DNA of 64,000 bases, from the NCBI RefSeq assembly GCF_000737315.1, contig NZ_JMCB01000019.1, positions 1-64,000 on the forward strand, written 5' to 3'. Positions 1 through 64,000 of the stretch are shown here, one piece after another (position 1 is the first letter of the stretch; each line of letters starts with the position of its first letter). The position numbers and the translations under genes were made by a program. The notes under the pieces are model-generated. The model was given only the letters and a program-made list of their open reading frames with translations. It was not told where the DNA came from and searched no databases. Source of the DNA: Hyalangium minutum (GTDB taxonomy: Bacteria; Myxococcota; Myxococcia; Myxococcales; Myxococcaceae).

Positions 1-2
1 TG

Positions 3-737
3 CCCCCACCGCTCCCAGTGCAGCCTCCCGTGAACGTCCCTGCTGTATCCGCGCCTGCACCTCCACAAGCGGCAGCCCCCCTCCTCGCCGCTCCTGCCAC
101 CCCCCAGAAGGAAGGATCCACAGTGAAGAGCAAGCCGCCGGATGCACTCAAGCCAACACGCAACGTACGCGGCCAGTCGTCGGCCCCCGCCGCGACAGAC
201 CCGACATTCCCAGCGTGGTGTCGAGCCGTGACGCTGACAGCGGCGATGGCTGCTGGATGTACGGGGGCTCAACTCAGGCCGGAGCCTTTCGAGTGCCCGC
301 CGGGAGCACAGGAAGCCATGGAGAAGGAACTCGGCTGGCGCATGGGGGAGACATTCAGCCTCAAACTGGATGACAGAGGGCCGAATAAGGGCGTCCACGC
401 CTACCGCCCTGGGCCCGTTGTCGGCGTCGTAACGAACCGGGTGGTGAACAACGAGAATCAAATGCGCAAGGCGCCCCCGAGTACCCGTTTCTTCGGCAAG
501 GTGTACGTGGTGCCTGGGAAGACACCTAGCGGCAAACCCGGCGAGATCATCGCCGTGTATGACCGGGTGAAACTGCCCAATCGAGAAGAACTGCCCGTCT
601 GTTTCGTCTCGGGTGGCGACGGCACGTTTGCGCCCATTGAGGAGTTCAAAGGCGACACAGCGCTTGCCCCAAGCGTGACGACAGGAATGGTCGTGGACCG
701 CTGGCCGGAGCGTTTAGATCCGGGTTGGTACCCGTAA
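3..737 (+). CDS. 5'-truncated Pro/Ala-rich membrane or exported protein; probable C-terminal part of a myxobacterial Ser/Thr kinase-type gene
   Basis: Frame is open to the window edge. Pro-rich linker, then hydrophobic AVTLTAAMAAGC segment, then a beta-rich domain ending in a stop at 735-737. The kinase link is from recalled family resemblance only; no kinase domain is inside the window. Confidence 0.55.
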   Translation, partial: PPPLPVQPPVNVPAVSAPAPPQAAAPLLAAPATPQKEGSTVKSKPPDALKPTRNVRGQSSAPAATDPTFPAWCRAVTLTAAMAAGCTGAQLRPEPFECPPGAQEAMEKELGWRMGETFSLKLDDRGPNKGVHAYRPGPVVGVVTNRVVNNENQMRKAPPSTRFFGKVYVVPGKTPSGKPGEIIAVYDRVKLPNREELPVCFVSGGDGTFAPIEEFKGDTALAPSVTTGMVVDRWPERLDPGWYP

Positions 738-1116
738 GCGGCTGCTGCAAACCTGAGTGAGAAATCCCCACCCACCAAGCGCCCTGGTTCTGAGAGGAAC
801 GGCCGATGCACGTGCCGGAGTTGGGGCCGCAGCACTCCACGATGATGCGACAGCCACGTCCATCAACTCCATCCAACCGACAACAAATTCTGGAGTGTCG
901 AGCCCTACGTAGAGAACCAGCCCCAGGAGCGCCACCGCCACCTTCGCGGGAGCCAGGGGGTTGAACGGCTTCACGATCTCTTGTGAAAGGGGGCAGTTCG
1001 AGTACTGCTTGGTTAGGCTAGGAGTACGCTGCTGAGCCGAGACGGATGTGCTGACGTTTGAACCCCAAGAAAGGAACAAGTCCTGACGGAACAACGAACC
1101 AGCAGCCACAAGCCTT

Positions 1117-2373
1117 TCAGTCTTCAGAGCCAAGTGAGTCAATGAACTCGGCAATATTGGTCTCCAAGAAACATCTTAAGGCCTGAGCACTGGAGTACGC
1201 AGCATAAGATTGAAAATCATCGCTCTTTTTCGAGTCAGCCAAATCGCTAACTGACTTCATCGCAAACATTAGGGGGCGCGGCTCAGATACTTCTCTCGCG
1301 GCGGCGTAGAGGCCATAAATTTCCATCTCAATTCCGGCGATCTTCCGATGTTGATGCTCCTGTATTTCGAGGACAGTCGTTCCGTCTGCGAGCACCACAG
1401 AGCCAGACGCAACTGGCCCCACAATCCCCTTCAGAGAAGTTGGTGGCTTGGGACCACGCCAGCCTGAGGCAATCTGACTCCAAACGCTCGCATTATCTAT
1501 GAGTTGTTCAAATCGAGAAACAACTAAGGGTTCCACATCAAGATGATGAGGATCGCTAAGGAAGCCGATGTCTGTCTTTCCCTTGCCTTTCACTCTCTTG
1601 CCGCTTTGCCACTCCCAGACGGGAGTAGCAAGAATGACATCACCAACATTAGATCGACTGGCCAACCCTGCGCAGATGCCGGTCATTACCAACACACGAG
1701 GCCGGAAAGCTTCAATGTACTTCATCGCATGCAATGTAGTTGCAACGAGCCCCATTCTCGGCGCAGCAGAGGCCACCACCGAAAAATTCTGACCTCCCAT
1801 AGCAAAACTGCCTTCGTAGTAGAACGAAGAATGATCTAACAACCGAGCCGAATCAAACCCCCAGGGCAGATCGCGAACCGCTCTCAACTCTGGCTCTCGA
1901 AGTGCAGTCAACACGCAAACGTCTTTGTTGTAACGAACTGGAGACCGCGATTGCTTGATGCGAAAGAGATCCGAGATCAGCATCTTTAATTGATTCTGCC
2001 AACGCTCGGAGGAGTGGTCAAAGTACAGCAAATTAATTAGTCGGTTTGCCAGTCGTGCCTCATGAAGACGGGAAAGGTCTTCGCGGGCTGTGACGACAAC
2101 AATATGCATCGGCCTGTAAAAACCGTCACGCTCATGGATCTCATCGATAAGGTCCAATCCGCCAGTATCTGAAGGACGCTCTTCAGGCCGGTTAGGCAGA
2201 GCCAAATCAAGGATCATCAAGCTATACTGGTTGCGCCGCAACTTATCCCGGGCATCGTAAGAGTTCTGAGCAATCGTAATATTGTCCCGTTGCACGCCAG
2301 CCGCCACGAGAATTTTGACGAATCGCTCGAGTTTCATCTGCTCGTCGTCGACGACGAGGACGCTGAGTCCCAT
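1117..2373 (-). CDS. dtcC: Receiver + purine nucleoside phosphorylase-fold (PNP_UDP_1) effector; Detocs DtcC-like ATP nucleosidase
   Basis: N-terminal REC (VLVVDDE, LMILD56LALP). C-terminal PNP/MTAN motifs MTGICAG, GDVILA, GPVASGS, GIEME, MKSVSDLAD. Last gene of the operon. Confidence 0.88.
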   Translation of the reverse strand: MGLSVLVVDDEQMKLERFVKILVAAGVQRDNITIAQNSYDARDKLRRNQYSLMILDLALPNRPEERPSDTGGLDLIDEIHERDGFYRPMHIVVVTAREDLSRLHEARLANRLINLLYFDHSSERWQNQLKMLISDLFRIKQSRSPVRYNKDVCVLTALREPELRAVRDLPWGFDSARLLDHSSFYYEGSFAMGGQNFSVVASAAPRMGLVATTLHAMKYIEAFRPRVLVMTGICAGLASRSNVGDVILATPVWEWQSGKRVKGKGKTDIGFLSDPHHLDVEPLVVSRFEQLIDNASVWSQIASGWRGPKPPTSLKGIVGPVASGSVVLADGTTVLEIQEHQHRKIAGIEMEIYGLYAAAREVSEPRPLMFAMKSVSDLADSKKSDDFQSYAAYSSAQALRCFLETNIAEFIDSLGSED

Positions 2374-2376
2374 TAG

Positions 2377-2829
2377 TCACCCACCAACTGAGATCATTGC
2401 ATCTATGAGCATGTGCTTCCATTGCTCCGATGCGGCATTGTAGTAGATTATGCCGCGAAAATTTCCTGGATAAGATTCTTTTAGTGTTTCTCCAAGAGTC
2501 TCAATCTCAATTTCGTCATCGCCGGTGTCAAATCTCTCGAATTGAGTGACAACAATCACTGGCGTCGCGAGTTCTAAAAAATCCATATATCCTAGCAATT
2601 CTCTGCCGCCAAAAGCCTGCGGTCGACCTCCTGGTTCCTCCCCTCCGATGTCATATGAAGGTAGCGACATGTCGAGCAGCACAATGTCAAACGAACGAGC
2701 GCGTATTTCAATCTTCCCGCTATGAACAGAACGTGCGCTCAAGATCGTACACAATGGAAATGCCTCTTTAACAAAAGAGGAGAGTTGTTTAAATTTGAAC
2801 TGATCATCTTCGATGATGAGAACGTTCAT
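2377..2829 (-). CDS. dtcB: Stand-alone response regulator receiver; Detocs DtcB-like buffer protein
   Basis: MNVLIIEDD and IVLLD53MSLP, no output domain. ATGA overlap with the upstream kinase and 3-nt gap to dtcC. Confidence 0.88.
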   Translation of the reverse strand: MNVLIIEDDQFKFKQLSSFVKEAFPLCTILSARSVHSGKIEIRARSFDIVLLDMSLPSYDIGGEEPGGRPQAFGGRELLGYMDFLELATPVIVVTQFERFDTGDDEIEIETLGETLKESYPGNFRGIIYYNAASEQWKHMLIDAMISVGG

Positions 2830-5800
2830 TGTTCCATCTCCACCCCCAGGATCAATTCTCCCCGCCCCTGCATCTCGATGTGGAAGAGCGACATGCCAAC
2901 ATGCAGGAAGAAGCAGTCTTTGTTCTTGAATCCAAAATTCAATGCATGAGCCTTGTACTGGCTCACAATGCGCTTAAGCTTTACCAAGCCGGACTTTCCT
3001 TCCACTGACACACGAGTGCGGTAACCGTCCCCACCGATAAGCACGCGGATGTCGTCCAGGGCTTTTTCTGCGCTGGGAGAATAGGCGTCGCCTGCAATCT
3101 CGCTCTCGATATCGATGGAAAGGAGATCCGATGCGCGATCATCCTTGACACGAATCTGTACTGCAGGCTGTCCCAACACCTTGGAATGTCTGTAGATATT
3201 ATCTAATGCAATGAAAATAATATCAGTCACTTCGTTGAGGACTGTGCCTCCCATTCGGCGATCTGCTTCAAGTATTCTCTCAATTTTCGGAGAAAAGCCT
3301 CGCAGCGTCCGAAGCGCGGATTCGACGGCGATGTCGATTATTTGCTCGATTGTGAAACTAGCGGTCACATCAGAAGACTCGTCAAGGTGCAACCAGTCAG
3401 CAACACGTAACATTGCATGCTGGGCTCCCGTGTTGGCGGTAACCAAACAATTCTTGAGTTCAGTATATTGCCATTCATCCAGCGCTTCACCGAGTCGGCT
3501 ATATACTTCCTGGAAAATACGCTCAGCTTCAGTTCGGAAGATTCCATCTATTGCCACCCTGGCTGATTCCAAGTCAGTACTCAGTTGTTGCCTGAACATG
3601 GTAAAGCACAGCGAAAGGAAGTCTTCAAAGGTTGAAGTTTCCTGGGCGTCGTTCCGGATCGCGTGAACGAGGAAGGGATTAAATGAGCGGCCAAAAACAC
3701 CCTGCGGATGTTGCTCGCTTCGAATGTGTAGAACAGGCTTGATTTGTTCCTCTATCAGCAGGTCATATTTCTCTGAAAGCCAAGCGAGTGCCTTGTCGAC
3801 TGTGTTCTCCTGCTCAGGCGTGGCGACATGAAGACGTGATATCCAAAAATCATTGCGTTTGTAAGTCCCTGTGACTTCATCGCGCGTGGTGATTAACTTT
3901 CGATCATCCAGTGGGCCTCGCAATGTTCCGGACAGGGTCCCATGTCGAATCCGCATGCTCAAAAAGCAATCAAGGCCATGCTCAGAATTGTTAAGAAATT
4001 CTTTCCACAAAGCCTCGAGCATTTCTATCAAGAGTGCATCATTGTCTTCATGAGGCAACTCAAGATACTGCGCAGGCATTGGTTTGCGCGTTGTCAGCGC
4101 ATCGCGAACAGCCAACTCAAAGTCTCTTCTAGAACTCTGCGGACCCGTTTGTAGGAATTCTTTGTAACGATCAAATATTTCCCGGAGTTCCCGCTCAGCC
4201 CAGCGCGAGATGGCGTCGTCGTCAACAAAAACGCGGCTTCGATCAACGATCTGGACGCCTTCCTCAATTTTTAGCTTAGTAGCTAGGCTTTTGATTTCTC
4301 CGCGATAGATCTCGGCATTGTCTGGATCCAGGCTAACGAGGAGGGAGCACACGTTGATACGCTCTTCGTCGATAGCCCGTGATGTTGGCAACCCACGACA
4401 TGCCTCAAGTACAGGTTGCACACAGATTTTCTTGAGAAAGTACAACACCTGCTCGCGATCATATTCGTTGATCCTTCGAGCTATGTCTGATGGGTGTTCT
4501 AATCCATTTTTCGCAAGAAATTCATCACAAGACCATCGCAGATTGTTCTTAGAATCTTGAGTCTCGTGAAGTCTATTTTGTAGATCAAAGAGGATTGGAG
4601 TTGAAATGAGCTTTAGGAAGGGGCGCATCGACTTCAGCTTTCTGCCATCCATGATGCGCCTGATCGGAAACACAAGTCGCAAGGAGTCACGCAAAGCACA
4701 CCAATGAGCGATTTGCTCAATGGCAGCCTCAAGTTTCCCCATCCCCAACAGGCATTCGACGCTGTAGCGCGCACCTGCGAAACGTACAATGAGATTGCTG
4801 TCCAGGAGCAGTTCTTGCGCAATAGCGTATGCCAGCCCAAAATTCTTCTGTTCCAAATGGGCTTGAAGCGAGCCCTCGGCGAGTTGTTCCCGCGAAAGCG
4901 CATTCGCAGTTTGTTGATCAACATGAAGCCCAGCGGCAACGCCAGCGCTTAGTACTGCGAGAGACCTTCCATACTTTGCTTCACACAATGCAAAGTACGC
5001 GGCCCGCCTTTCAGTCTTCAGGGCAATGATGTCAGAAGGATCATGGATTGAAGAACAGGCGAACTGCGTCAAGCGCAAGGCATGGACTGATTGAGCTGCG
5101 GGTGTAGACGTGCTCAGTAGCGCCGATGCCATCACCGCAGGCATTATCGGCAATGCGCTATAGTTCTTAGATAGCTTGGCAAGCTCAAGGATTGATCGCG
5201 CAAGATTATCAGTTCGGCCGAAAACAGAAGCCAAGAGACTAACCATCTTGTCTTGCAGTGTCTCTGACCGCTCAGTCTCACGCTGTAAGTACGCCAAGCT
5301 TCTGGCTTTGATGATCATGCAGGAGAGATCGAGAGGGTCTTGGCTCAGAGTGACGTCAGATGCGCGTATCGCATCGTCGTAGCGCCCCGACCAAAATGCA
5401 TCTGATGCGGCTCCATCAATGGGCCGAAGGGAACTAAGGTCAGTTACGCCGTTGAACCAATAGAGCAGCTTGGTTATGCGATTGTCGCCGATAGGGCTTA
5501 GAAGGGACAGCGCTTGAGATATTTCACCATGCAGACTTTCTTCGTCGGGAAGACTAAGCATGTGACGAGAAATGAGCAGAAATGTCTCGTACAGATCTAC
5601 GAGAGAAGCTGTTGCGTCATGCCTTAGAATCGCTGCCAGTTGAATCGAATCCTGTGGCAAGTCCCCTGTGATTCGATAGGATAGATACGCACCTAAGTCG
5701 TCGTGCAGCTCCCAGGCAGTGAGCTTCCGATTGAAGTTGGTTGCGAAGCGAGGCAAGGTGATGCTGTCTTCGTTCCTCCTGCTCGTATAGTGGGCTACAA

Positions 5801-6338
5801 AAGCAGCAAATGACTTCTTTGCGCGTTGCTTTATATTTTTGGTGAATTCTTTCTGCTTCTCCAGTCCAGATTTGGCTTGCAGTGTTGCAATGCGATTCTC
5901 AATCGACCAAAGCGAATAGCCGAATTTGTTGTCCACCTCATCCAGTGCTCCAAGCGCCGCATCATACTGGCTAGTCAATAGGTTGCGCGCGAACTTCTGG
6001 GACAAGTTAACATAGGAGCCCAAAGTCTGAGTGCGTTGACTAAGAACTAAAGCAGACCATAGGATCTCTTTGACGGCTGGTACCTCATCCTGCGGGCGCC
6101 TGCGGTGCAGATTCCGGAGAGAACGCACAGGCGTAATCCCAAGTGCGCCACTTCGTGCTTTGGGGATCCGCGTCATCCAGGTCATGAACCCGGGCAACTG
6201 CTTTTCCGGAAAGCTCAGGCGGATTGCGTTAATTGTATCATGTAGTTCATCGCCTTTTTGATGAGCTCGGCCGCGTACGAGATTCTTCGCGAGATGAATC
6301 TCTATCTGCTGGTCGTCGAGATTATTGTTCCGTGACAT
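2826..6338 (-). CDS. dtcA: Large cytoplasmic TPR-like sensor with C-terminal histidine kinase module; Detocs DtcA-like
   Basis: 1170 aa, helical-repeat character, no obvious TM segment. Putative H-box MRIRH799GT, N-box IIFIALDNIYRHS, degenerate G-box EGKSGLVKL. Confidence 0.85.
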   Translation of the reverse strand: MSRNNNLDDQQIEIHLAKNLVRGRAHQKGDELHDTINAIRLSFPEKQLPGFMTWMTRIPKARSGALGITPVRSLRNLHRRRPQDEVPAVKEILWSALVLSQRTQTLGSYVNLSQKFARNLLTSQYDAALGALDEVDNKFGYSLWSIENRIATLQAKSGLEKQKEFTKNIKQRAKKSFAAFVAHYTSRRNEDSITLPRFATNFNRKLTAWELHDDLGAYLSYRITGDLPQDSIQLAAILRHDATASLVDLYETFLLISRHMLSLPDEESLHGEISQALSLLSPIGDNRITKLLYWFNGVTDLSSLRPIDGAASDAFWSGRYDDAIRASDVTLSQDPLDLSCMIIKARSLAYLQRETERSETLQDKMVSLLASVFGRTDNLARSILELAKLSKNYSALPIMPAVMASALLSTSTPAAQSVHALRLTQFACSSIHDPSDIIALKTERRAAYFALCEAKYGRSLAVLSAGVAAGLHVDQQTANALSREQLAEGSLQAHLEQKNFGLAYAIAQELLLDSNLIVRFAGARYSVECLLGMGKLEAAIEQIAHWCALRDSLRLVFPIRRIMDGRKLKSMRPFLKLISTPILFDLQNRLHETQDSKNNLRWSCDEFLAKNGLEHPSDIARRINEYDREQVLYFLKKICVQPVLEACRGLPTSRAIDEERINVCSLLVSLDPDNAEIYRGEIKSLATKLKIEEGVQIVDRSRVFVDDDAISRWAERELREIFDRYKEFLQTGPQSSRRDFELAVRDALTTRKPMPAQYLELPHEDNDALLIEMLEALWKEFLNNSEHGLDCFLSMRIRHGTLSGTLRGPLDDRKLITTRDEVTGTYKRNDFWISRLHVATPEQENTVDKALAWLSEKYDLLIEEQIKPVLHIRSEQHPQGVFGRSFNPFLVHAIRNDAQETSTFEDFLSLCFTMFRQQLSTDLESARVAIDGIFRTEAERIFQEVYSRLGEALDEWQYTELKNCLVTANTGAQHAMLRVADWLHLDESSDVTASFTIEQIIDIAVESALRTLRGFSPKIERILEADRRMGGTVLNEVTDIIFIALDNIYRHSKVLGQPAVQIRVKDDRASDLLSIDIESEIAGDAYSPSAEKALDDIRVLIGGDGYRTRVSVEGKSGLVKLKRIVSQYKAHALNFGFKNKDCFFLHVGMSLFHIEMQGRGELILGVEMEQ

Positions 6339-6345
6339 TGCCGCG

Positions 6346-6383
6346 TTGATTTGATCAGGTGAATTGATTTGATCAGGTGAATT
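6346..6383. repeat. Perfect 18-bp tandem duplication (TTGATTTGATCAGGTGAA x2 + TT) directly upstream of dtcA
   Basis: Copies read directly at 6346-6363 and 6364-6381. Each contains the palindrome TGATCA. Confidence 0.95.
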
Positions 6384-6410
6384 AGAGTCGAGCTTTGAAC
6401 TTCTAGTGCG

Positions 6411-6439
6411 GTTCTAGGGTTTTGTAGCTGCATCGTCAA
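6411..6439 (-). promoter_or_regulatory. Putative sigma70 promoter of the dtcABC operon
   Basis: Minus strand TTGACG-N17-TAGAAC, about 70 nt upstream of the dtcA ATG. The -10 lacks the final T. Confidence 0.5.
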
Positions 6440-6474
6440 TGAAGGTGTGGAGTTCGCGCGTCCCTGAAGGCTTA

Positions 6475-7380
6475 GAGCCTATCTCAGTAGGGAAGAAAAC
6501 GCCCTACCTGATGGGTTAGAAGGTGAAGGAGGAAGTGTGGATTGGGAGTAGCGAAGAGGGATGACGGTTGAAGGATGCCGGAGGAACTGTGGGCGAAGAT
6601 AGAGCCCCTGCTGCCGCCGAGGCCCGAACACCCGCTGGGGTGCCATAACCCGAGAGTGCCGGACAGGGCGGCCATGGAAGCCATCCTGCTGGTGCTGCGC
6701 ACGGGGATGCAGTGGCAGGCGCTGAAAGCCACCGGCCTGTGCCACCCGTCCTCCGCCTACCGGCGGTTCCGCGAGTGGCTTACGGCCGGAGTCTTTCACG
6801 AGTTCTGGCGCCTGGGACTGCTGGCGTACGACGCCCTGGTAGGCATCGACTGGCAGTGGATGAGCGTGGACGGGGCGATGACCAAGGCGCCGCTGGGAGG
6901 AGAGAAGACTGGCCCCAACCCGACCGACCGCGCCAAGAAGGGAACCAAGAGGAGCTTGCTCACAGACAGGCGTGGCGTACCGCTGGGGGTGGTGGCCGCA
7001 GGAGCCAACGTCAACGACCATAAACTGCTGCCCTCTACGTTCGACTCGGTGCCGGTGAAACGTCCCGAGCCTGAACCATGGCCTGCCCAGCACCTGTGCC
7101 TGGATGCGGCCTACGCCTGTACCGAAGTGCGTCGGTGGGGAGACACGTTCCGCCTCCGGCGGCACATCCGCCCGCGTCGTCCCCCCGTCACGCCCCCGAA
7201 GAAGAGCCGCCGGCCGCCGCAAGAAAGCGCGCCGCTGGGTGGTGGAACGCTCCCACTCGTGGATGAACCGCTTCCGAAGAATCCTCATCCGCTGGGAGAA
7301 GCGCGAAGACACCTACCTGGCCATGCTCCACTTGGCCCTGGGCATCATCACTTGGTTCCACTTCCTACCGAAATAGGCAC
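6475..7380 (+). mobile_element. IS5-family insertion sequence, 906 bp (IS427/IS1031-like)
   Basis: Left IR GAGCCTATCTCAGTAGG (6475-6491) and right IR (7364-7380) match at 14/17. TTA duplicated at 6472-6474 and 7381-7383. Confidence 0.9.
6542..7376 (+). pseudogene. IS5-family DDE transposase, probably inactivated
   Basis: ELWAKIEPLLP...ILLVLRTGMQW, SVDGAMTK, LCLDAAY, RWVVERSHSWMNRFRRI motifs. In-frame TGA at 6569-6571 where GWRM would be expected, and a +1 frame change around 7200-7225. Confidence 0.75.
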
Positions 7381-7501
7381 TTAGCGCGCTTCGCTCCGTC
7401 CTCAACGCTTACGTCTCCCCTCGAGATCGCGGTCCTCGCCAAGCACGGCACGGGTCCGTCCTCAATCTCCTCCAGCACGTCGCTGACCGGACGGATACGT
7501 A

Positions 7502-7813
7502 CTAAGGGCGCACGTCAGCCTGCCGATTGACCCCAGCACCCGTCCTCGTGGTCGTTGTGGTCGTTGTCGTCGTGTCCACCGGCCGGCGCCACGGGAAGAG
7601 GAGCGCAAGCGCCACTCCCGACAGCCCCACGATGGAGTAGAGGAGGCGTCCAAGGGCGCTGGTCTGCTCTCGCGTGTCGCCACCAAAGATCGCGTTCACG
7701 AGGTTCCAGTTGAAGAAACCAATCAGGCCCCAGTTGATGGCGCCGATGATCACCAATACAGCCATCACCTTGGCGAGCCCTGCCTTCAGGCCGCCAGCTT
7801 CCACTCGTTCCAT
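7502..7813 (-). CDS. DUF378-family small membrane protein
   Basis: LVIIGAINWGLIGFF.NLV.AIFG and LLYSIVGLSG signature. ATG at 7813. Confidence 0.85.
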   Translation of the reverse strand: MERVEAGGLKAGLAKVMAVLVIIGAINWGLIGFFNWNLVNAIFGGDTREQTSALGRLLYSIVGLSGVALALLFPWRRPVDTTTTTTTTTRTGAGVNRQADVRP

Positions 7814-7913
7814 GGCTCGTCTCCTCGACCCTAGGTGTCTCAAGGCTGGCGGCGTGTAGTGCCTCCTCGGTGAAGCCCGAGCCGCCCGCTGTAGTAACTT
7901 TGTGGCGTGTCCG

Positions 7914-8144
7914 ATGATCTGGCTCGACGGCCTCGCTGGTCCGTGGCGCTGTCGTCCTGGCAGGCCGCAACTCACGCAGCTCCCTGCCGGGAAGATCCAG
8001 CCCGGCCAGCCCTGGCCTCAGGTGACAATGGAAGCCGAAGTCGATGCGGCCCCGAAAGTAGCGACGGCGCTTCGTACGCGCGGCTTCGAGCCTCACCCAG
8101 CCCAGGGTGGCTTCCTCATCCACTTGCACCTGCGTGCCCCCTAG
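7914..8144 (+). CDS. Small hypothetical protein
   Basis: 76-aa ORF with plausible codon usage filling an intergenic gap. No recognised domain. Confidence 0.3.
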   Translation: MIWLDGLAGPWRCRPGRPQLTQLPAGKIQPGQPWPQVTMEAEVDAAPKVATALRTRGFEPHPAQGGFLIHLHLRAP

Positions 8145-8530
8145 CGAGAGCGCTTTTGGCTCACCCGCGTGAGCCTCTTGCTTGCCTGGAGCCCCTTGAC
8201 GTCGCCGCGGCCGGTGGTGCGCTTGCGCGTCCCCTCCTTGCGGTAGCCGACGGCCGCATCCACCGGAAGCGTCTTGCGGCGCGAGGTGCTGCTGCCGGTT
8301 TCGGGCAGTGGCAGCTTCTGGCTCGTCGCAGTCAGCCCCTTGCCTGGGCGGCGGCGTGGACTGACGTTGCGGTCCCTGAACTCCAGGCTCCCCTGGGGCC
8401 AACTCTCTATCTTCTTGGCCCGGTGCGTGCTCAAGCCTCCAGTCTCATGGACATCCGAGGCCTTGAGCTTCATCGTCGTGCCCTGCCGCTTGGCGTGCTT
8501 CGCGCGAAATGCCTGTGTCTTCTCTGGCAT
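8141..8530 (-). CDS. Lys/Arg-rich hypothetical protein
   Basis: 129 aa from ATG 8530 with GGAGG upstream on the minus strand. Highly basic, low complexity. Confidence 0.55.
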   Translation of the reverse strand: MPEKTQAFRAKHAKRQGTTMKLKASDVHETGGLSTHRAKKIESWPQGSLEFRDRNVSPRRRPGKGLTATSQKLPLPETGSSTSRRKTLPVDAAVGYRKEGTRKRTTGRGDVKGLQASKRLTRVSQKRSR

Positions 8531-8700
8531 GGAACCTCCCAGTGACTCAGGTAGGGATGGCTCGGCGGAGGTGCCAGGGGCCATGACCGAGCAGGCGTTG
8601 GAGTCGATGTCAGGTTCCGACGCCGCGCTCCCTTCCCATGCCGTCGTGCTTGCAAAGGCTTGAAAGAGCCGCCAGCCCAAGAGGTTCCGGGCCGGTCAAC

Positions 8701-9879
8701 TCAGGCGCTCCGGCCTGGCCTCACCAGCGTTCCGCCCACCGCCACGATGCCCAGAAACACCACCAGCAGGCCCAGCGCCAACGGCAGCCCGAGCTGATCC
8801 GCCAGGAAGCCCACCACCGGCGGACCCACGAGGAAACCGCAATACCCGGCCGTGGATACTGAAGCGATGGAGACACCGGGCGAGCTGCCCGGGGTACGGC
8901 TCGCGGCACTGAACAGCACGGGGATGAGGTTGGACAGGCCCAGCCCCACACAGGTGAAGCCCACCAGCGCCGCCACCGGGTGGTGCAGCAACAAAGCGCC
9001 CCCAAGCCCAGCCGCCGCCAACACTCCTCCCACGCGCACCAGCCGCTCTGGCCCCACCACCGCCACGAGCCGATCCCCCGTCAGCCGCCCCAGGGACATG
9101 GCCAGCGAGAACACGGCATAGCCCGCCCCGGCGATGCCCGCCTCGGCCTTCAGCGACTGGCGAAGGTACACCGCGCTCCAGTCCGCCATGGCGCCCTCGA
9201 CGACGAGCACGAAGAAAGCGAGACCGCCCAACAGCAGCAACGGTCCCTTCGGCAGGGCAAAGGTCTGTGCAGCCCCTCCCACGTCCGCAGAGCCCGGCAG
9301 CAGCGAACGAGAGACGACGACTACGGTGATCAACCCCAGTCCCCCCGCGAGCACCATGTGCTGCGAGGGCGTCAGCCCGTAGGACAGCGCGAGGATGGAG
9401 CCGCCCGAGCCCACCAACCCGCCCAGGCTGAACAAGCCATGGAACGAGGACATGACGGAGCGGCGCATTCGCCGCTCGACCGCCACGGCGTGGGCATTCA
9501 TCGCCACGCCCATGGCCCCAGTGGTCGCGCCGAACGCCACCAGCATGGCCGCGAACCACGGCAGGCTGGGCGCGTGTACGGGCAGCACCACGATTGGACA
9601 GAGCAGCAGCGAAGTCACGAGCGTCACGGCCCGGCTCCCCCACCGCGCCACCTGCGCCCCGGCGATGGGCATGGAGACCAGCGAGCCCGCGGCCACCCCG
9701 AGCAGCGCCAGACCGAGCTGGCCCGCGCTCAGGCCCAGCCGGGCTTGAACGGTGGGGATGTGCGGCACCCAGCTCGCGAACGAGAAACCGTTGACGAAGA
9801 ACACGGCGGAGACCGCGACGCGCGCGGCCGTGGCGGAAGGCTCGGCGCCGCCCTCCCAGGTCAGGCTCGAGGAGCTCAT
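8701..9879 (-). CDS. MFS transporter (YbjJ-like)
   Basis: About 12 hydrophobic helices, GRLTGDRL loop motif. ATGA overlap with the DeoR gene. Confidence 0.9.
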   Translation of the reverse strand: MSSSSLTWEGGAEPSATAARVAVSAVFFVNGFSFASWVPHIPTVQARLGLSAGQLGLALLGVAAGSLVSMPIAGAQVARWGSRAVTLVTSLLLCPIVVLPVHAPSLPWFAAMLVAFGATTGAMGVAMNAHAVAVERRMRRSVMSSFHGLFSLGGLVGSGGSILALSYGLTPSQHMVLAGGLGLITVVVVSRSLLPGSADVGGAAQTFALPKGPLLLLGGLAFFVLVVEGAMADWSAVYLRQSLKAEAGIAGAGYAVFSLAMSLGRLTGDRLVAVVGPERLVRVGGVLAAAGLGGALLLHHPVAALVGFTCVGLGLSNLIPVLFSAASRTPGSSPGVSIASVSTAGYCGFLVGPPVVGFLADQLGLPLALGLLVVFLGIVAVGGTLVRPGRSA

Positions 9880-10667
9880 GCGGTAAGGATCCGGAGGTTG
9901 AGTTTGCGGAAGGGGCTCAGCGTGGCCTCGGGAGCGCTGGCCTCGGTGACGAGCGTGGCCAGCCGATTGGCCGGAGCCACGGCGAAGGGCGACAGCGTGT
10001 CGAGCTTGTCGGCGGTGAGCACGGCCACGGTCTCGGCCGCCTGGTGGACCATGACCCGCTTGGTGGCGGCCTCCTCGGCGAGCGTGGCGGTGACGCCTCC
10101 CTCGATGTGCAGGCTGCAGATGCCCAGCAGGCACAGATCCGCGTGAATCTGCCGCAGGGCTTCCACCGTCTCGGCGCCCACGACCGTCAGCGCTTCCGGG
10201 TGTAGGCGGCCACCCACGAGCCGGACCTCGATCCCTGGATGCTCGGCCAAGGCGAGCGCCACGGGAGGACTCACGGTGATGACCGTGGCGCGCAGGTCCT
10301 TGGGCAGGCTGCGAGCGACCTCCAGCGTGGTGGTGCCACCATCGATGAAGATCACCTGCCCTGACTGGACCAGCCCCGCGGCCACGTGGGCCAAAGCCTG
10401 CTTGGCCGGCTGCTGAAGCTCCGCTCGGGCCTGATGGCTGAGCTGCACGTGGGTACGCGGCAGCGCACCCCCGTGAACCCGTCGGAGCAGCCCTGCTTCA
10501 TCCAATTCCCGCAGATCCCGGCGGACCGTGTCCTCCGAAACCCGCAACAACCGGCACAGGTCGGAGGCATACACGCGCCCCTCGGTGGAGAGGTGCTCCA
10601 GAATGGCCTTCCGCCGCTCCTCGGGGAGCAGGGGGTCGAGAGCGGTATTGGGAGGTTGCATGGCCAT
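9876..10667 (-). CDS. DeoR/GlpR-family transcriptional regulator
   Basis: ERRKAILEHL...VSEDTVRRDLRELD HTH and IFIDGGTT sensor domain. Confidence 0.93.
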   Translation of the reverse strand: MAMQPPNTALDPLLPEERRKAILEHLSTEGRVYASDLCRLLRVSEDTVRRDLRELDEAGLLRRVHGGALPRTHVQLSHQARAELQQPAKQALAHVAAGLVQSGQVIFIDGGTTTLEVARSLPKDLRATVITVSPPVALALAEHPGIEVRLVGGRLHPEALTVVGAETVEALRQIHADLCLLGICSLHIEGGVTATLAEEAATKRVMVHQAAETVAVLTADKLDTLSPFAVAPANRLATLVTEASAPEATLSPFRKLNLRILTA

Positions 10668-10684
10668 GCAGGTCCTTGCTGTTT

Positions 10685-10710
10685 CCAGCAATATCCCGCA
10701 CAAACCCGCA
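10685..10710 (-). promoter_or_regulatory. Three direct repeats with 10-bp period (TGCGGG, TGCGGG, TGCTGG) upstream of deoR; candidate auto-operator
   Basis: Plus-strand CCAGCA 10685, CCCGCA 10695, CCCGCA 10705. Confidence 0.5.
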
Positions 10711-10739
10711 ACATTCAAGAGGGGCCCTGCACCCGCGCC

Positions 10740-11492
10740 CTATCCGTCCCCCGGGCCCAGGGTCAGCAACCGCTCGGCCTGCTCGCGCAGGGACGGGTGC
10801 ACGGAGGAGTCCGCAGCCAGCTCGGCCAGGTCCGTGCTGTTGAGCAACGGGACGATCTTCGCCCCCACCTCGGGTGGCAGGTACGGGTTGAAGGCGAGCG
10901 CTCGGCGCACCGCGTGCCGGGCCGCCCAGCGCGGAGACTTCCAGATCTCCACCAGGGGCTCGGGCCGGGCCGGGCGGCGCGCGGCCATTCGCACCACCAG
11001 CGCCTCCGTGAGCCGGGGGTTGATGAGCGCGTTGCGCACCACGGCCGGGTTGCTCACCGTGGCCAGCCGCGAGAGCACATCCGGATCGCGCGTGAGGCGC
11101 GCCTGCTGCTTCAGGTGCCCGAGCGACTGCGTGAAGGCCTTCGCGTCCGCCTTGGCCGCCGCGCCCGCATTCAGCTCCCGGCGAGCGGGGCCGTCCGCGA
11201 ACAGGTCCGCCACCGCAGGCAGCGACTGCACCTGCGCCAGCCGCCGCAGTTCCTCCGCATAGGGAATCTGCGAGGCCTCCATCCCCAGCGCGGCCACGAA
11301 GGCGGAGAGCACGTGGGTGGCGGGCTCCCAGCCCGAGCGCGCCAGGGAGATCAGGTGATCGACCAGCTCGGTGGCGTCGAGCGGATCATACCGGGCCAGC
11401 TCGCGTGCAGCGGCCTTGCGGAGGATCGCCGTGTCTCCGCTCAGTCCGTGCAGCCGGAGCGCGAGGTTCCGGGCTTGCTCCTGGGTGGGCAT
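10740..11492 (-). CDS. Conserved hypothetical helical-repeat (HEAT/LRV-like) protein
   Basis: DPDVLSRLA..NPAVVRNALINP, VRRALAFNP repeats. 14 nt downstream of the zinc-ribbon gene. Confidence 0.7.
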   Translation of the reverse strand: MPTQEQARNLALRLHGLSGDTAILRKAAARELARYDPLDATELVDHLISLARSGWEPATHVLSAFVAALGMEASQIPYAEELRRLAQVQSLPAVADLFADGPARRELNAGAAAKADAKAFTQSLGHLKQQARLTRDPDVLSRLATVSNPAVVRNALINPRLTEALVVRMAARRPARPEPLVEIWKSPRWAARHAVRRALAFNPYLPPEVGAKIVPLLNSTDLAELAADSSVHPSLREQAERLLTLGPGDG

Positions 11493-11506
11493 GGCTCATC
11501 CCTCCC

Positions 11507-14407
11507 TTACGGTTTGGGCGCCTCCTCGGCCACGGGCTCCATCGTCACCCGGAGCCGCAGAGCGCTGAGATCCTTGGGGTACTCCTGGAGCACCAGCGTG
11601 AAGGGCGCCCGCTTCCCAGGAGCCACCACCGTCGCACTCGCATCCAGCTTGGTGCGCAGCTCCGTGAGGGCCTCGGCCGTGTTGACGGCGTGGAGCTCCT
11701 CGGGAGAGGGCGACACTCCCGCCAACCCCTCGGCGGACTTCACCCGCTGGTCGCCGTCGTACAGCGCGGCGGTGACCTTCACCTTCGCCGGCTGCGAGGA
11801 GCGGTTCTCCACCTCGCCGCGGACGTAGAAGATCGGCGTGGTGCCCTTGGTGTCATAGAGGCCGTTGGTGACGTCCCGCATGACGAACTGGCTGGGCGCC
11901 AGCAGCTTGATGATGTGGCTGGGCGAGAGCGCGGCCGGATCCACCCGCCCCTCCTTCATATACACACCGCCCACCGCAGTGAGCGCCAGCAGCAGGCCCG
12001 CGGCGATGGTGAGGTAGGCCACCTGCCCTGTCACGGCCTGGGCCGCCGAGACCTTGCGCCGCTCGGGGATGCCCATGTCCGCGGGCCGGCCCGCAGGGCG
12101 CGCGATGTTCGGAGAGGCCAGGGTCGGCACGGGCCTCGGCGGAGACGCGGGCTCGGCAGCCTGCGATGGCAGATTGATGAGTTCGTGCGAGCCGGCCGAG
12201 TTGCCCTCGATGGGAATCGACTCTGCCCCCATCTCCGCCCCCGCCCCCTCGTGGGCAGGGATGTCGAGCATCTGCCGCCCCGTGTCCGTGGGGCTGAGGG
12301 TCTGATGGCTCGTATCGGTCTGGGTGAGGAAGCCCTCGGAGGGACCGATACGCTGGCGCCCTGTCATCGTGGGCGAGAAGGCAGGCTCCGCTGAGGCGAA
12401 CGGATCGGCCATGCCCCCACCCGGACCAGGGCCCGCGGCGGCGGCAAACGGATCGGCCATGCCTCCACCCGGGCCAGGACCCGCGGCGGCAGCAAACGGA
12501 TCGTCCATCCCGCCTGGAGCCGGCGCCTGAGGAGCAGCGAATGGATCCTCCATGCTCGCGGGCTGAGCCGGAGCAGCGAACGGATCGTCCATTCCGCCCC
12601 CCGGGGGTCCGAACGGATCCGCCATGCCTGCCGCAGGTGCGGGCGAGGACGCGGGCGAATCGAACGGATGATCCATGCCGCCCGGGGGCCCGAACGGATC
12701 CGCCATGCCGCCAGGAGCAGCCGTAGGGCTCTCGGGCGAAGCGAACCCATCGTCCATCATCCCGAAGTCCATGGGCCCCGGAGGCGCGAAGCTCGCGCTC
12801 ATTGGCGCAGGCGCAGGCGCAGCGGGGGCATGGGGCACGGCACCGCCGAAGGACGGACCAAACTCGTCGCCTCCGGGAGGAGCGAAGGGATCGGACGGAG
12901 GCGGGGCGAAGGGATCCGCAGCAGGAGCCGCGGGCGCAACGGGCGCCCCACCCAGCTCCATGCCTTGAGGGCCGAATGGATCTTCGTCCGAGAACGACAG
13001 GGGCGCGGCCTGCGGCGCAGGCACGGGCACGGGAGCAGGCGTGAACGACGGCGCAGGCGCAGGCGCGGCCGCGACCCCGAAGCCGAACTCGTCCGAGGGA
13101 GGCTCGCCCAGTTCGAAGTTCGAGGGACCAAACGGATCGCTCGCCATGGCCGCCGGTGCAGCGGGCGCGGGCGCAAGCGCGGGCGGCGGAGCCATCGCCG
13201 GAGGCGCCATCCGAGACACGGGCGCAGGCGTCGAGACGCTGGCAAGTGCCGGAGATGGAGGCAGCCGATTGGCCCCAGCAGCAGGCCCCGAGGGTGGCCG
13301 GCCCAGGCCTGCGGGCGGAGCCCCCGACACGGGCAGAGGCGTCGGACGGCCCATCGCGACGGGAGGCTTCGGCTGCGCGACGGGCGCGGGAGGCGGCGCC
13401 GGGTCGTCGAACATCGCCATCGGGTCGAACGCGGGCGCGGCGGCGGGCTCCGGCGCCGCACCGCCCAGGTCATCGCCCGACGAGCCGAACGGATCGCCAT
13501 CCGGGGGTCCGAACGGGCTGGCGGGAGCAGGCCTGGCCTGCGCAGGAGGCGGAGCCGACGGCAGCGGCACTGGCGCACTGGGCACGGGGGCCGCCGGAGC
13601 CGGACCACCGGCCGGGCCGGCGAAGAACTCCGAGAACAGGTCGTCCGACGGCGCGGGGGCCGGCGCCGCAGCCGGAGGCAGAGGCTCCAGGGCCTTCACC
13701 CCCGGGCGCGCACTGCTGGCAGGCGCCGAGGCGCCAGGAATCGACATGGCCGGAGGCGCCAATGTCCTGGGCGCGGTCGGCGAGGCCCCACCCAGAGGCC
13801 GGGCTCCGGCCACCCCAGGCTTGACTGGAGCGGGCGTGGGCAGGCCGCGGGCTCCGGCGGGCGGTGCCACACTCGGAATCCCGGGCAGACCTCCACCCGG
13901 CCCCGAGGGCTTGAACGGAACCGCACCGGGTCCCGGAAGACCCTGGACGGGCGGCGGGGAGAACGCCACGGGCGGCAGGGACGGTACCGGAGGCCGCGCC
14001 TCGGGCGGAATGTTGAGCGGGATGGCCCGGGTCGTCTCCTGGAAGAAATCTTCGCCCATGCCCGAATCCGGCGCGTTCCAGGGCGCGGAGGGCTGGGGCA
14101 CGGGAGGCGATGGGGCCTTGGTGGCCGCAATGCCCTCGGCGTACACGCCCGGCTTGGTGGATTGCCCCTTGGGTGGCTCGGGCGCAGTGCCGAACTTCTC
14201 AAAGGGATCGAACCCGCCTTCCGAGGGGGCCGGGCCAGGCGATGGAGACACCGCTGGCAGAGACGTCACCGAGGGGGACGCCGCCGACTCCCGCGTCACG
14301 CGGAAGGTATGGCTACACTTGGTGCAGCGGACCTTGACCCCCTTGTCCGTCACCTTCTCGTCGGGGATCTTGAATCGCGTCTGGCACTGCTCGCACTTGA
14401 CGATCAT
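11507..14407 (-). CDS. Zinc-ribbon (MJ0042-type) protein with long Pro-rich linker, one TM helix and a DUF3426-like C-terminal domain
   Basis: MIVKCEQC..F.IPDEKV..KGVKVRCTKC. About 750-aa disordered linker, TM YLTIAAGLLLALTAVGGVY, C-terminal YVRGEVEN domain. Confidence 0.85.
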   Translation of the reverse strand: MIVKCEQCQTRFKIPDEKVTDKGVKVRCTKCSHTFRVTRESAASPSVTSLPAVSPSPGPAPSEGGFDPFEKFGTAPEPPKGQSTKPGVYAEGIAATKAPSPPVPQPSAPWNAPDSGMGEDFFQETTRAIPLNIPPEARPPVPSLPPVAFSPPPVQGLPGPGAVPFKPSGPGGGLPGIPSVAPPAGARGLPTPAPVKPGVAGARPLGGASPTAPRTLAPPAMSIPGASAPASSARPGVKALEPLPPAAAPAPAPSDDLFSEFFAGPAGGPAPAAPVPSAPVPLPSAPPPAQARPAPASPFGPPDGDPFGSSGDDLGGAAPEPAAAPAFDPMAMFDDPAPPPAPVAQPKPPVAMGRPTPLPVSGAPPAGLGRPPSGPAAGANRLPPSPALASVSTPAPVSRMAPPAMAPPPALAPAPAAPAAMASDPFGPSNFELGEPPSDEFGFGVAAAPAPAPSFTPAPVPVPAPQAAPLSFSDEDPFGPQGMELGGAPVAPAAPAADPFAPPPSDPFAPPGGDEFGPSFGGAVPHAPAAPAPAPMSASFAPPGPMDFGMMDDGFASPESPTAAPGGMADPFGPPGGMDHPFDSPASSPAPAAGMADPFGPPGGGMDDPFAAPAQPASMEDPFAAPQAPAPGGMDDPFAAAAGPGPGGGMADPFAAAAGPGPGGGMADPFASAEPAFSPTMTGRQRIGPSEGFLTQTDTSHQTLSPTDTGRQMLDIPAHEGAGAEMGAESIPIEGNSAGSHELINLPSQAAEPASPPRPVPTLASPNIARPAGRPADMGIPERRKVSAAQAVTGQVAYLTIAAGLLLALTAVGGVYMKEGRVDPAALSPSHIIKLLAPSQFVMRDVTNGLYDTKGTTPIFYVRGEVENRSSQPAKVKVTAALYDGDQRVKSAEGLAGVSPSPEELHAVNTAEALTELRTKLDASATVVAPGKRAPFTLVLQEYPKDLSALRLRVTMEPVAEEAPKP
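12398..12510. repeat. 48-bp in-frame tandem repeat (GPGPGGGMADPFAAAA), about 2.3 copies
   Basis: CGGATCG at 12401, 12449 and 12497. Confidence 0.85.
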
Positions 14408-14448
14408 TCGCTCGGCTCGGGAGTATAGGCCCCAAGCCCGTCCGCCGC

Positions 14449-14474
14449 GAGCAAGCAACCAAGCCAGCTTGCTC
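14449..14474. promoter_or_regulatory. Inverted repeat GAGCAAGC-N10-GCTTGCTC in the divergent promoter region
   Basis: Perfect 8-bp arms at 14449-14456 and 14467-14474. Confidence 0.55.
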
Positions 14475-14557
14475 CCCGATCACCCCTTTGCTACAGGGTT
14501 TCCGCGTTTCCGTGCTTCACGCGCAAGGCTTCCGGACGTGGGCGGAGAGAACCGAAC

Positions 14558-15235
14558 ATGAGCGAAGCAGAGCAGGCAAGCGCTCCAGGTGGCAAGGAGC
14601 CCAAGGTCATCAAGCGGTACACCAACCGGAAGCTCTACGACACCGTGGAGAGCCGGTACGTCACGCTCGATGAGATCGCGGCGATGATCAAGGAGGGCGT
14701 CGAGGTACGGATTGTCGATAACCGTACCAAGGAGGATCTGACCTCCGTCACGCTCGCCCAGATCATCTTCGAGGAGGAGAAGAAGAAGAACCAGATGCCG
14801 CTGGCGGTGCTGCGGGAGATCATCCGCCACCCGGGCGAGTCCATCTCGGGCTTCATCCAGAAGGAAGTCACGCCGCGCGTGGCCTCCATCCGCGAGGAGG
14901 CCGAGCAGCGGCTGGACAAGCTGCTGCGCCGGGATGAGAAGAAGGACGGCGAGCCCACGGCCGAGGGCCACCAGGAGACGGAGCCGCCTGCGGAGCCCAA
15001 GGCCGCCGAGCCCAAGCCCGAGGCCAAGCCAAGCATCAGCCCCTCCGAGCTGCTCAAGGCCAGCCAGCGCGCCTTCGAGGAGTGGCAGCAGAAGATCGAC
15101 GAGCGCGTCAAGCACGCCGTCGACGGCCTCACCGGCAACCTGCCGGCGCTGGGCCGGGACATGCAGTCGCTGACGCAGCGGCTCGAGGAGCTGGAGAAGA
15201 AGCTCGCCGAGCTGGAGCAGCAGAAGAAGTCCTGA
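14558..15235 (+). CDS. PHA synthesis regulator (PhaR-type) DNA-binding domain protein with phasin-like C-terminal coiled coil
   Basis: IKRYTNRKLYDT..SRYVTLDEI..MIKEG..V.IVDN.T.EDLT..TL.QII motif. Confidence 0.85.
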   Translation: MSEAEQASAPGGKEPKVIKRYTNRKLYDTVESRYVTLDEIAAMIKEGVEVRIVDNRTKEDLTSVTLAQIIFEEEKKKNQMPLAVLREIIRHPGESISGFIQKEVTPRVASIREEAEQRLDKLLRRDEKKDGEPTAEGHQETEPPAEPKAAEPKPEAKPSISPSELLKASQRAFEEWQQKIDERVKHAVDGLTGNLPALGRDMQSLTQRLEELEKKLAELEQQKKS

Positions 15236-15241
15236 GCGGCG

Positions 15242-15262
15242 CTCCGGAGCCAGGCTCTGGAG
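15242..15262. terminator. Hairpin between convergent phaR-like and parA genes
   Basis: CTCCGGAG-N5-CTCTGGAG stem with one G-U pair. Confidence 0.45.
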
Positions 15263-15267
15263 TCAGC

Positions 15268-16068
15268 TCACGTCACCCGAGGCGCCCTCCTCTTCTTGGC
15301 GGAGGGCGCGTCGTGGATTTCCTTGGCAATGGCCGCGAGCAGCTCCGCGCCGCGGCTGCTGGGGGCGTACTCCCAGATTGTTTTTCCGTGGCTCTGGGCC
15401 TCGTCGATCTTGACGTTGAAGCCCAGGGGCGTGGAGGCCAGCGCGTCGGGGAAGTAGGCCTTGAGCCGCTCGAGGATGGCGTCGGCCAGGGCCGTCTTGC
15501 GGTAGAGCATGGGCACCACCTTGGTGACGCGCAAATCCGCGCGGCCCTCGGCGTCGCCGACCTTGCGCACCGTCTCCACCATCTCCGCGCAGCCATCCAG
15601 CGCCAGGTACGTGAGCGCCACAGGCACCACCACCTCGGTGGCGGCCACGAGGATGTTGCGCGTGGTGAGCCCCATGGAGGGCGGCGCATCGAAGACGATG
15701 GCTTGGTAGCCGGCGGCCTCGGCCGGGGCGAGCCGGTCGGCCAGCCGCCATGAGCGGCGCTCGTCCTGGGCCACCACCACGGGGAAGTCGCTCATCTCCT
15801 TATAGGAGGGCAGCACGCTCAGGTTGGGGATGGCGCAGGGCTGCACCACGTCCGTCAACTGCACGTTCTCCTCGGTGAGCAGATGGAAGACGTTGCGCGG
15901 CAGGGTGCGCACGTCCACCCCGAGCGACTTGCCCGCATGGCCCTGGGTGTCCAGGTCCACCAGGAGCACCTTGAGCTTGCGCTCCTGGGCGAGCCACGCG
16001 GCGGTGTTCACCGCGAGCGTCGTCTTGCCGGTGCCACCCTTCTCGTTGATGAACGCGATGCGCCGCAT
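15268..16068 (-). CDS. Orphan ParA/Soj-family ATPase
   Basis: NEKGGTGKTT deviant Walker A, LVDLDTQG, FDAPPS, IDEAQSHGKTI. No parB in the window. Confidence 0.92.
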   Translation of the reverse strand: MRRIAFINEKGGTGKTTLAVNTAAWLAQERKLKVLLVDLDTQGHAGKSLGVDVRTLPRNVFHLLTEENVQLTDVVQPCAIPNLSVLPSYKEMSDFPVVVAQDERRSWRLADRLAPAEAAGYQAIVFDAPPSMGLTTRNILVAATEVVVPVALTYLALDGCAEMVETVRKVGDAEGRADLRVTKVVPMLYRKTALADAILERLKAYFPDALASTPLGFNVKIDEAQSHGKTIWEYAPSSRGAELLAAIAKEIHDAPSAKKRRAPRVT

Positions 16069-16368
16069 CTACTTCTTCTTCTCATCCACCAGAGTGTCGA
16101 TCTTGCCCTCAACGGAGGCGAGCAGCTTCTCCAGGTCATCCACCTTGGAGCGCAGCAGCTCCAGGTCAGCCGTGGACGGCAGGTTCATGGCGGACAGGGC
16201 GGTGCGCAGCGCGGAGTCCAGGGTGCCCTTGGCCGCCAGCGAGCGGGACACGAGGCCCTGCACCATCGAGACGAACTTCTCATTGGAGAGCAGCTGCTGG
16301 GCGATCTTGCCGATGCGCTCCTCGCCGGTCTCCACCAGCTTCTTCATCACGGGATTGTCTTTGAGCAT
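16069..16368 (-). CDS. Small coiled-coil protein, PhaE/phasin-like
   Basis: 99 aa. MNLPSTADLELLRSKVDDLE resembles the LNLPTxxD tail of granule-associated proteins. Its stop abuts the parA ATG with no gap. Confidence 0.7.
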   Translation of the reverse strand: MLKDNPVMKKLVETGEERIGKIAQQLLSNEKFVSMVQGLVSRSLAAKGTLDSALRTALSAMNLPSTADLELLRSKVDDLEKLLASVEGKIDTLVDEKKK

Positions 16369-16450
16369 GGTCGTGAGGTCCTCGTAAGGCACGCCGGGAC
16401 AGCGGCAAGTCGAGAAAACGACGCGCACTGTGGAAGGTGGCAACGCGACG

Positions 16451-16491
16451 TGTCAAGCGAGGTTGACAGGGAGCGGAGCCGTCCCTACGGT
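16451..16491 (+). promoter_or_regulatory. sigma70 promoter TTGACA-N17-TACGGT for the ArsA pair, back-to-back with a minus-strand TTGACA
   Basis: TTGACA 16463-16468, TACGGT 16486-16491. TGTCAA at 16451-16456 forms the palindrome TGTCAA-N6-TTGACA. Confidence 0.75.
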
Positions 16492-16504
16492 TCGCCGCTC
16501 CCTT

Positions 16505-17419
16505 ATGCCCGGCCTTCTCGACAAGCGCCTGTGGATCGTCTCCGGCAAGGGTGGCGTGGGCAAGAGCACCCTCTCCGCCGCGCTGGCCCTGCGCTCGGCC
16601 CGTGCTGGCCGGCGGACGCTGGTGTGCGAGGTAAACACCCAGGAGCGCATTACCCGCTTCCTGGAGCGCCCGGCCGCCGGCCCGAATATCACCCTCATCG
16701 AGGAGAACCTGTGGGCGGTGGATGTCCGGCCCCAGGAGGCCATGCGCGAGTACGCGCTCATGGTCCTGCGCTTCGAGACGCTCTACAAGACGGTCTTCGA
16801 GAACCGCCTGGTGCGTTACTTCCTGCGCTTCATCCCCTCGCTGCAGGAGCTGGTGATGCTGGGGAAGATCCTCTACCACCTGCAGGAGAAGCTGCCGGAT
16901 GGGAAGGACCGCTACGAGACGATCGTCCTGGACGCGCCCGCCACGGGGCACGCGATTACCTTCCTCAACGTGCCGCAGGTGCTGCTGCGCACGGTGCCGC
17001 CGGGCCCCCTGGCCCGCGACGCGCTGAAGATGAGGGACCTGCTGGTGGATCCCCAGGTGACGGCGGCCATCCTGGTGGCCCTGCCCGAGGAGCTGCCGGT
17101 GAATGAAGCGCTGGAGCTGCACGCGGCGCTGCGAGATTCGGTGAAGATCCGCACGCACGCGGCGGTGCTCAACAGCACCTTCCCCGAGCGCTTCACCCAG
17201 GCGGACCTGGAGGCGCTCGCGGATTCGCCGGAGCTGCAGCGGGTGGCCAGGTCGCACCACGACCGGGCGATGCTGGCGGAGTTGGCGGCGACGAAGCTGG
17301 AGCGCAACCTCCACGTGCCGGTGTACGAGGTGCCTCGGATCTTCACGTCCACCTTCGGGCGCGCGGCCATCGAGCAGGTAATGGGCCACCTCGAGCGCCT
17401 CGTGATGGGGGCCCCATGA
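16505..17419 (+). CDS. ArsA/Get3-family ATPase, subunit 1
   Basis: SGKGGVGKST, LDAPATGH. Switch I reads EVN instead of DPA. Confidence 0.88.
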   Translation: MPGLLDKRLWIVSGKGGVGKSTLSAALALRSARAGRRTLVCEVNTQERITRFLERPAAGPNITLIEENLWAVDVRPQEAMREYALMVLRFETLYKTVFENRLVRYFLRFIPSLQELVMLGKILYHLQEKLPDGKDRYETIVLDAPATGHAITFLNVPQVLLRTVPPGPLARDALKMRDLLVDPQVTAAILVALPEELPVNEALELHAALRDSVKIRTHAAVLNSTFPERFTQADLEALADSPELQRVARSHHDRAMLAELAATKLERNLHVPVYEVPRIFTSTFGRAAIEQVMGHLERLVMGAP

Positions 17420-18534
17420 GCACGGCCCCTCTCAGCGCGGCGCTCGCGAAGAAGCGCGTCCTGGTGTGCGTCGGCTCGGGCGGCGTGGGGAAGACCACGG
17501 TGGCGGCCACGCTGGCACTGCGCTCGGCGGTGGAGGGCCGCTCCAGCCTGGTGTGCACGATTGACCCGGCCAAGCGGCTGGCCAACTCGCTGGGCCTGTC
17601 GGCGCTGGGCAACACGGAGACGCAGGTCCCCGCCCAGGTGCTCGAGGGGCTGGGGGTGAAGCCCAAGGCCTCGCTGCACGCGATGATGCTGGACATGAAG
17701 CAGACGTGGGACGACCTCATCACCCGGTTCGCCCCTCCCGACCAGCGCGAGCGCATCCTCTCGAACCGCTTCTACCAGGCGCTGTCCACGGCGCTGGCGG
17801 GCAGCCAGGAGTACATCGCGCTGGAGAAGCTCTGGGACCTGCGGCGCCGCAGCCAGTATGAGCTCATCGTCCTGGACACGCCGCCCACGGCGCACGCGCT
17901 GGACTTCCTGGACGCGCCCAACCGCATCCTGGACTTCTTGGACAACGAGGCGGCCAAGTGGCTGCTCACCCCGGCGCTGAAGGCGGGGAAGATCGGCCTG
18001 TCGCTGTTCAACCTGGGCAGCAGCTACATGGCGAAGACGCTCTCGAAGTTCACGGGGACGGAGACGCTCCAGGAGCTGTCCAGCTTCATGCTGGCGATCT
18101 CCTCCATGAACGAGGGCTTCCGCGAGCGCGCCCGAGGCGTGAAGGATCTGCTGAGGGATCCTCAGACGGGCTTCGTGCTCGTCACGGGGCCCCAGGTGGA
18201 GCGGCTCGACGAGGTGACGCACTTCCGCACGCTGCTGAAGCAGAACCAGATGGAGGTGCTGGCGCTGGTGGTGAACCGGGTGCACCCGCAGCCTCCGCCG
18301 TCGCTGTGGGACGATGCGGCCCGGCTGGCCACGGGCCGCCGTGCCAAGGTGGAGGAGACGCTGAAGGAGCTGAAGGTGCTGGCCGACCAGGACTCGGCGG
18401 CCATTACCCAGCTCTCGGCTGCTTGCCCGGACACACCGCTCATCCAGGTGCCCCGGTTCGAGCTGGACGTGCACGACCTCACCGCACTCTGGCGCACCGG
18501 ACGCTACCTCGTGGAAGAAGAGAAGATCCCCTGA
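17416..18534 (+). CDS. ArsA/Get3-family ATPase, subunit 2
   Basis: GSGGVGKTT, TIDPAKRL, LDTPPTAH. ATGA overlap with subunit 1. Confidence 0.88.
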   Translation: MSTAPLSAALAKKRVLVCVGSGGVGKTTVAATLALRSAVEGRSSLVCTIDPAKRLANSLGLSALGNTETQVPAQVLEGLGVKPKASLHAMMLDMKQTWDDLITRFAPPDQRERILSNRFYQALSTALAGSQEYIALEKLWDLRRRSQYELIVLDTPPTAHALDFLDAPNRILDFLDNEAAKWLLTPALKAGKIGLSLFNLGSSYMAKTLSKFTGTETLQELSSFMLAISSMNEGFRERARGVKDLLRDPQTGFVLVTGPQVERLDEVTHFRTLLKQNQMEVLALVVNRVHPQPPPSLWDDAARLATGRRAKVEETLKELKVLADQDSAAITQLSAACPDTPLIQVPRFELDVHDLTALWRTGRYLVEEEKIP

Positions 18535-18704
18535 CTCCTCGCCTGCTCTTGGAGACTTCTGTCGCGTGTCCACCGTTGAACCAGGCAGCCAGGAGAGCCA
18601 GAGGGCCTCAGGCGAATTAAGCTGGGCGCGCACACAAGCGGAACTCTGTGCGGGCCGATGCTGTCCGTGAGGGCGTCGGCTCGGAGAGAGCCTGGACGGA
18701 GAAC

Positions 18705-19868
18705 ATGAGCAAGAGGACGCACATGTCGGGCACATGGCGATGGTGGGTCTTGGTGGGCTCGGTGGGGCTGGTGGGCCTGACGGGCTGCCGGACCACGGGG
18801 ACGGCGATCCGCGAGGACACGAAGCATCCGCGGCAGGAGATCCAGTTCGATCCGGTAGAGGTGACGGCGGATCTGGAGCTGGAAAAGCTGAACGACGAGG
18901 AGCTCTTCGCGGGCGGCACGTCGGCGTTCGCGGCAGGGGACTTCAAGCAGGCGGCGCGGTACTTCGGGCGCCTGGTGGACTTCCACCCGCAGAGCAAGCA
19001 CCGGAACGAGGCGCTCTACAACGCGGGGCTCTCGCACCAGCGGCTCAAGGAGTGGGAGGAGGCTTACCACCGCTTCGCGGAGCTGGCGGACGCAGAGAAG
19101 GGCCAGGGCGACGCGCTGGAGTCGGCCTTCCGGGTGGCGGAGACGCTGTACCACCTGGAGCGCTTCAGTGACGCCGTGAAGATGCTCACCACCCTGGCCC
19201 ATCGGCAGGACATCCCCGTGGGCCGGCGGATGGAGGCGCGGGTGCAGCAGGGCATCTGCGAGCTGGAGCTGGGCCAGAAAGAGCAGTCCGAGAACACGCT
19301 GCGCAAGGCGCTCAGCGACTACGAGTCGCTCTCGGACAAGGACGAGGTGGAGGACTACTTCCCGGCCCAGGCGCACTTCTTCATCGGGGAGGTCTACCGG
19401 CTGCACTACGAGGAGGTGAAGCTGGATCCGGCGAAGGGCACGGACAAGCTGGCCGAGGACCTGAACTACAAGGCCGAGCTGCTGCTGTCGGCGCAGGGGC
19501 ACTACCTGCGGTCGATCAAAGTGGGCAACGGATACTGGGCCACGGCAGCGGGCGCGCAGATCGGCGCGATGTACGAGAACCTGTACGACCACATGGTGAA
19601 CACGCCGGCGCCGCCGGAGCTGGATGCGGAGGAGGCGCAGGTGTACCGGCAGGAGCTGCGCAAGAAGATCCGCGTGCTGCTGACCAAGTCGATCAACATC
19701 TACGAGCGGACGCTGGAGGCGGCCGAGCGCATCGGCTCGCAGAACGCCTTCGTGGATCGGACACGGGAGAGCCTGCGCAAGGTGCGCGAGCTGCTGCTGG
19801 CGGATGCGGACGGCGAGCAGGACGCGGAGCCACCGCCGGAGAAGCCCAAGCCCAAGCCGCACTCCTGA
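18705..19868 (+). CDS. TPR lipoprotein
   Basis: Lipobox LTGC and multiple TPR-like repeats (EALYNAGL, SAFRVAETLY, AQAHFFIGEVY). Confidence 0.8.
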   Translation: MSKRTHMSGTWRWWVLVGSVGLVGLTGCRTTGTAIREDTKHPRQEIQFDPVEVTADLELEKLNDEELFAGGTSAFAAGDFKQAARYFGRLVDFHPQSKHRNEALYNAGLSHQRLKEWEEAYHRFAELADAEKGQGDALESAFRVAETLYHLERFSDAVKMLTTLAHRQDIPVGRRMEARVQQGICELELGQKEQSENTLRKALSDYESLSDKDEVEDYFPAQAHFFIGEVYRLHYEEVKLDPAKGTDKLAEDLNYKAELLLSAQGHYLRSIKVGNGYWATAAGAQIGAMYENLYDHMVNTPAPPELDAEEAQVYRQELRKKIRVLLTKSINIYERTLEAAERIGSQNAFVDRTRESLRKVRELLLADADGEQDAEPPPEKPKPKPHS

Positions 19869-19934
19869 GCGAAGGCGCTGGGTGGGGGTGGCTGGGCACC
19901 ACGGGGCCAAACGGCATAGCCTCTGGCCCTGTCC

Positions 19935-21131
19935 ATGGAGCCCATCTTCACCGCTGAGCAGCTCGCCGAGATCAAGGCGTACCACCTGCCGTATTACATC
20001 CGCTCGGGGCTCAATCCGTTCCTGCTGCTGGGGTATCTGGCACTGGTGCTCGGCCCTCTGAATGGGCCTTTTTACCGCTTCGCTCAGCGGCTGGCCGGGT
20101 GGCTCGACAACCACTTGGGATTCCTGCGACGGGCCCCCGTGCTCCGCGTGGTCTTCCAGGTGCTGGACAAGCTCTGGGGCGAGACGGGCTGGGGCACAGC
20201 GCTGCTGTTCGGGCTCTGCGTCGACCTGACCTACAAGCTCGTCTTCCTGCCGGCGGACATCTACTTCGGCTACATCCTCGAGCACCGCTACGGCATGTCG
20301 ACGTACACGCCGCTGACCTTCGCCAAGGATGAGCTCAAGGACGTGCTGGCGGGGGTGGTGCTCGTCTGCTCGCTGGTGCTCGGCGTCTACGGCCTGGCGA
20401 GGCGCGTGCGGCGCTGGTGGCTCGTGCTGGGCGTGCCGATGGCTGTGCTCCTCCTGCTGGTCTCCTCGGTGCTCGACCCGTACCGCAGCCGCGCCTACTT
20501 CGATCAGGAGCCGCTGGAAGCAGGCCCGCTCCGCACCCACATGACCGAGCTGCTGGCGCGTGCGGACATCACCTTCGCGGACATCCTGGTGGAGAAGACG
20601 TCGGTGGCCTCGAAACGGGTGCAGGCCTACTTCGCGGGCCAGGGCCCCACGCGCACCATCGTGCTCAACGACGTGCTGCTTCAGCAGTTCTCTGAGGGAG
20701 AGATCCTCGCGGCAGTGGCGCATGAGGCAGGCCACGTGAACGAGGCCCAGTGGCCCAACCGGATCGCCTCGGCGCTCGCGCTGGTGGCCTTCCTCTTCGT
20801 CATCGACTGGCTCTTGCGGCGAGCGGCGGCGCGGGGTTGGTTCGGCGCAATGCGCTTCGCGGACATCCGCACCCTGCCGCTGATCTCGCTGCTGTACTTC
20901 TCGGTGATGCTGACGGCGGCGCCGGTGTCCGCCGCGTTCTCCCGGGAGCGGGAGCGCGAGGCCGACCGTTATGCCCTGCGCCTCACGAAAGACCCTGCCA
21001 CGTTCCGCCAGATGCTGGTGAAGGCCGCGCGGGTGAACAAGATGGACCCCGAGCCTCCGCGTTGGATCGTCATCAAGGGCCTGACCCACCCGCCCGTCGG
21101 AGAGCGCATCTCCGATATCTCCGTGCCCTGA
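19935..21131 (+). CDS. M48-family (Ste24/HtpX-like) membrane metallopeptidase
   Basis: HEAGH, SREREREADRYA, THPPVGERI and several TM helices. Confidence 0.88.
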   Translation: MEPIFTAEQLAEIKAYHLPYYIRSGLNPFLLLGYLALVLGPLNGPFYRFAQRLAGWLDNHLGFLRRAPVLRVVFQVLDKLWGETGWGTALLFGLCVDLTYKLVFLPADIYFGYILEHRYGMSTYTPLTFAKDELKDVLAGVVLVCSLVLGVYGLARRVRRWWLVLGVPMAVLLLLVSSVLDPYRSRAYFDQEPLEAGPLRTHMTELLARADITFADILVEKTSVASKRVQAYFAGQGPTRTIVLNDVLLQQFSEGEILAAVAHEAGHVNEAQWPNRIASALALVAFLFVIDWLLRRAAARGWFGAMRFADIRTLPLISLLYFSVMLTAAPVSAAFSREREREADRYALRLTKDPATFRQMLVKAARVNKMDPEPPRWIVIKGLTHPPVGERISDISVP

Positions 21132-21259
21132 AAAACGCAGCAGGTGGGCGGGCCGCTGCCCTGCCCAGCCTCCACCTGGCCCCCCACCCGCTGCTCCGCC
21201 GGCACCGCGTCACGGCCCGGCGGTCCCCTCGACCACCCCCCTCCTGCCCTACCGCGACG

Positions 21260-21745
21260 CTACGCCTGCGGGCTGCCCTTCAGCTTCTCCACCGCCACGA
21301 GCGTGATGGCCTTCACCAGCGCCTTGGCGCGGCGGCCCGCCACAGTGGTGCCGTGGGGATCCGCTTCCACGGCGTTGGCCACATCGGTGAAGCCCTGGCG
21401 CAGCCCCTGGCGCAGGTAGAGCTCGCCCCGGTTGACGAGTGCCACGGGGTTGTGCGGGTCGCGCTCGAGCGCGGCGCTGTACTCGGTGATGGCGTCCTGC
21501 AGGCGGCCCAGCTTCTGGTACACGGTGCCGAGCGCCGCGCGGCTCGCCGAGTCCTTCGGGTTGCCCGCGACGAGCCCCTCGAAGAGGACTCGTGCCTCTT
21601 CGTACCGGCCCGCAGCGGCGAGCTCACAGCCCACCTGGGCAATGGCCTTGGCTTCCTCAAAGGTCATGCCTTCGACTTCGGCCCAAGTCACCTCGCCCCG
21701 AGCGAACGCCTTCAGCTTCACCACCGTCTCGTTCTGGATCTCCAT
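21260..21745 (-). CDS. TPR protein resembling SycD/LcrH class II type III secretion chaperones
   Basis: About 160 aa, three TPRs (GRYEEARVLFEGL, AALGTVYQKLG, ALVNRGELYL). AAGGAG RBS, 42 nt after the upstream gene. Confidence 0.7.
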   Translation of the reverse strand: MEIQNETVVKLKAFARGEVTWAEVEGMTFEEAKAIAQVGCELAAAGRYEEARVLFEGLVAGNPKDSASRAALGTVYQKLGRLQDAITEYSAALERDPHNPVALVNRGELYLRQGLRQGFTDVANAVEADPHGTTVAGRRAKALVKAITLVAVEKLKGSPQA

Positions 21746-21787
21746 TGTCGTGTCTCCTTGGTATTTGATGACGCGTCCCATGGCGGT

Positions 21788-22954
21788 TCAGGCCCGGCCC
21801 AGGTTCTGGATGGCCTGCTTGGCCATCTCGTTGAACTTTGAAGAGATGTTGCTCATGAGGTCGAACATCTGTTTGCGCTTCTCCATGAGCTTCTGGAGAC
21901 GCAGGTTCAGCTGTTCCATGGTCGTCTCGAGCTTGGCCGCGCGGGTGCGGCCCGACTCGTCGGTGCCGAGCTTGGCGCGCTCGTCACGGGCGTTGGACAT
22001 CTCCTTCATCACGTCGAGGATCTCGTCATCAGTGTCCTGGGTGATGAGCGTGAGGAGCGCCTGGAGCTTCTCCTCCATGCTCATGTTCGGGCTGTTGATG
22101 ATGTCGCTCACGCTGCTGGAGGGCCGACCACAGCCACCAGGCTTCGGAGCCGGAGCGCTCTCCACGGGGGGTGAGGGCTGACCGGTCGACGGCGGCTTGG
22201 TCTCCACGGGGGTGCCCGGAGTGCCCGGATTGGAGGGAGTGCCCACCGGAGGCGGCTTGGCCGGGCATGACGGGGTGCCCGGAGTGCCCGGGTTGGAGGG
22301 AGTGCCCACCGGAGGCGGCTTGGCCGGGCATGACGTGGAGGGCTGGCGCACGCCGTACTGGGCGATGTCGTCGTTCACCTTCTTCAGCGCGCGCTGCACA
22401 TCGAGCTGGCTGATGGTGCCATCGGCTGAGCCACCCTTGCCGGCGGTATCGAGCATGTTGCGGTACTCGGGGTGCTCGAGCAGGAAACGGGCAGCGCTGC
22501 GCAGCTCGGGGGAGAGGTTCGGGTTCTCGGCGGCCTTCTGGAGCGTGCTCAGGTCGAACTTCGAGTTCTGCTTGCTGTTGAGCGTGTCGAGCATGCCGAA
22601 GTTGGCGGCGATGGTGCGGAGCGCCTCCTGGTACTGAAGGACGCTGGGCTCCAGGTAGCCCGTGCTGGCGGCGGAGGCCGCCTGCTGCTTGGCAGGCGCA
22701 TAACCCTCCTGGGCCTTGGCGGCGTCCTGGGCGGGGTAGAACTCGGTCTGGGCGGCGGGATTCTTCGTGAGCTCCGAGACGACGCCGAGGGCGCCGCTGG
22801 CAGCCATCATGACGTTACCCGTGAGGGCACCGGCGGCGGCCTTGATGGAGTTGGTCAACAGCGGGGGAAGACCGAGCTTATCGCCCGCGAAGTCGACGAT
22901 GGTGGCCATGGGACCGGCCAACGTGTTCACAGCATTTTTGATGAAGTCGAGCAT
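21788..22954 (-). CDS. Putative type III-secreted translocator/filament-like protein
   Basis: Amphipathic N-terminus. PELRSAARFLLEHP...LDTAGKGGSADGTIS segment (NolX/HrpF-like). Pro-rich linker. C-terminal LQKLMEKRKQMFDLMSNISSKFNEMAKQAIQNL (EspA/Bsp22-like). Resemblance judged by eye. Confidence 0.55.
   Translation of the reverse strand: MLDFIKNAVNTLAGPMATIVDFAGDKLGLPPLLTNSIKAAAGALTGNVMMAASGALGVVSELTKNPAAQTEFYPAQDAAKAQEGYAPAKQQAASAASTGYLEPSVLQYQEALRTIAANFGMLDTLNSKQNSKFDLSTLQKAAENPNLSPELRSAARFLLEHPEYRNMLDTAGKGGSADGTISQLDVQRALKKVNDDIAQYGVRQPSTSCPAKPPPVGTPSNPGTPGTPSCPAKPPPVGTPSNPGTPGTPVETKPPSTGQPSPPVESAPAPKPGGCGRPSSSVSDIINSPNMSMEEKLQALLTLITQDTDDEILDVMKEMSNARDERAKLGTDESGRTRAAKLETTMEQLNLRLQKLMEKRKQMFDLMSNISSKFNEMAKQAIQNLGRA
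22209..22334. repeat. 63-bp in-frame tandem duplication (SCPAKPPPVGTPSNPGTPGTP x2)
   Basis: Copies at 22209-22271 and 22272-22334 differ at one base. Confidence 0.92.
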
Positions 22955-23159
22955 GTTGCCTCCCGCGCGGAGGGTTGAAGGTTGAGAGGCGAAGCGCCGC
23001 GCGATGGGAGGGCCCACTTGCAGGGAGAATGCCGAGGCCTTCGGATGCCCCCCACCCAACGAAATCAGGCGGTTAGGTTCGGCACCGAACGAGCCCTCCG
23101 TCTCCGGCCGCGGACGGTGGGGGTCCACGGCGGGGGACTGCGATTAGAGTCCCCGGCCC

Positions 23160-23621
23160 ATGCGGACCCTGGGGCTGGACGTGGGAACGAAGACAGTGGG
23201 GGTGGCGGTATCGGACGGGCTGGGGCTGACGGCCCAGGCGGTGACGACGATCCGGCGCACGAACCTGAAGGCGGATCTGGCAGCGCTGGCGGAGCTGGCG
23301 CGAGAGCACGAGGCCTCACGCGTCGTGGTGGGGTTGCCTCTGAACATGGATGGAAGCGAGGGTCCCCGAGCAGAGGCGTCCCGGAAGTTCGCCGAAGTGG
23401 TGAGCCAGGCATTGGGGCTGCCGGTGGAGTTCTGGGACGAGCGCCTGTCGACCGTGGCGGCGGAGCGAACGCTGTTGGAAGCAGACCTGACGCGAGCCAA
23501 GCGGCGCCAGGTCATCGATCAGGTGGCGGCGCAGTTCATCTTGCAGGGGTGGCTGGACGCCCGTCGTTCCCAGTCCGACGTGCACGCGGACGACTTTGAT
23601 CTGGATCCACATGAGATGTGA
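23160..23621 (+). CDS. ruvX: Holliday junction resolvase RuvX / YqgF
   Basis: LGLDVGTKTVGVAVSD, VVGLPLNMDGS, WDERLST, IDQVAAQFILQGWL. Confidence 0.95.
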   Translation: MRTLGLDVGTKTVGVAVSDGLGLTAQAVTTIRRTNLKADLAALAELAREHEASRVVVGLPLNMDGSEGPRAEASRKFAEVVSQALGLPVEFWDERLSTVAAERTLLEADLTRAKRRQVIDQVAAQFILQGWLDARRSQSDVHADDFDLDPHEM

Positions 23622-23643
23622 ATCCCGGGAGAGCGGGACGGCC

Positions 23644-23683
23644 GGTGCGGGAGGACCCGTCCGCTGACGGGGGGACCCGCACC
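23644..23683. terminator. Long hairpin between convergent ruvX and glycosyltransferase genes
   Basis: GGTGCGGG/CCCGCACC outer stem, AGGA/GGGA internal loop, CCCGTC/GACGGG inner stem, CGCT loop. Confidence 0.55.
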
Positions 23684-23714
23684 GAGCCGAGGGACCCGCG
23701 ACCTGTGAGCCCGT

Positions 23715-25307
23715 CTACTGTGCTTGCTTCCGGAGATACACGTGAACTGGGGCGGAGAAGCCGTCCTGTTCCACATAGAGGACGTCCCCGAGCATCAAGG
23801 TGCGTCCCTCGAGCTTCACCGACGGCTCCCGAGTCAATGCGCCCCCATCGAAGCGCACGAGGAACTCGGGCTGCGCCTGTTCGAACCGCTGGCGGAACTC
23901 GGGCCACCGCATGCGCACCACGCGCTCATCCGGCAGCCCGACAAAGAACCCCAGCTGCAGATCCAGGTACCGGTCATCACTGTCGAGCACCAGCGACTTG
24001 CCCTTCTCCGTCACCTCGGCCTTGAGCCAGCGCGCCGCCTGCATCAGCGGCTGAGGATTCGTGGAGGTCGGGCTCACCGGCCGCAGCGCGTCACGCCAGC
24101 GTCCATCCGCGCGGAAGGTGGACACCCCCAGCGTCACCGGCATCACCACCGCCAGAGCAATACTGCCCCCCGCGACCACCTGGCGGGCCCGCTCTCCCCA
24201 AGCGCGTGCACACGCTTGAGCCCCCAGCGCCACGAACGGCAGCAGCAGGACCACCTGCGTCACCGTGAAGCGCCCCAGCGGAACGAAGTTGAACAGCACA
24301 GCCGCTCGGAACGTGTAGTACGCCGCAGGAATGAGCGCCGCGAGCACCAGCCACCGCAGCTCCAGCCGCTCGCGCCAGGCCTTCCACATCCCCGCCATCC
24401 CTAGCAGCGCCACCCCCGGCGTGAGCGTGAAGAGCGCCATCGCCGGCCAGAACCCCAGCCCCTGCACCCGCATCCACAGGCCCTTGCCTCCACCGCCCGA
24501 GCTCGCCACCCAGCCCCGGTGGAACTCATCGATATAAGAGATGGGATAGAGCGGGTCGCCGTGCGCCAGCTCGTTGCCCTGCATCCACCACAGCGGGAAC
24601 GGCAGGCACAGCAGCCCAAACGCCACCGCCATCGTCACCCCCGCCACCTTGTCCTTCCGCCACAGCAGCGGCATCACCGCCAACAGCGGAACGTACATCC
24701 ACGCGTCGTACCGCAGCGCGCACGCCAGGTTCAGCACCATCGCCGCCCCAAAGAGCGGCCCGAACCGGTTCTCTTCCAGCGCCTGCGCGAAGAGCGCGAA
24801 CACCCAGAGCATGAAGAAGAGCGCCACCGCCTCGCTCGCCGCCGTCGTGGACAGCTGCAGGTGCAGGCCCCAGGCGGAGAAGGCCAGGCACGCCCACACC
24901 CCCGCCCGCCAACCCCAGTACCGCCGCGTCAGCGCGAACAGCGGCACCACGGACAGCACACCGAACAGCAGGCTCACCGCCCGCCCCGCATGCTCCCGAT
25001 CCACCGCCTTCAACACCGCGCCCACCATGTACAGGTGCAGCGGCCCGAACTGCTGAGCCCCATCCCCGAACGAGCGGATGAGGCGCGGCTCCTTCAGCCA
25101 CCGCTCCGCCAGCTCCGTCCTCACCACCGCGTCCCCGTACAGGTTCTCGTTCACCGGGAACACCACCAGCCGAGGAACCAGCGCCGCCACCAGCAACAAC
25201 CCCAGCAGCAGCCGAGGGCTCGGCTCACGCTCGGGCTCCGGCACTGCCGACAACAAGGGCTCGGGTCCAGGGGAAACAGCAGAGACAGGAGAGGAGGCAG
25301 ACGTCAT
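23715..25307 (-). CDS. GT-C (ArnT/PMT, GT39-like) membrane glycosyltransferase
   Basis: Multi-TM. GDAVVR acidic first loop, GPLHLY, SEAVALFF, LRYDAW. Confidence 0.8.
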   Translation of the reverse strand: MTSASSPVSAVSPGPEPLLSAVPEPEREPSPRLLLGLLLVAALVPRLVVFPVNENLYGDAVVRTELAERWLKEPRLIRSFGDGAQQFGPLHLYMVGAVLKAVDREHAGRAVSLLFGVLSVVPLFALTRRYWGWRAGVWACLAFSAWGLHLQLSTTAASEAVALFFMLWVFALFAQALEENRFGPLFGAAMVLNLACALRYDAWMYVPLLAVMPLLWRKDKVAGVTMAVAFGLLCLPFPLWWMQGNELAHGDPLYPISYIDEFHRGWVASSGGGGKGLWMRVQGLGFWPAMALFTLTPGVALLGMAGMWKAWRERLELRWLVLAALIPAAYYTFRAAVLFNFVPLGRFTVTQVVLLLPFVALGAQACARAWGERARQVVAGGSIALAVVMPVTLGVSTFRADGRWRDALRPVSPTSTNPQPLMQAARWLKAEVTEKGKSLVLDSDDRYLDLQLGFFVGLPDERVVRMRWPEFRQRFEQAQPEFLVRFDGGALTREPSVKLEGRTLMLGDVLYVEQDGFSAPVHVYLRKQAQ

Positions 25308-25807
25308 GGAGGCGCCGGAGGATACGCAGGCAGTGCTCAAAACCAAGCAACCCTCGCCCCCTTGCCCACCCTGCGGCCCCTCTGGGACAGCTGTCCTACC
25401 TCGCCCCCTAACACTCCAAGTGGACGGGTTGCGCGTCACCGCGACCCGCCGTTATGTCCATCCTCATGAGACATCACCCCACAGTGGGTCTCCGGAACGC
25501 CGGAAAGTCCGGCCCTGGACGTTCACTCCTGGGGGGATGACCCGCTGGACCCTACCCCCCGGGGCTGGGGTCCTTATAATCAAGCTGCCTATTCACCCCG
25601 TGGAGGGTGTGCCTACCCGTGGCACCCCCGACACGTGCTGACCACGCGGTCCCACTCCGCGGCGGGGTCCCGAATTGGCGCCAGGAGCCTTTTTCGCCTG
25701 GGACCCGCTGGCGGGGTGATCGGAATGGCGATCACCACCCCCAGGTTCAAAATTCTGGCCCCCCGTGTGCGCGACTCCCGCGCCCTCGGGAGCCCCGAGG
25801 GAGAGAC

Positions 25808-27871
<2,064 letters not shown>

Positions 27872-27873
27872 CC

Positions 27874-28986
27874 GTGTCGCTGAAGATCCACCAGGACCAC
27901 TCCCGCTTCAAAGCGATCGTCCGAGGGAAGATCAAAGCCAACCTGCGCAAGTACGTGCAGAAGGGCGAGATGCTCGGCAAGAAGGGCAAGGATGCCATCT
28001 CCATCCCCATCCCCTTCATCGACATCCCCCGCTTCAAGTACGGCCATAAGGAGCAGGGCGGCGTAGGGCAGGGAGACGGTGAGGTGGGTCAGTCGCTCGG
28101 CCCCGGGCAGCCTCAGCCTGGGGACGGGCACGGCCACGCCGGCCAGGGCGAGGGCGACCATGCCCTCGAGGTCGACGTCACCCTCGACGAGCTGGCGCAG
28201 ATCCTGGGCGAGGAGCTGCAGCTGCCCAACATCGAGCGCCGGCACAACGAGAAGATCGTCACCCAGAAGATCAAATACACCGGCATCAACACCACCGGCC
28301 CCGAGTCGCTCCGCCACTTCAAGCGCACCTTCAAGCAGGCGCTGAAGCGGCAGATCGCCACCGGCACGTATGACCCGAAGAAGCCGGTCATCATCCCCAC
28401 GCGCGAGGACCGGCGCTACCGCAGCTACAAGCTCCAGGACCTGCCGGAGACCAACGCCGTCATCATCTACATGATGGACGTGTCCGGCTCGATGGGCGAC
28501 GAGCAGAAGGAGATCGTCCGCATCGAGAGCTTCTGGCTCGATACGTGGCTGCGCCACCAGTACAAGGGCCTCGAGTCGCGCTACATCATCCACGACGCCG
28601 TGGCCCGCGAGGTGGACCGGGAGACCTTCTTCCACACCCGCGAGTCCGGCGGCACGATGATCTCCAGCGCCTACAAGCTCTGCCGCGACATCATCGCGGC
28701 CGACTACCCGAAGAGCGCGTGGAACATCTACCCGTTCCACTTCTCGGACGGTGACAACTGGAGCGCGGACGACACGCGCCAGTGCATCGAGATGCTCAAG
28801 AACGATGTGCTGCCCAACGTGAACCAGTTCGCCTACGGGCAAGTCGAGAGCCCCTACGGCAGCGGCCAGTTCATCAAGGATCTGCGCGAGGCCGTGGGCG
28901 ACCAGTCCAACGTGGCCCTCAGCGAGATCGCCGACAAGGACGCCATCTACAACTCCATCAAGGACTTCCTCGGAAAGGGCCGCTGA
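27874..28986 (+). CDS. yeaH: YeaH/YhbH-family (DUF444) vWA protein
   Basis: [14 protein letters not shown] motif, [20 protein letters not shown] start 2 nt after prkA. Confidence 0.9.
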
Positions 28987-29017
28987 AGCCCCGCGCCCCC
29001 ACGGAGCACCCGCCCCG

Positions 29018-30511
29018 ATGCCCAAGAGCCTCACACCCCGCCTGGCCGCTCTGAACGAGGAGATCCTCGGGTACGCCCGCGAGTTCGGGCTCGACTTCTT
29101 CGAGACCATCTTCGAAGTCGTCACCTACGACGAGATGAACATGGTGGCCTCCTACGGAGGCTTCCCCAACCGCTACCCGCACTGGCGCTGGGGCATGGAG
29201 TACGAGCAGCTCTCCAAGGGCTACGAGTACGGCCTCTCGAAGATCTACGAGCTCGTCATCAACAACGACCCCTGCTACGCGTACCTCCTGGAGAGCAACG
29301 CGGACGTGGACCAGAAGCTCGTGATGGCCCACGTGTACGGGCACTGCGACTTCTTCAAGAACAACTTCTCCTTCCGCCACACCAACCGGCGGATGATCGA
29401 CGAGATGGCCAACCACGCCACCCGCGTGCGCCGGTGGATCGACAAGATCGGCGTGGAGAAGGTGGAAGACTTCATCGACCGGACGCTGAGCCTCGAGAAC
29501 CTCATCGACCAGCACGCCCCGCACATCCGCCGCAACCCGGATCCCCGGCGCGCCGAGGACGAGGCCAAGGCCAACGAGCGCGTCGAGGGCTTCAAGGTCA
29601 ACCGCGAGTACATGCGCGGCTTCATCAACCCGTCCGAGTTCCTCGAGTCCCAGCGCAAGAAGGTCGAGGACGAAAAGCAGCGCTCCAAGAAGTTCCCCGA
29701 GCGCCCCCAGCGTGACGTCCTCTACTTCCTCCTGGAGAACGCCCCCCTGGAGCCGTGGGAGGCTGACATCCTCTCCATCCTCCGCGACGAGGCCTACTAC
29801 TTCGCCCCCCAGGGCCAGACGAAGATCATGAACGAGGGGTGGGCCAGCTACTGGCACTCCACCATCATGACGCGCCGCGCCCTGAAGGATGATGAGATCA
29901 TCGACTACGCGGACCGCCACTCCGGCACCATGGGGACCCGCCCAGGTACGCTCAATCCCTACAAGCTAGGCATCGAGCTGTGGCGGGACATCGAGGACCG
30001 CTGGAACAAGGGCCGCTTCGGCAAGGAGTGGGACGAGTGCGATGACCTTCGGGCCCGAGGCTCGTGGGACAAGAAGCTGGGCGCGGGCCGGGAGAAGATC
30101 TTCGAGGTCCGCAAGCACTACAACGACATCACCTTCATCGACACGTTCCTCACCGCCGAGTTCGCCATCGAGCAGAAGCTGTTCGTCTACGGCTTCAACG
30201 ACAAGCGCAACTCCTGGGAGATCCTCGACCGGGAGTTCCGAAAGGTGAAGGCCAAGTTGCTGCAGGGCCTGACGAACTTCGGCCAGCCCATCATCGAGGT
30301 GGTGGACGGCAACTTCGAGAACCGCAGTGAACTGCTCCTCGCCCACAAGCACGATGGACAGGATCTCAAGGGCGACTACGCTCGCGAGACACTTAGAAAC
30401 TTACAGTCTCTCTGGCGGAGGCCTGTCAACATCGTTACGAGGTACGATGGCAAAGGCGTCATGCTACGCTACGACGGCCAGAACCACTCGGAGAAGAAAG
30501 TCGACCTCTAG
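29018..30511 (+). CDS. spoVR: SpoVR/YcgB-family protein
   Basis: [45 protein letters not shown]. Confidence 0.93.
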
Positions 30512-30543
30512 AGCGTCTCTGGGGTTGCCGGAGCAAAGAACGG

Positions 30544-31131
30544 ATGGGCTCACGCATCGAAGCAGTGGAGGTGCTGTCTTTCCGGCTCGAGCTGCCAAGG
30601 CTCGCGCTGGATCGTCTCCCGTCGGAGCTGGGCACCGCCCTGCCCGTGCGCATGGAGAAGGAAGCAGACGGGACGTTGTGGGTCGAGCATGACGGCCAGG
30701 AGAGCTTCCTGCGCTTCCGCCTCGAGGGCGACAGCGCGGAGCTGGAGGAGATCTCCATCTCCCAGGACGCCCAGGGCCACTTCTTCCAGAAGGTACTCGG
30801 CGCGCTGATGGTGCGCTTCCGCGGCGATCTCCGGGCACGCTTGGTGTTCGATCCCCGCGAGAACCGCGCCGAGGACCCCTGGGTCGAGGTGAAGATCGAA
30901 CAGGGCCGGACCACCTGGCCGGGCCTGGCCACTCAGGCCGCCGCAGTCCGCCTGGCGCACGCCGCCGCCGAGGGTGGCAGCGTGGGTGCCTCTGGAGAGG
31001 GCGGTGGAGAGGCTTCCTCCGAGGAGCCCCTCACTCCCGAGGAGGAGGAGCTGTCTCGGATTCTCGCCCGCGCCGAGGCGGCGTGGCAGGAGTACCAGCG
31101 CCTCAAGCGCCAGCGGCAGCAGCCTCGCTAG
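30544..31131 (+). CDS. Hypothetical protein
   Basis: 195-aa ORF with strong GC3 bias, co-oriented after spoVR. Confidence 0.7.
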   Translation: MGSRIEAVEVLSFRLELPRLALDRLPSELGTALPVRMEKEADGTLWVEHDGQESFLRFRLEGDSAELEEISISQDAQGHFFQKVLGALMVRFRGDLRARLVFDPRENRAEDPWVEVKIEQGRTTWPGLATQAAAVRLAHAAAEGGSVGASGEGGGEASSEEPLTPEEEELSRILARAEAAWQEYQRLKRQRQQPR

Positions 31132-31156
31132 GCGCTGCCCCCGCGCCCGCTGCCGC

Positions 31157-32821
31157 TCACGTGGAGACCTTCTCCGAAGCGGCAGCTGGCAGGGTGAAGT
31201 GGAACGTGGCCCCCTCTCCTGCCTTGCCCTCGGCCCACGTGCGGCCTCCGTGACGGGCGACGATGCGGCGGACGTTGGCCAGCCCGATGCCCGTGCCCTC
31301 GAACTGATCGGCCGTGTGCAGGCGCTGGAAGACGCCGAACAGCTTGTCCACGTACTCCATCTCGAAGCCCACCCCGTTGTCCTTCACCCACACGTGGATG
31401 TCTCCCTCCTCCTCCCGGCTGTCCACCTCGATGGTGGGCTCGGGCTTGGGGCGCGTGTACTTCAGCGCGTTGGACAGGAGGTTCTTGAACACGAGCCGCA
31501 GCAGGGCCGGATCTCCCTGCACCTGAGGCAGGGCCGCCACCTTCCACGTCACGGTCCGCCCCTCGGCCTCGGGCGCGAGCTCGCGCCGCACCTGCGAGAT
31601 GAGCTCATCCAGGGAGACCTGGGTCTTCTTCAGCTCGGCCCGGCCCATGCGGCTGAAGTTCAGCAGGTCATCCACCATCTTCCCGCCCTGCCTCGCCGCG
31701 TCCGAGATCGTCTTCATGTACTCGCGAGAGGTGGCGTCCAAGTGGGTGCCGATGCGCCTCTCCAGGAGCTGGGCAAAGCCGGTGATGTGGCGCAGAGGCG
31801 CGCGCAGGTCATGGCTCACCGAGTAGCTGAAGGACTCCAGCTCTTTGTTGGCCTCCACCAGCTCCGCGGTGCGCGCCTGCACCCGCCGCTCCAACGTCTG
31901 GTTGAGGCGCTTCACCTCTTCCTCGGCTTTGCGGCGCTCCGTCATGTCGTGCCCCTGCACGAAGATGCCCGTCACCGCGCCGTTGGCCCCGAAGATGGGC
32001 TGGTAGACGAAGTCCACGGAGCGCTCGTCCAGAGGCGCCCCCGGCTGCCGCTGGAGGGCCACCGACAGCCCTCGGCCTACGAAGGGCTCTCCCGAGGTGA
32101 AGACCTTGTCGAGCAGCTCGTAGAAGCCCTGCCCCGCCAGCTCGGGCAGCGCCTCGCGGACGGGCTTGCCGATCAGCTCCCGGTGGCCCACGACCTGGTA
32201 GTACGCGCGGTTGGCCAGCTCGAAGACGTGGTGGCGCCCCCTCAGGAACGTCATGAAGCCCGGGGCCTGTTCGAAGAGCTGGAGCAGGTGGCGGCGCTCC
32301 GCGTCCAGCGTCCGGTTGGTCTCCTGGACCTGCTGCGCCCGCTGAAGGACGCCCGCCCCCAGCAGATCCGTCGCGTGGGAGCGCTCGGCCTCCGCCATCT
32401 GCACGGCCTGCTTGAGCCGCTGCAGCTCCGTCACGTCCACGGTGTGCTGAAGGATGAAGGCCACCTCGCCCTTCTCGTCCAGGAGGGGGGTGTGCGTGGC
32501 GCTCCAGAAGCGCTCCTCGATGACAATGCCCGCCTCAGTGTGGAGAGGAACCCGGTACATAATGAGCGCCAGGGTATCCGACGCGCGGCTGGACAAGACC
32601 CGCTCGAACGAGGCGCGCAGCATCCGCGCGTTCTCATTGCTGGGGTTGGCCGGATCGTGGGGGAAGAGGTCGAAGACGTTGCGGCCCAGGAGGTCTTCCA
32701 GCCGGCTCGCTGTCACACGCAGGTAGGCGTCATTGGCGGCGACGTACTTGAGCTCACGGTCGAGCACCATGTACGGGTTGGGCGAGAAGCGGAACAGCTG
32801 CCCAAAATCGGGTGATGGCAT
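31157..32821 (-). CDS. Cytoplasmic PAS-PAS sensor histidine kinase
   Basis: Two PAS domains, SHDLRAPL H-box, NLLSNALKY, DNGVGF, GTGIGLA. No cognate regulator adjacent. Confidence 0.92.
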   Translation of the reverse strand: MPSPDFGQLFRFSPNPYMVLDRELKYVAANDAYLRVTASRLEDLLGRNVFDLFPHDPANPSNENARMLRASFERVLSSRASDTLALIMYRVPLHTEAGIVIEERFWSATHTPLLDEKGEVAFILQHTVDVTELQRLKQAVQMAEAERSHATDLLGAGVLQRAQQVQETNRTLDAERRHLLQLFEQAPGFMTFLRGRHHVFELANRAYYQVVGHRELIGKPVREALPELAGQGFYELLDKVFTSGEPFVGRGLSVALQRQPGAPLDERSVDFVYQPIFGANGAVTGIFVQGHDMTERRKAEEEVKRLNQTLERRVQARTAELVEANKELESFSYSVSHDLRAPLRHITGFAQLLERRIGTHLDATSREYMKTISDAARQGGKMVDDLLNFSRMGRAELKKTQVSLDELISQVRRELAPEAEGRTVTWKVAALPQVQGDPALLRLVFKNLLSNALKYTRPKPEPTIEVDSREEEGDIHVWVKDNGVGFEMEYVDKLFGVFQRLHTADQFEGTGIGLANVRRIVARHGGRTWAEGKAGEGATFHFTLPAAASEKVST

Positions 32822-33011
32822 CGGGTCGACCGTCCTTCTGGTGACGCTTCCTGACAATGACTTCTCTCAGGGAACGTTCACTCGTACCCAGTCTCCGGGT
32901 TGGCCCTCCCGCCCCTACCCTCCAGAGCAGGCGGACAGGCGGGCGCCGAAATTTCCCGGCCAGGATTTGGGCAGCGGCGCGGAGCTCTTCTACACTCCTG
33001 TATCAGCGCCC

Positions 33012-34202
33012 ATGAGAATCGCTCCCCTGCTCTGCCTGGCGGCCCTGCTGGCCGCTCCGTTCGCCTCCGCCTCCGTCTCCAGCTACACGGTGAAGAACCG
33101 CCGCATCGAGCCGCGGCAGACCCTGGCTCAGGCGCTGCATGACGCGGCGCTTCCAGACGCCCAGGTGGAGGCCGTCATCTCCGCGCTGGAGGGCGTGTTT
33201 GACTTCCGGAAGTCCCGGCCGGGCGACCAGTTCCGCCTCGTCATGCGCGAGGGCGTGCTGGACTTCTTCGACTACCGGCAGAGCGCGGTGGACGAGTGGC
33301 AGGTGCGCCGGGACGGCGACAAGTACGTGGGCAGCAAGCGCACCATCGAGGTGGAGAAGCAAGTCACCCTGGTGTCGCTGGAGATCAACAGCTCGCTGTA
33401 CGAGGCGGCGCTGGCGGCGGGCGAGGACCCGAGCATCGGCGTGGTGCTGGCGGACGTGTTCGCCTGGGACATCGACTTCTACCGGGACCCGCGCAAGGGC
33501 GACAAGGCGCGGGCGCTGGTGGAGAAGTTCGTCTCCAAGGGCCGGGTGCTGCGCTACGGCGAGGTGCTGGCGGCCGCCTACGAAGGCGGACAGGTGGGCA
33601 AGAAGCGCGTGTTCCGCTACCAAGAGCCGAACGGGCAGATCAACTACTTCCAGGAGGACGGCGCCAGCGCGAAGAAGACGTTCCTCAAGAGCCCGCTGAA
33701 GTACGCGCACGTCACCAGCGGCTTCGGCTCGCGCTTCCACCCGGTGCTCCAGTACCTGAAGGCGCACAACGGCGTGGACTACGGCACGCCCATTGGCACC
33801 CCGGTGTGGGTGGTGGCCGATGGCACGGTGACGAAGGCGCAGAACACGGGCCCGGGCGGCAACACCGTCTGCGTGCGCCACATCAACGGCCTGGAGACGT
33901 GCTACCTGCACCTGTCCAAGTACGGCGCGGGCGTGCGCGTGGGCGGGCGGGTGAGCCAGAAGCAGGTGATTGCGTACTCGGGCAACACCGGCCGCAGCAC
34001 CGGGCCACACCTGCACTTCGCGCTCAAGCGCAACGGGCAGTTCGTCAACCCGCTCAACCAGAAGTTCCCCCGCGCCGAGCCGCTTTCCAAGGCACAGCTG
34101 CCGGACTTCCTCGCCAAGACGAAGGAGCTGGTCTCGCAGCTGGACTCCGTGTCCATGGCCTCGGCGGGCGGCTCTAGCACGCACGCCGCAGCCACGCCCT
34201 GA
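33012..34202 (+). CDS. M23-family peptidoglycan endopeptidase (MepM-like)
   Basis: Signal peptide, HNGVDY (HxxxD), YLHLS, TGPHLHF. Confidence 0.92.
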   Translation: MRIAPLLCLAALLAAPFASASVSSYTVKNRRIEPRQTLAQALHDAALPDAQVEAVISALEGVFDFRKSRPGDQFRLVMREGVLDFFDYRQSAVDEWQVRRDGDKYVGSKRTIEVEKQVTLVSLEINSSLYEAALAAGEDPSIGVVLADVFAWDIDFYRDPRKGDKARALVEKFVSKGRVLRYGEVLAAAYEGGQVGKKRVFRYQEPNGQINYFQEDGASAKKTFLKSPLKYAHVTSGFGSRFHPVLQYLKAHNGVDYGTPIGTPVWVVADGTVTKAQNTGPGGNTVCVRHINGLETCYLHLSKYGAGVRVGGRVSQKQVIAYSGNTGRSTGPHLHFALKRNGQFVNPLNQKFPRAEPLSKAQLPDFLAKTKELVSQLDSVSMASAGGSSTHAAATP

Positions 34203-34211
34203 GACAGCGCC

Positions 34212-34805
34212 TCACTCCCCCCATTCGAGCAGGAACTCCGCGTGGTCCAAGCCGTGGATGGTGGTCTGCACCGTCCCCTGGACGCCGCAGACCTCGAGCG
34301 CGGCGGCCAGCGTGCCCTCGTGGAAGAGCGCCGGCTGCACGTCGCCCCGGAAGACGATGCGCAGCTTCCGCTCCCCCAGCACCTCGCACTCGTGGGTGCC
34401 GTAGTTCACCATCGTCGCGTAGGCGATCGAGGTGTTGGCGAAGCCCCGTTGGGGGTTCTTGCGGCCCATGATCTTCGCCAGCGCACGGCCCACCGTGGAG
34501 CCATAGAAGAACTGGTGGAGGCACGCGGCGCCACAGGCTCGGAGCGCCTCCTGCTCGGAGCCCAGGGAGGGTGCCAGGACGCTCGTGGCAGCAAAGAGCA
34601 GGCGGGTAAAGTCGCTGGCCGGGTAGGAGAAGAAGTCAACGAGCCGCAGCAAGCCCAGCTCCTGGGACAGCCTCGCGGCGCTCTCCTCTCCAGCCCGCTC
34701 GGAGACCAGGGAGAGGATGGAGTTGAACGCCAGCCCCCTCACAGTGTGAACAGGCAGCACCCTCTGGAGCCGGAGGGACAGCTCGGTGGTGTCACGACCA
34801 TCCAT
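34212..34805 (-). CDS. DUF2378-family myxobacterial protein
   Basis: TVRGLAFNSIL, FFSYPASDF, YATMVNYG, FHEGTL pattern typical of the TIGR02265 family. Confidence 0.8.
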   Translation of the reverse strand: MDGRDTTELSLRLQRVLPVHTVRGLAFNSILSLVSERAGEESAARLSQELGLLRLVDFFSYPASDFTRLLFAATSVLAPSLGSEQEALRACGAACLHQFFYGSTVGRALAKIMGRKNPQRGFANTSIAYATMVNYGTHECEVLGERKLRIVFRGDVQPALFHEGTLAAALEVCGVQGTVQTTIHGLDHAEFLLEWGE

Positions 34806-34967
34806 GGGACCTTGGCCTCCACATCGCCTGCAGGGTGGCCCCCCGACTGCCTGCAGTCCTTTTAGCAGACCCTCACGCAACGGTGGAGACGGCCCGGCAG
34901 TCGCGGTAAATGCGAGGTTCCGGCCGCGCCCGGTTCTCCCGCGTGGCCCTAGAGAGGATCACCGTCG

Positions 34968-37463
34968 ATGTCCGACCCATTGAGGGCACAAGCCCCCCAT
35001 GTCTCGCTCGAAGAAGATGCCACGCGCACCGGGAAGGATCCCGCGAGTGTCCGCCGGGGCTTCCTGGAGCATGTGCGCTACTCCCGTGGCAAGAACCCGG
35101 AGACCTCCACCGCCCATGACCGCTTCATGGCGCTGTCACTGGCAGTGAGAGACCGGCTGGCGCACAAGTGGGTGAAGACGGCACGCACCTACTACGAGAA
35201 GGACGTCAAGCGCGCCTACTACCTGTCCGCCGAGTACCTGCTGGGTCGCGCGCTGGGCAACAACCTCATCAACACCGGCATGTACGAGGCCGCCGAGCAG
35301 GCCATGCGCGAGGTGGGAGTGGACCTCACCACGCTCATCGAGATGGAGCCGGACGCGGGCCTGGGCAACGGCGGCCTGGGGCGGCTGGCGGCGTGCTTCC
35401 TGGACTCGCTGGCCACGCTCGCCTACCCCGGCATGGGGTACGGCATCCGCTACGAGTTCGGAATCTTCACGCAGGACATCGTCGACGGCTACCAGGTGGA
35501 GCGCGCCGACGAGTGGCTGAAGTTCGGCAACCCGTGGGAGATCGTCCGGCCGGAGAAGGCGGTACCGGTGCGCTTCTTCGGGCGCGTGGAGCACCACACG
35601 GGCGCGGACGGGCAGCGGGTGGCGCGCTGGGTGGGCGGAAAGACCGTGGTGGGCGTGCCCTTCGACACGCCCATCGCCGGCTTCGGGAACAACACGGTGA
35701 ACACGCTGCGGCTGTGGCAGGCCCGGGCCAGCGAGGAGTTCGACCTGCTGCTGTTCAACGCGGGCGACTACGAGCGCTCGGTGGTGGAGAAGAACGACTC
35801 GGAGGTCATCTCCAAGGTCCTCTACCCGAACGATGCGTTCCAGGCGGGCAAGGAGCTGCGGCTCAAGCAGCAATACTTCTTCGTCGCCTGCTCCATCGCG
35901 GACATCGTCCGGCGGTACCTGAAGGGCCACAAGGACTTCCGGGACTTCCCCAACAAGGTGGCCATCCAGCTGAACGACACGCATCCAGCCATCGCGGTGG
36001 CGGAGCTGATGCGGGTGCTGGTGGACGAGAAGCGGCTGCAGTGGGACGAGGCGTTCCACATCACCCAGCAGACGTTCGGCTACACGAACCACACGCTGCT
36101 GGCCGAGGCCATGGAGAAGTGGCCGGCCACGCTGTTCGAGCGCCTGCTGCCGCGCCACCTGGAGATCATCTACGAGATCAACCACCGCTTCCTGCGGCAG
36201 GTGCAGATCCGCTACCCGTTCGACGAGGAGCGGCTGCGCCGGCTGAGCCTCGTGGAGGAAGGCGCGGAGAAGAAGATCCGCATGGCGCACCTGGCGGTGG
36301 TGGGCAGCCACAGCGTGAACGGCGTGGCGGCGCTGCACACGGACCTGCTGCGGCGAGACGTGCTGCCGGACTTCGCGGCCATGTTCCCCGAGCGCTTCAA
36401 CAACAAGACGAACGGGGTGACGCCGCGCCGCTGGCTGTCGTGGTGCAACCCGCGCCTGGCCAAGCTCATTACCTCGCGCATCGGCGCAGGCTGGGAGAAG
36501 GATCTGGACCAGCTGCGCAAGCTCGAGGAGCACCTGGACGACAAGGCGTTCCACACGGCGTTCCGCGAGGTGAAGCAGCAGAACAAGCATGACCTCGCGC
36601 AGCACATCCAGGATCTGCGCTCGGTGAGCCTGAATCCGAACGCCATCTTCGACGTGCAGATCAAGCGCCTGCACGAGTACAAGCGGCAGCTGCTCAACGC
36701 GCTGCACATCGTGGTGCTGTGGATGCGGGCGCGGAGGGATCCGTCCACCATCGTCCACCCGCGGGCGTTCCTCTTCGGCGCCAAGGCGGCCCCGGGCTAC
36801 CAGCAGGCCAAGCAGATCATCCGGCTCGTCAACGGCATTGGCGAGGTCATCAACAGCGATGCGGGCACCACGGGGCTCCAGGTGGTGTTCGTGCCCAACT
36901 ACCGGGTGAGCCTCGCCGAGCGCATCATCCCGGCTGCGGATGTGTCCGAGCAGATCTCCACCGCGGGCTGGGAGGCCTCCGGCACGGGCAACATGAAGCT
37001 GATGCTCAACGGGGCGCTGACGCTGGGCACGCTCGACGGCGCGAACGTGGAGATCCGCGAGGAGGTGGGGGATGAGAACTTCTTCCTCTTCGGCCTCACG
37101 GCGGACGAGGTGATTGCCCGGAAGAAGGCCGGCTACCGGCCTCGGGACGTCTACAACTCGCACCAGGAGCTGCGCGAGGCGATGGACCTCATCGCCTCGG
37201 GCTTCTTCTCGCCGGAGGACCGCAACCTCTTCAAGCCGCTGATGGACAACCTGCTGGAAGAGGACCGGTACCTGGTGCTGGCGGACTTCGACTCCTACAT
37301 GAAGAAGCAGGAGGACGTGGCCCGCGCGTACCAGGACCACGACACGTGGACGCGCAAGTGCATCCTCAACGTGGCACGGGCCGGCATCTTCTCGTCGGAC
37401 CGCACCATCAAGCAGTACGCCGAGGAAATCTGGCGCGTGAAGCAGATCCCGGTGGATCAGTGA
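34968..37463 (+). CDS. glgP: Glycogen/alpha-glucan phosphorylase
   Basis: GLGNGGLGRLAACF, LNDTHP, EASGTGNMKLMLNG (PLP-binding Lys). Confidence 0.96.
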   Translation: MSDPLRAQAPHVSLEEDATRTGKDPASVRRGFLEHVRYSRGKNPETSTAHDRFMALSLAVRDRLAHKWVKTARTYYEKDVKRAYYLSAEYLLGRALGNNLINTGMYEAAEQAMREVGVDLTTLIEMEPDAGLGNGGLGRLAACFLDSLATLAYPGMGYGIRYEFGIFTQDIVDGYQVERADEWLKFGNPWEIVRPEKAVPVRFFGRVEHHTGADGQRVARWVGGKTVVGVPFDTPIAGFGNNTVNTLRLWQARASEEFDLLLFNAGDYERSVVEKNDSEVISKVLYPNDAFQAGKELRLKQQYFFVACSIADIVRRYLKGHKDFRDFPNKVAIQLNDTHPAIAVAELMRVLVDEKRLQWDEAFHITQQTFGYTNHTLLAEAMEKWPATLFERLLPRHLEIIYEINHRFLRQVQIRYPFDEERLRRLSLVEEGAEKKIRMAHLAVVGSHSVNGVAALHTDLLRRDVLPDFAAMFPERFNNKTNGVTPRRWLSWCNPRLAKLITSRIGAGWEKDLDQLRKLEEHLDDKAFHTAFREVKQQNKHDLAQHIQDLRSVSLNPNAIFDVQIKRLHEYKRQLLNALHIVVLWMRARRDPSTIVHPRAFLFGAKAAPGYQQAKQIIRLVNGIGEVINSDAGTTGLQVVFVPNYRVSLAERIIPAADVSEQISTAGWEASGTGNMKLMLNGALTLGTLDGANVEIREEVGDENFFLFGLTADEVIARKKAGYRPRDVYNSHQELREAMDLIASGFFSPEDRNLFKPLMDNLLEEDRYLVLADFDSYMKKQEDVARAYQDHDTWTRKCILNVARAGIFSSDRTIKQYAEEIWRVKQIPVDQ

Positions 37464-37656
37464 GCCCGAGCGCGTCCTCCTCCCGCCGCGAGCTGGAGGA
37501 GCTCGTCACCGCCTTCTGCGACGCGTTCAACCGCGACGACCTGGAGGCGGTGATGGGCTACTTCGCGGAGGACGCGCTCTACGAGACGTTCGACGGGCAC
37601 CAGGCCCGAGGCAAGGCGGCGATTCGTGCCGCCTGCGAGCCGCGGCGCTCCGTGAC

Positions 37657-37684
<28 letters not shown>
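37460..37684 (+). pseudogene. Truncated SnoaL/NTF2-like gene
   Basis: GTG overlaps the glgP stop. LVTAFCDAFNRDDLEAVMGYFAEDALYE...GKAAIRAA, then the frame runs into the antisense 3' end of the M3 gene after about 60 aa. Confidence 0.7.
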
Positions 37685-39600
<1,916 letters not shown>

Positions 39601-39754
39601 GGGTTCTGCTCCTGAAGAGAAGGTCGCTCCGCGAACCTAATGCGGAGAACGCCCGGGAGCAGCAGCTTCGAGCACGGGATGGCAGGCACTGAACGCCACC
39701 CTCACCTCTCCCTGAGCCGCGCCCTTCACGCGGACCCAGGGTGTGTGCTTCGCT

Positions 39755-40651
39755 TCAGGTGTCGAAGTAACGGCCTTGCTCAAGGTCGGAGAGGAGCCCC
39801 CGCTGTCGTGGGCTCCAGCCCAGTTGTTCCCGCGTTCGCGTGCTCGAGGCCGGGACGTCGAGCGCCACGAATCTCTCGAACCAGGTGAAGTGGAGCGCCG
39901 CCTCCGCTTGGGACTTGCTGCCGACCGGCACGTTCAGGCGGCGGCCGATGGCGGATGCGATCTCCCGGAGCGGAATACCTTCCTCGGCGACTGCGTGATA
40001 CCGGCCTCCTGCGGCCCCCTTCTCGAGCACGAGCCTGTAGAGCTGTGCAGTATCGAGCCGGTGCACCGCGGGCCAGCGGTTCGTCCCCTCTCCCAGATAC
40101 GCGGAGACGCCCTTCTGTCGCGCGAGGGCGATCAGGTGGGGAACGAAGGCGTGATCACCGTCGCCGTGGACCGAGGGAGGAAGACGCACGACCGAGACGT
40201 TCACTCCCCGCGACGCCACCAAGGCTGCGGCCTCCTCCGTCGCCGCGCGAGGGTGCGCTTGGGCCCCTGACACAGGCGCCGTCTCTTCGGTGGAAAGGAT
40301 CCCCTTTGGCAGAATCCCCATGGCTGAGGTGACGATCAGGCGACGGTCAGAGCCAGCGAGCGCAGCGCCGAGCGCTTCGATGGCGCGCCGGTCGAGCTCA
40401 CAGTTGTCCTTGAACTTCGAGAAGTCATGGTTGAAGGCCGTGTGGATGACGGCATCCGAGGCTCTCGCTCCGCTGCGGAGGCTTTCGAGATCCTCGACTG
40501 AGCCGCGATGCACCTCGACTCCAGCCGCAGCGAGCGACGCGGTGCCCTCCTCCGAGCGAGCCAGGCCGAGCACCTTGTGGCCCGCACCGAGGAGTTCCTG
40601 AACAACAGCGGAGCCAACAAAGCCTGTCGCTCCTGTGACGAAGATACGCAT
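39755..40651 (-). CDS. NAD-dependent epimerase/SDR oxidoreductase
   Basis: MRIFVTGATGFVG, IHTAFNHDF, RLPPSVHG. Confidence 0.9.
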   Translation of the reverse strand: MRIFVTGATGFVGSAVVQELLGAGHKVLGLARSEEGTASLAAAGVEVHRGSVEDLESLRSGARASDAVIHTAFNHDFSKFKDNCELDRRAIEALGAALAGSDRRLIVTSAMGILPKGILSTEETAPVSGAQAHPRAATEEAAALVASRGVNVSVVRLPPSVHGDGDHAFVPHLIALARQKGVSAYLGEGTNRWPAVHRLDTAQLYRLVLEKGAAGGRYHAVAEEGIPLREIASAIGRRLNVPVGSKSQAEAALHFTWFERFVALDVPASSTRTREQLGWSPRQRGLLSDLEQGRYFDT

Positions 40652-40713
40652 ATGGCGAAGGTCTCCCTTTTCGTACCGGCAAACAAAATGAGCCATCGGG
40701 GAGCCCCTCACAA

Positions 40714-40743
40714 TCGTCATGCTCGTCATGCTAAGCATGACGA
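40714..40743. promoter_or_regulatory. LysR-type operator palindrome TCGTCATGCT-A-AGCATGACGA plus an extra upstream half-site
   Basis: Perfect 10-bp arms at 40723-40732 and 40734-40743. Third TCGTCATGCT at 40714. Lies between the divergent SDR and LysR genes. Confidence 0.7.
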
Positions 40744-40748
40744 AAAGT

Positions 40749-41657
40749 ATGGCTCGCGAACCCGACAGACATGCGCTGGATGGCCTCGGCATCCTCCGCG
40801 CCGTGGTGCAGGCGGGGAGCTTCGTGGGCGCGGGGGAGGCGCTCGGCCTCACGCAACCCGCCGTCAGCCGTGCGGTCGCGCGACTTGAGGCCCGGATCGG
40901 TGTGCGGGTGTTCCGTCGGACTGCCCGCTCCATCTCGCTGACGGACGAAGGCCGCCGATTCTATGAGTCGGTCGAGCCGCACCTCCGCGCCATCGAGGAG
41001 GCGACCCTGGTAGCGAGGGATTCCTCGGCCAAGGTCAGCGGCCATCTGCGTGTGAACGTCGGTCCGAGCATCGGGCAGTTCGTGCTGACGCCTCGCCTCC
41101 AGCCGTTCCTCGCGCAGCACCCTGGCCTCTCCATCGAGCTCGCCGTGCGCGATCGCATGGGAGATCTGGTCCGCGAAGGCTTCGACGTCGCCGTCCGGTT
41201 TGGTTACCCGGAGCCCTCAGCGTTGAAGGCACGCCTGCTCATGCGCACGCGTGTCATCACCTGCGCATCGCCCGAGTACCTCGCGCGTCACGGAGAGCCA
41301 CGCCGGCCGAGCGACATCGCGAAGCACCAGTGTGTGCTGATGCGAGACCCTTCCACGGGAAGCCACTTCGCATGGGAGTTCGTGCGCGGCGAGAAGGTCA
41401 TCCCCGTGAACGCGCCTGGACAGCTGATGGTGAACGACATCGGTCCGATGCTCGCCGCGTGTCTCGCGGGGCAGGGAATCGCCCAGGTGCTCGAGCTCTA
41501 CACGCGCGAGTTCCTGGCCGACGGACGGCTCGTGCAAGTGCTCCCGGAGTGGGCGGACGAGACGTATCCGCTCTACGTCTACCATCACTCCGCGCAGCTC
41601 ATGTCGGCCAAGGTTCGCGCCTTCTTGGACTTCGTCGTCGCACTGACGCGCGAGTAG
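40749..41657 (+). CDS. LysR-family regulator (CrgA-like)
   Basis: GSFVGAGEALGLTQPAVSRAVARLE, RTARSISLTDEG, DLVREGFDVAVR. Confidence 0.93.
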   Translation: MAREPDRHALDGLGILRAVVQAGSFVGAGEALGLTQPAVSRAVARLEARIGVRVFRRTARSISLTDEGRRFYESVEPHLRAIEEATLVARDSSAKVSGHLRVNVGPSIGQFVLTPRLQPFLAQHPGLSIELAVRDRMGDLVREGFDVAVRFGYPEPSALKARLLMRTRVITCASPEYLARHGEPRRPSDIAKHQCVLMRDPSTGSHFAWEFVRGEKVIPVNAPGQLMVNDIGPMLAACLAGQGIAQVLELYTREFLADGRLVQVLPEWADETYPLYVYHHSAQLMSAKVRAFLDFVVALTRE

Positions 41658-41664
41658 GCCGCGC

Positions 41665-43743
41665 TCACAGCCCACAGCTCTCGTTGGGCCACCCCGGCGT
41701 GCCGTAGTCGCCCCCCATCAACCGCACATGGTCGCTCGAGTCACACCAGGACTGGGGCTCTCCCTGTGCCTGTGCGCCCATCATCGAAGGGGCGAGGTTC
41801 ATGGAGCGGCCGGGGGTCTGCGGGAAGGTGCTCGACCACGTGAAGTCCTGGATGACGGTTCCCGAGGCCGTCTTCAGGATGAGCTGCCCATCCGCTGGGA
41901 GGTCGAAGGTGTCTCCCAAGGTGGCGTCGACAGGGACGCCCCCGTTGACGTCGAACTCGCCACGCCGTGCGAGGACGAACCACCCTCCGGGGCCGAGGAG
42001 CACGGCGCCCCCAGGGAAAGGGGACTCCACCGTGAAGTGCGTGACGGTTCCCGAGACGATGAGCTCGATCTGGAGCCCCGTGATGTTCCGGACCGCCTGG
42101 ACCATGTTGTGCAGCTCGACGTAGTCCGTGGTGCCCTCCGAGGGGCTGTGCATCACCTCGGTGATGGCCAGCTCGCCCGCCGAGGGCCTGTCCGCGGTGC
42201 CGCACGCGTCCCCGAAGCAAATGCCCTCGGCCCCGGGGCAAGACATGCGCGTCTCCCGGTCCCGGCAGGTGGGCAGACCGTCCACGCCGATACAGGCCGA
42301 GCTGAAGGCGACGTACGTCCTGCCGTCCGCGGCGCAGGTAGGTGCTGGCACCTCGCACGTGACATCCTCGCAGGGAGCGAAGGGTGGAGGCGCGGGGATG
42401 ATCTCCCGGCTCAGCGTGGCCGTCAGCGAGGCAGTGGCCGTATCCGTCACCGTGAGTTGCTGGGGATTCGCGGCGGTCCGGAACACGGCATTGAAGGAGT
42501 GGCGCCCCTCATCCGCTGGGGTGAAGCTGTAGTCCTCGGGCAGCTCGGCGAGCGCATCCGTCGAGGTGACGTGGATCGTGCCCAGATACCCCGTCGCGTC
42601 ATTGCCGAAGGCATCCCGCGCCAGCACCTCCACCGAGAACTCCTCCCCGACTTCGAAAGGCCCGGGCGGCGAGGAGAGGACCAGCTGCGCCACAGCCGCT
42701 GGCAGGACCGTCACGGACGCGCTGGAGCTCAGGGTCGGGGTACTGATGTCATCCACCCGGACCTCCCAGGTCCCCGCCCGGCTCAAGGTGACGGAGAGGG
42801 TCTTCGAGCCATTGTCCGCCGCGGTAAAGGTAACGTCCGAGGGCAGCGCGGCCCCTGGAGACGTCGAGCTGAAGCGCACGGTGCCCTGATAATTCGCCGC
42901 CGGGTTGCCAAAGGCATCCCGGATCGTCACCGTGGCGTTCACCGTGCTCCCCGCCGTCACCGAGCCCGGCAGAGACAGCGTGAGAGACGTGGGCAGCGCG
43001 GGCACGACCTCGAAGAGCGGGCTCGTGGCATCGGCCAGACCGCTCGAGGTGGCCTTCAGCTGGTAGCCCGTTCCAGCCTGCTTCAGCACCACCCGAGGAA
43101 AGCGCGCGACGCCATTGACTGTCTGTGCCGTGAGCGTGCCCTCGAGCCCCGCCGAAGACGGACCCGCCGCGAGCAAGAGCGAGACCTCTCTCGACACGCC
43201 CGCGACGGCACGCCCGAGCCTGTCCTGCACCACCACCTCCACCTCGGGTGACACGGCCTCGCCCGCTGTCGCGGACAGGCTCGCGTTCAGGAAGGCCAGC
43301 TTCGTGGCAGGAGCCGCCACGAACTCAACGGTGGGCCGCTCGCTGAGCTCCACCGAGCCGCCCTCTGCTTCAACCGAGGCAATCACCTGCCGGGATCCTG
43401 CCTGAGAGGAGGTCACCGAAGCGGTCGTCACGCCACTGGCATTGGTCGCCCCGGCGGGCTGCGTGACGGAGGCGCCCTCCCCCGGCACCTCCACGATCAC
43501 GGTCCTTCCAGACAGCGGCTTACCCGTGCTGTCCCTCACCGTCACGGTGATGGTAGCCCGGTCGACACCATCCGCGCGGACGCCCGACGCTCGGTCCACC
43601 GCCACCGTGGAGCGGCTCGCATCCGGCGCCGCCGCGGGGTTCGGAGAAGGAGTCGAGCTCCCTCCCCCACACGCCAGCGAGAGACCCAGGAACAGAGCGC
43701 CCAGCCCCAGCAAGCGGGCGAGCGAGAACACGGACTGCGGCAT
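41665..43743 (-). CDS. Lipoprotein with invasin/Big-type Ig domains, Cys-rich segment and C-terminal lamin-tail domain
   Basis: Lipobox LACG, ADGVDRATITVTV.D (Big_1), repeated VRDAFGN modules, LAITEVM...DYVELHN...GDYGTPGWPN (LTD). Confidence 0.8.
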   Translation of the reverse strand: MPQSVFSLARLLGLGALFLGLSLACGGGSSTPSPNPAAAPDASRSTVAVDRASGVRADGVDRATITVTVRDSTGKPLSGRTVIVEVPGEGASVTQPAGATNASGVTTASVTSSQAGSRQVIASVEAEGGSVELSERPTVEFVAAPATKLAFLNASLSATAGEAVSPEVEVVVQDRLGRAVAGVSREVSLLLAAGPSSAGLEGTLTAQTVNGVARFPRVVLKQAGTGYQLKATSSGLADATSPLFEVVPALPTSLTLSLPGSVTAGSTVNATVTIRDAFGNPAANYQGTVRFSSTSPGAALPSDVTFTAADNGSKTLSVTLSRAGTWEVRVDDISTPTLSSSASVTVLPAAVAQLVLSSPPGPFEVGEEFSVEVLARDAFGNDATGYLGTIHVTSTDALAELPEDYSFTPADEGRHSFNAVFRTAANPQQLTVTDTATASLTATLSREIIPAPPPFAPCEDVTCEVPAPTCAADGRTYVAFSSACIGVDGLPTCRDRETRMSCPGAEGICFGDACGTADRPSAGELAITEVMHSPSEGTTDYVELHNMVQAVRNITGLQIELIVSGTVTHFTVESPFPGGAVLLGPGGWFVLARRGEFDVNGGVPVDATLGDTFDLPADGQLILKTASGTVIQDFTWSSTFPQTPGRSMNLAPSMMGAQAQGEPQSWCDSSDHVRLMGGDYGTPGWPNESCGL

Positions 43744-43838
43744 GAACGTCTCCCAGGGCGCACGGCTCTCCGAGCCACGGGAGAGCCGCTGCGAGGCCCA
43801 GCTCCGTTTTACCAGACCTGGGATCCCCGAGGGAGCCG

Positions 43839-44642
43839 TCAGCCCCCGAGCGCCTGCATGAGCACGCCGGAGCCCATGAGCGACCAGCCGCCGTCACACA
43901 CCATGATCGAGCCGGTGATGTAGGAGGCCGCGTCCGACGCCAGGAAGAGCGCCAGGTTGGAGATGTCCGACTTGGAGCCCATGCGCTGCAGCGGCAGGGT
44001 TCCGATGACCTTCTCGCGCGACTCTGGAGTGGGCGCGAGCCGACGCATGCCCTCGGTGTCGTCGATGGGGCCCGGAGAGATGGAGTTGATGCGGACACCC
44101 GCCGAGCCCCACTCGATGGCCAGCACGCGCGTGAGCATGTCCACGCCGGCCTTCGCCGCACAGACATGCGCCTGCATCGCCGTGGGCAGGTAGGCCTGAG
44201 GCGCGGAGATGTTGATGACGGTGGCGCCCGGCTTGCGCAGGTGCTCGAAGCCGGCCCGGCACGCGTTGAACGTGCCCAACACGTCAATGTCCATCACCGC
44301 CTTGAAGCCGTTGGAGGACATGGCCAGCGCGGGCGCCGGGAAGTTGCCCGCGGCTCCGCACACCAGGATGTCGATCTCCCCATACGCCTCGTGGGCCGTC
44401 TGGAAGGCCTTCTCGACGCTGGCGTAGTCGCGCACGTCCGCGGGGAGGCCCATGGCGGTGCCGTGGGCCTGGAGCCCCTTCACCGCGCCCTCGAGCTTCT
44501 CCACGTTCCGGCCGTTGATGACCACCTTGGCGCCCGCCTTCACGAAGCGCTCGGCGATCCCGAGGTTGATGCCACTGCTCCCGCCGGTGACGAAGGCCAC
44601 CTTCCCCGCGAGCAGTCCGTCCTTGAAGATTCCATCAGCCAT
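43839..44642 (-). CDS. SDR, 2,4-dienoyl-CoA reductase (peroxisomal type)
   Basis: VTGGSSGIN, GAAGNFPAP, AHVCAAKAGVD, NSISPGPI. Confidence 0.88.
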   Translation of the reverse strand: MADGIFKDGLLAGKVAFVTGGSSGINLGIAERFVKAGAKVVINGRNVEKLEGAVKGLQAHGTAMGLPADVRDYASVEKAFQTAHEAYGEIDILVCGAAGNFPAPALAMSSNGFKAVMDIDVLGTFNACRAGFEHLRKPGATVINISAPQAYLPTAMQAHVCAAKAGVDMLTRVLAIEWGSAGVRINSISPGPIDDTEGMRRLAPTPESREKVIGTLPLQRMGSKSDISNLALFLASDAASYITGSIMVCDGGWSLMGSGVLMQALGG

Positions 44643-44645
44643 GGC

Positions 44646-45473
44646 TCATCTCCCTTGAAAGCGCGGAGGCCGCCGCTCCATGAAGGCCGCGAACGCCTCG
44701 GTCAAATCGTTCGACTGCAAGAAGGCCGCGTTCCACACGGCCACGTAGCGCAGCCCGTCCTCCACGGACTTGTCTGCGCAGTACTCCATCACCTGCTTGG
44801 CGCCCTGAACCACCAGCGGCGGGTTGTCCGCGATCTTCCGCGCGGTGGCCCGCGCCCCGGCCAGGAGTGCCTCAGGCGACTCGAACACCTCGTTGACGAG
44901 CCCCATGCGCAGAGCCCGCTCGGCGTCGAAGTCCCCGGCGGTGTAGGCCAGCTCGCGCGTGTGGCCCTCGCCGATGATACGGGGCAGCCGCTGGAGCGCC
45001 CCCAGGTCCGCGATGATGCCCACCTTCGCCTCGCGCAGGCTGAACTTCGCCTCGCGCGAGCAGTACCGGAAGTCGCACGCGGCGATCAGATCGATGCCGC
45101 CGCCGATGCACCAGCCCTGAACCGCCGCGAGCACGGGCTTGCGGCAGCGGGCGAGCCCCTCGGTTGCGCCCTGCATGCGCTGAATGAGCTGGAGCAGCTT
45201 CGTGCGCTCGGAGGCGAGGTTGTTGTCCCCGCCGATCAGCGGCCCGAGCGTCTCTGTCATCGCCGCGAGTTCTAGGCCGTAGGAGAAGTTCTTCCCCTCG
45301 CCGCGCACCAGGAGCACACGCACGGACTCGTCGGCCTCGAGCTCACGGATCGCTTCTGGCATCTCACGCCAGAAGTCCGGCCCCATCGCGTTGCCCTTAC
45401 CGGGACCAATGAGGACAACCTCTGCGATGCCGTCCGACTTCTCGATGCGCAGTGACTGGTACGTCTCGGCCAT
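44646..45473 (-). CDS. Crotonase-family enoyl-CoA hydratase/dienoyl-CoA isomerase
   Basis: GKGNAMG, FSYGLEL, GWCIGGGIDL, ADLGALQRLPRIIG. Confidence 0.9.
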   Translation of the reverse strand: MAETYQSLRIEKSDGIAEVVLIGPGKGNAMGPDFWREMPEAIRELEADESVRVLLVRGEGKNFSYGLELAAMTETLGPLIGGDNNLASERTKLLQLIQRMQGATEGLARCRKPVLAAVQGWCIGGGIDLIAACDFRYCSREAKFSLREAKVGIIADLGALQRLPRIIGEGHTRELAYTAGDFDAERALRMGLVNEVFESPEALLAGARATARKIADNPPLVVQGAKQVMEYCADKSVEDGLRYVAVWNAAFLQSNDLTEAFAAFMERRPPRFQGR

Positions 45474-45701
45474 GGGAGCGCTCCCTCGCTTGGGAGCGGC
45501 ACTTGACCAGAAACGGACAAGGGACGTCCACGACTTCAGCCTCCGGGACTCCCTGTCCGCGGGTGATCGATTTCTCAGAGCGCCCTCGGAAATTCGAGAG
45601 GGCCCACGGGAACGGGAGCCTCCAAGTGCTCGAAGTCCTTTCCTCGGGGGTGCGCACGCAAATTGCTCCTCCCTGCGCGGACCTTCCATGGAGGAGTGTG
45701 T

Positions 45702-46988
45702 ATGGGCTCGCGTCGTCTCTGGCTTTCACCTGTGGTTACAGCCCTGCTGATGCTGGCGGGGTGCTCTTCTGAAGAGCCTCTGGGGCCTGAAATACCGCCT
45801 CCCCCCGGTGAGCTCATTGCCTCGAGTGATGAGCGGGTGACTCCCGCGGTCGCCGCCGAGACCTTGGCGTCGGCCGCCTCGGGGAACACCGATTTCGGCG
45901 CGGCGCTGTATCCCCTTATCGCGCGCCCGAACGAGAACCTCTTCTTCTCTCCGTTCAGCATCACCCAGGCCTTCGCCATGGTGTACGCGGGGGCCCGCGG
46001 CAACACCGCCCAGCAGATGTCGCAGGCGCTGCACTTCCCCCTCTCCCAAGAGCAGCTCCACCCCGCCATGAACGCGCTGGACCTGGCGCTCAACAGCCGG
46101 GCCGCGCAGACACGGGGACCCCAGGTGGTACCGCCGGAGTTCCGCGTAGTGAACGCCACCTGGGGACAGCGCGGCTTCGCGTTCGAGCCTGCATTCCTCG
46201 ACGTGCTCGCCCAGCACTACGGCACAGGCATGCACGTGGTGGACTTCAGCACCGAGGCCGAAAGCCTCCGCACCCAAATCAATGACTGGGTCGCAGGCCA
46301 AACCCACGACCGCATCAAGGACTTGCTCCCCGAGGGCTCGGTGAAGAGCGACACGAAGCTGGCACTCACCAACGCGCTCTATTTCAAAGGAGCGTGGGCA
46401 GAGCGTTTCGATCCGCAAGCCACCGTGCCCGCGAACTTCCACCTGCTGGGAGGTGGCACGCAGCAGGTCCAGCTGATGCAGCGCACGTTCTGGCTCCCCT
46501 ACAAGCGGGGGGAGGACTTCCAGGCCTTCGCGCTCCCCTACTCGGGAGGTGCCTTCCGGATGCTGTTCATCGTCCCCGACAGTGGCCAGTTCCCGGCGGT
46601 CGAAGCGCGGCTCTCGGCGGAGTTCCTGGACAGCATCCGCGGGACGATGGAGAACCGAGTGTACGCGCTGGGCCTGCCCCGGTTCCGCGTGGAGACAGAG
46701 TTCTCCCTCGTCCCACCGCTCCAGCAGCGGGGCATGACAGACGCCTTCTCCGATACCGCCGATCTCTCGGGCATCTCGCAGGAGACGCGCCTGAAGCTCT
46801 CGACCGCACAACACAAGGCCTTCGTGGCCGTGGATGAAAACGGCACGGAAGCGGCGGCGGCCACAGGAGTGACCGCCGTGCCCGTCTCCATCCCCGAGCC
46901 GCTCATCGTCGACCGGCCCTTCCTCTTCCTCATCGAGGATGTGGAGACTCGGACCGTGCTCTTCCTCGGGCGTATCGTGAAGCCCTGA
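45702..46988 (+). CDS. Serpin, lipoprotein-anchored
   Basis: Lipobox LAGC, NLFFSPFSI, NALYFKGAW, hinge DENGTEAAAAT, VDRPFLFLI. Confidence 0.93.
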   Translation: MGSRRLWLSPVVTALLMLAGCSSEEPLGPEIPPPPGELIASSDERVTPAVAAETLASAASGNTDFGAALYPLIARPNENLFFSPFSITQAFAMVYAGARGNTAQQMSQALHFPLSQEQLHPAMNALDLALNSRAAQTRGPQVVPPEFRVVNATWGQRGFAFEPAFLDVLAQHYGTGMHVVDFSTEAESLRTQINDWVAGQTHDRIKDLLPEGSVKSDTKLALTNALYFKGAWAERFDPQATVPANFHLLGGGTQQVQLMQRTFWLPYKRGEDFQAFALPYSGGAFRMLFIVPDSGQFPAVEARLSAEFLDSIRGTMENRVYALGLPRFRVETEFSLVPPLQQRGMTDAFSDTADLSGISQETRLKLSTAQHKAFVAVDENGTEAAAATGVTAVPVSIPEPLIVDRPFLFLIEDVETRTVLFLGRIVKP

Positions 46989-47005
46989 GCCCGAGTCTGC
47001 ACTGG

Positions 47006-47031
47006 GGAGCTGGGGCCACTACCCCAGCTCC
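47006..47031. terminator. 10-bp hairpin overlapping the dnaE stop, between convergent serpin and dnaE
   Basis: GGAGCTGGGG-CCACTA-CCCCAGCTCC. Confidence 0.6.
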
Positions 47032-50000
47032 ACCACCTTCATCCCGAACAGCTTGTCCACGGCCAGCAGCAGCTCGTCGTTCACCTGCACCTTGAGCTGG
47101 GTGCCACCGATGAGCGCCTCGGCCTCGCCCGGGAACAGCACGCTCACCGCCACTGGCGTGGCTCCCGCGTTCTTCTTGGCGATCTCCAAGAGCTTCGCCA
47201 GCTTCTCCTCGGTGAGCAGGTCCGCCGGCACGCGCAGCTCCAGCCGCTTCGTTCGCTTCTCGCGCACCGCCTTCAGGCTCTGGATGTCCTCGACGATCAG
47301 CTCCGCCGTGGGTGCATCCTCGTCCCGCTGACTGATCTGCACCGTGCCCGTCACCAGGATGGGGTCATCCCCCTTCAGCAGCGGCTCCCAGTGCTCGTAC
47401 CCCGGCTTGGGCCCCTGCTTGCTCCACTTGCCGTCCTTGCCCATCACCGACCGCGTGCCGTCCTTGCCCGGGAAGCACACCAGCTCGATGGAGCCGGACA
47501 GGTCCTCCAGCGTCACCCACGCCATGCGCTTGCCCGTCTTCGTGGGCCGCTCGCGCATGGCCGCGATGATGCCGCCCACGGAGATCTTGTCGTCCCGCCG
47601 GGCCCGCTGCACCGCTGTCACCGGCCGCGCGTAGCGCTTCAGTTCCTTCTCGTACGCGTACAGGGGGTGGCCGGACACGTAGAAGCCGATGGCCTCCTTC
47701 TCGTAGGAGAGCCGCTCCTTCTCCACCCACTCCTCCACCGCCGCGAAGTCGTCCTTCATCGCCGCGCCGCCACCCGAGGACGGCCCCGCCAACATCCCGA
47801 ACAGCGAGCTCTGCCCCGCCGCCTTGTCCTTCTGGCTGGCCGAGCCCCGGTTCAGCGCCCTCTCGATGGTCTCGAAGAGCTGCCGCCGCGGACGCTTCTC
47901 GAAGTCGAACGCGCCGGCCTTCACCAGCGCTTCGAGCACCTTCCGGTTCACCCGGCGGCCGTCCACGCGCTCGCAGAAGTCGAACAGGCCCTTGAAGGGG
48001 CCCTCCTTGCGCGCCTCGACGATGGCCTCGATGGCGCCCTCGCCCACGCCCTTGATGGCGCCCAGACCGAAGCGGATCTTCCCGTCCACCGCGCCGAACG
48101 CCATGTCCGACTGGTTCACGTCCGGCGGGAGCACCTGGGTGCCCGACTCGCGGGCCTCGCCGATGTGCCGCACCACCTTGTCGGTGTTGTCCTTCTCGCT
48201 GGTGAGAAGGGCGGCCATGAACTCCACTTTGTAGTGGGCCTTGAGCCACGCCGTGTGGATGGTGATGAGGCCGTACGCCGCCGAGTGGCTCTTGTTGAAG
48301 CCGTACTCGGCGAACTTCTCCATGAGGTCGAAGATCTCGCCGGCCACCTTCAGGTCGACGTTGTTCTTCTTGCAGCCCTCCAGGAAGCCGGCGCGCTCGG
48401 CCTGCATCACCTCGGCCTTCTTCTTGCCCATCGCGCGGCGGAGCAGGTCCGCGCGGCCCAGGGTGTAGCCACCCAGGACCTGCGAGATCTGCATCACCTG
48501 CTCCTGGTACACGATGACGCCGTAGGTGTCCTTGAGCACCGGCTCCAGCGCCGGGTGAGGGTACGTCACCGGCTCGCGGCCGTGCTTGCGGTTGATGAAG
48601 ACGTCCACCATGCCCGAGTCCAGCGGACCCGGACGGTAGAGCGCGCCCGCGGCGATCACGTCTTCGAAGCAGGACGGCTTGAGCTTCATCACCATTTCGG
48701 TGAAGCCGCTGGACTCCATCTGGAAGACGCCGGCCGTGTCGCCCTGGGCCATCAGCTCCCACATCTTGTCGTCGTGCAGCGGGATGTCCTCCCGCTCGAG
48801 GGGCTTCTCCTTGGGGTGGTTGCGGTTGATGAGGTCCAGCGCGTTCTGGATCACCGTGAGCGTCTTCAGCCCGAGGAAGTCGAACTTCACCAGGCCCGCC
48901 GCCTCCACCTCGTCCTTGGCGAACTGGGTGATGAGCGTCTTCTCACCGGGCGGCTGGTAGACGGGGACGAACTCCCACAGCGGCTTGTCGGCGATCACCA
49001 CGCCGGCGGCGTGCATGCCCGGCTGGCGGTGCAGGCCCTCCAGCGCGAGCGCGATCTCCAGCACGTCCTTGGTGGTGACTGGCTTGCCTTCCACCTCGCC
49101 GATGTTCGAGGGCTTCTCGATCATCTCCTTGAGGCGAGGCTCGGTCTCGATGGCCTCCTTCAGGGTGATGTTGAGGACCTCGGGCACCAGCTTGGCGATG
49201 CGGTCACCCTCGCTGAACGGCAGGGCGAACACACGGCACACGTCGCGCAGCACGCTCTTGGCCTTCAAGCTGCCGAAGGTGATGATCTGCCCGACGTTGT
49301 TCTCGCCGTACTTGCCCGAGACGTACTTGATGACCTCGTCCCGGCGGTCCTGGCAGAAGTCGATATCGAAGTCCGGCATCGACACGCGCTCAGGGTTGAG
49401 GAAGCGCTCGAACAGCAGGTTGTACGGGATGGGATCCAGGTCGGTAATGCGCAGCGCGTAGGCCACCAGCGAGCCTGCGCCCGAGCCACGGCCCGGCCCC
49501 ACCGGGATGGTGTGCTTCTTGGCCCAGTTGATGAAGTCCTGGACGATGAGGAAGTAGCCGCTGAACCCCATCTTCTGGATGACGCCAATCTCCAGATTGA
49601 GGCGCGCGCGGTAGGCGTCCACATCGAACTTGGCCCCGGCCTTGTGCAGCTCCTTGAAGCGCTCGTGGAGGCCCTCGAAGGCCAGCTCCGCCATGAAGCT
49701 GTCCGGAGTGTGGCTCTCGGGCACCTTGAAGGTGGGCAGCATGGGCTTGCCCAGCTTCAGCTCCAGGTTGCACTGCTCGGCGATGACTTGCGTGTTGTGA
49801 ACGGCCTCGGGGGTGTCCTTGAAGAACTCGAGCATCTCCTGGGGGCTCGTGACGTAGAGCTTGTCCGTGGAGTGCTTCATGCGCTTGCCGTCCGCCAGCG
49901 TCTTGCCGCTGGCGATGCACATGAGCAGCTCGTGCGCCCGCGCGTCCTCGCGCTTGATGTAGTGGGCGTCCGCCGTGGCGCACAGCGGGATGTCCAAGTC

Positions 50001-50576
50001 CCTGCCGAGCTGCTTGAGGTTCTCGTTGGCCTTGTCCTGCTCGGGCATCCCGTTGGACTGCACCTCGAGGAAGAAGTGGCCCGGCTCGAAGATGTTCTTG
50101 TACTCGAGCGCCGCCTTGCGGGCGTGGTCCATGTCCCCGCGGAAGCAGGCGCTCGTCACCTCTCCACCCAGGCACGCGGTGAGCGCGAAGAGGCCCTTGC
50201 TGTGCTCTGCCAGCAGCTTCTTGTCGATGCGCGGGTGGTAGTAGAAGCCGTCCATGTACGCCTTGGAGGCCAGGTAGCGCAGGTTCGCGTAGCCCTCGGC
50301 GTTCTGGGCCACGAGGATGAGGTGGTGGGCCACCTTCTCCGTGCGGTCCTCGCGGCCCTTGGTGCCGGCCACGTAGGCCTCCATCCCGACGATGGGCTTG
50401 ATGCCGGCATCCTTCGCCTTCTTGTAGAAGTCGATGGTGGCGAACATGTTGCCGTGGTCCGTCACGGCCACGCTCGACATGCCCTTCTCCTTGACCGTCT
50501 TGATGAGGTCCTTCATCCGGATGGCCCCATCCAGGAGGGAGTACAGGGTATGCAGGTGGAGATGGGTAAAGGACAT
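47019..50576 (-). CDS. dnaE: DNA polymerase III alpha subunit
   Basis: HLHLHT.YSLLDG PHP domain, GPGRGSGAGS, MPDFDIDF, GYGFNKSHS-like YGFNKSHSAAY, OB fold. Confidence 0.97.
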   Translation of the reverse strand: MSFTHLHLHTLYSLLDGAIRMKDLIKTVKEKGMSSVAVTDHGNMFATIDFYKKAKDAGIKPIVGMEAYVAGTKGREDRTEKVAHHLILVAQNAEGYANLRYLASKAYMDGFYYHPRIDKKLLAEHSKGLFALTACLGGEVTSACFRGDMDHARKAALEYKNIFEPGHFFLEVQSNGMPEQDKANENLKQLGRDLDIPLCATADAHYIKREDARAHELLMCIASGKTLADGKRMKHSTDKLYVTSPQEMLEFFKDTPEAVHNTQVIAEQCNLELKLGKPMLPTFKVPESHTPDSFMAELAFEGLHERFKELHKAGAKFDVDAYRARLNLEIGVIQKMGFSGYFLIVQDFINWAKKHTIPVGPGRGSGAGSLVAYALRITDLDPIPYNLLFERFLNPERVSMPDFDIDFCQDRRDEVIKYVSGKYGENNVGQIITFGSLKAKSVLRDVCRVFALPFSEGDRIAKLVPEVLNITLKEAIETEPRLKEMIEKPSNIGEVEGKPVTTKDVLEIALALEGLHRQPGMHAAGVVIADKPLWEFVPVYQPPGEKTLITQFAKDEVEAAGLVKFDFLGLKTLTVIQNALDLINRNHPKEKPLEREDIPLHDDKMWELMAQGDTAGVFQMESSGFTEMVMKLKPSCFEDVIAAGALYRPGPLDSGMVDVFINRKHGREPVTYPHPALEPVLKDTYGVIVYQEQVMQISQVLGGYTLGRADLLRRAMGKKKAEVMQAERAGFLEGCKKNNVDLKVAGEIFDLMEKFAEYGFNKSHSAAYGLITIHTAWLKAHYKVEFMAALLTSEKDNTDKVVRHIGEARESGTQVLPPDVNQSDMAFGAVDGKIRFGLGAIKGVGEGAIEAIVEARKEGPFKGLFDFCERVDGRRVNRKVLEALVKAGAFDFEKRPRRQLFETIERALNRGSASQKDKAAGQSSLFGMLAGPSSGGGAAMKDDFAAVEEWVEKERLSYEKEAIGFYVSGHPLYAYEKELKRYARPVTAVQRARRDDKISVGGIIAAMRERPTKTGKRMAWVTLEDLSGSIELVCFPGKDGTRSVMGKDGKWSKQGPKPGYEHWEPLLKGDDPILVTGTVQISQRDEDAPTAELIVEDIQSLKAVREKRTKRLELRVPADLLTEEKLAKLLEIAKKNAGATPVAVSVLFPGEAEALIGGTQLKVQVNDELLLAVDKLFGMKVVELG

Positions 50577-50686
50577 GGTCTCGAGGTGTTCAGGCGAGCA
50601 AGAGCGGCCGGCGAACAATAGGGTCCCCGAACGCGCGCCGCCACACATCCCTGCCGAGTAGGTTCGGAGGCCGAAAAATCGGCACT

Positions 50687-50702
50687 TGGCACGTCTCGTG
50701 CT
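50687..50702 (+). promoter_or_regulatory. sigma54 (-24/-12) promoter upstream of the sulfatase-like gene
   Basis: TGGCACGTCTCGTGCT with exact GG-N10-GC spacing. Confidence 0.65.
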
Positions 50703-50784
50703 GTCCCTGGGTAGGGCCGCGAGAAGAGGACCTTTCAGGTGGTATGAGGCTCGGCGAAGTTGCCCTACAAGGAGGGTAACAGCC

Positions 50785-52851
50785 ATGCCCCCGGACTCCC
50801 CTCCCTCGCTTGGCCGCTCCCTGGTGCTGGGTTGCCGGGCAGGCTTGCTCGTGTTCCTGGTGCTTTACACGGGGTGTGCCGTCTTCAACATGAAGCTCGG
50901 CTACCAGGGGAACGCCAGCCGGCTCATGGAGGAGTGGGTCTGGCAGGAGTGGCGAAGTGTGGTGCTGGGGCAGGTGGCTCGGCTCATCCTCGCGTATACC
51001 AGCGTGGGGCTCGTGCTGGGAGCGTGGATGGGTGCCGGGCTGTGGGCCCTGGGCTTCCGGCGCCGGGCGGTTTTCTGGGGGAGTGGGCTCGCGTGTCTCG
51101 CGGTGGAGGTTCCGCTGGTGCTGGCGGACTTGGCCCACCACCCGCACCTGTATGCCACGACGCTGTACGAGCGCGCCGGGTGGACGAAGGCGCTGCTGCT
51201 GGCCTTGAGCGGACAGCCACCGGGGCTGTGGCGCGCGGTGGCGCTCGGGCCGGTGGTCGCCGTGCCATTCGTGATGCTCTTCCGAGCGCTGCGCCGCCCG
51301 CCGCGCTGGGGGTATGTGCCCGCTGTGCTCGCCGTGTGGGCCGGGCTTGGCGTGCATGGATGGGGACGTGCGGAGGAGGGCCGAGAGCGTCCACCCGCTC
51401 GGCACAATCTGCTGATTCTTGCCTCGGATGGGCTGCGACCGGACCACCTCTCCGGCAACGGGTATGGCCGCCCCACATCTCCGAACATCGACCGGCTGAT
51501 GCGCGAGGGCACCCGCTTCCAGGAGACCGTGGTGCAGATTCCGCGCACCGCTCCTTCTTGGGCCACGCTGCTCACCTCGCAGTGGGCGGGCGAGCATTCC
51601 CTGCGCCACACACTGGTGGGCCAGAAGGTGCTCGAGACGCCGTTCACCACGTTCGCGAGCGCGCTCGGAGCGGCCGGGTGGCAGACCGCCGTGGTGTCCG
51701 ACTACGCGGGCGACCTGTTCTCCCGGTTCCGCTTCGGCTTCCAGCGCGTGCAGGCTCCCGCGTTCAACTTCCCGGACCTGATCCGGCAGCGGATGCTCGT
51801 CACCCACGTGGCGCTGCTGCCATGGACGGCGCTGGCGCCTGGCCTCTTTCCCGAGCGCGGCCAGCTCCCCGAGCTGACCGACCCCGCGCCGCTGCGCCGC
51901 TCCGTGCAGCGCACCCTGGATGGCTTCCGGCCCGAGGCTCCTTTCGCCCTGCTCGTCTTCGCGTCCACGACGCACTTCCCGTATGCGGCGCCCGCGCCTC
52001 AAGAGGGCCGCTTCGTCGCGGAGGGCTACCGCGGCCCCTGGCGATTCGGCGCAACGCCCCAGATGGAGCTGCCCCCGGACGCCCAGCCTCCCACGCCCGA
52101 GGACAGCGCCGCGCTCGTCGCCAACTACGACGCAGCGGTGCTGGCCTTCGATGGGCTGGTGGGCGAGCTGATGGAGGAGTTGGAGCGCCGGGGCCTCGCG
52201 GACTCCACGCTGGTGGTGCTGCTGTCGGATCATGGCGAGCACCTCTCCGATGAAGAGGGGCGCGGGCTCGGCCACGGCGAGCACCTGTTTGGGAGCGCCT
52301 CGCTGCGCATTCCGTTTGCGCTGCGGCTTCCGGGCCGGGTGGCGGCAGGGCGGACGGTGCCGGGGAGGGCTCGATCGATCGACGTGGCACCTACCCTGCT
52401 CGCGCTGCTCGGCGTGCCTGCGCCGGAGACGTTCCGGGGACGCTCGCTCGCGTCGATCGTCGCGCCCGAAGCCAAGGCAGCGGCAGTGCCGGACGCTCCG
52501 GCGCTTATCGAGACGGACTTCTGGTTCTCCGATCGGGATGGCCTGCCCTACCAGCAAGTGCGCATCCCCTATCCCTGGGTCTACGAGACCGCGACAGTGG
52601 AGCCCTCGGGGGACATTGCCCTGAAGCCCGAGTGGGAGAACACGGTAGAGGCTGCCAAGCACCGAGGGCTGTACCGAGACCGCTGGAAGTTGCTGGAGCT
52701 GCCCACACCGCAAAGCGTGAAGGTGGAGCTGTACGACGTCGTCGCCGATCCTGAGGAGCGGCGGGATGTCTCCGCCGAGCATCTGGACATCGTCACCCAG
52801 CTCCGGGAAGAGCTCGCACGCGAGCGTCCCGCGGGGCTCGCCGAGCGGTAG
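50785..52851 (+). CDS. Membrane-anchored alkaline-phosphatase-superfamily (sulfatase-like) hydrolase/transferase
   Basis: N-terminal TMs. NLLILASDGLRPD, RTAPSW, THFPY, LSDHGE, HGEHL. Confidence 0.85.
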   Translation: MPPDSPPSLGRSLVLGCRAGLLVFLVLYTGCAVFNMKLGYQGNASRLMEEWVWQEWRSVVLGQVARLILAYTSVGLVLGAWMGAGLWALGFRRRAVFWGSGLACLAVEVPLVLADLAHHPHLYATTLYERAGWTKALLLALSGQPPGLWRAVALGPVVAVPFVMLFRALRRPPRWGYVPAVLAVWAGLGVHGWGRAEEGRERPPARHNLLILASDGLRPDHLSGNGYGRPTSPNIDRLMREGTRFQETVVQIPRTAPSWATLLTSQWAGEHSLRHTLVGQKVLETPFTTFASALGAAGWQTAVVSDYAGDLFSRFRFGFQRVQAPAFNFPDLIRQRMLVTHVALLPWTALAPGLFPERGQLPELTDPAPLRRSVQRTLDGFRPEAPFALLVFASTTHFPYAAPAPQEGRFVAEGYRGPWRFGATPQMELPPDAQPPTPEDSAALVANYDAAVLAFDGLVGELMEELERRGLADSTLVVLLSDHGEHLSDEEGRGLGHGEHLFGSASLRIPFALRLPGRVAAGRTVPGRARSIDVAPTLLALLGVPAPETFRGRSLASIVAPEAKAAAVPDAPALIETDFWFSDRDGLPYQQVRIPYPWVYETATVEPSGDIALKPEWENTVEAAKHRGLYRDRWKLLELPTPQSVKVELYDVVADPEERRDVSAEHLDIVTQLREELARERPAGLAER

Positions 52852-52981
52852 GGCCGCACTTCACACTTCTTTACGAAGGGGACAAGCGCGCTCAATGCCC
52901 CCCGGGCATCTTGGGTACCGTCGCCACTGAGGCGAAGCCGAACCCACGGTCCCTTCGGGGGCCTTCTCAGGAGATAACGCC

Positions 52982-53422
52982 ATGAAGAAGAAGATCGCCA
53001 TTGCCGCCTCTGCTGTCCTCGCCGTGGTCCTGCTCAGCGGCTTCCGAGGGGGCGGCTGGAGCCGGGACCCCGAGCGCATCAAGCAGATGATCACCTGGAA
53101 GCTGGACGACAAGCTGGAGGACCTGGACGCCACGGAGGCGCAGAAGCAGGCCATCCACGGGGTGAAGGACCGGCTCTTCGAGGAGGGCAAGACGCTGGCC
53201 ACGGAGCACAAGGCCACGCGCGTGGAGGTCCTCAGCCAGCTCGAGTCGGACTACCCGGACTCGCAGAAGCTGCACAGCATCGTGGACACCCGCATCGACG
53301 CGGTGCGCGCCTTCGCTCACAAGGTGGTGGACGCCGCGCTCGAGGTCCACAAGGTCCTCACCCCGGAGCAGCGCAAGACGCTGTCCACCGAGTACCGCGA
53401 GCGCATGGGCGACCAGCCGTAG
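52982..53422 (+). CDS. Spy/CpxP-family periplasmic protein
   Basis: Signal peptide, LDATEAQ and VLTPEQRK (LTxxQ) motifs. Confidence 0.8.
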   Translation: MKKKIAIAASAVLAVVLLSGFRGGGWSRDPERIKQMITWKLDDKLEDLDATEAQKQAIHGVKDRLFEEGKTLATEHKATRVEVLSQLESDYPDSQKLHSIVDTRIDAVRAFAHKVVDAALEVHKVLTPEQRKTLSTEYRERMGDQP

Positions 53423-53513
53423 ACAAGTGTCCTCCGCGAACGGCCCGTGCCCTCGGGGACGGGCCAGTCGTGCCGCACTGAACGCCTCGGGTGAGGGAAG
53501 GTGTGCTGCGGGG

Positions 53514-54332
53514 ATGGCACGCCACTATGATCGATGCGTGGAATACACGGATTACGCCCGCCGCATCCTGTCCTATACCTCCCTCGCGGATGTGGCCGAG
53601 TACGGCCGGGTGGTGGAGGCCGGGAAGGACTATCCCCTCTTCCGGCTGACCGTCCCCGGCTCGCGCTGGCTCGTCATCACGTCCGGCTTCCATGGGGAGG
53701 AGCCTGCGGGCCCGCTGACGCTGGCGGAGAGCTTCGCGGAGATCGTGGCCTATGCGAAGGCGAGGGACGTGGGGCTGCGCGTCTATCCGTGCATCAATCC
53801 CTCGGGCTTCGAGGTGGGCACCCGCTACAACCGCAGCGAGGAGAAGCCGAACAATGACTTCCTCCGCTACGAGGTGACGCCGGGCGTCTGGAAGGGCGAG
53901 CTGACGCGCGAGGAGTCCTTCCAGCGCTGGGTGCTCTACGACGGAGGGCCCAAGGAGACGCGGGCGGTGCGCGCGGATATCGACCGATTCGCGCCTCCGG
54001 CGGCGGCGCTCGACATCCACCAGGACAACTACCTGCCGCAGGCGGCCACGTACGCGTACACGTTCGGGGACTCGGCGGCGTACCGGCCGTTGATGGAGGC
54101 GGCGGCCGCGCACGTCGCTGTCATCCGCCACCAGAAGGTGGACGAGAACCACCACACGGATGCGGATGGGCTCATCGTGTCCCATGACGGGAGCGTGACG
54201 GACTACTTCACGCGGCGGGGAGTGCCGTACACCTCCGCGCTGGAGACGACCACGCGCACCCCGCTGGCGTCGTGCCACGCGGTGAACCTCATCTGGATTC
54301 GCGGCTTCATCGATCTGGCCGCGAGAGGGTGA
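53514..54332 (+). CDS. M14/AstE-AspA-like zinc hydrolase
   Basis: GFHGEEPAG (HxxE), CINPSG, LDIHQD. Confidence 0.7.
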   Translation: MARHYDRCVEYTDYARRILSYTSLADVAEYGRVVEAGKDYPLFRLTVPGSRWLVITSGFHGEEPAGPLTLAESFAEIVAYAKARDVGLRVYPCINPSGFEVGTRYNRSEEKPNNDFLRYEVTPGVWKGELTREESFQRWVLYDGGPKETRAVRADIDRFAPPAAALDIHQDNYLPQAATYAYTFGDSAAYRPLMEAAAAHVAVIRHQKVDENHHTDADGLIVSHDGSVTDYFTRRGVPYTSALETTTRTPLASCHAVNLIWIRGFIDLAARG

Positions 54333-54436
54333 CCGCCGCACTGGAGCACCTCCGAGCCCTCCGATAGGTTCCCGCGCCGCAGTCCAACTCAGTGGGTCCG
54401 TGGCGTGAGCGCGCGGACCGGGTGTGGAGGAACTCG

Positions 54437-55318
54437 ATGGAGCGCCGTCCCCTTGGGAATACAGGCCTGCAGGTCTCCGCGTTGGGATTCGGAGCAGGAC
54501 CGGTTGGCGATGCTGCGCTGACCGAGGACGCGGCGGCGGCGCTGCTCCACGGAGTGCTGGATGCGGGGATCAACCTCATCGACACCGCGCCCAGCTATGG
54601 GGCGTCCGAGGAACGAATCGGGCGGCACCTGCAGGGACGGCGTGGGGAGTTCGTGCTCTCGACGAAGTGCGGCTACGGCGTGCCAGGGGTGGAGGACTGG
54701 ACGGGGCCGTGCATCACCCAGGGCATCGAGCTGGCGCTGCGGCGGCTGCGGACTGACGTCATTGATGTGATGCACTTCCACTCGTGCCCCATCGACGTCC
54801 TGGAGCGGCCGGGCGTGGTGGACGCGCTCACCCGAGCGGGGGAGCAGGGAAAGATCCGCGTGGCAGCGTACTCCGGAGACAACCACGCGCTGGCGCACGC
54901 GCTGAACATGGGGCGGTTCGGGTCGGTGCAGGTGTCTGTGAACCTGTTCGACCAGCGAGCCCTCGACTGGGGCGTAGCGATGGCGCGAGAGCGAGGCGTG
55001 GGGGTGATTGCGAAACGCCCGCTCGGGAATGCGCCATGGCGGTTCTCCGAGCGGCCAGGGGCGCAGGACGTGGCGCTCTACTGGAACCGGATGCGCCAGA
55101 TGGCGTTGGATCCACACGGGCTGGACTGGAGCGAGCTGGCGCTGAGATTCGCAACCTTCATGCCAGGGGTGGCCACTTGCATCGTGGGCACGACGCGGCT
55201 GGAGAACCTCCAGCGCAACGTGCAAGCCCTGGAGCGCGGCCCGCTGGCACCGGAGCACGTCTCACACATCCGAGACGCGTTCCGGCGCAATGACCACGGA
55301 TGGGACGGACAAATCTAG
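54437..55318 (+). CDS. Aldo/keto reductase
   Basis: LGNTGLQVSALGFG, IDTAPSYG, LSTKCG, MHFHS. Confidence 0.92.
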   Translation: MERRPLGNTGLQVSALGFGAGPVGDAALTEDAAAALLHGVLDAGINLIDTAPSYGASEERIGRHLQGRRGEFVLSTKCGYGVPGVEDWTGPCITQGIELALRRLRTDVIDVMHFHSCPIDVLERPGVVDALTRAGEQGKIRVAAYSGDNHALAHALNMGRFGSVQVSVNLFDQRALDWGVAMARERGVGVIAKRPLGNAPWRFSERPGAQDVALYWNRMRQMALDPHGLDWSELALRFATFMPGVATCIVGTTRLENLQRNVQALERGPLAPEHVSHIRDAFRRNDHGWDGQI

Positions 55319-56520
55319 CGCTGGCTGCCCACCACACGCGTCCACATCGCCAACAGATTGCGAACCACCGGCCCCTGCGGCACCTCCGCCACCGGTGGCA
55401 CCTCCACCAGGATTCCGTGGTCCGCCAGCCGCGTGAACGGGTTGTCCGCGTCCGCCGTCTTGATGGGCACCGAGGGATCCGCCGGCCGGAAGCCAAACTT
55501 CAACGCCCGCTCCTGCATGGGCCGGCTCCGCAGGAACTTCACCCACTTCCGCGCCGCCTCCTTCTGCGCTTCCGTCACCCAGTCCGCCTGAAGCACCGCC
55601 GCCGGGTGATCACTCCACAACGTCAACGGCGGGTAATACACCTTCAGCGTCCCCCACCGCTCCTGCGCGTTCGCGATCTGCGAGATTGCCAGGTTCTCGT
55701 ACACCACCGCGATGTCGTACCGGGACGGGCCGAACCGCACCATGTCCGTCATGAACGTGCCCGAGGATGCCTCGAACTTCGACACACCCTTCTCCAGCTG
55801 CCGGATCCACTCCTGGTACTTCGGATCCAGCAGGTCCCCCACCGTCAGCCCCGAGCGCTTGTGGTAGTACTCCAACGTCGCCAGCAGCATCGCCTGCAGC
55901 CCTGAGTTCGAGCGCGTCGGGTCCGTGTGTCCCAGCTTCACGAACCCCCACTCCGCCTTGCCTCCCACTGCCGGCCATCCCTGATCGCTCGCCACCGCCT
56001 GGTGAATCACCCGCCACGACACCGCCTTGCCCTCGTTCGCTTTCAGCAGCACGTTCGCCCGGTCTTCCCACACCACGAACACCAGCGGTGTAATCACCAG
56101 CGGCTGCGGCGCATCCTCCCCGTCCTGCGCGAACAGCGGCCCCCGCGTCCGCTCCGTGGCCCAGTCCGACTCCAGCATCCGCAGCACCGCCGTGTCCGCC
56201 GGGCTCCACACCGTGGGCTTCTCACGTCCCTCCAGGATGCCCTGCGCCGCATCCAGCGAGCCCCGTCCCACCAAAGTCACCTTGACGGACGGGTTCTCCT
56301 GTTGAAACAACACCGCCGCAGCCTCCACCCACTCCTTCTTCTCCGTGCTGTAGAGGAAGGAGATCTCCGTCACCGGCACGGGCGCCGACGGGCGGCTCGG
56401 GCCCGTGCTCCCTGCCCCGGAACTCCCCGTGTCACTGGACGTATTGCCGTGGCGGGACAGGTAGAACACCCCGCCCACCGCCAGGAGAAAGCCGAGGATG
56501 ACCAAGACCCTGGGATTCAT
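55315..56520 (-). CDS. Membrane-anchored extracellular substrate-binding protein (YfbK-associated type)
   Basis: N-terminal TM. YSTEKKEW, PTVWSPA, TPLVFVVW, THTDPTRSNSG-like GHTDPTRSNSG, VVYENL, SDHPAAV. Confidence 0.75.
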   Translation of the reverse strand: MNPRVLVILGFLLAVGGVFYLSRHGNTSSDTGSSGAGSTGPSRPSAPVPVTEISFLYSTEKKEWVEAAAVLFQQENPSVKVTLVGRGSLDAAQGILEGREKPTVWSPADTAVLRMLESDWATERTRGPLFAQDGEDAPQPLVITPLVFVVWEDRANVLLKANEGKAVSWRVIHQAVASDQGWPAVGGKAEWGFVKLGHTDPTRSNSGLQAMLLATLEYYHKRSGLTVGDLLDPKYQEWIRQLEKGVSKFEASSGTFMTDMVRFGPSRYDIAVVYENLAISQIANAQERWGTLKVYYPPLTLWSDHPAAVLQADWVTEAQKEAARKWVKFLRSRPMQERALKFGFRPADPSVPIKTADADNPFTRLADHGILVEVPPVAEVPQGPVVRNLLAMWTRVVGSQR

Positions 56521-56611
56521 GCCACCCTTTGTACTTCGTCGCGCACCCCGACGACATGGGCCTGTCCCATCGCTATATTCATCGCCTCGCCCGGTCCTCG
56601 GGCTCCGACTG

Positions 56612-56655
56612 TGTCACCTGCTTCTTGCATCCTTGTCACAGCACTGTCACGAAGC
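56612..56655 (+). promoter_or_regulatory. Pho-box-like TGTCAC direct repeats on an 11-bp lattice
   Basis: TGTCAC at 56612, 56634 and 56645 (spacings 22 and 11). Confidence 0.55.
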
Positions 56656-56691
56656 CCTGTCTTCGACCATTACGCTGGAGATCCGGCCCCT

Positions 56692-57477
56692 ATGAGAGCC
56701 TCTCGCATCCTCCTGTTGAGCCTGTGCGCCGCCCTGTCCGCCTGTGCCGCCAAGAAACCCCCGCCCCCCCAGAGCGCCTCGCTGGGTGAGACCAAACTGG
56801 AGTACCGCGACTACAGCCGCGTGAAGGGCTCCCTGTGCGGCGTGGATCCCCGCCGGCTCGGCCCCGAGCTGCAGAAGATCAACGAGGTGCTGGAGCAGTT
56901 CGTCTCCAAGACCGAGAACGCCGCCAAGCCCGAGGCCACTGCCGAGGAGGTGGAGCTGCTCCGCGAGGGCTCGCAGTCCCTGGGGCCCGTGGTGGATGCC
57001 CATGCGAAGAACCTCGCCGGGCTGAGCGCCTGCGGCTTCAAGAAGCAGGCGCCCTTCCCGGAGCTCGCCCAGAAGGGAGAGCCCATCGTCAAGCAGGCCA
57101 AGGCCCGGCTGGACGAGGCCCCCGCAGTCCTCGCCGCTGCGGACAAGCGCATCGCCGAGTCCAAGTGGCGCGAGGAGTCCGCCGCCCGCGAGGCCACCGC
57201 CAAGCAGACGTGGTGCACGGGCAAGGTGATCGTGGGCAGCGGTGACTTGTACTTCGCCCGCCAGGAGCCGGACGGGAAGATCCGCTGGAGCTTCTGCGAT
57301 GGCATCGCCGTGGAGTGGATGTCCGGCTCGGATCCCGCCGTCATCGTCCCGGACACGATCAGCAAGAAGGACCGCAAGAAGATCCAGGACAAGCGCTACC
57401 TGGAGGCCGCCAAGGGCTACCCCTCCGAGGAGATCGACAAGCTCGGCGCCGGGAAGAAGCCCGAGGCCCAGGAGTAA
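56692..57477 (+). CDS. Hypothetical lipoprotein
   Basis: MRASRILLLSLCAALSAC lipobox, helical body, four further Cys. Confidence 0.8.
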   Translation: MRASRILLLSLCAALSACAAKKPPPPQSASLGETKLEYRDYSRVKGSLCGVDPRRLGPELQKINEVLEQFVSKTENAAKPEATAEEVELLREGSQSLGPVVDAHAKNLAGLSACGFKKQAPFPELAQKGEPIVKQAKARLDEAPAVLAAADKRIAESKWREESAAREATAKQTWCTGKVIVGSGDLYFARQEPDGKIRWSFCDGIAVEWMSGSDPAVIVPDTISKKDRKKIQDKRYLEAAKGYPSEEIDKLGAGKKPEAQE

Positions 57478-57505
57478 CACCTGGCGGAAGCGGAGGGCCG
57501 CCCGG

Positions 57506-58225
57506 CTATGGCGCGTAGGTGACCACCACGTGGTTGCCCGTCACCATCAGCCGGCGCGGCACCGCGCTGCTCCCCAGGATGGCCAGGTCGAAGTTCAGCG
57601 GCGTGCGCAGGGTGCGCTTGTTCATCTCGTCCTGCAGCATGCCCTCGGCGCTTGCGTCCCGCTTGGACACCAGCCGCGCCGATACGGCCTCCGCCTTCGC
57701 GTGCAGGATGTTGCCCTCCAGGGTGAGCTGCACCTCTAGATCGGCCAGCACTCCGTTGCCGAGTGCACTCTGGAAGTCCTTCACCTGCTTCTTCGCGAAG
57801 CTGGGCACCTGGCCGGTGTAGCGCACGTTCACGCCTCGCAGGAACGCCTGGCACGAGAGCCGGTTGCGCGAGAGGAACCGGAAGCCCGTCAGCCGCTCCA
57901 CGATGATCTCCCCGTCCAGCTTGCTGTGCACCTCCCGGCCCTGCATCCGGTACGGCAGCATCTGGGTGGAGAGCTGCTCCAGCATCGCGGGCGTGTAGTA
58001 GAGGGAGAAGGTGGGCCCGCTCTGTCCCGGCGAGGCCATCTCCGCCGCGTACTGCGAGGCATCCTTCACGGACTGCTCCGCCGCCTGGAGCTTCGTGTTG
58101 AGGTCCCGCTGCTCGTCCTCCAGCCGCTTCACGCGCACGCGCGGGTCCACCGAGAAGCAGCCCGCCAGCAGCGCCCCCGCGCCCAGCGCCGCGAATGCCG
58201 TCTTCCACCCCGAGCGAGCGCTCAT
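57506..58225 (-). CDS. Hypothetical lipoprotein with N-terminal coiled coil
   Basis: Lipobox LAGC. Start overlaps the stop of the upstream gene. Confidence 0.75.
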   Translation of the reverse strand: MSARSGWKTAFAALGAGALLAGCFSVDPRVRVKRLEDEQRDLNTKLQAAEQSVKDASQYAAEMASPGQSGPTFSLYYTPAMLEQLSTQMLPYRMQGREVHSKLDGEIIVERLTGFRFLSRNRLSCQAFLRGVNVRYTGQVPSFAKKQVKDFQSALGNGVLADLEVQLTLEGNILHAKAEAVSARLVSKRDASAEGMLQDEMNKRTLRTPLNFDLAILGSSAVPRRLMVTGNHVVVTYAP

Positions 58226-58635
58226 GGCGACGCCACCGTGCAGGTGCCCGGCGCCACGCGCCAGTTGCCCGTGTTCCTCGGCGAGGAGAAGGTCGCCGTC
58301 ATCCGGTAGCTCTGGTGCGTCAGCCCCAGCCGGGCGTGCACCTCTCCCGAGCGAGGCATCCCCTTGGGCGCGGCCTTGGCCGGCATCACCGCCGTGCAGC
58401 CCAGGTTCTGAAGCCCCGCCGCGTTCTCCGCCTGCGTGGCCGACGCGAAGGACTGCTCCACCTGCGCGTCCTTCTGGCGGAGCTGCTCGCGGAGCGCCTG
58501 GTTGCTCTGCTCCAGCTCTTCCGCGCGCGCCTCGAGCGAGCCCCCGCCCCGCCTCGACGCATTGCCCGACGAGCACCCCGCCGCCACGAGCAGGAGCACC
58601 ACGGCCCCACCCCACTTCCAGGTCCGCTTCCTCAC
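58222..58635 (-). CDS. Hypothetical lipoprotein with N-terminal coiled coil
   Basis: GTG start 1 nt after the WGR gene stop. Lipobox AAGC, LEARAEELEQSNQALREQL. Confidence 0.7.
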   Translation of the reverse strand: MRKRTWKWGGAVVLLLVAAGCSSGNASRRGGGSLEARAEELEQSNQALREQLRQKDAQVEQSFASATQAENAAGLQNLGCTAVMPAKAAPKGMPRSGEVHARLGLTHQSYRMTATFSSPRNTGNWRVAPGTCTVASP

Positions 58636-58636
58636 G

Positions 58637-59509
58637 TCACGCTCCCATGCGCGCCACGCGCTGCGCCAGGTGTGAATCTCCGCCCGTCTCGATGGCACGA
58701 AGGTGTGTCTGCAGGGCCCCGCCCGCGCCCTTCAGGTGCGCCTCCAGGTGCGGCTTGAGCGCGTTCCACCGCCGCTGCCACCCCACCTCGGAGCCGCCAC
58801 GCAGTTCGGGGCGCTCGGCGAGCAGCAGCCCCATCCGCAGTGCGAGCTCCGGCTCGGCCAGCGCCTCCGCCTCGCGGGCCACCACCGCCACGCCTCCCGC
58901 TGAGCCCGCCGAGGCACGCTTCCACTGCTGCGTCACCCGGACGAACGCCGCCACGTCCAGTTCGCCCAGCAACTGCATCGCGAACCGCAGCGGCAGGCGG
59001 GGCTGCCCCTGGGGCACCACCACCTTGCCCATGAGGGACTCGAACACCGCACCCAGCGCCGCATGGGCCGAAGGGTCACCCCCTCCCAGCTTGCGCAGGG
59101 CCCGCCGGGCCCGCCGCGCCTGGAGCGCCACCTGCCAGCTCCTGTTGCCCAGCCGAGACTCCAGCTTCGTGAGCGCCTGGGCCGCCTCCGTCACCCGCTC
59201 CGCCGTAGGCTTCGTCGCGCGCACCCGGGGCGGCAACGCGGGCAGCGGCGGGGGGGCCTTCTCCTTCGGCGCGGCGGCCGCGGGCGCCGGGGCCTCACCG
59301 CCCTCCGTCACCTCGCGGTAGCCCTCGCGCAGCTTCTCGGCGACCTTCTTCTCGTACTCGCGCCGCGCGCTCTCCTCGTCCGGGAACGCCTTCTCCTTGC
59401 GCTGCCCCGCAGTGCCAATCCGCCCGTAGGTGACGATGAAGGTGCTGCCCTGCAGCTCTGGGCTCCAGAACTTGGAGCTGGAGCCCTCGACGAATTCGAA
59501 CCTGCGCAT
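58637..59509 (-). CDS. WGR-domain protein
   Basis: MRRFEFVEGSSSKFW...TYGRIGTAGQ. Confidence 0.85.
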   Translation of the reverse strand: MRRFEFVEGSSSKFWSPELQGSTFIVTYGRIGTAGQRKEKAFPDEESARREYEKKVAEKLREGYREVTEGGEAPAPAAAAPKEKAPPPLPALPPRVRATKPTAERVTEAAQALTKLESRLGNRSWQVALQARRARRALRKLGGGDPSAHAALGAVFESLMGKVVVPQGQPRLPLRFAMQLLGELDVAAFVRVTQQWKRASAGSAGGVAVVAREAEALAEPELALRMGLLLAERPELRGGSEVGWQRRWNALKPHLEAHLKGAGGALQTHLRAIETGGDSHLAQRVARMGA

Positions 59510-59562
59510 GCCACGAACCTCCCGCCTGGAGGCCGCAGGCTACTACGGACAGCCCGCCCGTC

Positions 59563-60528
59563 TCAGCCCTGCATCTCGCGCAGCCCCGCCGCCTGCGTCA
59601 TCCGCCCCTCGTAGCCCAGCTCCCGGCGTGCCTTCTCGTCGCTCACCGTCACCTCCCGCCCTGCCAGCAGCAGTTCCTGCCGGGTAATGAGCGGGTTGCC
59701 CGGCAGCGGTAGGAAGTTCCAGAGCAGCTCGCACACCGTCGCCAGCCCCATGGAGAACCCAAAGGGGATCTTCTTGTTCCCCGGATCCACTCCCTGCGTC
59801 TTCAAGAGGGAGGTGATGAACTCGCGGAACACCACCGGCTCGCCATCGGTGAGGAAGTACGCCTGGCCGCCGCGCCCCTTCTCCGCCGCGAGGAGCATCC
59901 CCTCCACGCAGTTGGCGACATGGCAGGTGGAGGTCTTGAAGGTGCCCCCGTCCACCCAGCGGAACCGGCCGGACTTCACCGCATCGACGAGGATGGGGAG
60001 CACGGAAGTGTCGCCCTTGCCCCAGACGAAGCGGGGCCGCACAACCACCGTGGTCAGCTCGGGCGAGTTCACCGAGAGCACCAGCCGCTCCGCCGTGCCC
60101 TTGGTGGAGGAGTAGTGCCCGATGGGCCGCTCGGGCAGGGGCCGCGTCTCGTCCACGTTGACCAAGGGCGAGCCATCCACGAGCACCGCCTCGGTGCTCA
60201 CGTGCACCAGCCGCTTGATGCCCGCCGCCCGCGCTGCCTCCAGCACGTTCTCCGTGCCGCGCACGTTGGCCTCGAAGAACTCGGCTCGCGTGCCCCACTG
60301 CTTCACCGTGGCCGCCGAGTGGAAAACGATCTCACAGCCCTCCATGCCCCGCTTGAGCGCGTCCACGCTGGAGAGATCGCCCTCGACCGGCTCGGCGCCC
60401 GCCTGGCGCACCACATCGAGCGAGGCCTGCGAGCGCCCCAGCGCCCGCACCGTGTGCCCCTGCTCGCGAAGCGCCGGAATGAGCCGCCGGCCCACGAATC
60501 CCGAACCGCCCGTGACGAATGCGCGCAT
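59563..60528 (-). CDS. NAD-dependent epimerase/dehydratase (3-beta-HSD-like)
   Basis: VTGGSGFVG, VFHSAA, YSSTK (YxxxK), RPRFVWG. Confidence 0.9.
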   Translation of the reverse strand: MRAFVTGGSGFVGRRLIPALREQGHTVRALGRSQASLDVVRQAGAEPVEGDLSSVDALKRGMEGCEIVFHSAATVKQWGTRAEFFEANVRGTENVLEAARAAGIKRLVHVSTEAVLVDGSPLVNVDETRPLPERPIGHYSSTKGTAERLVLSVNSPELTTVVVRPRFVWGKGDTSVLPILVDAVKSGRFRWVDGGTFKTSTCHVANCVEGMLLAAEKGRGGQAYFLTDGEPVVFREFITSLLKTQGVDPGNKKIPFGFSMGLATVCELLWNFLPLPGNPLITRQELLLAGREVTVSDEKARRELGYEGRMTQAAGLREMQG

Positions 60529-60604
60529 GCCCTTGCTCCTCTGAGAGAGCCCTCGCCTACTACCGTTCCACCCCCTTCGCCAGCGCCCAGCCCGAGCCGC
60601 CGCG

Positions 60605-61786
60605 TCAGAACATGTCCGGGAGCGACGGCGGGGGACCGGAGAACAACGTGGCCGCCAGCCGCACCGTGGCGTCGTCCGCCACCAGCGAGCCCACCGAGCG
60701 CAGCGCATCCGCCGTCAGGAAGCCCGTGTAGAGCGGCGCGAGTGCCCGGACATCCAGGCTCATGAGCCCGCCTCCACCCCGCTGCACATGCCCCGTGCCG
60801 CCTGACACCTCCAGGGTGAAGCTGCCCCGGTTCTCGGGGAAGAGATCGTCCTCCACGTGCAGGTGCAGCGTGCCGGAGACGCCCGCCGGGTAACCCCGGG
60901 CCTCGAGCGCGGCGGGGACGTCCAGCACGCGCATCATCCAGTGGAAGAGCAACTTCACCTGGTAGGTCTGCTCGCGCATCAGCAGGAGCAGCGGATCCAT
61001 CGGGCCGCCCGTCCACACCACCTCCTGCGCCAGCGAGCGATGATCGCCCAGGAAGGCCAACAGCCGCCGCCCCGCCGCGGGCGTGGCGACCACGTAGTCC
61101 GTGAGGAAGAGCTCCTGCAGGAGATCCATCTTGCGGCGGCGCACCAGCCAGACATAGCCCTCCAGGCCCTGCGCTCCCTCCAGGACGAAGCCGTAGGCCG
61201 TCTCGCTCCGAGGGTGGAACACGCGATCCCACACGTAGGAGCCGCGATCGAGGTACCCCTGCCGGGTGGAGGCATGGCGCCGGTAGAGCTCCTGGACGGC
61301 GGGGAGATCGGCCGGCTTCACGGGCCGGACCTGGGGGGTGCGCTCCTTGAAGTCGAGGCGCGAGGCCTGGACGCGGCTCTCGAAGCGGGCCCCGGCCTGC
61401 TCGTAGCCCACGCGCCGGTAGAGCGGCTGGGTGGCCGGGTAGAGGACGGAGATGGGGAACCCCAGGCTGCGCAGCTCCTGCAGGGTGCGCTGCATGAGCC
61501 GGGTGGCCGCTCCGCCGCCGCGCGCACCAGGAGCCACGCCCACCCCACCAATGCCCGCCATGGCGACGCGACGCCCGCCGAACCACTGGCCCATGTGGAT
61601 GGGGAGCGCCGTGGCCGTCACCGTGCCTCGCTCGCGCAACACCCGGAGGTTGCTCCGCCCCGCTTTCTCGAGCCAAGCGGCGCCTTCCTGAGGCGTCATC
61701 GCGAATGCCTGGGCCATGATGTCTGCCACCGCGGCCTGCTCCTCCCCCTCTCCGGGAGGGCCGAACTCCGGTCTACCCGTCTCCAT
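60605..61786 (-). CDS. Eis-like tandem-GNAT acetyltransferase with SCP2-like C-terminus
   Basis: GIGGVGVAPGARGGGAA, LYPATQPLYRRVGY, MMRVLDVPAALEARGY. Confidence 0.88.
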   Translation of the reverse strand: METGRPEFGPPGEGEEQAAVADIMAQAFAMTPQEGAAWLEKAGRSNLRVLRERGTVTATALPIHMGQWFGGRRVAMAGIGGVGVAPGARGGGAATRLMQRTLQELRSLGFPISVLYPATQPLYRRVGYEQAGARFESRVQASRLDFKERTPQVRPVKPADLPAVQELYRRHASTRQGYLDRGSYVWDRVFHPRSETAYGFVLEGAQGLEGYVWLVRRRKMDLLQELFLTDYVVATPAAGRRLLAFLGDHRSLAQEVVWTGGPMDPLLLLMREQTYQVKLLFHWMMRVLDVPAALEARGYPAGVSGTLHLHVEDDLFPENRGSFTLEVSGGTGHVQRGGGGLMSLDVRALAPLYTGFLTADALRSVGSLVADDATVRLAATLFSGPPPSLPDMF

Positions 61787-61889
61787 GTCATGCCTTCCTT
61801 CGCCGAGGCGCCAGGGCGCGGACGAACGATACGCGGTTGTCCCATCTGCTGGCACGCGCTTCCATCCGCCAGGCGCTAGCATCGCGCGC

Positions 61890-62366
61890 ATGATTCGCTC
61901 CGCCACCCCCGCAGATATCCCCGGCATCCTCCAGCTCATCCGTGCACTGGCGGACTACGAAAAGCTGTCCCACCAGGTCGTCGTGGACGAAGCCCGGCTG
62001 CGCGAGCACCTCTTCGGCCCCTGCCCCTACGCCGAGGTGCTGCTGGCCGAAGACGGTGGGCAGCTCGTGGGTTACGCGCTCTTCTTCCACACGTACTCGA
62101 CATTCCTGGGCCAGCCGAGTCTGTATTTGGAGGACCTCTTCGTCCTGCCCTCGCACCGGGGGGGAGGGTTCGGCAAGGGACTGCTGGCGCGGCTGGCGCG
62201 GCTGGCAGTGGAGCGGAACTGCGGGCGCTTCGAGTGGATGGTGCTCGACTGGAACACGCCCGCCATCCAGTTCTACGAGTCCCTGGGGGCGGCGCTGGCG
62301 CCCGAGTGGAAGCTGTGCCGCATGACGGGCGAGGCGCTCCAGCGGTTCGCCGCGACGGCGCGCTAG
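61890..62366 (+). CDS. GNAT acetyltransferase (SSAT-like)
   Basis: LYLEDLFV.PSHRGGGFG, VLDWNTPAIQFYESLGA. Confidence 0.9.
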   Translation: MIRSATPADIPGILQLIRALADYEKLSHQVVVDEARLREHLFGPCPYAEVLLAEDGGQLVGYALFFHTYSTFLGQPSLYLEDLFVLPSHRGGGFGKGLLARLARLAVERNCGRFEWMVLDWNTPAIQFYESLGAALAPEWKLCRMTGEALQRFAATAR

Positions 62367-62381
62367 CCCAGGAGAAGCGCG

Positions 62382-62879
62382 ATGCTTGTCAGTGTCGATG
62401 TGGATTACCGGCCGGATGCGACGGTGGCCGCGTGCGTCGCCTTCCGGGACTGGGGCGACGCGGCCGAGGCGGCGCACTACGTGGACCGGGGTCCCCCCGC
62501 TGAGCCTTATGTCCCGGGCGAGTTCTACCGCCGGGAGCTGCCAGCGCTGCTGCGCGTGCTGGCGCTCGTGCCCGACCCTCTGACGACGGTCGTCATCGAT
62601 GGCTATGTGTGGCTGGCGGGAGAGGAACGCCCGGGCCTGGGGGCCCACCTGTACGAGGCGCTCGGGCGAACCATCCCCGTCATCGGCGTGGCCAAGACGT
62701 CGTTCCAGTCCAGCCGGGTCTCCGTCCCGGTCCTGCGAGGGGGCAGCCAGCGGCCCCTGCTCGTGACGGCCGTGGGGGTGGAGGTCCAGGACGCGGCGGC
62801 GTGCATCCAGCGCATGCACGGGCCGTCTCGGCTGCCCACGCTGCTCAAGCGCGCGGACCGGCTGTGCCGGGACTCCTGA
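62382..62879 (+). CDS. nfi: Endonuclease V family (short type)
   Basis: VDVDY, YVPGEFYRRELP, VIDGYV, IGVAKT. Confidence 0.82.
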   Translation: MLVSVDVDYRPDATVAACVAFRDWGDAAEAAHYVDRGPPAEPYVPGEFYRRELPALLRVLALVPDPLTTVVIDGYVWLAGEERPGLGAHLYEALGRTIPVIGVAKTSFQSSRVSVPVLRGGSQRPLLVTAVGVEVQDAAACIQRMHGPSRLPTLLKRADRLCRDS

Positions 62880-62905
62880 GGCCTGAGTGCCGGAGCGTGC
62901 CCGGG

Positions 62906-63592
62906 CTACCGAGGCAGTCGGCAGATACCCGAGACAATCTGATCCTCGATCCGGTCGAGCCCCAGTTCCTGTCCGGGTTGTGACTCGGCAAAGAGGGCGC
63001 CCTTGTCTGGATCGATCTCGGGGTCTGTGTGGCTGTTGTGGAACAGCGCCAGCCCTGAGTGGACGAAGGCGGCCTCCACCTTCTCTCCCTCCTTCGGCAT
63101 GCTCCGCAGGCCCCGGAGGCTGCTCTGGGGGCAGGGCACTCCACATATCTCCCCCTTGCACAAGCCTTTCGGCGTCCAGCTCACAGTGCCCTTCCCCGCA
63201 TCCACTGCCACCGCGTCCTTCGCTGTGAAGCCGTACTTGCGGAGCAGTCTGGCCAGGCTCTTCGGGGGATCATCCCAGTTGAGAGGCCCTGTGAACTCCT
63301 GATCCAACTGGCGCTTCTCGTCCCAGGGGCCGTCTCCGCCGGCAGCGGGCACCAGCGTCCGGTGCGGAACCTCTTCCCATTGGCCGCGGACGTCCACCAC
63401 CAGCCACCCATACTCCGTGCGCATGAAGGCATGCGCTCCCTCGGGATTGAGCGACCACCGGGTCCGGAAGAGGACTGCGCCGTTCCGCGCGGCGAGGGGG
63501 TGGAGTTGGACGTTGATGGAGGAAGGTCCGGTCGCTTGGGCCGTGCCTGCGCCAAGCAGCAACAGCAGGGGGAGTGTCCGTGAGAGCCTCAT
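62906..63592 (-). CDS. Hypothetical secreted protein
   Basis: Signal peptide MRLSRTLPLLLLLGAGTAQA. Confidence 0.7.
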   Translation of the reverse strand: MRLSRTLPLLLLLGAGTAQATGPSSINVQLHPLAARNGAVLFRTRWSLNPEGAHAFMRTEYGWLVVDVRGQWEEVPHRTLVPAAGGDGPWDEKRQLDQEFTGPLNWDDPPKSLARLLRKYGFTAKDAVAVDAGKGTVSWTPKGLCKGEICGVPCPQSSLRGLRSMPKEGEKVEAAFVHSGLALFHNSHTDPEIDPDKGALFAESQPGQELGLDRIEDQIVSGICRLPR

Positions 63593-63704
63593 GGAGGCTG
63601 AGCGTAGCGCCACAGCGGCGGATCTGCGCGATCGGCCTCGCGCCGATCCCCTTGGCTTTCTAAGATGGAGAGAAGATTCCCGTCCGCGCCAGGAGCCACC
63701 TCGG

Positions 63705-64000
63705 GTGAACCTGTCCTGTCAGTCCTGTGGCGCCCAGCTGGTGGTGGCCGGCAACCACCGCACCACGACGTGCCCGTACTGTGCTGCCCCATCCGTGGTG
63801 GAGCGGCCACCGACTCCAGACCGGCCCGCGCCGACGTTCGGGCTCGGCTTCGTGCAGACGCCGCAGAAAGCCCGCGAGCTGGCGCGGGAGAACCTGCTCC
63901 GCCGCAGCTTCTGGGCGCCCTCCAGCGTCCGCAACGCCTCCGTCGAGGAGCTGCGCGGCATCTACGTGCCCGCCTGGCTCTACAGCGGGCTCGCCGAGTC
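63705..64000 (+). CDS. 3'-truncated double zinc-ribbon protein
   Basis: GTG at 63705 after AGGAG. CQSCGA...CPYCAAP...GIYVPAWLY. Absent from the ORF track because it has no stop in the window. Confidence 0.75.
   Translation, partial: MNLSCQSCGAQLVVAGNHRTTTCPYCAAPSVVERPPTPDRPAPTFGLGFVQTPQKARELARENLLRRSFWAPSSVRNASVEELRGIYVPAWLYSGLAE

Follow-up and report, generated by a model that had tools for sequence, protein, structure and literature searches.

The DNA at one end of a contig of Hyalangium minutum DSM 14724 (JMCB01000019.1) holds three adjacent AT-rich genes that resemble a Detocs anti-phage operon. Is this an intact Detocs system, and how did it reach its host? We analyzed a stretch of 64,000 nucleotides, hereafter the window; the public contig ends at its position 1. 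A preliminary description of this DNA, made from its letters, had placed it in a myxobacterium, which is what H. minutum is. Our analysis indicates that a Detocs defensive two-component system, complete and of the PNP type, very probably occupies about 5.5 kb of AT-rich, horizontally acquired DNA in the window.

Organization of the operon

The operon and the features next to it are as follows.

1117-2373, minus strand: dtcC, receiver plus PNP/MTAN-type nucleosidase, 418 aa, match to PADLOC PDC-M60C
2377-2829, minus strand: dtcB, stand-alone receiver domain, 150 aa, match to PADLOC PDC-M60B
2826-6338, minus strand: dtcA, sensor histidine kinase, 1170 aa, match to PADLOC PDC-M60A
6339-6480, minus strand: AT-rich leader upstream of dtcA, presumed promoter/operator region
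6575-7384, plus strand: IS5-family transposase ORF, 269 aa, Pfam match, bordering the island
1000-6500, strand not applicable: low-G+C island, G+C about 0.47-0.53 in the composition profile

ATG is the start codon and TGA the stop codon of all three ORFs. The dtcA stop and the dtcB start overlap by 4 nt (ATGA) and dtcB is separated from dtcC by 3 nt (TGA CTA ATG), so that the coordinates and junctions of three coupled genes are just as first described. Neither a frameshift nor a premature stop interrupts the roughly 5.2 kb of ORF. No gene lies between dtcA, dtcB and dtcC, which fits the MacSyFinder rule for Detocs, i.e., that the three genes form a cluster in which no more than one foreign gene intervenes (Rousset et al. 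2023, Methods). In the dtcA leader, an exact 18-bp tandem duplication at 6346-6381 ends 8 nt ahead of the ATG. Relatives lack this repeat upstream of their dtcA. That it is a host-specific regulatory adaptation is conceivable, if rather unlikely. The sequence directly upstream of dtcA gave no match to the sigma-70 consensus.

Assignment to the Detocs family

Detocs was defined by Rousset et al. 2023 (bioRxiv 10.1101/2023.01.24.525353, later Cell), who showed phage defense directly for two systems and found a PNP effector in DtcC of about 80% of them. For membership we used the PADLOC profiles PDC-M60A, PDC-M60B and PDC-M60C, and for the clade of DtcC the placement by Rousset et al. The three proteins matched their profiles over nearly the full length with no difference found: DtcA at E 9e-204 (677.6 bits, residues 33-1156), DtcB at E 1.3e-45 (153.1 bits) and DtcC at E 5.4e-125 (415.4 bits). 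An HMM check of this kind had been proposed at the outset. In PADLOC, the Detocs family seems to go by the name PDC-M60. A literature search found no published statement equating the two, and we take PDC-M60 as Detocs because validated Detocs proteins match it best, namely DtcB (1e-17) and DtcC (1.4e-64) of Vibrio alginolyticus and DtcB of E. cloacae (5.8e-28).

The gene order, the profile matches and the make-up of DtcA, DtcB and DtcC, i.e., all five structural characters of Detocs, were found in the operon, and Table S4 of Rousset et al., together with the match strengths of DtcC, assigns its PNP domain to the Cap17 immune clade. Related loci were sought with a DtcC alignment in a species-representative scan, a set that lacks the copies of the host, Corallococcus and Myxococcus xanthus; the A-B-C order was kept in 76 of 80 of them. 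Profile matches of all three proteins, BLASTP, folds and gene order thus bear out the Detocs identity that the preliminary description had proposed, and support the operon as an intact PNP-type Detocs that is typical of an established family. The same description had suggested that this copy might be undescribed, and here it was mistaken. Table S4 of Rousset et al. 2023 contains one PNP gene of H. minutum DSM 14724, in the Cap17 immune clade and with the context 'Detocs'. Given the identity of the strain and its single Detocs entry, we take that entry to be this operon, which has therefore already been catalogued. In the literature searched we found no paper combining the terms Detocs and myxobacteria.

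The closest experimental reference is the Detocs of V. alginolyticus UCD-32C, which has the same dtcABC order and matches the same PDC-M60 models. Its DtcA likewise combines TPR repeats with a histidine kinase carrying an RIRHGT His box, its DtcB is a free-standing receiver carrying Asp53, and its DtcC is a receiver plus PNP in which the phospho-acceptor and the catalytic Asp align with ours. H799, D53, D56 and D377 of the H. minutum proteins correspond to H645, D53, D58 and D353 of V. alginolyticus; there, H645A, D58A and D353A abolish defense and DtcB D53A is toxic (Rousset et al. 2023). Sequence identity between the two systems is nevertheless low (27% for DtcC, 25% for DtcB), and the H. 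minutum copy, which is known from sequence alone, resides in a myxobacterium of 68% G+C. The H. minutum DtcA, at 1170 aa, is about 190 aa longer than that of V. alginolyticus (roughly 977 aa, going by the cloned span). While the N-terminal 399 aa of the latter have no PADLOC match, H. minutum DtcA matches PDC-M60A from residue 33. The H. minutum proteins score far above the Vibrio proteins on the PDC-M60 profiles, and hence lie nearer the center of the family.

Properties of the three proteins

In DtcA, a TPR-like alpha-solenoid spans about residues 1-700. H799 is part of a helical phospho-acceptor region, and the ATP-binding domain (about 997-1150) has an N-box (N1047) and a G2-box (E1113/G1117/K1120). 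All five of these residues are invariant in an alignment of 53 sequences, and H799 lies within RIRHGT, the same box as that around V. alginolyticus H645 (RIRHGTFEG in the mutagenesis primer of Table S7). Conservation is lowest at residues 301-600, a variable part of the solenoid. The public record of DtcA carries the Pfam family PF27260 (Y4jQ). Pfam found neither a HisKA nor a HATPase_c domain in the protein, which makes the kinase core a divergent one, and a sequence search of the PDB returned nothing meaningful. A word-indexed homologue search gave only DtcA itself and one weak match, and an exhaustive representative search gave a family of 2491 representatives at 50% clustering. The AF2 model (pLDDT 88.5) shows a TPR-like solenoid and a histidine-kinase core; in Foldseek it matched TPR solenoids together with HK853, RetS, CheA P4, CckA and AgrC at a probability of 1.0.

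DtcB carries its phospho-acceptor D53 in the motif LLDMSLP. Its match to Pfam Response_reg is weak (E 7e-6, under the gathering score). In BLASTP it is 25% identical to V. alginolyticus DtcB (E 6e-9), with the Asp of LDMSLP on D53 of the Vibrio protein. DtcB has been proposed as a phosphate sink, or 'buffer', a role that the H. minutum protein may share. At E <= 1e-3 the phage collection yielded no relatives of DtcB, so a phage-borne decoy receiver akin to this protein is absent from that data set.

DtcC is assigned to Response_reg and PNP_UDP_1 by Pfam. D56, in ILDLALP, is the phospho-acceptor of its receiver, and together with H799 and DtcB D53 it completes the phospho-sites named in the preliminary description, all of which are present. 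The nucleosidase domain (about 150-413) contains E162, M350-E351 and D377, and an alignment of 61 sequences upheld the earlier claim of a full PNP motif set: all family-invariant columns are kept, including these residues, and D56 and D377 are both invariant. Over its full length, DtcC is 27% identical to V. alginolyticus DtcC in BLASTP (E 3e-40), with D56 and D377 aligned to D58 and D353. The AF2 model (pLDDT 94.5) consists of a receiver and an MTAN-like nucleosidase, and in Foldseek it matched MTANs at E about 3e-17 with a TM to target of up to 0.84. A structure search had been suggested as a further check, and for DtcA and DtcC it returned the expected folds.

The PNP/MTAN fold of DtcC is shared with MtnN/MTAN and with Cap17, the ATP nucleosidase of type III CBASS. 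Cap17 and DtcC belong to one immune clade (Rousset et al. 2023); Cap17 is switched on by a cyclic-nucleotide sensor domain, whereas DtcC has a receiver instead. MTAN, unlike the receiver-fused DtcC, has a single domain, is constitutive and acts on MTA/SAH. Its conserved EME and SD motifs match the Glu and Asp positions of DtcC: in phmmer, E349-M350-E351 and S376-D377 fall on these motifs of solved MTANs, which we take to be those holding the catalytic Glu174 and Asp197. Among solved structures, those nearest to DtcC are MTA/SAH nucleosidases and include no ATP nucleosidase, but the best MTAN match (E about 1e-5) is far behind that to V. alginolyticus DtcC. DtcC is not an MtnN equivalog: it scores under the curated cut-offs of NCBIfam NF004079 (49.7 bits, cut-off 169) and TIGR01704 (27.7, cut-off 73.8), and it has 418 aa with an N-terminal receiver rather than a single domain of about 230 aa. 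We predict that DtcC is an ATP/dATP nucleosidase effector, a specificity extrapolated across only 27% identity to the sole biochemically tested DtcC.

Composition and mobile context

The AT-richness noticed at the outset proved real, although the estimate of 50-55% G+C was slightly high: G+C is 0.498 at 1117-6338 and 0.676 at 6501-64000. The three Detocs genes are the only genes of the low-G+C island. G+C climbs to 0.66 from about position 6500; on the left the contig ends about 1.1 kb beyond dtcC, so that this edge of the island can be traced no further. GC3 is 0.44-0.54 in dtcA, dtcB and dtcC, compared with about 0.8-0.94 in likely native ORFs, a range that is selected rather than measured, as these ORFs were chosen for GC3 >0.78. 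The operon is below its flanks in G+C in 70 of 72 Detocs loci, across phyla. Low G+C is thus a family-wide trait, which weakens it as evidence of recent transfer, and we rejected low G+C alone as proof of such transfer.

The IS5-family transposase (Pfam DUF4096, E 3.5e-21; DDE_Tnp_1, E 2.9e-6, partial) has a host-like G+C and lies about 240 bp upstream of dtcA. Neither terminal inverted repeats nor a second copy of it were found in the window, and a composite transposon can therefore not be demonstrated. The whole 64,000-nt window contains no tRNA gene, and hence shows no tRNA integration site; on the visible side, the nearest 10 kb have no integrase call. We scanned ten neighboring ORFs with PADLOC (one beyond dtcC and the nine that follow the transposase as far as about 17.4 kb, not counting the transposase itself), and none had a family-level match to any defense system. 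A DeoR-type regulator (9876-10739) gave short matches, the best at E 1.2e-6, to the helix-turn-helix of CRISPR-associated regulator models, and marginal PDC-M28B matches were seen for two other ORFs. A multi-system defense island is thus unsupported on the visible side.

The closest known sequences are two other myxobacterial copies of the same operon, those of Corallococcus sp. AB018 (RAWR01000039.1; 67, 64 and 51% identity for DtcC, DtcB and DtcA) and M. xanthus (CP017172.1; 57, 58 and 43%). Both have about 51-53% G+C within flanks of 67-70% G+C and adjoin transposases, but they occupy other chromosomal sites with other flanking genes than the H. minutum copy. The H. minutum operon has no non-coding DNA in common with related loci, so no common element boundary can be defined. 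Among metagenomic relatives, copies are found on a plasmid-like circular contig and beside IS21/Tn3, and the M. xanthus copy is no nearer to the H. minutum copy than these plasmid- or transposon-borne ones. These sequence relationships point to separate acquisitions of Detocs by myxobacteria. A protein-level search found DtcC relatives on 69 PLSDB plasmids, and the operon had no match to PLSDB at the DNA level. The horizontal acquisition inferred in the preliminary description is supported by the foreign G+C, the adjoining IS, the mobile relatives and the different sites in other myxobacteria; the low G+C counts for less than it had seemed to as a sign of recent transfer.

Proposed mechanism and alternative explanations

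For the H. minutum operon we propose a mechanism that follows, by homology, the one of V. alginolyticus. DtcA would sense a cue of phage infection with its TPR-like solenoid, upon which H799 would be autophosphorylated through the C-terminal ATP-binding domain. The phosphoryl group would pass from DtcA to D56 of the DtcC receiver, and phospho-D56 would activate the fused MTAN-like nucleosidase. DtcC would then cut the N-glycosidic bond of ATP and dATP, yielding adenine together with (deoxy)ribose-5'-triphosphate, so that energy and dATP run out and infection aborts. D53 of DtcB would compete for phosphoryl groups and soak up leaky kinase activity, sparing uninfected cells. In PNP/MTAN-fold enzymes, dimerization is needed to complete the active sites; receiver phosphorylation may accordingly drive dimerization of DtcC, which is a further inference of ours. 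By the same homology, this copy would cleave ATP, defend its host against phages and protect it from myxophages in particular.

Because the closest solved structures and the NCBIfam matches of DtcC are MTA/SAH nucleosidases and its catalytic residues are those of MTAN, one might instead see a housekeeping or regulatory two-component system with a phosphorylation-controlled nucleosidase for MTA/SAH or another purine nucleoside, serving methionine or purine salvage or quorum-signal metabolism rather than immunity. Myxobacteria are rich in signaling systems, which would suit such a role. However, DtcC reaches 49.7 bits against the MTAN cut-off of 169, its match to V. alginolyticus DtcC (E 3e-40) is far above that to any MTAN, and the PNP gene of this strain is in the Cap17 immune clade of Rousset et al. 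Moreover, the operon is foreign in composition, stands beside an IS and has relatives on plasmids and transposons, and a DtcB-type buffer has no obvious role for a salvage enzyme. We consider a salvage function highly improbable.

That mobile habit would also suit an addiction or stabilization module of a mobile carrier, with DtcC as the toxin and DtcB as its restraint; in this host, any phage defense would be secondary or lacking. The PNP domain of V. alginolyticus is highly toxic when isolated, and DtcB D53A is toxic there in a PNP-dependent manner (Rousset et al. 2023). Against this very unlikely reading stand the direct evidence of defense for two Detocs systems, the lack of any hint that DtcB is less stable than DtcC, and the location of the H. 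minutum copy, which lies on the chromosome without plasmid genes among its visible neighbors. The operon might also be an intact-looking relic, silent in a host of 68% G+C or with a kinase blind to Hyalangium phages. Decay of Detocs does occur, since a transposase disrupts dtcA in one relative (L085), and the GC3 gap to the ORFs selected for high GC3, the lack of a promoter consensus upstream of dtcA and the IS about 240 bp away would fit a relic. Nevertheless, the ORFs are open throughout, all invariant residues of both large families, DtcA and DtcC, are retained, and the genes still overlap in a translationally coupled arrangement. There is, in our judgment, very little chance that the operon is inactive, and we favor the reading as a complete Detocs system.

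Significance

The finding itself adds little: a published family could be recognized from raw sequence, and this copy is intact. The operon-wide G+C deficit in nearly all Detocs loci is a small general observation on the family. Pairwise identities of DtcC among the Hyalangium, Corallococcus and Myxococcus copies are 53-67%, and these copies, each at another site and beside another IS element, lie about 15-18 G+C points below their hosts. It is conceivable, if rather unlikely, that a Detocs sub-clade has been repeatedly re-imported into myxobacteria from a plasmid and transposon pool of about 45-55% G+C, with residues 301-600 of DtcA tuned to myxophage cues. If true, this would offer a tractable system for finding the trigger of DtcA. 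Myxobacteria have hundreds of native two-component proteins, with which cross-talk is possible. Such large repertoires make them well suited to studying how an immune phosphorelay that has been imported avoids it.

A three-gene Detocs operon in H. minutum

The preliminary description had proposed three coupled minus-strand genes encoding a Detocs-type anti-phage system, and the open reading frames lie exactly where it had placed them, each with an ATG start and a TGA stop:

2826-6338, minus strand: dtcA, 1170 aa
2377-2829, minus strand: dtcB, 150 aa
1117-2373, minus strand: dtcC, 418 aa

The dtcA stop and dtcB start share an ATGA, and dtcB and dtcC are separated by 3 nt. All three proposed phospho-sites were found, with H799 of DtcA, D53 of DtcB and D56 of DtcC in the motifs RIRHGT, LLDMSLP and ILDLALP, respectively. 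A search with the PADLOC library, one of the checks proposed at the outset, matched nearly the whole length of each protein to one of the three profiles of the candidate defence system PDC-M60: DtcA to PDC-M60A (E 9e-204), DtcB to PDC-M60B (E 1.3e-45) and DtcC to PDC-M60C (E 5.4e-125). We scanned the validated Detocs protein sequences (Table S1 of Rousset et al., bioRxiv 10.1101/2023.01.24.525353) with the same library. Because the best PADLOC family of the Vibrio alginolyticus DtcC and DtcB and of the Enterobacter cloacae DtcB was PDC-M60C or PDC-M60B, PDC-M60 and Detocs appear from these profile matches to be one family. The H. minutum proteins score higher on the PDC-M60 models than the V. 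alginolyticus type system does.

Direct comparison with the type system by BLASTP gave 27% identity for DtcC over the full length (E 3e-40) and 25% for DtcB (E 6e-9). The residues mutated in V. alginolyticus (DtcA H645A, DtcB D53A, DtcC D58A and DtcC D353A; Rousset et al., 10.1101/2023.01.24.525353) correspond to DtcA H799, DtcB D53, DtcC D56 and DtcC D377 in H. minutum. At the level of sequence, the operon has every Detocs-defining feature examined. Together with the profile matches and the folds described below, these aligned residues support the original assignment.

Two repeats were observed in the operon region. An exact 18-bp tandem duplication at 6346-6381 (two copies of TTGATTTGATCAGGTGAA, which read TTCACCTGATCAAATCAA on the gene strand) stops 8 nt short of the dtcA start codon and includes the palindrome TGATCA. 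It was not found upstream of dtcA in the Corallococcus, Myxococcus xanthus or metagenomic relatives; possible explanations are an operator, a duplication scar and chance. At 1112-1130, the dtcC stop codon lies within a 19-nt sequence, GCCTTTCAGTCTTCAGAGC, that recurs with one mismatch at 5006-5024 in dtcA; by a rough estimate, about 0.01 such repeats are expected by chance per 9-kb region.

Structures of DtcA and DtcC

No domain was found in DtcA with the Pfam and NCBIfam copies searched; its public record carries a newer Pfam family, PF27260 (Y4jQ). An exhaustive search yielded 2491 representative clusters of relatives (E <= 1e-3), mostly 1100-1190 aa long, so 1170 aa is a family-typical length. 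H799, N1047 (FDNxxxHS, N box) and E1113/G1117/K1120 (EGGTGLxKL, G2 box) are invariant in a 53-sequence alignment. The AlphaFold2 model (pLDDT 88.5, pTM 0.73) is all-helical to about residue 985, with an alpha/beta domain at 997-1150. In a Foldseek search of the PDB, it matched long TPR solenoids (IFT-A subunits, Ctr9, Ski3 and Naa15) and, with probability 1.0, histidine-kinase DHp-CA cores or CA domains (HK853, RetS, CheA P4, CckA, AgrC and YycG). The label "TPR kinase" therefore has structural support, although the kinase core has diverged too far for the classical Pfam models to recognise it. Residues 301-600 are the most variable region of the family, with 16-22% mean identity to 52 homologues vs 30-39% around the His box. 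Low conservation would be expected of a ligand- or phage-sensing surface, for which this part of the solenoid is a candidate.

DtcC contains the Pfam domains Response_reg and PNP_UDP_1. The full PNP motif set ascribed to it is present, and every invariant column of a 61-member alignment is kept (D10, D56, E162, G208, G232-I233, G258-K259, M350-E351, K373, D377 and K383). In phmmer alignments, E349-M350-E351 and S376-D377 align with the EME and SD motifs of solved MTA/SAH nucleosidases (MTANs), which contain the catalytic residues Glu174 and Asp197 of MTAN. PDB titles list the MTAN mutants Glu12Gln and Asp197Asn, which marks both residues as of mechanistic interest, and DtcC E162 is probably the equivalent of Glu12. 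In the AlphaFold2 model (pLDDT 94.5), a long linker helix joins a CheY-like receiver to an MTAN-superposable domain; Foldseek matched it to MTANs with E ~3e-17 and a TM to target of up to 0.84. We also considered DtcC as an MtnN equivalog and rejected this assignment (49.7 bits vs a cut-off of 169).

Proposed mechanism

By analogy with V. alginolyticus, the DtcA solenoid would sense infection, leading to autophosphorylation at H799, and the phosphoryl group would pass to D56 of DtcC, activating its nucleosidase domain. DtcB D53 would serve as a phosphate sink, averting autoimmunity. The substrate, presumably ATP or dATP, and protection against phage would likewise follow the type system. Receiver domains in general behave in this way, and PNP/MTAN enzymes have oligomeric active sites; we therefore suggest that phosphorylation may act by favouring dimerisation of the PNP domain.

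The low-G+C island and its neighbours

The operon had been described by eye as richer in AT than its flanks, and computation agreed (49.8% G+C vs 67.6% for 6501-64000). GC3 of the three genes is 0.44-0.54 vs about 0.8-0.94 in likely native ORFs, the latter range reflecting their selection for GC3 > 0.78 rather than a measured host range. The surroundings are as follows:

318-737, plus strand: 139-aa protein without a Pfam or PADLOC match
about 1000 to about 6500: low-G+C stretch from the composition profile, containing only dtcA, dtcB and dtcC
6575-7384, plus strand: IS5-family transposase ORF, 269 aa, with DUF4096 and partial DDE_Tnp_1 and a host-like G+C

The DtcC sequence was found on a single public contig, JMCB01000019.1 (GCA_000737315.1), which ends at position 1 of the window; 738-1116 is non-coding with intermediate G+C, so the left border of the island is not definable. 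The transposase ORF lies about 240 bp upstream of dtcA, where the public annotation has only a 45-aa gene. Neither terminal inverted repeats nor a second copy within the window was found, so the element may be degenerate. Ten nearby ORFs gave no family-level PADLOC defence match; a DeoR-type regulator (9876-10739) had short matches to the helix-turn-helix parts of models for CRISPR-associated regulators (best E 1.2e-6), while PDC-M28B gave marginal hits to two other proteins. There are no tRNA genes in the window.

Relatives and probable horizontal origin

JMCB00000000 is Hyalangium minutum DSM 14724T (PMC5441343), a myxobacterium as the sequence had suggested. The closest DtcC relatives are from Corallococcus sp. 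AB018 (67% identity) and M. xanthus CP017172 (57%). Each is encoded in an operon of the same three genes, with about 51-53% G+C within 67-70% G+C flanks, at unrelated sites adjoining IS66, IS21 and IS3-type genes. The next relatives (53-55%), the nearest outside the myxobacteria, are metagenomic and on mobile DNA. One (L086) is on a circular 34.6-kb plasmid-like contig with MobA/MobL relaxase, ArdC, ParB, integrase and PIN genes, whose G+C (0.55) equals that of its operon; in another (L087) IS21 and Tn3 genes adjoin the operon, and in a third (L085) a DDE transposase splits dtcA and breaks the operon. DtcC relatives were also found on 69 plasmids in PLSDB, of which 37 are conjugative. The metagenomic relatives are as close to the H. 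minutum copy as the M. xanthus one is, or closer. Together with the mobile settings and the unrelated sites, this supports the view that the operons were acquired horizontally, on separate occasions, from a mobile pool.

All three genes are present in 76 of 80 related loci from species-representative genomes, and 72 loci passed strict collinearity. Of 72 loci from many phyla, 70 have an operon with lower G+C than its flanks (mean difference -0.078, extreme -0.235). At -0.18, the H. minutum deficit is large but in the usual direction. Since the deficit is family-wide and not peculiar to this copy, its low G+C should not be over-read. As a sign of recent transfer, low G+C counts for less than the preliminary description implied.

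Detocs in H. minutum

The preliminary description had suggested that this copy might be undescribed. However, Table S4 of Rousset et al. lists a PNP gene of H. minutum DSM 14724 with the context 'Detocs', which we tied to dtcC through the strain and because it is the strain's only Detocs entry. The phylum was also already covered, since their Table S5 includes Anaeromyxobacter dehalogenans 2CP-C. In the literature searched, we found no discussion of Detocs in myxobacteria and no experimental test of the H. minutum copy. The copy is not new, but a catalogued, ordinary member of a described defence family. Table S4 lists further Cap17-clade PNP genes for the same strain, at least three with an 'NLR-like' context (Rousset et al.), and H. 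minutum would thus have several predicted ATP-nucleosidase immune effectors.

Follow-up and report, generated by a model that had tools for sequence, protein, structure and literature searches.

The 64,000-nucleotide stretch of Hyalangium minutum DNA analysed here (the window) carries, side by side, genes for a PhaR-like DNA-binding protein, an orphan ParA, a 99-residue phasin-like protein and two Get3/ArsA-fold ATPases. Do these proteins work together and, if so, on what? The original prediction was that five adjacent genes form a system for loading and positioning storage granules or lipid bodies, in a combination of which no description was known; we likewise found none.

Layout of the gene cluster

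All five genes exist where they had been predicted, with coordinates that were nearly exact. Together with their neighbours, they are laid out as follows.

11507 to 14458, minus strand: gene for a zinc-ribbon/Pro-rich membrane protein, 983 aa (Zn_ribbon_4, TIGR02098), divergent from the PhaR-like gene
14558 to 15235, plus strand: PhaR-like gene, 225 aa (PF07879 PHB_acc_N), convergent with parA
15268 to 16068, minus strand: ParA gene (orphan Soj/ParA-type ATPase), 266 aa (AAA_31), directly 3' of the small gene
16069 to 16368, minus strand: small three-helix phasin-like gene, 99 aa (PF05597-related)
16369 to 16504, no strand: divergent intergenic region separating the small gene from bagA; two sigma-70-like -35 boxes, back to back
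16505 to 17419, plus strand: gene for a BagA-like Get3/ArsA-fold ATPase, 304 aa (PF02374, NF053622, PDB 6bs3_A)
17416 to 18534, plus strand: gene for a BagB-like Get3/ArsA-fold ATPase, 372 aa (NF053621, PDB 6bs3_B)
18648 to 19868, plus strand: TPR lipoprotein gene (TPR families)
19935 to 21131, plus strand: gene for a Ste24/HtpX-type M48 membrane protease (Peptidase_M48_N and M48)

The predicted span of 14449-18534 holds at its end, but its start does not, because the conserved ATG of the PhaR-like gene lies 109 nt downstream of 14449. The limit of five genes was also too narrow: the conserved block is larger and includes the zinc-ribbon/Pro-rich membrane protein, the TPR lipoprotein and the M48 protease. 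The small gene and the bagA-bagB operon are transcribed divergently. As predicted, the TAG stop codon of the small gene abuts the ATG of parA, with a spacer of 0 nt, and bagA and bagB overlap by 4 nt (ATGA). The intergenic region holds a -35 box for the small gene (TGTCAA at 16451-16456, which reads TTGACA on the minus strand) and another for bagA (TTGACA at 16463-16468), and both boxes, with -10-like blocks downstream of them, are kept across 104 aligned orthologous intergenic regions. Because the distance between the two boxes is variable, they point to two promoters and not to one palindromic operator; a generic promoter scanner gave no match in this region. Consistent with the predicted lack of arsenic genes and of a PHA synthase, Pfam scans of ∼40 ORFs across the window returned no ArsB, ArsC, ArsR or ArsD, no PHA synthase and no ParB, and the ORFs scanned included no WS/DGAT or lipase.

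Identity of the encoded proteins

The two ATPases had been described as an overlapping ArsA/Get3 pair, of which the overlap and the fold stand, but not the generic class: judged by sequence, the two are homologous to BagA/BagB of mycobacteria (Rv3679/Rv3680), closer to these than to generic Get3/ArsA proteins. The BagA-like protein matches PF02374 (1.3e-30) and PDB 6bs3_A (Rv3679; 2.4e-19), and the BagB-like protein matches PDB 6bs3_B (Rv3680) at 2.9e-68 over residues 11-359. As in M. tuberculosis (6BS3), the genes are adjacent and overlapping, the BagB alignment runs over the full length, and the P-loops show the same asymmetry (GKGGVGKS with the signature lysine in the BagA-like protein and GSGGVGKT without it in the BagB-like protein, where Rv3680 has GAGGVGKT at the same place). 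Unlike the mycobacterial proteins, those encoded here score under the NCBIfam equivalog cut-offs (NF053622 BagA, 126 bits, cut-off 400; NF053621 BagB, 320 bits over the full length, cut-off 521); because these models were trained on M. tuberculosis proteins, such scores indicate a homologous family and not equivalog status. The bagAB genes read as a predicted operon encoding a heterodimer-type Get3/ArsA-fold ATPase.

Could the pair instead be an arsenite-efflux ArsA split into two genes? The PF02374 (ArsA_ATPase) matches would fit, but we give this next to no chance, since the two proteins reach 53-61 bits with the equivalog model of the arsenite-pump ATPase (TIGR04291), whose cut-off is 650, BagB/Rv3680 is matched best, and arsB, arsC, arsD and arsR are absent from the window. 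Both proteins have too few cysteines: the BagA-like protein has one, the BagB-like protein has no metalloid-binding cysteine cluster, and there is no triad. Models, cysteines and neighbours all bear out the earlier claim that the pair lacks an arsenic signature. A Get3/TRC40 tail-anchor factor is not indicated either: the two proteins score 92 and 97 bits against TIGR00345 (cut-off 135), and both lack CXXC, the zinc motif of the dimer interface.

By sequence comparison, the 99-residue protein comes from a family that is related to the Pseudomonas putida phasins PhaF and PhaI (PF05597), in agreement with the original prediction. The protein in the window scores 22.4-23.2 bits against PF05597 (gathering cut-off 28.8), below the Pfam and NCBIfam phasin cut-offs, whereas 46 of 58 diverse family members match this model at E <=0.01 (best E, 9.4e-8). 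The family numbers 241 clusters at 50% identity, and a basic histone-like (PhaF-style) tail is found in 43/119 clusters (50% identity; complete domain only). AF2 predicts helices at residues 6-27, 30-60 and 66-98 (mean pLDDT 66.6), and the mean hydrophobic moment is 0.31, compared with 0.22 ± 0.04 in shuffles. On predicted structure, the family shows the traits of phasins, being all-helical and amphipathic, with a zipper at the C-terminus and, in some members, a histone-like tail. Like PhaF/PhaI, it has tail-less (PhaI-like) and histone-tailed (PhaF-like) forms and a C-terminal leucine-zipper region, and the tailed PhaF architecture tethers PHA granules to the nucleoid (PMC13052382). Unlike PhaF/PhaI, which neighbour phaC/phaZ/phaD, the small gene has no pha synthase/depolymerase cluster nearby and adjoins bagAB, the gene for the PhaR_N protein and parA.

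The PhaR-like protein had been predicted to combine a PhaR-type DNA-binding domain with a phasin-like tail. The domain is evident (PF07879 PHB_acc_N, E 4.9e-27, profile positions 1-60 of 61) and leads into a long helix, which a disordered linker rich in E/K/P joins to a helical hairpin/zipper at the C-terminus with the motif NLPxxxxD...LExxL. AF2 gives pLDDT >90 at residues 16-80 and in the last helices; a search for a solved structure or fold match found none. The zipper appears weakly phasin-like: against the C-terminal half of the small-protein family HMM, residues 179-222 score 15-17 bits, and matches to this HMM at 12-21 bits occur in 60 of 82 PhaR-like orthologues. From PhaR itself the protein differs in that the C-terminal PHB_acc region (PF05233) gave no Pfam match, its place being taken by the disordered linker and zipper, and in that TIGR01848 PhaR scores 88.6 bits, under its cut-off of 109.45. 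In common with PhaR/PhaP, there is a PHB_acc_N domain and a regulator gene beside a phasin-type gene, an analogy which suggests that the PhaR-like protein and the small protein may follow PhaR/PhaP titration logic.

The ParA, called a ParA without parB in the original prediction, fits that description (AAA_31, 1.3e-39), with no cognate ParB among the scanned ORFs and a score of 84.5 bits for NF041546 (cut-off 180). Among solved structures, it is closest to the chromosomal ParA of M. xanthus (8RAY, 1.2e-36) and to Thermus Soj; McdA is matched at only E 1.3e-6. It carries the deviant Walker A motif KGGTGKT, together with LLVDLD and IVFDAPPS (Walker A' and Walker B). In the alignment, the positions for non-specific DNA binding are basic: Arg stands at the Soj R189-equivalent position and Lys at the MxParA R238/Soj R218-equivalent position, where the numbering follows what we take to be the Soj sequence. 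In gene layout, a small partner gene is coupled to and co-conserved with an orphan parA, as in an McdAB-like pair, and an orphan ParA-type ATPase gene beside a small helical or coiled-coil partner also recalls PomXYZ and ParC/ParP. The differences from McdA/McdB and the other orphan ParA pairs are that the partner here is encoded 5' of parA and is a member of a phasin-like family and that the ParA is optional; McdB has no sequence relation to the small protein. No ParA-specific motif was found in the small protein, whose N-terminus is equally conserved in a ParA-less clade.

Conservation in Myxococcota and linkage elsewhere

We compared 121 species-level Myxococcota loci, taking counts over those with enough flank to be evaluable. 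The small gene divergently adjoins bagA in 107/112 loci, an adjacency still seen where identity of the small protein has fallen to 28%; bagB is adjacent in 81/85, and the PhaR-like gene lies <=2.5 kb away in 71/85. The synteny survey therefore upheld co-conservation of the core, but not of ParA as a part of it. Although ParA lies directly 3' of the small gene in 94/113 evaluable loci (median gap, 10 nt; <=30 nt in 82/98), and five loci retain the small gene and parA without bagAB, it is missing from every deep branch and has been lost on at least three occasions with the rest of the cluster retained (loci L060, L044/L087 and L083). ParA is thus a lineage-restricted accessory: in the Myxococcaceae/Archangiaceae/Vulgatibacter branch, a Soj-like ParA joined the transcription unit of the small gene. 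Because it is absent from the deep branches and was lost repeatedly, positioning cannot be the core function of the cluster. Between the small gene and bagA, the deep-branching loci carry a gene for an alpha/beta hydrolase that resembles lipases/esterases, is membrane-anchored and has hydrophobic helices at its N-terminus.

It is very unlikely, in our estimate, that these genes are neighbours only through ancestral gene order within one phylum and work independently. All 120 genome matches fall within Myxococcota, and synteny with the cluster extends to the TPR, M48 and zinc-ribbon genes on its flanks (the TPR gene follows bagB in 53/59 evaluable loci), so that part of the adjacency may be inherited order. 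However, the neighbourhood has been rearranged repeatedly, by gain and losses of ParA and by insertion of an Lhr helicase, of glycoside hydrolases and of the alpha/beta hydrolase, and throughout, the small gene, the hub of the neighbourhood, has kept bagAB or parA beside it. In addition, stop codons abut or overlap the next start codon, and linkage of PhaR_N to bagAB recurs elsewhere in a different gene order. An arrangement that recurs in >100 species-level genomes is not a chance juxtaposition, and the cluster, which is conserved, is very probably a functional module built around the phasin-like protein.

The linkage in other lineages takes two forms. PhaR_N directly precedes bagA in PhaR_N-bagA-bagB operons with overlapping genes, found both in MAGs labelled 'Deltaproteobacteria' and in metagenome loci with a GC content of 52-55%, and the PhaR_N gene lies just 3' of bagB in two more loci; the PhaR_N-bagAB linkage is thus independent of gene order. 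A metagenome locus of 44% GC has the order hydrolase-bagA-bagB. Among distant bagAB loci with sufficient flank, 26/30 are without either partner gene, and phasin-like, PhaR-like or ParA neighbours are not known from the mycobacterial bagAB operon. In mycobacteria, a connection of BagAB has been reported with glycerol and nitric-oxide stress rather than with granules. BagA/BagB of M. tuberculosis are reportedly the subject of Hu et al. 2019 (J Bacteriol) and Whitaker et al. 2020 (J Bacteriol).

The cluster could also be a regulator-plus-effector stress module that involves no storage body. In it, bagAB and the small gene would simply have the PhaR-like protein as their transcription factor, BagAB would guard against metabolic or nitrosative stress as in mycobacteria, the small coiled-coil protein would serve as cofactor or anti-regulator, and ParA, where present, would position a protein assembly or nucleoid-associated complex rather than a granule. 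The place of PhaR_N directly before bagA elsewhere, classic for a local regulator, the glycerol and nitric-oxide toxicity phenotypes of mycobacterial BagAB, the lack of PHA or TAG synthesis genes in the window and the evolutionary dispensability of ParA would all suit it. We nonetheless consider it doubtful, though a serious contender, because it leaves unexplained the phasin- and PhaR-type identity of the partners, the PhaF-like DNA-binding tails in a third of the small-protein family and the lipase-like hydrolase of deep-branching operons.

A role in membrane-protein biogenesis or quality control seems distinctly unlikely. Here a Get3-like BagAB would bring single-anchor proteins to the inner membrane, helped by the small protein in the part of a holdase or receptor-like partner, while the M48 protease and TPR lipoprotein would act on the same clients. 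The Get3/ArsA fold is consistent with such a role, as are the N-terminal hydrophobic helices of the hydrolase in the deep-locus bagAB operon, the TPR and M48 genes after bagB in most loci and the conserved zinc-ribbon membrane protein next door. Also in its favour, TatA lies directly 5' within the operon in other lineages and ∼3.7 kb off in the Myxococcus locus L001. Against it, no TatA lies near the cluster in this window, the TRC40/GET3 model stays under its cut-off, CXXC is lacking, a tail-anchored client is not evident, and the DNA-binding PhaR domain and ParA would be left without a role.

A candidate module for a storage or lipid body

The reading that we tentatively favour, at somewhat less than an even chance, is that the module is built around a PhaF/PhaI-type amphipathic small protein and serves a storage or lipid body together with the PhaR-like protein, BagAB and, in one branch, ParA; loading and positioning of such bodies is what we would infer as its function. 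The small protein would coat or mark a hydrophobic intracellular body, most plausibly lipid bodies in these TAG-storing bacteria, or else PHA. BagAB would use ATP to hold hydrophobic or amphipathic proteins and deliver them to its surface. The PhaR-like protein would act as local regulator and sensor, titrated between DNA and the hydrophobic surface or the small protein as with PhaR/PhaP, possibly via the zipper common to both proteins. Where present, nucleoid-bound ParA-ATP would hold its cargo through the small protein as adaptor and spread this cargo along the chromosome. Myxococcus makes TAG lipid bodies (PMC4048283), and the lipid droplets of Rhodococcus jostii bind DNA via the small droplet protein MLDS and the regulator MLDSR (PMC5504291). 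MLDS/MLDSR is alike in concept, by analogy only: a small coat protein and a DNA-binding regulator next to it connect a neutral-lipid body with the chromosome.

This storage-body reading is favoured by co-conservation of the core down to 28% small-protein identity, by a PhaR_N-bagAB linkage that does not depend on gene order, by the tight coupling of the small gene to parA, a pair that survives without bagAB, and by the PF05597 matches and histone-like tails of the small-protein family. The ParA retains the motifs of an ATPase and a basic residue at both DNA-binding positions, and the lipase-like hydrolase of the deep-branching loci and the hydrolase-bagA-bagB order at 44% GC point the same way. 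It is weakened by the lack of a PHA synthase, WS/DGAT or lipase in the window, by the sub-cut-off phasin scores of the window protein, by an optional ParA, by the lack of a ParA-specific motif in the small protein, and by mycobacterial BagAB being tied to glycerol and nitric-oxide stress, with most distant bagAB loci partnerless. Bolder, and in our view unlikely, is the proposal that the phasin-like protein is the adaptor of a first ParA-driven, nucleoid-based system for positioning carbon-storage bodies (lipid bodies or PHA granules), with a PhaR-type sensor and with Get3-like BagAB loading amphipathic or hydrophobic proteins onto them. If true, it would give BagAB-type ATPases a cellular function, and the phylum-wide gene linkage makes the job of these ATPases testable.

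The zinc-ribbon protein may also be part of the module. It has an N-terminal MJ0042-type zinc ribbon (Zn_ribbon_4, 1e-14; TIGR02098, 3e-11), a long Pro/Ala/Gly-rich stretch with degenerate DPF repeats, one transmembrane helix and a C-terminal domain. Where the flank suffices, a zinc-ribbon match nearly always adjoins the PhaR-like gene, in the deepest loci too, and in the metagenome locus L155 one adjoins bagA.

Layout and co-conservation of the cluster

The window has a GC content of ~68% and a myxobacterial character, and its small protein is most closely related to proteins from Hyalangium. All five genes of the cluster claimed in the original prediction are present, as shown by their coordinates and Pfam matches. 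The predicted position of the cluster held, but its left edge at 14449 did not, because the conserved start of the PhaR-like gene lies 109 nt further on.

Genes of the cluster
14558-15235, + strand, PhaR-like protein, 225 aa (PHB_acc_N, 4.9e-27)
15268-16068, - strand, ParA, 266 aa (AAA_31, 1.3e-39)
16069-16368, - strand, small protein, 99 aa; the parA ATG abuts its TAG stop
16505-17419, + strand, BagA-like protein, 304 aa (PF02374, 1.3e-30)
17416-18534, + strand, BagB-like protein, 372 aa; 4-nt overlap with bagA

These genes make up three transcription units: the small gene and parA share one, which converges on the PhaR-like gene and diverges from bagA-bagB. The M. xanthus locus has the same layout. 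As had been claimed, arsenic (ars) genes, a PHA synthase and a ParB were all missing from the Pfam matches of ~40 ORFs scanned across the window.

To survey synteny, at least 120 species-representative loci were collected with a degenerate DNA pattern based on the small protein, and the window proteins were placed on the listed loci by tblastn. Every one of the at least 120 matches listed came from Myxococcota. Because the loci are fixed 8-kb blocks with partial flanks, the counts describe a sample and the denominators are evaluable loci. Among these listed loci, bagA was divergent from and adjacent to the small gene in 107 of 112, bagB was present in 81 of 85, the PhaR-like gene lay within 2.5 kb of the small gene in 71 of 85, and the TPR gene followed bagB in 53 of 59. 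The small gene stayed linked to bagAB even where small-protein identity falls to 28%. Thus, the predicted co-conservation across Myxococcota was borne out for the small gene, bagAB and the PhaR-like gene but not for ParA, which is confined to one branch.

Further genes were found inserted in deep-branching loci. In one deep clade, an Lhr helicase separates the small gene from the PhaR-like gene. In eight deep-branching listed loci, a membrane-anchored alpha/beta hydrolase, co-directional with bagAB, stands between the small gene and bagA. This hydrolase is of the lipase/esterase type, with an HSxGG nucleophile elbow, N-terminal hydrophobic helices and matches to PGAP1, Lipase_2 and DUF676; NCBIfam gave weak generic matches only.

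Hydrolase directly upstream of bagA, by locus (deep-branching loci and one metagenome contig of 44% GC)
L095, 4489-5316
L018, 5474-6301
L012, 5791-6681
Further loci: L120, L072, L031, L015, L049, L149

The ParA is of the Soj type, its best solved relative being the M. xanthus chromosomal ParA (8RAY). Its ATPase motifs are intact, and a basic residue is kept at both positions that serve non-specific DNA binding, namely an Arg where Soj, by our numbering, has R189 and a Lys where MxParA has R238. It lies directly downstream of the small gene in 94 of 113 evaluable listed loci, with a median gap of 10 nt among the listed loci and a 1-nt overlap in 18 of them. ParA was found in none of the 15 evaluable listed loci whose small protein is <50% identical to that of the window, and it has been lost, with the other cluster genes staying in place, from L060, from L044 and L087, and from L083, in which glycoside hydrolases stand where ParA would be. 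Further, five loci (L042, L050, L052, L054 and L110) keep the small gene and parA with the upstream bagAB absent. Taken together with the tight gap, these patterns therefore indicate that the small protein is the hub and ParA a later add-on in one branch.

A ParA-specific motif in the small protein was considered and rejected, because the N-terminal MLKDNPVMKK also occurs in a ParA-less clade. In L123, from an uncultured delta proteobacterium, the reading frame of the small gene runs on into a frame-shifted parA region and gives a 382-aa ORF, which reflects parA decay or else an error of assembly.

The BagAB-type ATPase pair

The mycobacterial BagAB is a described Get3-like ATPase linked to glycerol and nitric-oxide tolerance; to our knowledge, these phenotypes come with no known client or mechanism. 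The whole length of the BagB-like protein aligned with Rv3680 (6bs3_B, 2.9e-68; NF053621, 320 bits), and the BagA-like protein aligned with Rv3679 at 2.4e-19. In both pairs the signature lysine of the deviant Walker A motif occurs in the first protein only (P-loops GKGGVGKS in the BagA-like protein, GSGGVGKT in the BagB-like protein and GAGGVGKT in Rv3680). On the ArsA equivalog models, whose cut-off is 650 bits, the pair reached 53-61 bits, and the metalloid-binding cysteines are absent from the sequences of the pair, which rules against the ArsA identity that had been considered. Judged by sequence, the two proteins are relatives of the BagAB family and not ArsA. A role of the cluster in arsenite resistance is vanishingly improbable, given the same scores, the missing cysteines and the lack of ars genes among the window ORFs.

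In a second survey of metagenomes, with BagB as the anchor, loci with a Myxococcota-like BagB (46-66% identity) carried the same cluster. Among more distant bagAB loci, 30 had sufficient flank, and in 26 of these neither partner gene was found, in agreement with the actinobacterial bagAB operon, which is not known to have such partners. A PHB_acc_N protein was encoded near bagAB in four of the distant loci: its gene overlaps the start of bagA in L200 and L181 (52-55% GC) and lies just downstream of bagB in L169 and L155. Of four 'Deltaproteobacteria bacterium' MAG contigs with relatives of the L181 protein, three have the gene order TatA-(150-aa unknown)-PhaR_N-bagA-bagB.

TatA-(150-aa unknown)-PhaR_N-BagA-BagB operons, each followed by a convergent PilZ gene
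L207, 4325-7486
L208, 4795-7559
L210, 4264-7445

The 150-aa protein was rejected as phasin-like (hhalign probability ~1%). In the Myxococcus locus L001, TatA lies ~3.7 kb from the PhaR-like gene, and one metagenome locus of 44% GC has the order hydrolase-bagA-bagB.

PHB_acc_N is a rare domain, and its recurrence beside bagAB in varied arrangements therefore argues for a functional link over inherited gene order alone; that the cluster reflects nothing but inherited synteny is very unlikely. A Get3-like module for membrane-protein targeting and quality control, including the M48 protease, the TPR lipoprotein and TatA, also appears unlikely; in the window, TatA is not near the cluster.

The phasin-like and PhaR-like proteins and a candidate storage-body role

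The small protein is predicted to form three helices (AF2 model, mean pLDDT 66.6) of moderate amphipathicity, and its PF05597 score falls slightly short of the cut-off. The family divides into 241 clusters at 50% identity, and 46 of 58 diverse members match PF05597. Among 119 representative clusters in which the domain is complete, 43 have a K/A/P-rich, histone-like tail; these members have the PhaF architecture, whereas the window protein is without the tail and has the PhaI-like form. In two Vulgatibacter loci (L017 and L090), a small protein with a long AKKP-rich, PhaF-like tail is followed by ParA, and a fused DNA-binding tail and ParA are therefore not mutually exclusive. Distant actinobacterial relatives from Solirubrobacterales do not adjoin bagAB, and the linkage therefore stops short of that subfamily. 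In two Solirubrobacteraceae loci (L124, 9447-10298, and L125, 8393-9244), such a relative lies ~2 kb from a DAGAT/acyltransferase gene, which may be a coincidence or a hint of a link to neutral lipids.

In the PhaR-like protein, AF2 modelled the PHB_acc_N domain with confidence; after it, a disordered linker leads to a helical hairpin at the C-terminus. Of the phasin-like tail proposed in the original prediction, what stood is a weak match of this hairpin to the zipper half of the small-protein HMM. Precomputed PF05597 matches also exist for many PhaR_N proteins of a sister lineage. The protein falls below the PhaR equivalog cut-off and is without PF05233; a sequence search of solved structures found no relative, and the best E in a fold search with the AF2 model was only 0.17.

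Between the small gene and bagA, a palindromic operator (TGTCAA-N6-TTGACA) was rejected because its boxes drift apart in 104 aligned intergenic regions, and on this basis we read them as two putative divergent -35 boxes. The predicted divergent promoters of the small gene and bagA are conserved in the same alignment; a generic promoter/terminator scan gave nothing useful.

The established gene content, family relationships, tight operon structure, conserved divergent promoters and co-conservation describe a set of genes that probably constitute one functional module. We tentatively propose, as a possible role, that the small protein would coat or mark a hydrophobic body and act as the adaptor through which nucleoid-bound ParA spreads it, while BagAB would chaperone hydrophobic or amphipathic proteins onto it. 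The PhaR-like protein may regulate the two divergent operons and, by analogy with PhaR/PhaP, either a hydrophobic surface or the small protein could titrate it by way of a shared zipper. The weakest step in this model is the identity of the body; lipid bodies are the likeliest candidate because Myxococcus stores TAG (PMC4048283) and no PHA genes were seen in the window. A stress or regulatory module in which no storage body is involved is rather unlikely.

Each part of the cluster is in, or borders, a known family (BagAB, Soj/ParA, PF05597 phasins and PHB_acc_N). In the literature searched, we found no description of the combination, no M. xanthus locus tags for it and no lipid-body proteome. 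What sets the cluster apart is a putative adaptor of the phasin type paired with ParA, together with partners of PhaR and phasin type for a BagAB operon. M. xanthus is a genetically tractable model organism, and the cluster occurs in its relatives. A 2025 review on how bacterial organelles are positioned names PhaM, PhaF, PhaH or AlgP as the tethers of PHB and polyphosphate granules; it states that no ParA-type spacing system or energy requirement is known for these granules and poses the possibility of one as a question (PMC13052382). A phasin-type gene in one unit with an orphan ParA, in ~100 myxobacterial species, provides a concrete candidate for granule spacing. Likewise, the linkage of BagAB to PhaR_N and phasin-like proteins, independent of gene order, provides a first hypothesis on BagAB targets. 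Should the storage-body reading fail, a conserved BagAB partner set would still stand, consisting of a DNA-binding PhaR_N zipper protein and a small helical protein.

Genes flanking the cluster

The following genes were observed on either side of the cluster.

6575-7384, + strand, IS4/IS5-family transposase ORF (DUF4096 and DDE_Tnp_1), ~7 kb left of the cluster
11507-14458, - strand, 983-aa protein with an MJ0042 zinc ribbon resembling that of GltJ
21788-23128, - strand, 446-aa protein with no Pfam match
25607-30511, + strand, three-gene set of PrkA (AAA_PrkA and PrkA), DUF444 (YeaH-like) and SpoVR, ~7 kb from the cluster

In the zinc-ribbon protein, a stretch of hundreds of residues is rich in Pro/Ala/Gly and includes degenerate 'GGMADPF' repeats; a single TM helix and a C-terminal domain are also present. 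Its gene is divergent from the PhaR-like gene in nearly every listed locus, and in the metagenome locus L155 a zinc-ribbon gene adjoins bagA. The 446-aa protein carries a tandem duplication, 'PSCPAKPPPVGTPSNPGTPGTP', and a coiled-coil-like C-terminal region. PrkA-DUF444-SpoVR is a conserved triad tied to stress and sporulation.
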